A stretch of DNA of 64,000 nt from an uncultured Clostridia bacterium (lineage in GTDB: Bacteria > Bacillota > Clostridia > TANB77 > CAG-508), in contig CANPZF010000004.1 of assembly GCA_947589015.1 (NCBI GenBank), forward strand, positions 8,726-72,725, in the 5' to 3' direction. The translations under genes were made by a program, and so were the position numbers. Below the pieces are notes generated by a model, which saw only the letters and a list, made by a program, of their open reading frames with translations, searched no databases and was not told the origin of the DNA. Shown here one piece after another: positions 1-64,000 of the stretch. The first letter of the stretch is position 1. Every line of letters begins with the position of its first letter.

Positions 1-159
1 AAAATATTGATATAGTTTTAAATCCTTTTCTTTATTAAATATTTTCAAACTACTATTTTTATCTTTTAACATTTTTAACAAAAATTTTTGATATTTACTT
101 TCCTTTATTACAAAAGGATGTATAAAATAGCTATATTGATAGTTCGTCTTTAGTTCCAT
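1..159 (-). CDS. hypothetical protein, 5' part only (runs off window start)
   Basis: ATG at 159-157 opens an uninterrupted minus-strand frame to position 1 (MELKTNYQYSYFIHPFVIKESKYQKF...). No clear RBS. Too short or partial for the ORF track. Confidence 0.25.
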   Translation of the reverse strand, partial: MELKTNYQYSYFIHPFVIKESKYQKFLLKMLKDKNSSLKIFNKEKDLKLYQYF

Positions 160-242
160 TTTTTACTAATTAATGTTAGTTTTTTATCTAACATATTTCC
201 TTTCTTTCTTATATATTTGTTCACATTTTACATTATATGCTA

Positions 243-1776
243 TTAATTTTGTTGGTCATTGTAATAATTCATATTTTTATCTTTTCCTAGATGCCATTTT
301 CCAATAAAGTCAATTATTAAATAATCATCTAAATTATATGTTGGTTCTATTACAACTTCTCCTTTATTGTTAATACTTCCCCATTTGCCATCTTTTTTAA
401 TTCCCACAAATCCATATTCATTTTGCTCAGTTGCATCATCATACTGATAATCTACTACAACTTCTCCTTGTTTGTTTACAAATCCATATTTACCTTCCTT
501 TTTGCTTAAAAATAATGTATTAGAAGATAATATATCTGTCTCGCTTTTCTCTTCAAATTTAAAATTATAATACTTATATTCCTCATCTTGTCTTAATTCA
601 AAATATCCTTTTTCAGAATTAAATTCTATTAAAATTCCTTTTTGCTTTATTTCAAAATTATTATTCATTATGTTACTATTAAATTCAGTGTCTTCAGCAA
701 TATATATATCTGCTGATTCTTGATACATAATATCTTCATATTGATATGGTACTTTTTCGTTTTGGGCATTATCTATTATCCCTACTTTTCCATCCTTTTT
801 TGCTATATATACTCCTTGTTTAACTTCTTTTAAATCATCATAAACTGGTTCGATTTGAACTTCTCCTGAGAAATTCATTACTCCACATTTACTATTTTTT
901 ACATATATAAGTCCTGCATTTTGTTGCTTTAATATATGTTTTACTTCATCAAATCCTTGTGCTAATACAACTTCTCCATTTTTTCTAACTATTTCTTTTT
1001 TACCATTTTCAGTAACAACATATAAATCATTTCCATAAACTCTATCAATTTTATCATATTTTGTTTCTAAAATTTGTTGTCCAAAATAATCTAAAATGCC
1101 ATATAAATTGTTTTCACCTTTTACTATATATCCTTCTTTGTATTCTTTTCCTAAATTAGTTATTTCTGCATAGGTAGTTTCAATCACTTCTTTTCCTTCA
1201 TTATTGATCAAACCATACTTGCCATCTTTTTTTATTGTTAAAACACCTTCTACACCTAATATTGGTGTGATTTCTTCATATTCTATAGGTAATATTTCTT
1301 TTCCTGATAAATCTATAATACCATATTTACCATTATTTTCTACTTTTAATATATTTTCCTCGTACCATAAATTATTATTATCATCTTTATTTGATATTGC
1401 TTCTATTTTTTCATATTCTTTAAGTATTTCTTCGTTGCCCTTATTTAATACCTTAGTTTTATATGTGCCTGTGTCATAGTTCACATCATAGGTACATAAG
1501 AAGACATCACTTTTACTATTGGGAATTATAATCATTTCTTGATACGATGGTTCTATTACTGTATTTCCGTAAAGAATCTATAACTCCCCATTTGTTGTCT
1601 TTCCATACAGTAAAGTAACTTTGACTACTTATCTTCCCTCCCAAATTACTTTCTTTTGTTAATATTCCATTTATCATATATATAGACATCATAATAACTA
1701 TTAAAGCTACTATTACTGCTACAACCTTTTTTTTGTTTAATTTTTTCGGTTCTTCATATCTTCTTCCCCTACTCAT
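243..1776 (-). CDS. membrane-anchored WG-repeat (KWG-type) protein, split into two frames by a 1-nt break at 1567-1569
   Basis: ORFs 1516..1776 (basic N-terminus, TM segment, first repeat FTVWKDNKWGVIDS) and 243..1535 (about 10 repeats of the type KYGIIDxxGKEVIEPxYEEI). Skipping the C of TTA-CGG-AAA gives WGVIDSLGNTVIEPSYQEM, a perfect repeat unit. Confidence 0.75.
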
Positions 1777-1788
1777 ATAAGCCTCCTA

Positions 1789-4221
1789 CTATATATCCTT
1801 CTCCATAAATTTGCATACTATAATACTCATATCATCTTTTACTTTTCCAAAGCTATTGTCTATAGCTTCATTTAATACAATATCAGCTATTTTTTTAGTG
1901 TTACTTGTTCCTATATCTTCTAATAAATACTTAATCCATAATTCTTTGTTTTTATATTCTACATTTGAATCTAACACTCCGTCTGTGCACATAAATAAAA
2001 TTTCTCCACTTTGTATATCTCTGTCAAAAACTTCTAAATTGTATTTATTTACAATTCCAACTGGCAAAGAATTTGATTTTATAATTTGAACTTTCTTTTT
2101 ATTTTTTACATACGTTGGACAAGCTCCACTTTTTATAAACTCTATATTTCCTTTATATAAATCTATAATGGCAACATCTAGTGTTGCAAACATTTCTTCA
2201 TTTTGATTAATTAATGTTGTTGTAATAATTTCCATGGAACTATTTCTGTCAAATCCTGATAATAGTAAATTTTCTAGCATCTTTAAAACCTGCGTACTAC
2301 TTTCATTTGCTTGTTTTCCTGACCCCATTCCATCACTTAACGCAACCAAATATTTACCATCTTTTAGTCTTATACAAAGTTTTTCATCTCCAGATATACT
2401 ATTTTGACTTTTTGTTATCTCTGAAGTTCCTATACCCATTACATATTTATCATCTGATAAATAACTCATTTTATGTCCTACACTATTATCTTGATTAAAT
2501 ACTATTTTCTCCCCTAAAACTTTCGTTAAAATATCCTCTGCAATTTTAGGTTCAAAAATTTGATTTGTATATATTTCTATTAAAAATCTATCTTCTCTTT
2601 TTATGCCTATTTCTTCAATAGTTATATCTTTTTGTTTTAATAGTTCTATTATCTGTGCTTCTGGCTTTTGATATTGATTTTCTATTTCTACTTCTTTTTG
2701 TATATCTTTTGCTATTCCAGATATTGCTTTAGAAACTCCATTTAATTGTTCTTTCATGTTTTTCTTATTTTCTTGTATTTTTTGCATCCATATAAAATTA
2801 GATTTACTAATTCTATATGCTGTGTTTATTGACCTTATCATTTGTGATATATTTTGTTCTAAATATTTACTTACTTCTTTGTCATCAAAACCTACTATGT
2901 AACTATTACAATTAGCAAATATTTCTAATAAAGCTTCTCTAGTAATCTCTTGTTTATTTAACAAATAATTAAATATCTCATCTATAATTTTTCCTTCTGT
3001 ATTTGCTAAATCTTCATATAATATGTTTTCTTTATATGGTTCTATCCAATCTAGTAATTCAGTAACAAATATTTGTTTATTTTTTTCTCTACCTGTATTT
3101 GTTTTATATGTTATTTCATTTTCTTGATAATTTTTAGCCATTTGTTTTAATGTATCTGATACATTATTTAATTTATTTACAGTTTCTTTGCTCTTTGTTA
3201 GGGTTCTTTCATTTCCTACTGGAAAAAACTTTGCGTTTTTTACAAAGTCCTCTATATCTATTTGAATTGTTTTTGGTATAGCTAATAATGCTATAGATGC
3301 AATTAATATTTCTTTAAAGTGTATTAATTCTACTGTATATCCATTTGAAACATATGCCAATACTACATTTCCTATACAAAATCCAAAAATAACTCCTATT
3401 TTTCCAAATCTGTTTAATATTCCTGCAATCATACCAGATATTGCATATGCCGCTATCATTATAGGCTCACTACCTGTTATTATTCCTAATGTTACCCCTA
3501 TTGTAACTCCTGAGGTTGTACCTATTAGAACTCCATTTTTCCAACCTAATACCAATACTATTAATATACTTAAAATGTTTCTAATTGAAAAGTTGAAAAC
3601 TGAAAAATCAGAAAAGCAACTAACTGCTATTGCTAACAATAGACTTGTTCCTATAACTTCTTCTATTGAAAATGCTCTTTTTTCTCCAATATTTTCTAAT
3701 ACACTTATTGAATTTACAAATATTTTATAAAATACTACGGTAATTATTGCAAATGTTATACTAATTAAAATGTCATATATTGTAAAAGTTGACATTGCAC
3801 TTTTAGCAAACTGTACTAAAAGTGTAGAAATAAATATATTTTTAGCTACTTTTATTTTTTCATTTTTATCATCTTCATTAATTTTAGGTTTAAACATAAA
3901 TAATGTTGCCACCATTACTAAAATAGTTAATAAATAATTTAATGCTCCTCCTGTTCCAAATTTTATAGCATTTCCTATAGTTGCAACAATCACTATTCCT
4001 AATAGTGGAATTGAATTTGCAAAACTTGCTCCTACTATACTTATACTAAATGGTGATACTTCACCAGTTAATCCTACTGTTGATACCATTAAAGAAATTA
4101 TGTACAAAAATACATATTTTTTATCAAATATATTTGATAATATATTTATTTTTTTATTTTTTTCAAAGTTTCCTGTGCTATCTATTGTTTGTTCTCCTAA
4201 ATTTTGAAACATCCTTACCAC
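1789..4221 (-). CDS. spoIIE: stage II sporulation protein E (membrane PP2C phosphatase)
   Basis: 810 aa. About 10 N-terminal TM segments, a central regulatory region and a C-terminal PP2C domain (LSDGMGSGKQA ... CTDGVLD ... KDDMSIIV). Confidence 0.9.
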   Translation of the reverse strand: MVRMFQNLGEQTIDSTGNFEKNKKINILSNIFDKKYVFLYIISLMVSTVGLTGEVSPFSISIVGASFANSIPLLGIVIVATIGNAIKFGTGGALNYLLTILVMVATLFMFKPKINEDDKNEKIKVAKNIFISTLLVQFAKSAMSTFTIYDILISITFAIITVVFYKIFVNSISVLENIGEKRAFSIEEVIGTSLLLAIAVSCFSDFSVFNFSIRNILSILIVLVLGWKNGVLIGTTSGVTIGVTLGIITGSEPIMIAAYAISGMIAGILNRFGKIGVIFGFCIGNVVLAYVSNGYTVELIHFKEILIASIALLAIPKTIQIDIEDFVKNAKFFPVGNERTLTKSKETVNKLNNVSDTLKQMAKNYQENEITYKTNTGREKNKQIFVTELLDWIEPYKENILYEDLANTEGKIIDEIFNYLLNKQEITREALLEIFANCNSYIVGFDDKEVSKYLEQNISQMIRSINTAYRISKSNFIWMQKIQENKKNMKEQLNGVSKAISGIAKDIQKEVEIENQYQKPEAQIIELLKQKDITIEEIGIKREDRFLIEIYTNQIFEPKIAEDILTKVLGEKIVFNQDNSVGHKMSYLSDDKYVMGIGTSEITKSQNSISGDEKLCIRLKDGKYLVALSDGMGSGKQANESSTQVLKMLENLLLSGFDRNSSMEIITTTLINQNEEMFATLDVAIIDLYKGNIEFIKSGACPTYVKNKKKVQIIKSNSLPVGIVNKYNLEVFDRDIQSGEILFMCTDGVLDSNVEYKNKELWIKYLLEDIGTSNTKKIADIVLNEAIDNSFGKVKDDMSIIVCKFMEKDI

Positions 4222-4400
4222 CTCTTCCTACTTTATTGCACATATTTTACACCTTGTCCTTTGTGGTTTTTGTCTTTTTTGGTAAGTTAATCTTTAAAAG
4301 TTTTTTACATTTTTTGATATATATTACTTTTTATTTGTGTTCTATACTATTTTACGCCTTTTATTTTATTACAGAATGTAAAAAAAAGCAATAATATTTG

Positions 4401-4439
4401 AAAAAAAGAAAGATATGTTTTACATATCTTTCTTTTTTT
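4401..4439. terminator. bidirectional rho-independent terminator
   Basis: 12-bp perfect stem aagaaagatatg (4406-4417) / catatctttctt (4423-4434), with an A-run before and a T-run after. Lies between the adhesin stop (4446) and the spoIIE start. Confidence 0.75.
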
Positions 4440-4445
4440 GAACAA

Positions 4446-7400
4446 TTATTTTCTTAGTACTTTTTTCTTTATTAGTATTATTCCTGTTCCTAAGATAGCT
4501 AATGTACTAACTGCTATAGCTATTATTAATGCATAGTTTCTATTTCCACCCATTACTGGTGTAATTATTACTGTTTCTGATGTATCATATAGCTTTAATT
4601 CTTCATCATAATTTTTTTGTTTTAAATTAGGTATTGAACCACCATTTTTCTCAATTCTAGTTATTTCTGCTTCATTGTCTAATTCAATTTCATCTGAACT
4701 TGCTAACATTTTTGTTGCTTCAAATGTTTCTTCATGCGTTTGTCCTGGTAAAATATCTTTAAACCTATCACTAAATACTATTATTCTATTTGCAAAGTTT
4801 TCTGTTCTAGTTTGTTGTGTTTCTTTATACCAATTTGTTCTGGTTTGCTGTTCAGTACTATAAAATTTATACTCTTTCTCAATAGATGTTCCAGAAGGGT
4901 CAAGACTATTTACTTTCTTTCTAAATTCTTGTACTGTCATAGGTCCAACTTCTTCTTCATATTCTTCTCTAGTTTTTGTTACCCATCCTGTATTTGTATC
5001 TGAAGATGTTAACTCACTATCCAAATAATCATATACACCATTAGCAGATAATGTTACTTCTGGTCCTGTTTGTTCACCATAAGTGTAGAACGCTTCAGAA
5101 ACAAAATCTTTTTCACTACAATTTTTTACTGCAATTTTATAAGTTATTATTATCCTTGAATTTTGAATTAATTCAGTATCTAATTCTACTTTTATCTTTC
5201 CTTCATTATTGTTAACTGGTGCAAGATATACAGCTAATCCTCCTGTTTCACCTACTAATTTTCCATTTGTTTGATCTACATCTGCATCTACCAATGTAGT
5301 TGTATCATCTGGAAGTATTATTTTTATATGGCTTACTTTTTTATCAATAGCCATTGCTTGTCTAGCTCTTTCTACAATACCAAAGTCAATATTTTTAACT
5401 TCATAAGTATATTTGTCTCCACTAGAAGCTGTTGTTACTGTTTCATATTCTACATTAAATTCCATCTCAGGTGTTGTTGAATTCATTGTTGTAATTTTAG
5501 TTTCATTGTCTATCGCTGTGTAATCAACTGTATTATTTGCTATACTTCCATTTTTAGTAAAGCCAATTGAAGGAATTTTACTTGTTTGATCATCAATTTC
5601 TTTTCTCGTTGTATAATTATCAATTGCATCAGATAAACGTGTATCTATATTTGTCTTATACCAATATTTATCACCTTGATTTGTATTATATCTATTTCTG
5701 TCATTATATATTGTTGCTTTATATTGTTGTACTGGATATTCTACATTTCCCCATGTATACGTTATATCATATTGTCCTGGTATAAATCCTGATATTTTGA
5801 AATCTCCATTTGAACCTGTTGTTACAGTATATACTTGATTACTTCCCGTTTTTTCTTTTAGTGTTACTGTTACATTTGCAATTCCACTTTCTCCGTCTTT
5901 ATATTCACCATCACCTTGTCTTATTTCTCCAGTTTTTATATCTGCTCCGTTTGAAGTTGAATCTTCAAATACTTTTCCTGTTAGCTCTCTTGCATCTGCT
6001 AATTCTAATTTTAGATCTGGAGCTCTATCTGTATCATCTTCAAATGTTGTTATATCAGTTGGATCTGCATCCCCTGGTACTGATCTATCATCAAATCCTG
6101 CATATATTCCACCTGCACTATCATATGTTGAATATGATAATATTTCTGCAACATTTTTTAATGATTTTTGTCCATTTATTAATCCTAAAACTCTGTCTTT
6201 ACTTAATTCAAATTTTAAATAATATGTTGGACTTTCTCCTCCGCTACTTATTTTATCTCCAATGTCTAAAACAACTTTAGCATATCCTCCGTTATTATAG
6301 TTTGAATCTATATGAATCTTATCTGCAGATAATGCATTTGGTAGATTTCCTTTTTCATCTGGTTCTGATGTACTTACTGAATCTAGTTTAAACTCATTAT
6401 CATAGTAATCTACAATTTGGTGTACTTGTGATGTTAATTCTTGTGATTCATTTAATACTTTTATTTTATATATCATAAATATTTGTAAATCGGGATTAGC
6501 ATTTCCTGGTTCTTGATAGGTTATATCAGACTCATAAATTGCTCTTTTATATGTATCTGGTATATATTGACTTTCAAATTTAACACCTACATTGAATCCT
6601 CCATTATATCCGTTTACTGCTTCTCTATAACTTTCTTGTGTGTGTGTGGTTCCAAAATCTTCTTCTCCATTTGTATTAACAGCCGCTCTTATTGCTGGAA
6701 CATCCTTTTGACTATAATAATATGTGTGCCAATATCCATTTATTCCTAAAGTAGTATTATTTAAATCTTTTGTTAATGACATTCTAGGTTGAGCTCTTCT
6801 TTGTATTCCAAGATTTATGTATTTTAATTCTTTTATGTATTTTAACTCTTGTTTACCCTTTACACGATTTTCTTCTATATCATATCCTGCTTTCTTTGTA
6901 TCTGCTGTTATTAACCAATTACTATCATAATTAACTGTTGCTCTATAATTTGGTTTGTCTCTAGTATATGATAATTCATGAGATGCTCCATTATCCTCTA
7001 TTCTTTGTAGTCCTGTATCATTTGTAGGATTTACATTAGAACCATCTACCTTTGCAAATTTTCTATTAAATATGTCTCTATTTTCACCTTCTATTGCTTT
7101 TGAACCATTATCTTTGTCTAAGTGTGGTGTTACATTTGTCCATGTCATTCCATCATATTCAAATTCTATATAGCATTCATCTAATACTGAATCTGCTCTT
7201 TCTATATCATCTTCATCATATATGCTAACTTTCTTAAATACATATACCCCTTCATAAATTCCATCTGATGCATAATTATCTAATGCTTGTGTTTGTGTTT
7301 CAGCTATTGCTGTTCCATTTCTCATTAATCTAACTGTAACTCCATTTAATAATATATCTTTATTATCAAATTCGTCATCGTGATATAATGCATTTCTTAA

Positions 7401-10146
7401 AGATTCTTTTCCTGCATTTTCATCTACCCATACATATCCTGATAAATCTATATATATTTGTATATTTACTATTTCTTTAGTTAGTGTACTATCTTTTGAT
7501 ACAGTTATGGTTAATTCATTGTTTTTATCAAATTCATAGTATTCATCGGTTTGAACCTCTATTATATCATATTCTCCTACATATAAATCTTCAAGGAATA
7601 TTTCACCATTATCATCAGTTGTAAATATCGTTCCTTCTGCATTTTCATCCTCTACATAATCAATTGTTCCATCTGGTTTTCTTTGTACATACCAACCTGT
7701 TAACTTATCTCTAAATCTAAATTGAACTCCTTTTAGTTTTATTTCATGATTATCTCTATCTATCTTAATAATTTTTAAGTGTCCTTTTTGTCTTACATTT
7801 GGTATTTTATAATCATATGGCGCTGAATCTAAATCTGGTGTTCCATCTTCCTTACGTTGTTTTGCCGTTACTGTAAATGGATCACACACTTGATAATTTG
7901 GTGGGGCTTGTATTTCTATTGCTGTATAATCACCAACATATAATGGATGATCGTTAGATACAGTCAATATAGTTATTTTTCCATTTTCATCTGTTACAAA
8001 TTTTGCTTCTTCTCCGTCATAATTTTCAGTATAATAAATTTCTCCATTTGCTCTTCTATTTACATACCAACCAGTTATATTATCTTTAAATACAAACACT
8101 GCTCCTGCAACTGGTGTTTTTCTATCTGCTTCATCTACTTTGTAAATTTCCATGTCACCTACGAATCTTTCGTTATCAATAGTATATGTACCTGGTGTTG
8201 GTTCTTCTTTTGTTGCTATAACTATAAAAGGTTCTTCCAATCGTTTATAAAGTGGTGGTGCTTCCACCTCTGTTACTGTATATTCACCACAAGGAATTGG
8301 ATCAACTTTTATTATTCCATCTTCGCCAGTTACAAAGTATCCCTCATCACTCACAATAGTTTCTTCTTCATAAAGTGTTCCATCTGCTTTTCTATGTACA
8401 AATTTTTTAGTAATGTTATCATAAATTGTGAATTTTGCTCCTTTAACTGGTGTAATATGATTTAATTTATCTACTTTATAGAATATTAATTTCCCTGGAT
8501 ATCTTGGTTCATCTACTACATAAGTACGTGGCTCTAAATTTTGTTTTGCTTCAACTTCTAGATTTTCTATAGCTTTATAATAATCATTAGGTGTCTCAAC
8601 TTCGGTTGCTATATAAGTTCCAACTGGTACATTCTCTATTGATATTCTTCCTTCTGAATCTGTTTCAAATTGAGCTCTAGCTTCTCTCCAATCCGAAGTC
8701 ACCCCAACTGTGCCATCATTGTCTCTATACAAATACTTACCTGTAATTTTGTCTTTAAATACAAATACAGCTCTTTCTACAGGTGTTTCATGATCTGCAG
8801 CATCAACTTTATAAATTTCTAGTTTTCCTGGCTTCCTTGGGTTCTTTGCCGTACAAGTTAAAGTATTACCAGCATTAAGAATAATTGCTTCATTGTCTCT
8901 TTTTATATATTTTTTTGCAGGTACTTCAACCGTTTCACCGTGCATCGTTTACAGTTTTATAAGTAGCTCCATCTAATGGTGTTCTCTCTATTATTGTATA
9001 ATTACCTGCTAATAGATTTTCAACATAAATTTCTCCGTCAGTGCCACCTTCACCCGTAACAAATATTGCATCAGAATTATCAGGATTTTCTTTTCGTGTT
9101 CCATCTTTACCAATATACTTTTCAGTCTGGCTATCGTAAATATTAAAACATACACCGTTTATTCTAGTTGAATTATCAGTTTCATCAACTTTAATAATCT
9201 TTAAATTAGATAATGGGATGTCATAATTTATATTAAGTTTATCATTTTCAGGAACTGTTCCAGTATCTCTTGCATAGATCAAGTTCTGATAACCACTTAT
9301 CCCAGCTTTAAACCACCACATGTCAACAGATCTTTTATTTCCTGGAAATGTATTTTCCATATGAACTTTTATTTTTCTGTTATCTGATGTTACTTGGCTT
9401 TGAGGAATATATATCCAGAACTTACCTTCACTTGTAACTTGACCCATTTCCCATTGCTCATCTCCTTTTCCAACATAAGCACCAGGAATGACTTCATTAG
9501 TTTCTCGATTTCTTATTTCAAAATTCGTAAGCGTTCCATCATAAAATACTTGAAAAGGACCAAATTTCCAATAGTCAGTTCCTTTTCTTTTACATTCAAC
9601 TTTACTGTAGTCAGTTATATCCTCTATTCCTTCTGAATTATCGTGAAAAGAATTCATATATTCATTTATACTATTCTCAACCTCAGACGGCATACTAACA
9701 TAATCCCCATCAAAACTAATATATCCAATTCTGCTAAACTGATGACCTGATTCATTATACCAAGTTTTAACATAGTTCCAAATACCTTCCTGACTAGATT
9801 GCCAATTTTGATTAGCGTATAACAATATTGCAGCTAATTTAGCATTTGCCTTATTTTTATTACTGGTACCATCACTACTAGTACATTTTTTTCCCTCAAT
9901 AGTTAGTTTGTCTACCAACGTATAGCTACAATCTCCACCACTATTTCCTTTATTCAAGCAATACAATTTTCCTCTATTACCATTACGCTTATAGCGCATC
10001 GTGTCTCCCAATTGATAACTATATATGTTATCTTCAGATGTTTCATCAAATTCTCCCCAGTCTTTTGCAAAAGTTTCTGTGTTAATTCCCAAAATAACCG
10101 CTAATGATATTGTTATTACAAGTATTAATTTATTTATCTTATTCAT
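4446..10146 (-). CDS. giant surface adhesin: signal peptide, thioester domain, repeated Cna-B/SpaA-type domains, SdrD-B-like domains, C-terminal membrane anchor. Split by a 1-nt break at 8938-8940.
   Basis: ORF 8935..10146 has the signal peptide MNKINKLILVITISLAVILGINTETFA and thioester-type motifs (KLYCLNKG ... SSQEGIWNY). ORF 4446..8945 lacks any signal peptide and starts in the middle of a repeat. At least 6 repeats fit GKLxIYKVD...G.Y...E. The protein ends in a hydrophobic stretch plus KKKVLRK. Skipping the C of GCA-CGG-TGA gives continuous ...YKTVNDAGETVEVPAKK.... Confidence 0.8.
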
Positions 10147-10171
10147 ATTTATAACCTCCTTTCTTCAAAAT

Positions 10172-13100
10172 TTAAATCTTTTCTATTTTTTTTTCGTTTT
10201 TATTTCTTTGTTTTTTTACTACTATAACGGCAACACTTAATATTGCTATAATACTAAATATAATTATACTATAATATAATATTTTTCCTGTTTTTATACT
10301 AATTAGCAAATCTGCTGATGATATATCATTTTCTCCATCTGCTCTATTTGCTGGTGTTGAATTTAAATCTTTCAATCCTAATTCATTATAGTCTTCTGCT
10401 ATTTCTGCTGTATTACTAACTCGTCCTGTATTATTTTCTGTCATCGCTTTTGTTACAGTTAATGTTATTTCTTTTGTTTGCCCTGCTGATATTTTTTCAT
10501 TTGCCAACGAAGTATTATATAAACTATTTCCTGATTGATACCAGTCTTTATTCATTTCTGAACTAAATTTGAAGTCTGCTGGTAAATAATCTACTATATT
10601 TTTAGCATATCCTTCTACTTCTCCTACATTGCTAACTTTTATTTTATATTCAACTACAACATTTGTATTTTTTAATAATTTTGCATCTATCTCTACTTTT
10701 GCTAAATTAGTATTTTCATATTCTCTTACTGTTGTTCCTGAAGTGTTTTGAACTATAACTTTACTTATATATTTTTCAAGTTTTAAATCAAAATCTTTTA
10801 ATTTTACAAGTCCTATATTTACACCATCTATATTATCATCTTCTATTTGTATTACATCTGTAGCCGCTACTTCCTTTGTTTCTTTTTCTATTACTAATTG
10901 GTTCTTTATAACATCTGAATTTTCTCTTTCTGTAACATCTTTTGCTTTATATTCTGTTAATCCATATTGTGTTTTGTCATAATCAAATATTAGCATATAC
11001 TTACCTTTTCCTATATTATTTAATAAATATGTTCCTGTATCATCTGTCACTGCTTGCACATTTTTTACTAATTGATTCGTTTCTACATTCAATACACTTA
11101 CTTTTATTCCTTTTAATTTTTCTTCACTTAAATCCTTTTTTCCATTTTCATTTGCATCATACCATGCAACACCTGTTATTGATTTTGTTTGTGTATTTTC
11201 TGGATTTGTTGGATTACTTGGGGTATTTGGATTTGTTGGGTTGCTTGGATTATCCGAATCACTTGGATTATTTTGGTTATTTGGATTACTTGGATTTGTT
11301 GGATTACTTGGATTGCTTGGATTTGTTGGATTACTTGGGGTATTTGGATTTGTTGGGTTGCTTGGATTATCCGAATCACTTGGATTATTTGGGTTATTTG
11401 GATTATTCTGAACACTTGGAGGTGGTACATCATCTGGATTTGTTGGAGCATCTGGATACGTACTATCATCTGGTTCAGGTTCCGCATTTGCCTCTATTAC
11501 ATGTACAATTTTATCTGTTTGCGCAACAGTTTCACTTAAAATTCGTGCTTCTGCTTGATTTTCTATTTGCCTTGGCTCGGTTAATTCCATATTATCTACT
11601 TTAGCTAATATTTTTATGTCAGCTTCTTTATTTCCTTCTAAGTCTATACTTAAATTAATAGAGTTTTTAGTTACATTCTTTTCTTCTCCATCTACAGTTA
11701 TTTTCTGAATAGCTAATTCACTTGGTAATTCATCTATCATTTCTAATGCATATATACTTTCATCTTTATTATTTTTTAGATTAATAGAATATTCTATCAT
11801 ATTTTCTACTTCTATATATTTTTCTTCAACATTAGATGTCATTGTTATATCAACATCATAATTATTTACTACTTGTCTCCATACATTTGAACGATATTCT
11901 TCTTCACCATCTTTTACAACAGAATAAACATCTAAACTAGTTGTACTAATTATATTGCCAATTAATATTGAATAGTATAAAATTTTATTTTCTCCTGCAT
12001 TTAATGAACCTATATTAATTTCTTCACTATATTCTATTTTTTCTTCTTTTGTATTTTCATTCCTTGGTACATCAATATATTTTCCTGTAACTTCATCATC
12101 TCGTATATTTTCATCCTTAATGTCTATATCTTCATAACCAGTAAGAATACTTGCACTTTGCACTTTCATTTGTTCTGGTATAAAAGATTTAACTTTAACA
12201 TCATCTTTCTTGGTTTCTGACATATTTTCTACTATTAAATAATATGAAATTGTTCCTAATGGTTTTATTTCTATTTCTCTATCTGTTACTCTTTTTAAAG
12301 AAACTCGTATATCTCCTCGTTCTGCATTTACAGAAATTTTTTCTGACTCTTTTTTTATATCATTATAAGAAACTTTATAACTATACTCAATTGCTTTGTT
12401 ATCAGCTATGTCTTTTTTTACTCTTACTTCATATTCTGTCTCTACTTTATCTCCAACTTTTAAATCTTGTATTTTAGCTGAATAATTATCCTTCTCTATT
12501 TCCTTATAATAACCTGATCCTGTATATTCATAATATGGTTTAGGTTCTACATATACTGTTCCTTCTGGAATAGGTGCTTCTAATACTCCTTCTTTTATAT
12601 CCTCTGTTCCTACATTTGTTACTGTAAGATGATATTTTATTACTTCACCTGCTCTTACTGTATCTCCATTTTTTAGTTGTGTATTACCTACACTTGCGCT
12701 TACTTCAAGTTTTGCACTTGCTCCTTCTCCTGTTGTCATATTAATAACAGATGATTTTGCTTCAGATTGCATATTACTTATTCCATCTGTAAACTCTACA
12801 TCATAAGCTATATTAGCTCCTTGATTGTAGTCTAATCCTTCTGGAATTTCAGCTTTATAATTTGCTATTACACCTTCTTGATTTTTTAATTCATCTATTG
12901 TTATTAAGTATTTCTTAGCTTTGCTTATATCTTGTATATTCTCTTCCCAACCATTTTCTTCATTTGATAGGTTCGTATTTGCTTTTTCATTCTCTGTATA
13001 ATAAACTTTTACTCCTTCTTTTTCTGGTATTTCTATTCCTCTTGTTAGTTTAATTCCTGCATTATTTTGTGCTCCATCAGTTGGAAAATCTCCAATTACT

Positions 13101-15259
13101 TTAATATCTTTAATATTATTTTCTTTACTATTTACTATCTCAATTTCTGGCGTAATTTCTTTTTCACCTGTTTGTTTCTCTAAAAATACCTTTTCTTCTT
13201 CATTTGGTTCAACTGTTTCTACTTGCAATTCATCTACTGAATAAATAGTTATTAAATCTGTTGGTGCTACTATTTTTATTGGAATTTCTGCATTTCCTTC
13301 TTCTAGAGCATTAGCATAGCTTTCTGCATTTTGATTACTATATATCATTGTAATTTTACTATCTTGAGTTGATAGTTTTCTATCTAATACAACATTTGCA
13401 TTTATAACAATCGTTGCACCTTCTAAAGAACCTTGTGCATACATAGTCTGCTTTCCTTGTAATTCTATTGTTATTACATTTCCTTCTACTACATAGTTTA
13501 CTATTTTCAACTCTTCATCATATAAAATATTTATATTATTTATTGAAATGTTTTCTACTCCATCTGGTAATATTACTTTTACTACTGGATTTTCATATAA
13601 ATCATATTTTTCTTCTGCCGTATTTAATACTGCCCTCATTTCAATGTCATTAGCTATAACTGTTGATAAACTTTCTTTATCAGCTTCTAATGTTGCATAA
13701 GTAGATGTATCTTGTAATTCTATATCGCTTTGTAATTCAATAGGTTCTAAGTTTTCCAATGTTTGATTATATTTTCCTGAAATTTGTGTTGATATTTTAT
13801 TAGCTTGTTTTATTATTTCTTTTTCTCTACTTGCTACATTCTTAACATGTGTAAATTCTATTTTTCCTTCTTTTGTTGGGTTTTCAATTATTATTTCAAT
13901 TGTTTTTACTTTTGATTCTTCATAATTAATTACTATATTTCCTTCTTCATTTGCTTGTGCATTTTTATCTATTGTAGCAATTAGTTTTGAGCCACTATAA
14001 ATTTTTATTTTTGAATCTTCATTTCCTAACATTTCATCAAATTTTGATTTATTAATATATGTCTGTACATAATATGTATTACTATCAATTAAATTTTCAT
14101 TTATCTGAGTTTCATAATTTGATGCATTTTCTACTACTCTAACTTCATTAACTGCTTTTACTAAATTGATTTCAACCGTTGTTTTCGTTGCTATTTTACG
14201 ATTTATTCCTGCATATAGTTTACCTTTGTATATACTTTCCTCAGCATTTTTTGATTGAATTCCAATAATAGAATCTTTTTCTTCATTATTTAAAGTTATC
14301 ATTACATCATCTGCCTTAACTTCGCTTTTGTCTCCTAATGTTAATTTTTGAGTTAATGTAACTTTACTTTCTTCAACACTTGCATCTTTATCATATATAT
14401 AACTAATAATAATTTCTTCTTGTCCCTGTTTTTTCCATGAAACTTTTTCATCTTCATTATTTAAATCTATTAAAAGTTTTTGATTTTTAGTTTCATATTT
14501 ATAATTTTTCATGTTATTTAAATTTGCATTTAAAACAATTTGAGGTTCTTTATCACCTATGTTTGGTATTGAAATCTCTGAATGTATACTTTTAATTGGG
14601 TATGTATTATCTAATAAACCTAATTTTACTCTCATTTGGATAACTCTTGCATCTTCATTGTCTACTTTAATAATTCTGTTAGTAATAACATCCATTTCAG
14701 ATACTACATTTTCTTTATTTATATTGCTTACTAAATTCAATTGTACCTTTTTATTTGCATTAATTTTAATATCTTTTTCTGTACTATCATGATAAGTTCC
14801 TTCTAAAGTTATTTCACTTTGCATGTCTAATAAACCTAAATCAAAAATATCTTCTTTTAAAGGTTCTATAGATACTTCTAACTCTATATTTTCACCTTGA
14901 GATATTCTATTTAAGTTTATTGTATTTCCATCTACATTATTAACATAAGGGTTTTCTATTTTTGATATTTTGAAATTAGATTTTTCAAGTTTTATATTGC
15001 CATTAAAATATCCTTCCCTTTGTACTTGTAACTGCAAATATAACTTCAAATCTGTATCTGTAGGTTGCTTTTCTAGTACAGGTACATGCTCTCCTTTTTC
15101 ATTTTTAAAATACACTCCAAATTTTACATTGTTATGGTTTGTACTTATATCATCAGCAGCATAACTGAAAAAAGTTTTCCCAACAAAAATAAAATTTGAA
15201 ATTGTCATACTTAGTATTACTAATACTACTAAACCAATTTTTAATACTTTGTTCTTCAT
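10172..15259 (-). CDS. giant surface protein (1695 aa): signal peptide, many Ig-like/DUF11-like repeats, Pro/Asn/Ser linker, SdrD-B-like domain, C-terminal membrane anchor
   Basis: N-terminal signal/TM segment (LKIGLVVLVILSMTISNFIFVG). PNNPSDSDNPSNPTNP linker. ITGVAWYDANENGKKD...TDDTGTYLLNNIGKGKY (SdrD-B-like). C-terminal ILYYSIIIFSIIAILSVAVIVVKKQRNK. Confidence 0.8.
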   Translation of the reverse strand: MKNKVLKIGLVVLVILSMTISNFIFVGKTFFSYAADDISTNHNNVKFGVYFKNEKGEHVPVLEKQPTDTDLKLYLQLQVQREGYFNGNIKLEKSNFKISKIENPYVNNVDGNTINLNRISQGENIELEVSIEPLKEDIFDLGLLDMQSEITLEGTYHDSTEKDIKINANKKVQLNLVSNINKENVVSEMDVITNRIIKVDNEDARVIQMRVKLGLLDNTYPIKSIHSEISIPNIGDKEPQIVLNANLNNMKNYKYETKNQKLLIDLNNEDEKVSWKKQGQEEIIISYIYDKDASVEESKVTLTQKLTLGDKSEVKADDVMITLNNEEKDSIIGIQSKNAEESIYKGKLYAGINRKIATKTTVEINLVKAVNEVRVVENASNYETQINENLIDSNTYYVQTYINKSKFDEMLGNEDSKIKIYSGSKLIATIDKNAQANEEGNIVINYEESKVKTIEIIIENPTKEGKIEFTHVKNVASREKEIIKQANKISTQISGKYNQTLENLEPIELQSDIELQDTSTYATLEADKESLSTVIANDIEMRAVLNTAEEKYDLYENPVVKVILPDGVENISINNINILYDEELKIVNYVVEGNVITIELQGKQTMYAQGSLEGATIVINANVVLDRKLSTQDSKITMIYSNQNAESYANALEEGNAEIPIKIVAPTDLITIYSVDELQVETVEPNEEEKVFLEKQTGEKEITPEIEIVNSKENNIKDIKVIGDFPTDGAQNNAGIKLTRGIEIPEKEGVKVYYTENEKANTNLSNEENGWEENIQDISKAKKYLITIDELKNQEGVIANYKAEIPEGLDYNQGANIAYDVEFTDGISNMQSEAKSSVINMTTGEGASAKLEVSASVGNTQLKNGDTVRAGEVIKYHLTVTNVGTEDIKEGVLEAPIPEGTVYVEPKPYYEYTGSGYYKEIEKDNYSAKIQDLKVGDKVETEYEVRVKKDIADNKAIEYSYKVSYNDIKKESEKISVNAERGDIRVSLKRVTDREIEIKPLGTISYYLIVENMSETKKDDVKVKSFIPEQMKVQSASILTGYEDIDIKDENIRDDEVTGKYIDVPRNENTKEEKIEYSEEINIGSLNAGENKILYYSILIGNIISTTSLDVYSVVKDGEEEYRSNVWRQVVNNYDVDITMTSNVEEKYIEVENMIEYSINLKNNKDESIYALEMIDELPSELAIQKITVDGEEKNVTKNSINLSIDLEGNKEADIKILAKVDNMELTEPRQIENQAEARILSETVAQTDKIVHVIEANAEPEPDDSTYPDAPTNPDDVPPPSVQNNPNNPNNPSDSDNPSNPTNPNTPSNPTNPSNPSNPTNPSNPNNQNNPSDSDNPSNPTNPNTPSNPTNPENTQTKSITGVAWYDANENGKKDLSEEKLKGIKVSVLNVETNQLVKNVQAVTDDTGTYLLNNIGKGKYMLIFDYDKTQYGLTEYKAKDVTERENSDVIKNQLVIEKETKEVAATDVIQIEDDNIDGVNIGLVKLKDFDLKLEKYISKVIVQNTSGTTVREYENTNLAKVEIDAKLLKNTNVVVEYKIKVSNVGEVEGYAKNIVDYLPADFKFSSEMNKDWYQSGNSLYNTSLANEKISAGQTKEITLTVTKAMTENNTGRVSNTAEIAEDYNELGLKDLNSTPANRADGENDISSADLLISIKTGKILYYSIIIFSIIAILSVAVIVVKKQRNKNEKKIEKI
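11201..11400. repeat. 117-nt (39-codon) tandem direct repeat, about 1.7 copies, inside the 1695-aa gene
   Basis: tggatttgttggattacttggggtatttggatttgttgggttgcttggattatccgaatcacttggattatt starts at 11201 and again at 11318. Encodes PSDSDNPSNPTNPNTPSNPTNP... twice. Confidence 0.85.
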
Positions 15260-15735
15260 AGGTTTCCTCCTCGCTTATAATGAGTCTCCATTTCAACTCA
15301 ATATATATAATATATATTACACTTTTTAAAAAATAAATCAATATTCTTTATTTTGTCTTTTGCAAATAGTTATTTTTTCCCTTTACGGAAAGACTATTTA
15401 ATGAATTTTTACTATAATATGTTTATTTCATTACATTTTTGTAACATACTAACTCTATTATTTATTATACCTTCTTTTTCTATCTTTTTCAATGGTTTTA
15501 TACAAATTTTTAAAGTTTTTATGTAACTTTTAAAGGTAAATTTATATATGAAACTAAAAAGCTATTATATAATATTAAGATAAATAGTAATTTAGTTGAT
15601 TATAATTACAAAAAAATAATATAAATCTTTTGTGTGCTAAATATATTTTTCTTTTTTATCTATTGAATAGCAACTTTGAAATTTTCACATATAATAATAT
15701 ATATCCTACATATAATATAAATAGAGGTGATATAT

Positions 15736-16146
15736 ATGACTGAAAATTTTAATATTAATGAAAATACAATGAACCAAATAAAAAATATGGTTGATAATGG
15801 GAATATTGCTGATGCAATTTCACAAATTTCTCCAGAAATGATTCAAAATTTTTCTAAAATAATTAATAATAATGAACAATCAAAATCAGAGCAAACTACT
15901 ACAAATTCTTCTAATAATGAAGGTTTTGATTTTTCCAACATAGACATGAATATGGTTATGAAATTAACATCTGCAATGAATAAAATGAATAATAAAAATG
16001 ATCCTAGAACCAATTTATTGCAATCCTTAAAACCATATTTAAGAGATAGTAAAAAAGAAAAACTAGATCAATATGTGAACTTGCTCAACGTCACTAAGAT
16101 TGCAGATATTTTGAAAGAAGACAAAAAGGAGAATCAGCATGAATAG
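15736..16146 (+). CDS. hypothetical protein (Asn-rich, about 136 aa)
   Basis: RBS AGAGGTG at 15723-15729 followed by ATG at 15736. The ORF track starts at an upstream GTG (15727). Confidence 0.55.
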   Translation: MTENFNINENTMNQIKNMVDNGNIADAISQISPEMIQNFSKIINNNEQSKSEQTTTNSSNNEGFDFSNIDMNMVMKLTSAMNKMNNKNDPRTNLLQSLKPYLRDSKKEKLDQYVNLLNVTKIADILKEDKKENQHE

Positions 16147-16465
16147 ATTTCCTTTTCCAGGATATTCTTATAATTATTACAAATATTATCCTAAATACAC
16201 TAATCCAAATACTTTGTCATCTAAAAATAATACCATAAATACAAATGAAGTAAAAAACGATTCACATAAAAAATCACCTAAATCTAGTCCATTTACCTTT
16301 AATTTCGATGGCTTCACATCAAATGATGAAGCTATCGTTACTTTATTTGGTATTAAACTATATTTAGATGACTTAATTATTCTTGGTTTATTATATTTAT
16401 TATATCAAGAAAAAGTAAAAGATGACATGCTTTTTATTTGTCTATTATTGCTTCTTCTTTCTTAA
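16139..16465 (+). CDS. hypothetical small protein with hydrophobic C-terminus
   Basis: The ATG overlaps the stop of the upstream ORF by 8 nt, suggesting translational coupling. Tyr/Asn-rich N-terminus, C-terminal LIILGLLYLLY...LLLLLLS. Confidence 0.45.
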   Translation: MNRFPFPGYSYNYYKYYPKYTNPNTLSSKNNTINTNEVKNDSHKKSPKSSPFTFNFDGFTSNDEAIVTLFGIKLYLDDLIILGLLYLLYQEKVKDDMLFICLLLLLLS

Positions 16466-16467
16466 TT

Positions 16468-17079
16468 TTAGTCTATAATTATTTCATTTTCTACAACATA
16501 TGCACAAGCCTGCCTATGCATAAATTCTTCATCTCTATTCATTTCTTTTACTATATTAGCTATTCTAATTTGAACAGTATCTATGTTTCCAGCAGCTATT
16601 ATAGCTTGTCTGTTTCCTTTTGCTCCTGCATGTGCCAAACCTCTTAAGTTACCTAATACTATTATATTATCAGATGCTATTATTTCTGCTCCTGAATTAA
16701 CATCTCCTATTATTACCAGACTTCCATCTGATTCAATTTTTTGTCCAGAGCGTAAAGAACCTCTATGGAATTCAGTTTCAGATATAGCTATATCTCTATC
16801 AAATGTTTTCTTTATACTATGTAGCCCTAAGCTTTTAGGTGTTTCAAATTGTATTTGTACATCTATTTTTTCTTTTATTAATTCCTGTATTTCATCCATT
16901 TCTTTATTTTTAAGTACTTTTCCAGAAATTATAATAGGTGTTTTTTCATCTTTATAAAATTTTTTTAATTCAGAAACTTTTTTTCCTAAGCAATCCATTA
17001 TTTCTTGTTGAGTAGCATTTTCTTCTATTTTTATTATAATTTGGTCATTTTTTAAATACGCCATTATAGTTTTTTTCAT
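16468..17079 (-). CDS. minC: septum site-determining protein MinC
   Basis: C-terminal beta-helix signature HRGSLRSGQKIESDGSLVIIGDVNSGAEIIASDNIIVLGNLRGLAHAGAKGN. Last gene after mreBCD-PBP2. Confidence 0.85.
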   Translation of the reverse strand: MKKTIMAYLKNDQIIIKIEENATQQEIMDCLGKKVSELKKFYKDEKTPIIISGKVLKNKEMDEIQELIKEKIDVQIQFETPKSLGLHSIKKTFDRDIAISETEFHRGSLRSGQKIESDGSLVIIGDVNSGAEIIASDNIIVLGNLRGLAHAGAKGNRQAIIAAGNIDTVQIRIANIVKEMNRDEEFMHRQACAYVVENEIIID

Positions 17080-17108
17080 TTTTACATCATTCCTTTCCTT
17101 TTCGTATT

Positions 17109-19253
17109 TTATCTCATCATCTGTACTTGTGGAATAGCTGACATATTTTCTTGCACATTTTGCGTATTCATTCCAAAATATTCTGACATAATGTCTCTTA
17201 CAACCTCTGCTGTATAATTACCATGTCCACCATTTTCTACCATAACCACTATTGCAATTTCAGGATTATCAAATGGTGCAAATCCTACAAACCAAGCATG
17301 TACTTTATTATTTGGTGCCTCAGCTGAACCTGTTTTTCCTCCAACTTCTATATTAAAATCTTTAAATCTTACATATGCAGTTCCTCCACTATCTGCTGTA
17401 ACTGACCTCATTCCTTCTAGTATTGCATTTAAGTTGTTTTGGTTTATATCCATTTCTCCAGTAGTATCTTCTCCTAAACCTAATTTCTGATTTACAAAAT
17501 TATTTATTTCTTCTTTTGAAACTTGTGAACCATCAGGTCTTTGTATTGATTTTACAATACTAACATCTATTTTTCTACCTCCATTTGCTAACATACTAAT
17601 ATATTTTGCCATCTGCAAAGGTGAAAATTCATTATCGCCCTGTCCAATTGCTGCATTTAACGTATCTCCAGGATTCCAGTTAGAATTATCTGAATGTAAT
17701 TGTTGTTTACTTTCCCTGCCTGCTAATACTCCTGATGTTTCACTAGGTAACTCTATTCCTGATTTAGTTCCAAGACCAAAATATCTAGCTACTTCAGTCA
17801 ATTTATCAATTCCCATTCTATCTGCCGTTTCGTAAAAAAAGTAATTACAAGATTTTTCTATTGCCTGAGAAACATTCAGCCAGCCATGTCCTGAACCATA
17901 ATCTGTAAAATACCAACATTTAGGTGCAATATCTCTATATTTTGTATATACTCCTGTATCATTAATTCTAGTAGATAAATTAATTACTCCTGATTGTAAT
18001 CCTGCAATGGCTGTTATCATTTTAAATGTTGAACCTGGTGAATAAGAATTTTGCAGTGCTTTATTTACTAATGGTTTTGCTTCATTATCTCTATATGAAG
18101 CCCAATTTTGTGTACTAATTCCTCCAACAAAATCTTGTGGATTATAATCTGGATAACTTGCCATTGCTAAAACTTCTCCAGAGTTTACATTCATAACAAC
18201 ACAAGCACCTGCTTTTGTATCAAAGGCTTGTCCAAATCCACCACTAGCAATTTTTTCAATATTTGCTTTTAAAGCATCCTCTGTAATTTTTTGCAAATTA
18301 GAATCTATCGTTAAAACTACATCACTTCCAGCTATAGCCTCTTGAGCAATATATTCTGCCGTTATCGTTCCATCAACTGCCATATCTATTTGTTTGACTC
18401 CATTTTTTCCCTTTAAATATTCTTCAAATATACTTTCTATTCCAGTTTTTCCTATTATATCATTACTATCATATGTATCTTTTCTAGTTTCATATTCCTC
18501 TGAACTAATTTGTGAAGCATATCCTAGAATATGTGAAGCTAAATTTCCTTTTGGATAATTTCTTTGTGGTTCTACTACTATATTTATTCCTGGAAATTTA
18601 TCTCCATTTTCACTAAATTCTGCTACTGCTTCTCTTGAAATATTATCTGCTATTTTCAAAGATCTTGTACTACTGTAACCATTTGTTGTAATTGCATATC
18701 TTATTGCTATTATTTTTCTTGTTTCCTCTATACTCTCATTTGATATTTTATACTTGTTCTTAAATTTATAAAATGCATCTTCTGCTGATATGTTTTCTTC
18801 TAAATCATTTGATTTTATCCATTTAGCTAAAGACTCATCTGAAATTGTATATGCAAATGGATTAATACTTATAGGAAAGTCGTCAACATATGTACTTTGA
18901 TATTTTTCCAATACCTGAATTATATTTAATATTGAAGCATTCAAAACATCGTTATCTATTTTGCTTTTATATAATTCTACTCCAAATCTAGCATTTGAAG
19001 ATGCTAGAATATTGCCTGTTTTGTCTAAAATTGACCCTCTTGCAGCTTCTAATACACTTTCTCTTGTAAGTCTAGTATTTGATTCTATTCTATATTCTTG
19101 TCCATGTACTATTTGTAAATTAAAAAGTTGTATTATTAATATTATTCCAATTACATAAGTTATCACTGTTAATACATTAAATCTTAATTTTATATTAGTT
19201 TTATGCTTTTTCAATATTCTATCACCTTCTTTTATATAACTTTTTATACACAA
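17109..19253 (-). CDS. mrdA: penicillin-binding protein 2 (elongation transpeptidase)
   Basis: N-terminal TM segment, PBP dimerisation domain, transpeptidase motifs (SPGSTFK, KTGSAE). Position directly after mreD. The true start may be internal. Confidence 0.85.
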   Translation of the reverse strand: MCIKSYIKEGDRILKKHKTNIKLRFNVLTVITYVIGIILIIQLFNLQIVHGQEYRIESNTRLTRESVLEAARGSILDKTGNILASSNARFGVELYKSKIDNDVLNASILNIIQVLEKYQSTYVDDFPISINPFAYTISDESLAKWIKSNDLEENISAEDAFYKFKNKYKISNESIEETRKIIAIRYAITTNGYSSTRSLKIADNISREAVAEFSENGDKFPGINIVVEPQRNYPKGNLASHILGYASQISSEEYETRKDTYDSNDIIGKTGIESIFEEYLKGKNGVKQIDMAVDGTITAEYIAQEAIAGSDVVLTIDSNLQKITEDALKANIEKIASGGFGQAFDTKAGACVVMNVNSGEVLAMASYPDYNPQDFVGGISTQNWASYRDNEAKPLVNKALQNSYSPGSTFKMITAIAGLQSGVINLSTRINDTGVYTKYRDIAPKCWYFTDYGSGHGWLNVSQAIEKSCNYFFYETADRMGIDKLTEVARYFGLGTKSGIELPSETSGVLAGRESKQQLHSDNSNWNPGDTLNAAIGQGDNEFSPLQMAKYISMLANGGRKIDVSIVKSIQRPDGSQVSKEEINNFVNQKLGLGEDTTGEMDINQNNLNAILEGMRSVTADSGGTAYVRFKDFNIEVGGKTGSAEAPNNKVHAWFVGFAPFDNPEIAIVVMVENGGHGNYTAEVVRDIMSEYFGMNTQNVQENMSAIPQVQMMR

Positions 19254-19261
19254 TAATTTAA

Positions 19262-19804
19262 TTAAAAATATTTTGTTAATATTTTATTTGTGTTATATAT
19301 ATTTTCTATATAATATCCAAATTTTTTTATTAATGGATAAATTATTATTGATATAATTAAATTATATATTATCTCAATTGCTAATATACGTATAAAATTT
19401 ACTATTTCTAAATTTATTCCAAATATGACAAAATTTAGTATATACACTATAGTTTCAAATAAAAATGTTGCTCCCATTACCATAAACATAATTGTTGCTC
19501 TACTGTCTTTTGAAAAGTTTTTATCAAAAATAGCAGCCAAAAGCCCTATTATTCCATATACAACTGCATATATTCCCAAATTAGTTCCTATTGAGAAATC
19601 TAAAATGATTCCCAAAACTATTCCATACAATACTGGCATTGTTGCATTACTAAATAGTCCTATAAATAATATATATATTACAAAGAGATTTGGCATTATC
19701 CCTGAAATTGTAAACCAATTGAAAAAATTAGATTGTAAAAAATATATAGCAAACGCTATGACTATCAATTCTATATTAATTACTAACTTTTTCAATTGGT
19801 TCAC
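19262..19804 (-). CDS. mreD: rod shape-determining protein MreD
   Basis: 180-aa polytopic membrane protein directly downstream of mreC. Confidence 0.75.
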   Translation of the reverse strand: MNQLKKLVINIELIVIAFAIYFLQSNFFNWFTISGIMPNLFVIYILFIGLFSNATMPVLYGIVLGIILDFSIGTNLGIYAVVYGIIGLLAAIFDKNFSKDSRATIMFMVMGATFLFETIVYILNFVIFGINLEIVNFIRILAIEIIYNLIISIIIYPLIKKFGYYIENIYNTNKILTKYF

Positions 19805-19809
19805 CTCTT

Positions 19810-20625
19810 TTATTTATTTGTTATCACAAGTACTGTATCTAACTTATTAAAATCTACCGCTGTTTGTATTAACGCATACCTATCTGTCATATTTTGTGTA
19901 CTAACAACTCTTTGTACAATTCCAATGTGTATACCTTTTGGGTATATTCCTCCTAATCCAGAAGTTTCTATGCTATCACCTTGAATAATATTAGTATCTG
20001 TTGGTATATACATTGCCTTTAAAGTTGATTTTTCATCTAGTGTTCCTTTACATACTATTGATTCATTTGTCGTGCTCATTGAACAACTAATTGAGCTTGC
20101 TGTATCTACTATAGTTTGTACTTTTGCTGTAGAATCAGTTACTGACACTACATGACCAACAAGTCCTTGGTCGCCTATTACTGTCATGTTTTCTTCTACA
20201 CCATCTCTTTTTCCTATATTTATAACTATTGTTTTAGAATAATTACTAATGTCTTTATTAATAACATATCCTGGAATTGTTTTATATTCTCCATATTTTT
20301 CTGTTAATTGTAAATATTCTTTTAATGTTTCATTTTGTGTTTTTATGTTTTCTAATTCTCTTAAAGATTGTTCTAATTCACTATTTTTTTCTTTTAGTTG
20401 TTCATTTTCTTGTTTTAAATTATTTATATCTGTAAAAAATGTATTATTCCCACTAAGTTGATTTTTTAAATATGTTAATCCATTTTGTATTGGCATAACT
20501 AAGTTACTTGCAAAGTTTTCAAAAACTGAAGAATTTGCTTCCCCATTAGAAAAAATAACTATTAATACTAATAAAATAATCGTTATTATAATACCAATTA
20601 ATCCAGCTTTTCCGTTTTTATACAT
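19810..20625 (-). CDS. mreC: rod shape-determining protein MreC
   Basis: N-terminal TM segment, coiled coil (NNLKQENEQLKEKNSELEQSLRELEN) and C-terminal beta domains (GLGGIYPKGIHIG). Confidence 0.85.
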   Translation of the reverse strand: MYKNGKAGLIGIIITIILLVLIVIFSNGEANSSVFENFASNLVMPIQNGLTYLKNQLSGNNTFFTDINNLKQENEQLKEKNSELEQSLRELENIKTQNETLKEYLQLTEKYGEYKTIPGYVINKDISNYSKTIVINIGKRDGVEENMTVIGDQGLVGHVVSVTDSTAKVQTIVDTASSISCSMSTTNESIVCKGTLDEKSTLKAMYIPTDTNIIQGDSIETSGLGGIYPKGIHIGIVQRVVSTQNMTDRYALIQTAVDFNKLDTVLVITNK

Positions 20626-20645
20626 TTTCTATCTTCCTTTTAAAA

Positions 20646-22409
<1,764 letters not shown>

Positions 22410-22443
22410 AATACCAATCCTTTCTTTTTATTATTTGCCCCTA

Positions 22444-22701
22444 CTATATTTTTCTATATACTATTAATGCTAGTACTACCCCTATAATACTAGAACAACT
22501 TATTTTAAACATTAAAGCAAATGTTACTTTTAATATGCTTAAATCTAAAACTATTGGATTCTCTAATCCAAAACTCTCTCCATAAGATAGCCACCAAAGC
22601 CAATCTACTTTGGAAGCTAATTCCCCTAATAGTCCACCTATTACTAGACCTGATAATATAAATATAAGTAGTATCCATATATTTTTGTCTTTTGTTGCCA
22701 T
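22444..22701 (-). CDS. small membrane protein (DUF4321-like)
   Basis: 85 aa with two TM segments (WILLIFILSGLVIGGLLGE...). Lies in the radC/mreB neighbourhood as in other sporeformers. Family assignment is from memory. Confidence 0.5.
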   Translation of the reverse strand: MATKDKNIWILLIFILSGLVIGGLLGELASKVDWLWWLSYGESFGLENPIVLDLSILKVTFALMFKISCSSIIGVVLALIVYRKI

Positions 22702-22975
22702 TTTTATTCCTCCATTTTTTATTTTTTCTTACGGACATTATGTTTTAATTCACATGAGTATTATATATTTATTTATTAAATTTTTCAAGTAAAATACTTT
22801 ATTTTTTTATTTTTATATGATATATTAATTGAAATTTGAAATAATCTGATTACACACTTAAGTATTTATATATAAAAATACTAGAATATATATTACCAAA
22901 ATTTGTGCATTTAAATATAATAATAATAGTAGTATAATATAATTAATAGTTTATTTTAGGAGGAGCTAAACTTAT

Positions 22976-23623
22976 ATGAAAATTGAAAAATTAACAGAAA
23001 ATAAAATACGAGTAATAGTAAGTATTAAAGATTTAGAAAAAAGTAATACAGATTTACATAGTATCATGACAAAAGCCTTAGAAGCACAAGGTCTTGTTTT
23101 AGAAATATTATCTAAAGCTGAAAAAGAGGTTGGTTTTAATACAGAAGGTTGTAAACTTTTAATTGAAGCTTTTTCTTCTTCTGATGATATGTTTATTTTC
23201 ACTATTACTAAATACAATGTTCAACAAACTGAAAATAATATTAACAGTCCTTCAACTTTAAATAAAAAATTAACTGTTAAAAGAAAATCTATTAATATAA
23301 ATAGCACAACAGCCTTTTTTACTTTTGATAGTTTTGATAACTTTTGTAATTTTTGTCACTGTATTTTAAACATACGTGAACTTAATTTAAAAAATATATG
23401 TAAAAACACTTCTCTATATTTATATAATAATATCTATTACTTAGTTTTAAATAACATTAATACTAATTATTCTCTATTAAATAGATTTTATTCTACTATA
23501 TCTGAATTTGGAAAAGTTGTAAATTATTCTAAGCAATTTGAAAATAAGCTTTTAGAACATAGTACAACTATTATAAAAAAGGATGCTATTAATATAGCCT
23601 CAAAATATTTTTCTAATAAATAA
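22976..23623 (+). CDS. mecA: MecA-like adaptor protein
   Basis: N-terminus MKIEKLTENKIRVIVSIKDLEKSN...LLIEAFSSSDDMFIFTITK resembles the MecA N-domain. RBS AGGAGG upstream. Confidence 0.55.
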   Translation: MKIEKLTENKIRVIVSIKDLEKSNTDLHSIMTKALEAQGLVLEILSKAEKEVGFNTEGCKLLIEAFSSSDDMFIFTITKYNVQQTENNINSPSTLNKKLTVKRKSININSTTAFFTFDSFDNFCNFCHCILNIRELNLKNICKNTSLYLYNNIYYLVLNNINTNYSLLNRFYSTISEFGKVVNYSKQFENKLLEHSTTIIKKDAINIASKYFSNK

Positions 23624-23658
23624 ATGATGAGGGAGTCTATTTCAAACTCCCTCATCAT
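23624..23658. terminator. bidirectional terminator hairpin
   Basis: 13-bp perfect stem atgatgagggagt / actccctcatcat between the convergent mecA-like gene and the M23 peptidase gene. Confidence 0.8.
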
Positions 23659-23687
23659 TTATTTTGCATTTTATATTTGTTTTTATT

Positions 23688-24707
23688 CTAATATAAATAG
23701 TTTTGTGGATTATATGCTACTCCATTTACTCTAATTTCTAAGTGTAAATGTGGTCCTGTTGAGTTTCCTGTTGAACCAACTGCTGCAATTTTTTGTCCTT
23801 GTGAAACTTGTGTTCCTGCTGATACATATAAGGCATCACAATGTGCATAATATGTTTGTATTCCATTTCCATGTGATATTACAAGCATATTTCCATATGA
23901 TCCTTTATATCCAGAAAAAGTTACAGTTCCTGAAGCTGCTGCAGCAATAGGTGTACCTCTTGATGTTGCTATATCTAGTCCTGTGTGAGAAGATCTTCTT
24001 ATACTGCTACCTGCTCCAAATCTAGAAGTTATTGTTCCTGAAATCGGTCTAATTAAAGATATTCCTAAATTTACTTTTCCTGTAGATGTTGTTGTTGCTG
24101 TATTAACACTTCCTGTAGCTGCATATTTATTGATTGTTGATTTGTTATTTGCTACTACCACTGGTTTTGGTGGTTCTACGTATAATTTTGCAATTGCATC
24201 ATCTGAAGAAACTAATTCTTTTAATTCAGTTTCATATTTTTCTACAATTGATATATTGTCTACATTAGTACTTTTCTTTTCTTTTAATGAATTTACTACT
24301 TTTTCTGCTTCTTCAAAATTAGAAACATATAATTTTTCTTCTTGATTTTCTAATATTGCATAATATCTATAATATGCAACTCCTTGATCTTTTACTTTAT
24401 TAAAAATTTCTTCATCATTTGATGTGACATCTTTCTTTAGTAAGCACATCTTATATTCTGGTAAGCTTGTTACCTGCACAAATGCAATATTAGTGTTGTC
24501 TCCTTCCCCATTTTCAACATATTGATTGATTTCATATTGTAGTTTTGATTTGTTTTCTGTATATCCCACTTGTTCTCCATCTATAAACACTGCATATGTG
24601 GGTTTATACAAAAATGTAACTAAGCCAATAATTAAAAAAGTAGAAATCATAAAAAGAGCTATAAATTTTATACTTCTTTTTGTGTGTACTATTACCTTTT
24701 TTAACAT
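23688..24707 (-). CDS. membrane-anchored M23 family metallopeptidase
   Basis: N-terminal TM segment. C-terminal HTGLDIA...GSYGNMLVISHGNGIQTYYAHC...GSTGNSTGPHLHLEIRVNG. Confidence 0.85.
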   Translation of the reverse strand: MLKKVIVHTKRSIKFIALFMISTFLIIGLVTFLYKPTYAVFIDGEQVGYTENKSKLQYEINQYVENGEGDNTNIAFVQVTSLPEYKMCLLKKDVTSNDEEIFNKVKDQGVAYYRYYAILENQEEKLYVSNFEEAEKVVNSLKEKKSTNVDNISIVEKYETELKELVSSDDAIAKLYVEPPKPVVVANNKSTINKYAATGSVNTATTTSTGKVNLGISLIRPISGTITSRFGAGSSIRRSSHTGLDIATSRGTPIAAAASGTVTFSGYKGSYGNMLVISHGNGIQTYYAHCDALYVSAGTQVSQGQKIAAVGSTGNSTGPHLHLEIRVNGVAYNPQNYLY

Positions 24708-24951
24708 TACCCTATCTCCTTTGTATTTTTATATTTATATAATATTTTATGTTCCATTTTTTTGCAACAAGATTTAATGTGTAATTTCCGTAAGTATTTT
24801 TGTTTTTTCATTCATATTCTTCTTTTTATTCTCTTTTTCAAAATTTTTCATGTGCTATAAGTACAAACAACTAGCTAGAGTCTTATATAAATGAAAAAAG
24901 ATTTTAATTAGTTAATACTAACCAAAACCTTTTAATATCTTTACAATTTTT

Positions 24952-25197
24952 TTATTGCTCTAATTCTGTTTTTACTGTGCTTATTTCTGTTGTAGTTGCT
25001 TTTTGAGCTGGTTTATAATATCCTTTCGATTCTGCTATTTTAAATAATTCATATTGAAAGCTTTCATCATTGTTTCTTATTTGTTGAAATGTTTGTCTTA
25101 ATTGCATATTTTCTGATTCTGATATAGCTGTTTGATATGCTGTTAAATCGGCCTTTACATTTCCTAAAATATCATTTACCATTGTTTTCTCGTCCAT
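24952..25197 (-). CDS. spore coat protein, CotF-like domain
   Basis: 81 aa, MVNDILGNVKADLTAYQTAISESENMQLRQTFQQIRNNDESFQYELFKIAESKGYY. Confidence 0.6.
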   Translation of the reverse strand: MDEKTMVNDILGNVKADLTAYQTAISESENMQLRQTFQQIRNNDESFQYELFKIAESKGYYKPAQKATTTEISTVKTELEQ

Positions 25198-25211
25198 TGT
25201 CTTTCCTCCTT

Positions 25212-25400
25212 CTAATTGTTTAAAAAAGTCATTAATTTTTGTTTTGTGTTTAATGCATCTTGAGCTGATTTTGTAAATAATTGCTTAATTTGTGGGTCTA
25301 CTGCTTGTGAAGAATAAGTATTTAGTTTTTGATATGCTGTTTCATGTGCTCCTATTAAGTGCCTTAAATGTTGTAATTCTACTTGTGTTAAATCTGCCAT
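25212..25400 (-). CDS. small spore-coat-associated protein (partner of the CotF-like gene)
   Basis: Start chosen at MADLTQVELQHLRHLIGAHE, preceded by a GGGTGG RBS. The ORF track extends to 25466. Confidence 0.5.
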   Translation of the reverse strand: MADLTQVELQHLRHLIGAHETAYQKLNTYSSQAVDPQIKQLFTKSAQDALNTKQKLMTFLNN

Positions 25401-25521
25401 CTTTCTTAAACCACCCTTTCTTTTTATTCTTATATTATTATTTACAAAATTTATATTTTTATGCATAATTAAAATAAATTATAATATTGTTTATGAGATA
25501 ATGGAAATGTAGTTTTCTTAC

Positions 25522-25567
25522 AACAAAAAAATGTAGGAAAAACGACATTTTTTTCAAATTCCTACAT
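25522..25567 (-). terminator. rho-independent terminator after the 581-aa gene
   Basis: Stem atgtaggaa (25531-25539) / ttcctacat (25559-25567), followed by a T-run on the minus strand. Confidence 0.6.
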
Positions 25568-25609
25568 TTTATATTATTATAACATTTGCAGCAAAGTCAC
25601 CTCAAAGTG

Positions 25610-27355
25610 CTAAGCACCGACCAACACCGCACGGAACCCAATTTGGTAATCACTATTGCCGTCATGCCAGGTGAAAGAGAACAGGCCGGAATCGGCGCCG
25701 AAGCTCCAAGAGCCACCGCGAAGAAAGAATGGAGCGTCAGCAGAGACAAAGTAAGAGCGGTCGCCGTACCAGGAAGTCGAATCAGGGCTGCTAGTAGAAG
25801 TTTCTGCCATTGCGTTTCCAAATACATCTTTATTGGCTTCATAATTCTTTGCTTGTGTATCTTCTGTTCCATTTTTATATACCATTGTATATTTTGTTCC
25901 TTTTACTGCATTTTTACTATCTGTTAAGCTTGCCCCCCACTTTTTCAAGTTATCATTATTATTTGCCAAGTATGTTGCTGTTCTTTCCCATAATCCTCCA
26001 CTTAAATCATATATTCCATATATTGTTCCTGTTGAGCTTGCTTTTGTTCCTGTTTCTTGTTTCCATGTATATATTCCTTCATCACTAGTTGGTGTATTTT
26101 TTGTTACTTCATTTATTTGGTCTACAATTTCTTTTGTTCCACTTATTACTTTTTCTTTCTCATCTTCATCATTAGTTGTTACTCCTGTCATTGCATATAC
26201 ACTGTTCACTCCTGTTTGTCCGTCACTTGATGTTCTTTTTTGTCCTCCTGCATTTAAACTTACATTATTTATTACTATATTTGTTCCATTTAATCCATAT
26301 TTACTTTTACTTAAATATGCTACTGCTCCCCACTCACTATCTTTCATCATATGACTATCTGCTGTTGATGATAATCCATATGGATTTCCTGCTGATGATA
26401 TTTCTTTTGCTAATAAAAATGCATCATTATGATTTATATAATTCATCGAATATGTTGTTCCCATAAACACTGGATATTTTATCTTTGTTTCTGTTGAACC
26501 ATATTCTCCATCTAGCCAGTTTCTCGCCGTGTCACTCTCGTCCTTTTGCGCTTTATTTTCTGCTGCTCCTACCCACACTGTAGGTTGACTATATTTTAAA
26601 TTCGTTGCTTTTACTGCTGCTTTATTATTTCCTTGTGCATATCCTGCTTCAAACTTTGCTACCCATATTCCTCTTAATTCTTTATCCCAGCCACCATTTT
26701 TATATGGTGTTGTTAGTCCTGATTCATTTGTAAATGCTGGATGAACATAATAATCTTTGCTTGTATCTACATCATTTTCTGTTACTCTTTTTGCTGAGTG
26801 TTCTTCTCCTTTTTCATCAAAGTATTTATCTGTTGTTCCTATTAAGAATTTTACATCTACTGTTTTACTTTCACTATTTATTTTATATGCAAATCTTGGT
26901 ATCCACACCCACATGCTTCCATCTTCTGTTTCTACATTTGCCCATTTCTTTTCATCATAATTATACCAACCATCTTCTAAAAATCCTTCATCTCCACTTC
27001 TTAATGTCTTTCCTTTTTCAGTCTCTGTTGGATCTTTAAACATTATTTTTTTCATTCCTGATAATAGTCTTGGTGAATTTACATATTTTGCTTTTTGTTC
27101 TGGAGTCAATCCTTCCAGATTTTCTCCTTCATAGTCTTCTAATGTACTTAAAATTTCTTCTATATCATCTTGTTCCTTTCTTGATGCTGCTTCTGTTTTT
27201 TCTTTTGCTTCTGACGCTTTAGTTAATATACCATTGTCACCTGTTAATGTTGCTATACTTACTCCTGCTAGAATCAACAATACTATTATCGTGATAACTA
27301 ATGCTATTAGTGTTATACCTTTTTCTTGATTTTTGTCTTTTAAAAATATTTTCAT
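25610..27355 (-). CDS. prepilin-like N-terminal leader/TM protein with C-terminal FGE-sulfatase (C-type-lectin fold)-like domain
   Basis: N-terminus KGITLIALVITIIVLLILAGVSIATLTGDNGIL (pilin-type hydrophobic helix). C-terminus ...FFLRGGSWSFGADSGLFSFTWHDGNSDYQIGFRAVLVGA (RGGSW...GFR signature). Confidence 0.7.
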   Translation of the reverse strand: MKIFLKDKNQEKGITLIALVITIIVLLILAGVSIATLTGDNGILTKASEAKEKTEAASRKEQDDIEEILSTLEDYEGENLEGLTPEQKAKYVNSPRLLSGMKKIMFKDPTETEKGKTLRSGDEGFLEDGWYNYDEKKWANVETEDGSMWVWIPRFAYKINSESKTVDVKFLIGTTDKYFDEKGEEHSAKRVTENDVDTSKDYYVHPAFTNESGLTTPYKNGGWDKELRGIWVAKFEAGYAQGNNKAAVKATNLKYSQPTVWVGAAENKAQKDESDTARNWLDGEYGSTETKIKYPVFMGTTYSMNYINHNDAFLLAKEISSAGNPYGLSSTADSHMMKDSEWGAVAYLSKSKYGLNGTNIVINNVSLNAGGQKRTSSDGQTGVNSVYAMTGVTTNDEDEKEKVISGTKEIVDQINEVTKNTPTSDEGIYTWKQETGTKASSTGTIYGIYDLSGGLWERTATYLANNNDNLKKWGASLTDSKNAVKGTKYTMVYKNGTEDTQAKNYEANKDVFGNAMAETSTSSPDSTSWYGDRSYFVSADAPFFLRGGSWSFGADSGLFSFTWHDGNSDYQIGFRAVLVGA

Positions 27356-27669
27356 ATTTTTTTATTTCCTCCTTTTACTCTTATGTTTTTTTAGCACAAA
27401 CTTTTCAAGTTTTTACATTTTCTTTAGTTTACCCCCTTTTTTACATTTTTATTTAAATTATTTTATAATTCCTACGGATTTACAGTTTAGGAACTATAAA
27501 AACAATATTAAAAACGATTTTTATCGATTTTAATTATACATTTTATTTTTTATGTTGTAAATATTTTTTGCGATTTTTGTCGTATTATTTTTGATTTTAA
27601 TCAAATATAAAATCATTCCAAAAAATGATATAAAAAGTTATATTATATTTATAAAAGGTAGGGAAAAAT

Positions 27670-27999
27670 ATGAATAAAAACAACATTAATAAACACATCG
27701 GAAAAATATGTCAAGAATATAGAACGAAAAATAACTTAACACAAAATCAAGTAGCTGAACTAACAGGACTAGAACCAAGACATATAAGTCAAATAGAAAG
27801 AGGTTTATCAAAAGGAAGTATTGATACACTACTAAAATTGTGCAATGCATATAAAATTACTCCTGATATAATTTTATATGATCTATTAGACGAAGATATT
27901 AAAAATTCTGTTTCAATATATAACGAAAAATTCAAAAAATTAAGTAGAAGAGATAAAGAAAGCATTTTATATTTTATAGATTATTTTTTGTCAAAATAA
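27670..27999 (+). CDS. XRE-family HTH transcriptional regulator
   Basis: LTQNQVAELTGLEPRHISQIERG helix-turn-helix. Divergent from the pilin/FGE gene. Confidence 0.85.
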   Translation: MNKNNINKHIGKICQEYRTKNNLTQNQVAELTGLEPRHISQIERGLSKGSIDTLLKLCNAYKITPDIILYDLLDEDIKNSVSIYNEKFKKLSRRDKESILYFIDYFLSK

Positions 28000-28003
28000 A
28001 ATT

Positions 28004-28041
28004 AAACGTATAAATTTGATTTTATATTAATTTATACGTTT
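28004..28041. terminator. terminator hairpin between convergent genes
   Basis: Stem aaacgtataaatt / aatttatacgttt, followed by a T-run. Confidence 0.7.
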
Positions 28042-28045
28042 TTTG

Positions 28046-28321
28046 TTAAATTTTTTTTAAGTCTTCTCCATACTTCACTCCTAATGAATAACTAAGTGCA
28101 AAATAATATTCTTCTGTCTTATAAAATAATTCTATTATCTCATCAAATTGTTCCTTTTGCCTTCCTGTTAAATTCCTTTCTAGTTCATCTATTACTTCAT
28201 AAAGTCTAGTATATTGGTTATTAAAATCTATATTGTTCTTTAATATAGATATTTTCTCTTCAACTAATTCACTAATAAATTTATAAATTCCACTTTCAAA
28301 TATCTCCATTACACAATCCAT
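28046..28321 (-). CDS. hypothetical protein (91 aa, helical)
   Basis: ORF only. No motif recognised. Confidence 0.4.
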   Translation of the reverse strand: MDCVMEIFESGIYKFISELVEEKISILKNNIDFNNQYTRLYEVIDELERNLTGRQKEQFDEIIELFYKTEEYYFALSYSLGVKYGEDLKKI

Positions 28322-28463
28322 CCTTATATTTTATATCTAATTAATAGTATACCCTTAATTAGATTTTTTTACACGTTTTTTATAATATTTTATAAAATTT
28401 TAGTTACTGTAATTAAAAAACAGATATAAATTTGTATTATATCTGTTTTTAAAAATAATTATA

Positions 28464-30776
28464 TTAATCTATTATTTCTAAATTTGCAAATTTTGCCATT
28501 AATCTCTTATGCCCAACTTTATCGAAATTAATATCTACCTTTAAATCTTCCCCTTCTGGCTCCACCATGCTTATTATTCCTTCGCCAAATTTTTTGTGGA
28601 ATACTCTAACTCCACTTGTATATTTTGATAAATCAATCTGATTATTTGTACTTTTCTTTCCTAATCCATTTAAAAAGCTTTCAGCAGTTCTAAAAGCAAA
28701 TCCTTGGCTCTTAGCAGATACCCCTGCTTTTACTGGTTCAATATTCGCAATTTTATATGTATTTACATTTCCATTATTTTTACTTCCATATGTCCATGTA
28801 TAATTAGAGTCTTTAAAAGTAGATATTGTACTTGTTTCTTCACCAAATGCATCTTCATATCCCTCTAATAAATCTTGTGGTATTTCTTCTAAAAATCTTG
28901 ACACTGGATTATAACTAGTAGAACCGAAAATTGTTCTTTGCTTACTACAAGTTAAAAACAAATTCTCTTTTGCTCTAGTTATTCCAACATAACATAGTCT
29001 TCTTTCTTCTTCTAGTTCTTTTGGTTCCATCATTGATTGATAGCCTGGAAAAATTCCTTCTTCCATTCCAACTAAAAATACTGTTGGAAACTCTAATCCT
29101 TTTGCGCTATGTAAAGTCATCATTGTAACACTATCTTCTTCATCTTCTACATTATCTAAATCGCTTGAAAGTGTTATTCCTTCTAAGAATTCACTTAAAG
29201 AATTCTCTGCTGTTTCTTCTTCAAATTCTATTGCTACTGTTAAAAATTCATCTAAGTTTTGAATTCTGTTTTCTGCCTCCACAGTATTTTCCTGCTCTAA
29301 GGCTTTTGTATATCCCGTTTTCTTTAAAGTAAGTTTTATAAGTTCAGAAATTATTAGTTCATCCTTTTTAGCTTTTAGCTCTTCCATTTGATTTATAAAT
29401 TCTCTTGAATTTAAATAAACTCTATTTAATCCATATGAATCTGCATTTTTTATTATTTCATACATAGATACTGCATTTTCATTTGCAATTGCTTCGATTT
29501 TATCTAAACTTGTCTTTCCTATACCTCTTTTAGGCTCATTTATAATTCTTTTTAGACTTAAATTATCAGCACTATTTTGTATTAATCTTAAATATGCTAT
29601 TGTATCTTTTATTTCTTTTCTTTCATAGAATTTTAATCCACCTATAATTTTATATGGAATATTTTCTCTTCGTAAAATATCTTCTATTGCTCTTGATTGT
29701 GTATTCATTCTATATAAAATAGCAAAATCAGAATATTTGTAATATTCTTCTCTTTTTAAATGCTCTATTTGCGTTGCAATATATGAGCCCTCATCATATT
29801 CATTTTCTGCTTTATATACTCTTGGTAGATTTCCATTATCATTTTGTGTCCACAATTCTTTTTTATATTTTACTTCATTATTTTTTATAACTGCATTTGC
29901 AGCTTTTAATATATTTCCTGTACATCTATAGTTTTGCTCTAATTTGATTATTTTTGTTCCTACAAAATCTCTTTCAAAATTCAATATATTAGAAATATCT
30001 GCTCCTCTAAAACTGTAAATTCCTTGGTCATTATCTCCAACCACTGTAATGTTACCATGTTTAGATGCTAATAATGTAACTAATGTAAATTGTGATTTGT
30101 TTGTGTCTTGATATTCATCTACTAGAACATATTTGAATTTGTCTGAAAAATACTCTAGAACATCTGGATTTTCCATTAAAATTCTTATTGTGTAATTAAT
30201 AATATCATCAAAATCAATAGCGTTATTTTCTTTTAATCGTTGTTGATATAATTGATATACTGAAGAAATTTTTTCTTTTCTATAATCTCCTCTTGCTCTT
30301 AAATTATATTGCTCTGGTTCTAACATTTCATTTTTAGCATTACTTATTTCAGATTGTACACTTCTGTCTGTTAGCATTTTATCATCTATTGCTAAATCTT
30401 TTAAACATGCTTTTATTAATGCTCTCTGATCAGATGTATCAAAAATAATAAATGAAGAATCAAATCCAATTCTATCTATAAATCTTCTTAAAATTCTAAC
30501 ACATATAGAATGGAATGTTCCCATCCAAATATCTTTTGATACATCTCCTATTAAGTCATTTATTCTTTGTTTCATTTCATTTGCTGCTTTATTGGTAAAT
30601 GTTATTGCTAATATATTCCATGGGTGAATTTTTTTTTGTCCTATTAAATATGCTATTTTGTGTGTTAATACTTTTGTTTTTCCACTTCCCGCACCAGCTA
30701 TTACCAGGCATGGTCCTTCAGTGTTTATTACTGCTTCATATTGTTTATCATTTAATCCTTCTAATATGTCTTGCAT
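28464..30776 (-). CDS. pcrA: ATP-dependent DNA helicase PcrA (UvrD family)
   Basis: Walker A AGAGSGKTKVLT, DEYQDTN, helicase motifs throughout, 770 aa. Confidence 0.9.
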   Translation of the reverse strand: MQDILEGLNDKQYEAVINTEGPCLVIAGAGSGKTKVLTHKIAYLIGQKKIHPWNILAITFTNKAANEMKQRINDLIGDVSKDIWMGTFHSICVRILRRFIDRIGFDSSFIIFDTSDQRALIKACLKDLAIDDKMLTDRSVQSEISNAKNEMLEPEQYNLRARGDYRKEKISSVYQLYQQRLKENNAIDFDDIINYTIRILMENPDVLEYFSDKFKYVLVDEYQDTNKSQFTLVTLLASKHGNITVVGDNDQGIYSFRGADISNILNFERDFVGTKIIKLEQNYRCTGNILKAANAVIKNNEVKYKKELWTQNDNGNLPRVYKAENEYDEGSYIATQIEHLKREEYYKYSDFAILYRMNTQSRAIEDILRRENIPYKIIGGLKFYERKEIKDTIAYLRLIQNSADNLSLKRIINEPKRGIGKTSLDKIEAIANENAVSMYEIIKNADSYGLNRVYLNSREFINQMEELKAKKDELIISELIKLTLKKTGYTKALEQENTVEAENRIQNLDEFLTVAIEFEEETAENSLSEFLEGITLSSDLDNVEDEEDSVTMMTLHSAKGLEFPTVFLVGMEEGIFPGYQSMMEPKELEEERRLCYVGITRAKENLFLTCSKQRTIFGSTSYNPVSRFLEEIPQDLLEGYEDAFGEETSTISTFKDSNYTWTYGSKNNGNVNTYKIANIEPVKAGVSAKSQGFAFRTAESFLNGLGKKSTNNQIDLSKYTSGVRVFHKKFGEGIISMVEPEGEDLKVDINFDKVGHKRLMAKFANLEIID

Positions 30777-30840
30777 TATTTTCTCCTTTTATATTCAAAT
30801 TTCTGTTTGTATTTTACTATACAAATGTGAATTTTGCAAG

Positions 30841-31308
30841 TTATTTTTGTATCTTTTTGATTAATAAATCTATACATTCTTGTATCTCTGCTACACAGCT
30901 TCTATATGTTTCTATATCATATCCCCATGGATCTTTTATATTTATTTTGTCATGATTTTCTTTGTTATATCCTACATATTCCTTCATTGTAAATACTTTG
31001 CCTTCCAGCTGAGGATATATATCTAAAACTGCTACTTTGTGGCTTAATGTAGCACATAATATTAAATCAACTTCTTTTATATTTGAATTTTGAATATTTG
31101 TTGCCCTATGCCCCTTCATATCTATTCCATATTCACTCATTACTTCTCTTGCTTCATATGTTGGTACATCGCCATTTTGAGCATACACTCCACATGAATT
31201 AACCTCTATATCTGCTATTTTCATATCTTCTATTTTTTTCTTAAGCATTTTTTCTGCCATGGCACTCCTACATATATTTCCAGTACATACAAACATTACT
31301 TTCATCAT
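30841..31308 (-). CDS. low-molecular-weight phosphatase (YwlE-like protein arginine/tyrosine phosphatase)
   Basis: Active-site loop VCTGNICRSAMAE and a DP motif near the C-terminus. Confidence 0.8.
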   Translation of the reverse strand: MMKVMFVCTGNICRSAMAEKMLKKKIEDMKIADIEVNSCGVYAQNGDVPTYEAREVMSEYGIDMKGHRATNIQNSNIKEVDLILCATLSHKVAVLDIYPQLEGKVFTMKEYVGYNKENHDKINIKDPWGYDIETYRSCVAEIQECIDLLIKKIQK

Positions 31309-31381
31309 TTTTCTCCTAAATTTAAATAATCTCTTAATAAAATAATTTATTTATACAATTTTGTCAACTAATTTAATAAAA

Positions 31382-32137
31382 TTATATAATTGTCGCAAAA
31401 ATTCCTATTATAAATCCCATCATATTTCCTAATGCTGTCATTCTTCCATGATATAATTTATTTGATTCTGGTATTAATTCTCCTGATACAATATATAGCA
31501 TTGCTCCTGCCGCAAAGCTCAAACACATTGCTATAACAGTTTCTGAAATTGAACCTACTATGGCTCCAAAAAATGCTCCTATTCCTGTTGTTACTCCTGA
31601 AAGTATAACATAAAATATTATTTTTGATACTTTCATTCCTCCATTTTTCATTGGAACAGACATAGATATACCTTCTGGTATATCATGCAAGCAAATTGCT
31701 AAAGCTAAACTAAGTCCTAATCTCATAGATGCTTCAAAACCTGAACCTATAGCCAATCCTTCTGGAAAATTATGAATAGCCAAACCTATAGATACTATAA
31801 TTCCTGTTTTTAATAAAGTATTTTTACTTTTACTAAATTTTTGATTAAACTTTTTTTCAACTATTAAATCACAAAATATCATTGCCACAATTCCTAATAC
31901 TATACCTATTAATGCATTAATTAAATTTGTAATTTCCAATGCCTCTGGAATTAAGTCAAAACAAATTACAGCCATCATAAGCCCTGAAGCAAATGATAAA
32001 ATAAAACTTAAAAATTTATTTGACTGCTTCTTTATTACAACTCCTAAAATTCCTCCCAAAGTAGTACCAAATGTTCCAAAAAAAAGACCTAATATCGTCG
32101 TTTTTATAATCTCACTCACAAAAAAACTCCTTACCAT
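31382..32137 (-). CDS. ZIP family metal (zinc) transporter
   Basis: Polytopic membrane protein with HNFPEGLAIG and HDIPEG motifs. Confidence 0.8.
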   Translation of the reverse strand: MVRSFFVSEIIKTTILGLFFGTFGTTLGGILGVVIKKQSNKFLSFILSFASGLMMAVICFDLIPEALEITNLINALIGIVLGIVAMIFCDLIVEKKFNQKFSKSKNTLLKTGIIVSIGLAIHNFPEGLAIGSGFEASMRLGLSLALAICLHDIPEGISMSVPMKNGGMKVSKIIFYVILSGVTTGIGAFFGAIVGSISETVIAMCLSFAAGAMLYIVSGELIPESNKLYHGRMTALGNMMGFIIGIFATII

Positions 32138-32172
32138 ATACTTTACTAAAGTTTATGGTAAAAAGTTTTAAT

Positions 32173-33234
32173 TTATTCATCTTCTCCTTTTAGTCTTTCA
32201 GCTCTATCTGCTGCAATCAAATTATCTATCATTTCATCAATGTCACCATTTAAAAAGTTTTCCATTTGATATATGCTCATACCTATTCTATGGTCTGTAA
32301 TTCTTCCCTGAGGATAATTATATGTTCTAATTTTTTCGCTTCTATCTCCTGAACCAACTTGTGACTTTCTTTCATTAGAAATTTGACTGTCCTGCTTTTG
32401 TTTTTCTATTTCATATAATTTTGTTCTAAGCATCTTCATTGCATTATCTCTATTTTGAAATTGAGATCTTTCTGTTTGACATTCTACTACAATTCCTGTA
32501 GGCTCATGTATTAACCTTACAGCTGATGATGTTTTATTTATGTGCTGTCCTCCTGCTCCAGATGAACGAAATACTTCCATTTTTACATCTGCTGGATTAA
32601 TTTCAATTTCTACATCTTCTACTACTGGTAGTACTGCTACAGTTGAAGTTGAAGTGTGTATTCTTCCACTACTTTCTGTGTCTGGTACTCTTTGAACTCT
32701 ATGTACTCCACTTTCAAACTTTAGTCTACTATATACCCCTTTTCCTGAAATCATAAAAGATATTTCTTTATACCCTCCTAATCCAGTTTCATTTTCATTT
32801 AATACTTCTAGTTTCCAATGCTTTTTTTCTGCATACATTGTATACATCCTAAATAATGTTCCTGCAAAAAGTGCTGCTTCTTCTCCTCCTGCTCCTGCTC
32901 TTATTTCACAGATAATATTTTTATCGTCATCAGGATCTTTAGGAATTAACAATATTTTTAGTTCTTCTTCTATTTGTGGTAGTTTTTCTTTTGCCTCATA
33001 ATATTCTGCTTCAGCTAATTCTTTTAGCTCTTTATCTTCCATCATTTCTTTTGCTTCATCCATTGCTTGTTGTGTTTTTTTATACTCTCTATATTTTAAT
33101 ACAATATCTTCAATACTTGCATGCTCTTTCATTAATTTTTGCCATTCAGTTTGATTGGAAATTACTTCAGGATCACTTATCATTTTTGTTAACTCTTCAT
33201 ATCTTTTCTCTACTAAGTCTAGCTTATCAAACAT
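32173..33234 (-). CDS. prfA: peptide chain release factor 1
   Basis: GGQ motif ([18 protein letters not shown]). Length and overall sequence are RF1-like. Confidence 0.9.
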
Positions 33235-33340
33235 ACCTTTTCTCCTTCACTCTTTATTTGTATGAAATATTATACTACTTTTACCTACTTTTTACAAGTA
33301 TTTATTATTTTTTTCATACAACAAAAATAGGAGTTTCCTC

Positions 33341-34138
33341 CTATTCTTCATATGCTTTTTTATATTTTATATAGAAAATAATTGTTACCGTTACTCCTAC
33401 AAAAATAGCTAATACTAAAAAACTAACATTTCCTGCATATGGCAATTTTGTAGTAGCTTGATTTCCTGAGTTTGCTGGTTTTTGAGTACTTCCACTAGTG
33501 CTACTTCCATTTCCATTGCTACTATTGCCATTTCCATTTGAACCGCTTGGGTTATTCGGTTGCTCTGGTTGACTTGGATTATTTGGATTGTCTGGGTTGT
33601 CTGGACTATCTGGATTATCTGGGTTATCTGGTTCTGTATCGCCTTCATTTGCCACTTTAATAGTAAAAGGTACGTCATCAATAGTAAATTGCGTATTATC
33701 ATCTGCTGAAAATTCATTTTTACTTAGAGTCACCGTATATTCTCCTACTTTTGTTTCTTGCTTTGCAGTTAACACTATACTTGCTATAGTTTGATCTGCT
33801 ATAGTTCCTTCCAAGTTAGATGTTGTAAAAGTAATTGAGTTTTCTATTTTTGTACAATTCCACTCGTCTTCAGTTTTCACTGAAAAATTCTTTTCAAATA
33901 TATCTTCATCATATTCTAATATAGCATTATATATAACTATTCCATTTCCTGCTTGTATATTAGATACATAAACTTCTAATTCAATTTGTTCTCCAGGTTT
34001 TATCGTTTCTTTATTTGGAATCATTTTTAATTCACATGTATAGTCACTTTCGGCAAAAACTTTTGTGTTTACTCCGACAATAACCATTAATATTAGTATC
34101 ATTAATACACTCATTCTTTGTACAATACATTTAATCAT
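33341..34138 (-). CDS. surface protein: signal peptide, cohesin-like domain, Pro/Asn linker, LPxxG-like sorting signal
   Basis: Signal peptide ending VFAESD. Linker DNPDNPDSPDNPDNPNNPSQPEQPNNPS. C-terminus KLPYAGNVSFLVLAIFVGVTVTIIFYIKYKK (motif, TM segment, basic tail). Confidence 0.65.
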   Translation of the reverse strand: MIKCIVQRMSVLMILILMVIVGVNTKVFAESDYTCELKMIPNKETIKPGEQIELEVYVSNIQAGNGIVIYNAILEYDEDIFEKNFSVKTEDEWNCTKIENSITFTTSNLEGTIADQTIASIVLTAKQETKVGEYTVTLSKNEFSADDNTQFTIDDVPFTIKVANEGDTEPDNPDNPDSPDNPDNPNNPSQPEQPNNPSGSNGNGNSSNGNGSSTSGSTQKPANSGNQATTKLPYAGNVSFLVLAIFVGVTVTIIFYIKYKKAYEE

Positions 34139-34331
34139 AAGTCTTTTCCCCCTATTATAAGTTATCTATAATTACTATATCCTATTTCTACATTTTTTTC
34201 AACAATACTTTTTTTATTCTTAAAAAAAAGTCTATATGTATACGCATTTATATTGTTTGTTATATTTTTGTTACATATTGATTACATTTATATTACACTT
34301 AAAACATTACTTACAATATCTACATTATTTA

Positions 34332-36218
34332 TTATACTTCTTTTAAACATATTAAGTCAACTCTTATCTTTAAATTCTCAAATATTTCCTTTTCTCTTTG
34401 TGTACATGTAAAAATTATTATTTGTCTGTCATGAAATCTTTTTGACAAATATTTTAAAATATTTTCTAATCTTTCATCATCAAAATAAGCAAAAACCTCA
34501 TCTAAAATTATAGGCATTTTTTCTTCTGATAACTCTTCTACCATAGACAATCGCAATGACAAATATAATTGATCTATTGTTCCTACACTTAATTTATTAG
34601 CTAAAATATAATTTCCATTCTCCAATTCTACAATTAATCCCATTTCATCATTAAATCTTACATTATTATATTTTCCATCTGTTATATTCTCAATAGATTT
34701 AGACATTTCATTAGTAAATTTGGGAGTTACTGTTTTTTTCATTTTTTCATATGCATTATTTAATACTTCTTTAGCTATGTTAATACTTTCATTTAAGTTG
34801 TAAAGTTTTTCTTTGTGTTCCTTATTTTTTGTTAATTCTTCTTCAATACTTGCTAAGTTGTCCAATTTAGGTTCAATATTTTTTTTGTCTAAATCTAATG
34901 TGTGTAATTTTATATTTTTTGAATTTATTTCATGTTGTAATTTATCAATTTCTTCATTTATGTTCTCTAAGCTGTTTATATTTTCATAAGTATTATTACT
35001 TTCTAATCCCATTTTAGAATTAATTTCTTCTATTTCTTTTTCTATTAGTTCATTACTACTTTGTAAAACCTTTTTTTCATTTTCTAAATTTGTTATTTCT
35101 AATTCAACATTTTTTCTGAATTTTATTTCTTGTTTTTTCTCAATTTTTTTCTGTTTATTATTCAAATAACTTTTTATAGAAACTATTATTATATATAAGA
35201 ATAATATAGATATACAAGCTATTTTTATAATTGGCTTTATTTTTACAAATAATAATGCTATATTTAACAAAATTAATATTACACCAATTATAATGTGTAT
35301 TCTAATTGTATTCTTATTGGTATTATTCGTTTTTACCTCTTCTAATTTTTGCTCAATTTCTTTTTGTTTTTTTATTATATCATCTATCTTATTTTGATTT
35401 TCTTGTTTTATATTTTCTTTTAACTTTATTTTTTCTTTTTCTAATCTCTCTTTTTCTTTTTGTTTTTTCATATTGTTTAAAATTATTAATTTATTTTCTG
35501 CCTCAAAAATTTCTTTTTTTATATTATTTTTATTTTCTTCTATATCATATTTTATGTCTTCATATTTTGATAAATCTTCCAATTCTTTTTCCTGTTGTTC
35601 TATATTTCTTTGTAAAATATTAATTGGCTTTTCCCTAGAGCTTTGCGTTCCTATCTCACTTAATTGCTTTCTATTTATTCTATCCATAGCTCTTTTATAT
35701 GATACATTATCTTCTCCAGTGCCAACTATATTAGCTATTTTTTGAACAAATATATTTTGTTCTGCTCTTTCTAATTTAACTTCTTGTTGATTTACAACCA
35801 CAGTAGATAAAAATAAATCTTCATCTACTTTTGTTTGCTCATAAAAAAATTCATTTCCTTTAGATTTGTCTATATTGAAATTTTTGGAAATATCTTCTCC
35901 TTGTTCATTATATATTTTGGGATTCTTTTTTTTAAAGTCTCTATATATCTCAAATTTTTGACCGTCTTCTAAAACATATTCTAATTTTCCTGAAAATTCG
36001 TCACCATTCCATGGCATATATTTATCAAAATTGGAATATTCTCTTCCTTTTTTATTTTTTGAAATGCCATAAAAACAATTTACAATAAAATTTAATAAAG
36101 TAGATTTTCCTGATTCGTTTTCTCCATAAATAATATTTATATTATCTCCTAATTCTATTTCTTTTTCTTTTAGTTTACCATATGAATTGATTTTTAATTT
36201 TTTTATTCTCATATTCAA
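34332..36218 (-). CDS. SbcC/Rad50-like AAA ATPase (YhaN-like) with internal TM hairpin
   Basis: Walker A IYGENESGKSTL, long coiled coils and a C-terminal Walker B (PIILDEVFAYFD). Central hydrophobic stretch IHIIIGVILILLNIALLFVKIKPIIKIACISILFLYIIIVSI. Confidence 0.7.
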   Translation of the reverse strand: MNMRIKKLKINSYGKLKEKEIELGDNINIIYGENESGKSTLLNFIVNCFYGISKNKKGREYSNFDKYMPWNGDEFSGKLEYVLEDGQKFEIYRDFKKKNPKIYNEQGEDISKNFNIDKSKGNEFFYEQTKVDEDLFLSTVVVNQQEVKLERAEQNIFVQKIANIVGTGEDNVSYKRAMDRINRKQLSEIGTQSSREKPINILQRNIEQQEKELEDLSKYEDIKYDIEENKNNIKKEIFEAENKLIILNNMKKQKEKERLEKEKIKLKENIKQENQNKIDDIIKKQKEIEQKLEEVKTNNTNKNTIRIHIIIGVILILLNIALLFVKIKPIIKIACISILFLYIIIVSIKSYLNNKQKKIEKKQEIKFRKNVELEITNLENEKKVLQSSNELIEKEIEEINSKMGLESNNTYENINSLENINEEIDKLQHEINSKNIKLHTLDLDKKNIEPKLDNLASIEEELTKNKEHKEKLYNLNESINIAKEVLNNAYEKMKKTVTPKFTNEMSKSIENITDGKYNNVRFNDEMGLIVELENGNYILANKLSVGTIDQLYLSLRLSMVEELSEEKMPIILDEVFAYFDDERLENILKYLSKRFHDRQIIIFTCTQREKEIFENLKIRVDLICLKEV

Positions 36219-36283
36219 TCACATTCCTTTCACTGGTACAAATCGGTTAGAAAAGAATTGTAATTATCTTTCAACCTTCGCTT

Positions 36284-37387
36284 CTATTCTAGCGCTTCAA
36301 ATCCTATTTCTATTGCTCTTTCGATATTTTCTCTTTCTTTTTCTGAAATATTTTCTTGCTTTAGTCGTTCTATCATCTCCATTGCAAATAGTCCTTTTAA
36401 TGTATTATCATTGGCTATTTTTTTTAAATCATAGTTAATTTTTGTTCTATCTTTTATTTTTATAATTCTATTATTTAGAATTAATTTATACAGTTCTAAA
36501 GTATTGATTTCAAAATTTCTTTTTCCTATTAATAAAATTTTTGCAAACTCATTTTCTTCTATTTGTATTTCATTTAATATTTCTATTAATTCTTCTTTAG
36601 ATAAAATGTTTGTAACATCTATATTCTTTTCTATAAATTTATTTTCTGCTAATGATATAAAGTTTATATTTATATTTGAATTATAAATTTCTCCTTCTAT
36701 CATGCCATGTTCACTTAATTCATCAAATCCTAAAGAAATTGTAGAACTTGGATATAATATATTTTCTATGTTATTTTTATCATAATTTGTCTTATGTATA
36801 TGTCCTAAAGCTACATAATCAAATCCTTTTTCTTTTAATAATTTACTTGAAATAGAGTTATATTGTTTTTCTTCTAAGCTTGCTCCATTTAAAGTTGCAT
36901 GTATTACTAATATATTAGGTTTATTGCTCTTATTTAATTGTATATCTTCAATTCCACATTGTGTACAATAAAAGTCGTCAAAACCATATCCATAAATTAT
37001 GGCATCTTCTGTTTCTACTTTTTCTATTTTGGCATTAAAAATTTTTACATTTTCTGCCCACTCAAATTTATTATAATAAGAATTTTTTATATATGGATCA
37101 TGATTTCCTGGCGCAATAAAAATAAGTGTTTTTGGAATTTCTTTAAATAAATTATTTATATATTCAATTGTAGATTGTTTTACATATTTGTGTTCATATA
37201 AATCTCCAGATATAAATAAATATGGTATATTATTTTCTTTTATATATTCAATTACTTTTTTAAATACTTTTCTTTGTTCTAGCCTTTTTAAATCTCCTAG
37301 AGTCTCTCTGTCTGATAGATTTATAAAAGGACTATCAAAGTGCATATCTGCAATATGTATAAATTTCACTATTTTCACCTCAACCAT
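36284..37387 (-). CDS. metallophosphoesterase DNA-repair exonuclease (SbcD/YhaO-like)
   Basis: FIHIADMHFD, ISGDLYEH, GNHD and GHIH motifs. Upstream partner of the ATPase. Confidence 0.8.
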   Translation of the reverse strand: MVEVKIVKFIHIADMHFDSPFINLSDRETLGDLKRLEQRKVFKKVIEYIKENNIPYLFISGDLYEHKYVKQSTIEYINNLFKEIPKTLIFIAPGNHDPYIKNSYYNKFEWAENVKIFNAKIEKVETEDAIIYGYGFDDFYCTQCGIEDIQLNKSNKPNILVIHATLNGASLEEKQYNSISSKLLKEKGFDYVALGHIHKTNYDKNNIENILYPSSTISLGFDELSEHGMIEGEIYNSNININFISLAENKFIEKNIDVTNILSKEELIEILNEIQIEENEFAKILLIGKRNFEINTLELYKLILNNRIIKIKDRTKINYDLKKIANDNTLKGLFAMEMIERLKQENISEKERENIERAIEIGFEALE

Positions 37388-37453
37388 CTGTTCTGTATTT
37401 TATAATATTTTATCTTATTTTGCAATATTTTTTATTATTTAAATATAAAAAGC

Positions 37454-37610
37454 TGTTACAAGATAATGTTTTAAAAATTAGCTATGAAAATGCTTATATA
37501 TTAATATTTGCAGTCAAGACCCGGATTGTTACACCCCAGATATGTTTTGACAAAATATATTAATATATAAGCATTTTCATAGCTAATTTTTAAAACATTA
37601 TCTTGTAACA
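37454..37610. repeat. long palindromic element, copy A (54-nt perfect arms, 49-nt conserved loop)
   Basis: Left arm 37454-37507 is the exact reverse complement of right arm 37557-37610. Termini are TGTTACAAG...CTTGTAACA. The loop is about 85% identical to copy B. Confidence 0.85.
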
Positions 37611-37656
37611 AAAATCTCAAAAAAACCTAATGAAATTCATTAGGTTTTTAACTTAT

Positions 37657-39715
37657 CTAATTATCTTCTAAAGGTCCAAATAATTCATCAAATTTAGCTT
37701 CTAATTCTTTTTGTAAGTCATATATTTCATCTTCTTCTGTTCTTTTGCTTTTAGTGCCTACTGGTTCTGAATCAAAATCATCTAAATTCAAAAATGTACT
37801 TGGTTCATCTAATTCTGTTTCAATATCTACTTCTTTATGCTTATTAGTTGTTTTCATTGGTTCTGCCTTAGATTGTACTTTTGGTTCTTCTTTTTTTACA
37901 TCTGTATCTTCAAATAAATCATCTAAAGATTCTACTTTTAAGTTTTCTACTTTTTTATCGTCCTTTTCTTCCACATATGGATTATATGGATTGTATTTTC
38001 TCCATGTACCTCTATCTATTTCTCCTATATCATTATGGCTAATTTCTAATGGTGCCATTTTCTTTGCCATAGGATGTTTAAAATAATAGAATTTATTTGC
38101 TTTTACTGGTTTTATACCTTTTTCAAAAATAATACACATATCATTGTCCATTCTACGAAGCTCATCAGGTGTCATTAATGCTCTTGCCATAACTTGGTCT
38201 GAAACACTTTTTCCTGTTTTCCAATTTTGTCTATCTCTATTTATAGAAACACTATCTCTTTCAATTGTTTTTTCGCCTAATGCTTTTGAAAAATACTCTA
38301 CTGTTTTATATGAGTTACTTCCTAAAAATACATGAGTATCGCAGTTACCTATAATAGTTTCATATGATTTTTCATATACTGCTTCTAATTGATCTAAGTT
38401 TTGTAAAATTACACTAAATGATATTTTTCTACTTCTTGATGTTGATATTTTTTTATCAAAATCTGGTATCTTTCCTATATTTGCGAACTCATCTAAAATA
38501 AAGAATGTTTGTTGTTTTAATGCTCCACCATTTTGATCTGCATAATCATATAGTTGTTGAATCATCTGTGAGAAAAATATTGTTAGTAAAAAGTCATATG
38601 CTGTGTGTGTATCTGAAGATATTACATATACTGCTGTTTTTTTATTTCCAATATCATCAAAGTTTATTGTATCTGTTGATGTTAATTCTGCAATTTCTTT
38701 AGAATCAAATTTTCCTAATTTTGATTGTAATGTACTTAAAATAGAACTATATGTTTTTTCAGGTGCTATTTCAATAGATTTATAGTTCATTCTTGCAGGG
38801 TGATCATATGGTAATTTACTCATTAATTCAGTAAGTAAGTTACTTCCCCCATTGCTATTAGCAGCTCTAACTAGTTCTGCACAACTTGCCAAGTTTTGTT
38901 CTTCTTCTGGTCTAGTTGCTATTAAATAATATATTAATGCTTTTAATAACATTTCAGCTGAATCGTCCCAGAATGGGTCTGATTTTCCACCTTCTGCTTG
39001 TTGTCCTTTTACTATTGTGTTTGCAATTACATCTACATCAATCTCTGATGAAATGTGCATTAATGGATTATATCCGTCACTATATTGTGGTCTTACTAAA
39101 TTAAGTACTTTTATTTCATATCCATTACTTTTTAAATATCCTGCCGTTCTATCATACAATTCACCTTTTGGATCTGTAAATACATACGAACCTAACATTT
39201 GATACGCATTTGGTATAGAATATGATGCTGATTTACCAGAACCTGAACCGTCCAACTACTAAAACATTTACGTTTCCTCTTTTATCTACTGGTAAATAGT
39301 TTCCTTCTGCTAATATTATTCCTTTTTTATTACTTAGTATTCTATATTGCTCTCCCTTTTGACTCCAATCACTTGAGCCATGTTCTATATCAGAATATTC
39401 ATTTTTAGGTGCTGACCTTACAAAACCTATGAAGAAAAATACTGAATATATAATTGTAACAATAATTAATGTTGAAAAATATGTTCCTATTGCTCCTTCT
39501 TGAAATATCTTCCCTAATGTTCCAAATGGATTCTGGAATCTATTTAAAAATTCTGAAAAAAACACTGCCATATCAAATTTTCCAGTTGTATTTGCTACAA
39601 AAGATGCATTTGCAATTGGTGAAACAAATACTATGGCTATAAACACCCATAGTATTCCAAATATTATAAAATTTTTTCTATTTCTTTTTATCGCACCTTC
39701 TATTTTATAATTCAT
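37657..39715 (-). CDS. type IV coupling protein (VirD4/TraG/TraD family), split by a 1-nt break at 39248-39250
   Basis: N-terminal ORF has two TM segments and ends ...NVNVLVVGRFRFW*. C-terminal ORF starts ...DGSGSGKSASY and has Walker B FILDEFANIG. Skipping the C of GGA-CGG-TTC restores Walker A VLVVGGSGSGKS. Start chosen at MNYKIEG after an AGGTGG RBS. Confidence 0.8.
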
Positions 39716-39743
39716 AAAAACCACCTATTCTTTTGTAATAAAA

Positions 39744-39899
39744 CTATCTATCACTACCTCTATTCTCGTTTTTACTTTGGCTTAGATTTTTATTGTCTTC
39801 TAAAGGTATCGTCATTCCATTTTCGTCTAGTTCTAATTCATCTCTAAAAGTGTATTTTATTTTATGCTTATCATCTGGCGGCCAAGATAATTTAGCCAT
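39744..39899 (-). CDS. small hypothetical protein (51 aa)
   Basis: RBS GGGAGGG 5 nt before the ATG. MAKLSWPPDDKHKIKYTFRDELELDENG.... Packed tightly between the 186-aa gene and the coupling protein. Not in the ORF track (under 60 aa). Confidence 0.45.
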   Translation of the reverse strand: MAKLSWPPDDKHKIKYTFRDELELDENGMTIPLEDNKNLSQSKNENRGSDR

Positions 39900-39911
39900 A
39901 ACATTCCCTCC

Positions 39912-40472
39912 CTAATCAGTTATTGTTGGGCTTCCACCTAACAAATTAAGTTTATTATCTTCTTCTCTTATTTCAAACACAAAATAAGATTTATAAGGTT
40001 TTAATTCACATTTTCCCTTAACTTCATTTGTTTCTTCATCATAATAAAGTGTTGGTTTTATTTCTTCTGTAGTTTCTGGGTCTATAATAGAAATTGGCCT
40101 CTTCAGATTTGGAGTATAATTTACTTGTCTATATTCACCTGGTTTTTCAGAATAAATTGTGTCAAATTTAAATGGCATTGGTTTTTTTGAAATTTTAACT
40201 TTATCACCATCTAATATTCCATTATTAATAACGACTCTGTCTTTTGTAAAAGATAATATTACTATTTGATTGTCTTTTTCTTGTAGATTGTCCACAAAAA
40301 AAGTCTTCCTAGTCATTTCTCCTCTCAATTCTTCGGTATATTCTAGTCTTTCTACTGTATATTTAGGAGAGTCTTTCAGAAATTCCTTTTCTGTTTTATT
40401 TATTTGATATATTACTGTATTAACATCTTTTGGATCTGTTATGCTAAAGTGCTTTCCTTGTGACATATCCAT
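39912..40472 (-). CDS. hypothetical protein (186 aa)
   Basis: ORF with RBS AGAGGGGTG. No motif recognised. Confidence 0.5.
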   Translation of the reverse strand: MDMSQGKHFSITDPKDVNTVIYQINKTEKEFLKDSPKYTVERLEYTEELRGEMTRKTFFVDNLQEKDNQIVILSFTKDRVVINNGILDGDKVKISKKPMPFKFDTIYSEKPGEYRQVNYTPNLKRPISIIDPETTEEIKPTLYYDEETNEVKGKCELKPYKSYFVFEIREEDNKLNLLGGSPTITD

Positions 40473-40568
40473 TCTTTACACCCCTCTTATATGTTTTAAT
40501 CCATAGCTTATCATTTGTTTACTCTAAATTTAATTATAAACTACTTCTTTATGTTTTGTCAATACACA

Positions 40569-41450
40569 TTATGTAAATTGTTTTCTTGGATTAAAACTTG
40601 ATATTTCATTTAATTTTTCAAATATAACCCTTTCTTGCTTTGTTAGTTGCTTTGGCACCATTACTTTTACTTCTGCAATTAGGTCTCCTCTTCCTCCATT
40701 TGCATCTTTATATCCTTTACCTGGTATTTTAATTTTTTCTCCACTTTGTATTCCTTGTGGTATATATACTTTAGTTTCATCATCTATAGATTTTATACTT
40801 GCTCTTGTGCCTAAAGCTGCTTCCCATGGAGTTAATAATAAGTCTGTATAAATATCATTACCTTGTAACTTAAAGTTTTTATCTTCATTTATACTTATTT
40901 TTATAAGTAAGTCTCCATTTTTTCCTCCGTTCCTTCCTGGTTTACCTTGTCCTATTAATCTGATTTTTTCTCCATCTCTAATTCCAGATGGTATTGTTAC
41001 AGTAAAATTTTTGAGTTTTCCATCCACTGTTTTTAAGGAAATCTTTTTTTCTAGTCCATAAAAGGCTTCATATAAACTTGCATTTATTTGTGTTTCTACA
41101 TTTTCTCCTTTTGTAATTTTAACTTTATTGTCTGTTTGTATATTTTTATCTGTATTTCCTAAAAACATATTCATTATTGTTTTATTAGGCTTTTTTACAT
41201 TAAATACTTTTTGTGTTTTATTTGGATGTTGAGCATTCCATTTTCTGTCATATTTTCTTTTTAATGTTGAATCTGATAGTACTCTATATGCCTCATTTAT
41301 ATCTTTAATTCTTTCTTCTGCTAGTGTATCTCCTATATTTACATCTGGATGGTATTTCTTTGCTGCTGTTCTATATGCTACTTTTATCTCTTCTTCTGAT
41401 ACTCTACTTGTATCTAAATTTAGTATTTTATAATAATCTTTTATTATCAT
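40569..41450 (-). CDS. J-domain protein, CbpA/DnaJ class II-like (no zinc finger)
   Basis: DYYKILNLDTSRVSEEEIKVAYRTAAKKYHPD (HPD motif) plus DnaJ C-terminal domains. Start at MIIKDYY after a GGGAGG RBS. Confidence 0.8.
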   Translation of the reverse strand: MIIKDYYKILNLDTSRVSEEEIKVAYRTAAKKYHPDVNIGDTLAEERIKDINEAYRVLSDSTLKRKYDRKWNAQHPNKTQKVFNVKKPNKTIMNMFLGNTDKNIQTDNKVKITKGENVETQINASLYEAFYGLEKKISLKTVDGKLKNFTVTIPSGIRDGEKIRLIGQGKPGRNGGKNGDLLIKISINEDKNFKLQGNDIYTDLLLTPWEAALGTRASIKSIDDETKVYIPQGIQSGEKIKIPGKGYKDANGGRGDLIAEVKVMVPKQLTKQERVIFEKLNEISSFNPRKQFT

Positions 41451-41577
41451 TTGACATCCTCCCAATAATTAGGTATCTACATTATAACATAACAAAAAAA
41501 AAAATCTATACATTTTATAGATTTTTTTATTGGATAATAGTCAAATATTTGACTATTATCTATTAACGTTTTACTAG

Positions 41578-42591
41578 TTACTGTTGAGATAATTGTATCA
41601 ACCTATTTAACAATTCTTTATATGAAATTCCTACAGCTTCAAATAGTTTTGGATACATACTAATATTTGTAAAACCTGGCAAAGTATTTATTTCATTAGC
41701 ATAAACCTGATTTGTTTCATTTTCTATAAAAAAGTCTACTCTAGAAAGACCTGTTCCATCAATTGCCTTAAATGCTTTTACAGCCAATTTTCTTATTTCT
41801 TCAGATTTTTCTCTTGGAATCTTAGCTGGTATTTCAGTTATAGATGCCTTATTGTTATATTTTGCATCATAGCTGTAAAATTCTTCTGCTGATTTTACCT
41901 CTCCAACACATGATGCAAGAACATCCTCATTTCCTAAAACTGCGCATTCTACCTCTTTTCCTATAATTCCTTCTTCTATTAAAATCTTTTTATCAAATTT
42001 TGATGCCTCTTCTATATATTTTTTTAACTCTTGTTTATTATTTGCCTTATTTACACCTACACTTGAGCCTGAATTAGATGGTTTTACAAACATTGGATAT
42101 TTTAGTTTTTCTTGCACTTTATCAATAATTTCCTCTAATTCTAAAAGATGTTCTTCAAAATTATCTTCTACAAAAACATATCCTTTTTCAATTTTTTTGA
42201 TATACTGATATTTTGCCTGTTTAATTCCTGCTTTTTCAAATAATATTTTTGTATAAACTTTATCCATTCCAACACTAGATGCTAATACTTTACATCCAAC
42301 ATATGGTATTTTTAGCATTTCTAATAATCCTTGTATAGTACCATCTTCTCCATATAATCCATGTAATACAGGAAATATTACATCCATATTTTTTATGTAT
42401 TCTACAATATTTTCTATCTCTTCATTTTCTTCTTCACTATTATACCATTTTGCATTTTTGCTTATATATATTGGAAAGATTTCATATCTATTAATATCTA
42501 AATTTTCAATTACTGATTTTGCAGACATAATAGATACTTCATTTTCTGTTGACATTCCTCCATATATAACTCCTATTTTTAATTTATTCAT
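41578..42591 (-). CDS. ddl: D-alanine--D-alanine ligase
   Basis: ATP-grasp protein: MFVKPSNSGSSVGV, INTLPGFT, N-terminus IGVIYGGMSTENEVS. Confidence 0.9.
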   Translation of the reverse strand: MNKLKIGVIYGGMSTENEVSIMSAKSVIENLDINRYEIFPIYISKNAKWYNSEEENEEIENIVEYIKNMDVIFPVLHGLYGEDGTIQGLLEMLKIPYVGCKVLASSVGMDKVYTKILFEKAGIKQAKYQYIKKIEKGYVFVEDNFEEHLLELEEIIDKVQEKLKYPMFVKPSNSGSSVGVNKANNKQELKKYIEEASKFDKKILIEEGIIGKEVECAVLGNEDVLASCVGEVKSAEEFYSYDAKYNNKASITEIPAKIPREKSEEIRKLAVKAFKAIDGTGLSRVDFFIENETNQVYANEINTLPGFTNISMYPKLFEAVGISYKELLNRLIQLSQQ

Positions 42592-42593
42592 AG

Positions 42594-43997
42594 CTATTCT
42601 CCCCTTAATTGTCTTTTCTTAAATTCTTCTACTAAATCAAAAAATTTCATTCCATTTGAAGCTTTCCATAAGATAACATCTCCTGGTTTTTTTATTTTTT
42701 CTATTAATTCTATTACGTCTTCTTTTCTATTAAAATAATATATAGCATTTTTATCCATTCCATGTCTTTTAGCCGATTCTGCTATATATTTAGCATTTTC
42801 TCCGCTTGTTACTAATATGTCTATTTTATTGTTTACCACCTCTATTCCTACTTTTTCATGTAGCTCTTTTGCATAATCTCCTAGTTCGAACATATCTCCT
42901 AAAACTGCTATTTTTCTAGTGTCATAATTGGTTAAATTTTTTAAACTTGCTTGCATCGATTCAAAACTTGCATTATATGTATCATTTATAATTTTAATAT
43001 TATTAGGTAAAACTTCTATATCCATTCTTTTTTTAGTTAATTCAAAACTTTCTATTCCTTTTTGTACTTGCTCTTTAGAAAGTTGTAAACATTTTCCTAC
43101 TAGAATTGCACACATACTGTTTAAAATAAAGTGTTCTCCTGCTACTGGAACTTTTACTTTTATTTTTTGGTTGTCATATATGCATGAAAATTCACTGCTC
43201 TCTTCACTTAATATTATATTTTCTGCATTTATATCACTTTTTTCTTGTATTCCATATGTTTTTATATTTCTCTTGCTTTCATTTTGTTTATACCATTTAT
43301 GTAATAAATCATTATCATTATTAACTATTATTGTAGCTTTTTCGTTTCCTTCTAGTATTTCTAATTTTGCTTTTAAAATGTTTTCTCGTGAGCCTAAATT
43401 TCCTATATGTGAAGTTCCTATATTTGTAATTATACATATATCTGGTTTTGCTATTTTAGATAGTAAACTTATTTCTCCTAGATGATTCATTCCCATTTCT
43501 AATACCATTGCTTCATGGTCTTCTAAATTTAATATAGTAAAAGGTAATCCTATATTATTATTATTATTGCCTTGTGTTTTTAATGTCTTATATTTTTGTG
43601 AAACTACATTTGCCACCATGTCTTTTGTGCTTGTTTTTCCTACACTTCCAGTGATTGCAATGACTGGTATTTTGTAAAAATTTCTTTTTAATATTGCTAT
43701 TTCATATAATGCTTCTAGTGTATTTTTGACTTTTATTATTGTTTTGTCTTGTAATTGTTCTATTTCTTTTTTGTCTATTTCTATATCTTGTATTATTACA
43801 CATGATGCTCCTTTTTCTATTGCTTCTTTCCAAAATATGCTTCCATTAAAGTTTTCTCCTTTTATTCCTATATATGTATCACCTTTCTCTATAGTTCTTG
43901 TGTCTTTTGAAAATTTTTTACATTCTTGTTCTTCGTTTCCAGTTATTAGTTGCCCTTTTGTTGCTTCTAGAATTTTTTTTACTGTTAGCTGTTCCAT
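42594..43997 (-). CDS. murF: UDP-N-acetylmuramoyl-tripeptide--D-alanyl-D-alanine ligase
   Basis: Mur ligase P-loop ITGSVGKTSTKDM. Adjacent to ddl. Confidence 0.85.
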   Translation of the reverse strand: MEQLTVKKILEATKGQLITGNEEQECKKFSKDTRTIEKGDTYIGIKGENFNGSIFWKEAIEKGASCVIIQDIEIDKKEIEQLQDKTIIKVKNTLEALYEIAILKRNFYKIPVIAITGSVGKTSTKDMVANVVSQKYKTLKTQGNNNNNIGLPFTILNLEDHEAMVLEMGMNHLGEISLLSKIAKPDICIITNIGTSHIGNLGSRENILKAKLEILEGNEKATIIVNNDNDLLHKWYKQNESKRNIKTYGIQEKSDINAENIILSEESSEFSCIYDNQKIKVKVPVAGEHFILNSMCAILVGKCLQLSKEQVQKGIESFELTKKRMDIEVLPNNIKIINDTYNASFESMQASLKNLTNYDTRKIAVLGDMFELGDYAKELHEKVGIEVVNNKIDILVTSGENAKYIAESAKRHGMDKNAIYYFNRKEDVIELIEKIKKPGDVILWKASNGMKFFDLVEEFKKRQLRGE

Positions 43998-44396
43998 TTT
44001 TTATTCCTCCCTTTCCTATTTGCTTAAATCATATATAGAAATTAAAAATTACTTTTTTTATTTGTTTGGTTCTTTTTGAAACTTTTTATAGATTATATGT
44101 TTATTTCACAAATTTTGCAACTAATTTTACTTAAATCATTCAACCCTTTCATTGTTTATTCGCCATTTCAGAATTCTACAGTTTCACGCTTTCGCATTGT
44201 GGCTCGTTTGTTCTCTTGTCTACACTTACTTTTGATATTACTGCTTCAAAACCAAGACTCGATACTGGCTGTTGGTTAGACTTTACCAGGTAGAATTTCC
44301 TCCTACTATATGGTATTAGCTTAAATCACCAAAATGTTCCATTTTGGCTATAAAATTTTGAAAGAGTTCTCACTTCGTTCGAACTCTTTCAAAATT

Positions 44397-64000: not shown

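Follow-up and report, generated by a model that had tools for sequence, protein, structure and literature searches.

Why does the last stretch of a gene in an AT-rich genome abruptly turn poor in adenine and rich in G and C? The question is raised by gene 1, which encodes a protein of 581 aa, in the 64-kb stretch of DNA analysed here (the window). According to the original prediction, the tail of this gene resembles a variable region (VR) of a diversity-generating retroelement (DGR), i.e., a segment bearing the mark of adenine-specific mutagenesis, and it is followed by a hairpin. The gene and the hairpin are located as follows:

25610..27355, minus strand: gene 1, an open reading frame of target type, 581 aa
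25521..25570, minus strand: hairpin and T-run 3' of gene 1 (computed fold)

The compositional observations behind the prediction hold. On the minus strand, the final 165 coding nt contain exactly the 19 A residues that had been estimated (11.5%), together with 32.7% T and 56% GC, as compared to 47% A, 21% T and ~32% GC in the remainder of the gene; as claimed, T is not depleted. The last 55 codons have a GC3 of 0.60 and an A3 of 0.04 versus 0.15 and 0.59, respectively, in the remaining codons, which agrees with the stated preference for A/T-ending codons outside the tail, and the A-free codons quoted for RGGSW and GFRAVLVGA are exact. When the 55 tail residues were recoded with the codon usage of the window (20,000 draws), 42.3 +/- 2.8 A (minimum 31) and 63.4 +/- 2.4 G+C (maximum 74) were expected, where 19 and 92 are observed. 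The composition of the tail is not an amino-acid effect. The tail is the most A-poor among 15,091 coding windows of 165 nt, and more than 48% GC per 150 nt is reached at only two spots in the 64 kb, ~25571-25840 and 44401-44580, the latter being the 3' end of another pilin-like gene (gene 2, see below). The GC-rich tract continues for 20 nt past the stop codon, close to the ~25 nt claimed, and the hairpin that follows is probably an ordinary intrinsic terminator and not a DGR-type GC hairpin or DGR signal.

As had been noted, a reverse transcriptase (RT), an Avd gene and a template repeat (TR) are missing from the window. No RT open reading frame with a YxDD motif was found in the 64 kb, Rfam models detected there an SRP RNA and a tRNA only, and an adenine-tolerant ungapped scan of both strands of the window for a TR, carried out with the VR-like tails of both genes, yielded nothing above background, as did a repeat search. 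The RT sought elsewhere is present on another contig (L002), very likely of the same genome. There, a 157-nt TR, an RT and Avd come after a paralog of gene 1 (P0007, 70% identity), and the cassette as a whole consists of a MutS-like (MSL) gene, Avd, a Brt-like RT, the TR and the adjacent target. The RT matches RVT_1 (E 1.5e-16), carries the motifs IGNYTSQ and YMDD, and is 34% identical to BPP-1 Brt across 90% of its length (E 5e-40). Avd scores 86.9 bits with NCBIfam DivGenRetAVD (cutoff 80) and matches Pfam bAvd with an E of 4e-23. A frameshift interrupts the MSL gene in each of the four assemblies of the window's species. The TR has 48% GC and 21% A in a genome of 27% GC, and the VR of P0007 (L002:11643-11802) differs from it at 17 of the 33 adenines and at none of the 124 other sites (0/124). 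VR and TR diverge after GCACTT (VR, TGAGGTGAC; TR, CGATACAC). In L002, L008/L009 and L011, the VRs next to the cassette are followed by the conserved element CCCTTTATTCGGCA, and a near-identical one, CCCTTTTTATCGGCA, is found in L019. The VR of P0007 is also associated with a small GC hairpin.

The L002 DGR was active in the recent past, as the differences between strains are concentrated at TR-adenine sites of the adjacent VR: only four positions differed between two strains in 8857 nt compared, and three of these are such sites. In a sister lineage (L008/L009), the VRs belonging to one TR also differ between samples at several TR-adenine sites. The surroundings of gene 1 resemble those of the target genes in such loci:

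27670..27999, plus strand: HTH_3 regulator, divergent from gene 1 (Pfam HTH_3, E 1e-12)
28046..28321, minus strand: small DUF6809-like gene (weak Pfam DUF6809 match, E 0.004)

An HTH_3 gene neighbours the target gene in every DGR locus examined (L002, L008, L009, L011, L014 and L019), and L002, L008, L014 and L019 have a DUF6809 gene at the corresponding position, as a second conserved neighbour of the target-gene module.

The cassette contig very likely belongs to the genome of the window, as judged from co-occurrence and matching coverage rather than from a joined assembly. In sample ERZ27249236, the identical RT and TR (coverage 5.25) are accompanied by a window-type contig (99.994% identity, coverage 5.28), and in ERZ27060014 (coverage 4.80) by one of 99.89% identity (coverage 5.07). 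Paralog contigs co-occur with the DGR contig in ERZ27249426. That P0004, P0006 and P0007 are orthologs from other species was considered and dropped, because they occur in the same samples and at the same coverage as window-type contigs; most likely, they are paralogs within one genome. The window's species is absent among the GTDB representatives.

When the tail of gene 1 is compared with the TR on L002, two segments stand out:

25602..25761, minus strand: VR homolog of gene 1 (gapless alignment to the 157-160 nt TR on the other contig)
25591..25639, minus strand: invariant, IMH-like 3' block, starting at the GFRAVLVGA codons, taking in the stop codon TAG (25610-25612) and ending 19-20 nt past it (exact match to L002:11765-11813)

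The first segment lies at the 3' end of the reading frame, spans its last 50 codons, and is 80% identical by BLAST to the TR (L002:11943-12098). It differs from the TR at 17 of the 33 adenine sites and at 18 of the 124 non-adenine sites (Fisher p = 2.4e-5). The central claim of the prediction, a DGR-type VR with the mark of adenine-specific mutagenesis, is thereby borne out: the tail aligns over 157 nt with the TR of a complete DGR, and the differences are enriched at adenines. The more demanding expectation, a TR matching everywhere except at A positions, was not borne out, since the aligning TR differs at 18 other sites, and the tract is probably not a current target. The shift in composition has mostly another source than mutagenesis: the tail is a copy of a TR with 48% GC and 21% A, and mutagenesis only halves the A content to 11.5%.

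The second segment is identical at 49 of 49 nt to the VR of the active paralog, and the TR shares this block only up to GCACTT. Its perfect preservation suggests that the homing signal is still under constraint. Similarity stops at this block; nothing equivalent to the sequence beyond it, hairpin included, is seen 3' of the cassette-adjacent VR. L007, a paralog without a cassette, aligns only ~60 nt past its stop codon, short of most of the hairpin.

The best explanation, which we consider probable with appreciable room for doubt, is that 25602-25761 is a "fossil": the DGR VR of a non-adjacent paralog of the DGR's own target gene, copied from a TR version that was older than, or different from, the present one, and probably no longer retrohomed. 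As shown in relatives, the RNA of the TR would be reverse transcribed by a Brt-like RT with Avd, the adenines of the template would be copied as random bases, and the cDNA would replace the 3' end of the gene up to the invariant IMH-like block; for the copy in the window, these steps are inferred. In this way, the tract would have obtained the foreign composition of the TR, with about half of the TR adenines substituted, bringing it to 11.5% A. Since then, the copy has probably been decoupled and evolves like ordinary sequence. Because of its 18 non-adenine differences, the tract is no longer an exact match to the TR and, therefore, seems to have been a target of hypermutation in the past and not to be one at present. 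In a curated set of 372 DGRs, the maximum number of non-adenine mismatches between VR and TR was 11 (PMC5758913). The paralogs also form a graded series of divergence from the TR (see below), in keeping with decoupling. In contrast, the GC3 of 0.60 makes the tract as "fresh" as active VRs, and several of the synonymous differences from the TR are T-to-C changes, opposing the AT bias of the genome. Together, these two observations would be explained more readily by recent copying from a different TR than by prolonged decay.

It is possible, although we would not expect it, that the tract is a currently active remote target, served either by the known cassette in trans or by an unseen second DGR with a TR that matches all non-adenine sites. 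Non-phage DGRs are known to have remote targets (PMC5758913), the tract is as GC-rich and A-poor as active VRs, and the 49-nt block, including the 20 nt after the stop codon, is identical to that of the active VR. However, a single round of retrohoming with the known TR as template would remove all 18 mismatches outside adenines, or at least those near the 3' end, and the mismatches come as close as 38 nt to the end of the homology. Also, the downstream element CCCTTTATTCGGCA of the cassette-adjacent VRs is absent 3' of the window VR. The window VR is identical in three assemblies (window, L001 and L013), but these are nearly clonal (1-7 SNPs) and the cassette-adjacent VR is likewise unchanged in the one pair that allows for comparison of both; therefore, the absence of variation has little power. 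A distinct GC-rich template is indicated by the T-to-C synonymous differences and by the fact that, at 7 of the 18 mismatches, the TRs of sister lineages have the same base as the tract, and further DGRs in this genome are plausible since gene 2 has a VR-like tail with no known template. Against a second DGR, no matching TR was found in the genome, metagenome and viral collections scanned. In collections covering GTDB genomes, IMG/VR and JGI metagenomes, 30-mer and 23-mer patterns of the VR/TR 3' end gave zero hits, as did an IUPAC pattern specific to the tract or its exact cognate TR, and a protein-guided scan of GTDB genomes retrieved only three distant, truncated loci. The closest RTs checked (P0122, P0123 and P0126; 78-80% identical) come from other samples or another MAG and were therefore rejected as signs of an additional DGR in this genome; P0126, which was checked for synteny, occupies the syntenic locus, and the three are orthologs of the known RT and not second copies.

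A two-tier repertoire is a more doubtful idea. Here, the DGR would feed a whole set of pilin-like adhesin paralogs: retrohoming would write the cassette-adjacent "master" copy, and perhaps also any copy with the 49-nt IMH block, and duplication and gene conversion among the paralogs would spread and freeze the VR ends around the chromosome. Along the series of paralogs, the number of non-adenine mismatches amounts to 0, 18, 28 and 45, with GC3 values of 0.62, 0.60, 0.47 and 0.31, respectively. If the two-tier idea is true, this mismatch series would be a graded archive of past VR states, and the paralogs would record earlier versions of the TR that could be used to reconstruct its evolution.

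An origin of the tract unrelated to DGRs is very improbable. The tract would then be a compositional island created by horizontal transfer or recombination, or reflect a scaffold that demands GC-rich codons. The C-terminal third of gene 1 is a mosaic relative to its paralogs, and gene-conversion-like patches between strains are seen, as would suit an island, but the alignment to a bona fide TR with differences concentrated at adenines already contradicts it. A codon-demanding scaffold is at variance with the recoding result (42 +/- 3 A expected vs 19 observed) and with an 830-aa FGE-domain protein in L008 that encodes RGGSF...GFRVVLY with AT-rich codons. An assembly artefact, i.e., a chimera joining the VR or TR of another locus to gene 1, is practically out of the question: a VR/TR collapse was seen in one assembly of a paralog locus (L014), but two independent ENA assemblies contain gene 1 with the same tail and flanks as the window, and the paralog L007 shares the junction after the VR.

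What kind of protein would be diversified? Gene 1 encodes an N-terminal type-IV-pilin-like hydrophobic segment, a large conserved body without a Pfam match, and a hypervariable C-terminus of ~50 residues. It has over 8000 homologs, several of which share one long contig. The N_methyl match (E 0.013, 15.5 bits) is below the Pfam cutoff of 21.2, and such a weak match recurs in 71 of the 76 family members. The family profile matches the N-termini of geopilin and MshA only marginally (E 0.08-0.4), and Glu5 of pilins is not conserved (replaced; G|ITLIA). The predicted FGE-sulfatase/C-type-lectin (CLec) fold was not confirmed by Pfam, NCBIfam, PDB profile search, hhalign or AlphaFold: no Pfam match to such a domain was found in any of the 76 family members, the family profile matched nothing among PDB sequences outside the pilin segment, hhalign with the gene 2 family aligned the IYDLSGGLWERT motif only (E 2e-4, probability 47%), and two AlphaFold models, of the full-length protein and of the C-terminal 230 aa, are unreliable at the VR region (pLDDT 54 and 42). 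Throughout the family, residues at TR AAx codons have an entropy of ~3 bits, and those at A-free codons are mostly far less variable. Most likely, the protein is a pilin-anchored surface adhesin with a diversified C-terminal binding face.

The second GC-rich spot in the window belongs to a more distant relative:

44397..45743, minus strand: gene 2, pilin-like, 448 aa (Pfam FGE-sulfatase, E 2.8e-5)

Its FGE-sulfatase score of 24.3 bits passes the cutoff of 23.3, and its family profile matches SUMF2 (1y4j) with an E of 6e-7 and TvpA, the variable protein of a Treponema DGR (2y3c), with an E of 6e-4. The N-terminus is 54% identical to that of gene 1, and the C-termini in the family combine a fixed scaffold with variable positions. 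The 3' end (~44397-44560) is VR-like and raised in GC, with nucleotides unrelated to those of the gene 1 VR. A template for it was found neither by the scan of the window nor in the public collections, where a 21-mer of this tail gave zero hits.

From composition alone, i.e., from a gene tail poor in A and rich in GC within an AT-rich genome, DGR targets can thus be flagged that standard pipelines miss because they need a VR beside the RT or a near-perfect match to the TR; Roux et al. reported that their own survey was unable to detect remote targets (PMC8144416). In addition, DGR diversification is linked here to a family of pilin-like surface proteins from Clostridia-like MAGs that is very large (>8000 relatives) and unannotated. 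VR copies at graded distances from a living template could help to define what is needed for target recognition and how fast abandoned targets decay.

Among known systems, the DGR of phage BPP-1 (mtd VR, avd, TR, brt and IMH) is similar in many respects: the RT, a homolog of Brt, carries the IGxxxSQ motif, there is an Avd, TR and adjacent VR are ~90% identical and differ at adenines only, the VR sits at the 3' terminus of the target gene, and VR and TR diverge just past a shared GC-rich 3' block (IMH vs IMH*). In contrast to BPP-1, the region is core chromosomal, with no phage genes seen in the loci, an MSL gene is added, the TR and target are convergent with the RT and Avd genes, the target is pilin-like without a detectable Mtd or CLec match, and the copy in the window has no adjoining cassette and mismatches the TR at non-adenines.

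Another comparable system is that of Treponema denticola (TvpA family), where one cassette serves several scattered, paralogous cell-surface targets (PMC5758913); gene 2 matches TvpA/FGE by profile. However, the remote VRs in Treponema differ from the TR essentially at adenines only, whereas the window VR has 18 other differences, and the accessory gene is HRDC in the Treponema DGR (PMC5758913) and MSL here. A small MutS-domain-I gene also adjoins avd and RT in the MSL DGRs ("Architecture D"), e.g., in Legionella pneumophila; Wu et al. found MSL in 16 DGRs, always with avd (PMC5758913). Unlike in those, MSL is frameshift-split in the window's species, and the target proteins are of a different family.

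Diversification of the distal part of a pilus-type surface protein is also known from the type V pilus tip adhesin DGRs of Bacteroides (bioRxiv 10.1101/2024.11.15.621889), and the source assemblies used here are probably gut metagenomes as well, judging only from the "Clostridia bacterium" names of related MAGs. The proteins here differ by their type-IV-pilin-like N-terminus (class III signal type), their sporulating, low-GC, Clostridia-like host and their unrelated protein family. Finally, the modular type IV pilins, such as PilB of Streptococcus sanguinis (PMC8179133), do not share the below-cutoff N_methyl match and the replaced Glu5 and offer no counterpart to the diversified C-terminus, but they have the same layout, i.e., a pilin-like segment followed by a large grafted module, which would be displayed on a filament.

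The 581-aa ORF (25610-27355, minus strand) undergoes a sharp shift in composition ~190 nt upstream of its stop codon. As claimed in the original prediction, its end is poor in adenine and rich in GC: the last 165 nt of the coding strand contain 19 A (11.5%), with T at 32.7% and GC at 56%, whereas A amounts to 47% and GC to ~32% in the remainder of the gene. The mean GC content of the window is ~27%. Third-position GC rises from 0.15 in the rest of the gene to 0.60 in the tail, and third-position A drops from 0.59 to 0.04. Re-coding the 55 residues of the tail by the codon usage of the window gave an expectation of 42.3 ± 2.8 A and 63.4 ± 2.4 G+C, vs. 19 and 92 observed, and the tail ranks lowest in A among 15,091 coding 165-nt windows. 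Thus, the bias is due neither to chance nor to amino-acid composition. A like scaffold, RGGSF...GFRVVLY, is encoded by AT-rich codons in an FGE-domain protein of a related locus (L008:227-2719). Within the 64 kb, comparable GC richness is found only at 44401-44580, where another pilin-like gene has its 3' end. Also in agreement with the prediction, the window contains neither a reverse transcriptase (RT) ORF nor a template repeat (TR) for either tail resembling a variable region (VR), and Rfam gave nothing relevant there.

A complete diversity-generating retroelement (DGR) is present on another ENA contig, L002, beside the gene for P0007, a paralog with 70% identity to the window protein. Downstream of this gene, a 157-160-nt direct repeat of its 3' end is followed by RT and Avd genes on the opposite strand. 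The repeat is a classical TR: compared with it, the VR of P0007 is changed at 17 of 33 adenines and at none of the 124 other bases. The RT contains IGNYTSQ and YMDD motifs and shares 34% identity with BPP-1 Brt, and the Avd protein scores above the cutoff of the NCBIfam DGR-Avd model. The small MutS-domain-I gene beside the cassette is an accessory gene of the MSL (MutS-like) type described by Wu et al. (PMC5758913). Three sister lineages (L008/L009, L011, and L019) share the locus layout, i.e., a DUF6809 gene, an HTH gene, the target with its VR, and the TR, followed by convergent RT, Avd, and MSL genes. The MSL gene (L002:13822-14245) is frameshifted into ORFs of 64 and 81 aa in all four assemblies of the window's species (L002, L014, L015, L016) and intact, with 139-140 aa, in L008, L011, and L019.

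Within L002:11643-13829, the TR lies on the target-gene strand, ~136 nt past the VR, and is oriented toward the RT, Avd, and MSL genes, as it is in L008, L011, and L019. Transcription of the template RNA must therefore converge on the RT gene, and the RNA may be read-through of the target mRNA. The ~70 nt 3' of the TR are kept across lineages (…ATCTCAGAGGG…TCGAG…, with a central AATATTTAAGGATATT in L002, L008, and L011) and probably contribute priming and structure to the DGR RNA. Of 8857 positions compared between L016 and L002, 4 differ; since three of these are TR-adenine sites in the adjacent VR, the DGR was recently active in the window's species. In L008 and L009, from two samples, TR and RT are identical, and the VRs are unlike at several TR-adenine sites. 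In L014 (11105-11700; ERZ27249433), unmutated TR sequence together with bases from upstream of the TR forms the end of the target gene, and the 296 nt separating VR from TR are absent, which represents either assembler collapse of the repeat or genuine VR-TR recombination.

Four ENA samples and one NCBI contig contain the identical RT protein and TR. Coverage of window-type (L001, L013) or paralog contigs and of DGR contigs from the same sample was as follows:

ERZ27249236: L001, 99.994% identity to the window, coverage 5.28; DGR contig, coverage 5.25
ERZ27060014: L013, 99.89% identity to the window, coverage 5.07; DGR contig L002, coverage 4.80
ERZ27249426: L006 with paralog P0004, coverage 5.04; DGR contig L016, coverage 5.27

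Two more paralog contigs in ERZ27060014 have a coverage of 5.2-6.2. Because of this co-occurrence and matching coverage, the 68-82% "relatives" traceable to samples (P0004, P0006, and P0007) are concluded to be paralogs of one species. The search of the genome for an RT, proposed as a check, was thus successful in part: the RT is on another contig that very likely belongs to the window's genome, a placement based on co-occurrence and coverage and not on a joined assembly.

The end of the window gene (25602-25761, minus strand; the tract) aligns with the TR over 157 nt without gaps and is changed at 17 of 33 adenine and 18 of 124 non-adenine sites (Fisher p = 2.4e-5). This enrichment at adenines supports the predicted DGR-type reading. 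The final 49 nt, spanning the GFR codons, the stop codon, and ~20 nt beyond, are identical to the active VR (49/49), and the TR departs from both past GCACTT. Such divergence of VR and TR past a shared 3' block is the usual IMH/IMH* relation. With 48% GC and 21% A, the TR is foreign to the genome; the composition of the tail results from its being copied from this foreign TR, with substitution of half the adenines lowering A to 11.5%. The tract belongs to the DGR system by descent. It is not a current VR in the strict sense: a template matching it except at A positions had been anticipated, and the only TR found also differs at non-adenine sites.

The tract is probably no longer a target, since a single retrohoming event would erase the non-adenine differences, yet 18 remain, the closest at 38 nt from the homology end. 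Among 372 curated DGRs, the count reaches at most 11 (PMC5758913). An element, CCCTTTATTC(G/A)GCA, follows the cassette-adjacent VRs in L002, L008/L009, and L011, with a near-identical CCCTTTTTATCGGCA in L019, and a small GC hairpin also follows the one in L002. Both are absent after the tract, where similarity stops exactly past ...GACTTTGC, a truncated junction shared with the paralog on L007. The paralog VRs form a graded series in non-adenine mismatches to the TR and in GC3 of the last 55 codons:

P0007 (cassette-adjacent): 0 mismatches, GC3 0.62
window gene: 18 mismatches, GC3 0.60
P0006 (L007): 28 mismatches, GC3 0.47
P0004 (L006): 45 mismatches, GC3 0.31

The tract does not differ among the window, L001, and L013, which says little, because these assemblies are near-clonal and the adjacent VR is also unchanged in the only pair that allows comparison. 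The window and L013 differ by 7 SNPs, all in one 38-nt patch (27105-27142) in the 5' part of the gene. They switch 4 residues to the paralog state, a pattern resembling gene conversion among paralogs.

These data are best explained if the tract was copied from a TR version that predates or differs from the known one, with no rewriting thereafter. An unseen second TR may exist. Simple decay is argued against by the GC3 of the tract, which matches that of active VRs, by several synonymous T->C differences, opposite to the AT bias of the genome, and by 7 of the 18 mismatches, which are the base found in sister-lineage TRs, some where those TRs have adenine.

The 581-aa protein has >8000 relatives, mainly from "Clostridia bacterium" MAGs, several of which may share one long contig. 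Their C-terminal scaffold is fixed (SW..D.S.F....PFS.RGG..W.G..AGLF.F.R..G.S.Y..GFR), and the positions in between are mainly Y/S/N/D/G/H/C/F/A/T, as expected from AAC->NNC. Family entropy is ~3 bits at the AAx codons of the TR and mostly far lower at A-free codons. The N-terminal sequence, KGITLIALVITIIVLLILAGV, is similar to the class III signal of type IV pilins, with a score below the Pfam cutoff and no Glu5. The CLec/FGE fold, originally assigned from motifs (IYGIYDLSGGLWERT; RGGSW...GFR), was not confirmed by Pfam, a PDB profile search, hhalign, or two AlphaFold runs. By analogy with known DGR targets, the protein may be an adhesin, anchored to a filament or membrane, whose C-terminal binding face is diversified.

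A second gene in the window has a VR-like 3' end:

44397-45743, minus strand: 448-aa pilin-like gene, passing Pfam FGE-sulfatase

It shares the pilin-like N-terminus of the 581-aa gene (54% over 70 aa), and its family profile matches SUMF2 and the Treponema DGR protein TvpA. C-termini in the family consist of a scaffold plus variable positions, and the flanks of the variable stretch are shared with a paralog from the same samples. Its 3' end, raised in GC, rich in NNC codons, and unrelated in nucleotide sequence to the first VR, looks like the VR of a different DGR; no template was found for it by the window scan and wider TR searches. A perfect 19-bp hairpin begins at the stop codon (44351-44399; fold z = -8.9; within 44334-45743).

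Several other elements were observed:

53715-53898 and 54528-54677: near-perfect long palindromes flanking recR (53901-54524), with repeated unit AAAGGTTGCCAGTGGGGACGTTCTTTTTTGGCAAC and arms of up to 96 nt, 86-98% complementary
37454-37610 and 55125-55197: palindrome with 67-nt arms, 93% complementary, also at L006:5548-5696
11139-11480, plus strand: long arrays of 9-nt units (GGATTTGTT/GGATTACTT type) within a 1695-aa surface-protein gene (DUF11, SdrD_B)
33531-33637: shorter related 9-nt array in gene 33341-34138, whose L001 ortholog has a Cohesin domain
47143-47970: 275-aa ORF, IS110-family (DEDD) transposase

The 9-nt arrays encode 3-residue linker repeats. The palindrome with 67-nt arms, which has no Rfam match, is 88-89% identical at the second window site and on L006, where it sits between the genes for enolase and DXP synthase; apparently, it is a dispersed element.

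The DGR on the partner contig is of the Avd+MSL type and lies in a core chromosomal region, among genes for sporulation, the cell wall, and replication; no phage genes were seen within the examined loci. Moderately interesting twists are the very large, unannotated, pilin-like target family and the apparent archive of abandoned VRs among the paralogs. Non-adjacent paralogous targets, as seen for this DGR, have precedents in Treponema and Legionella-like DGRs (PMC5758913).
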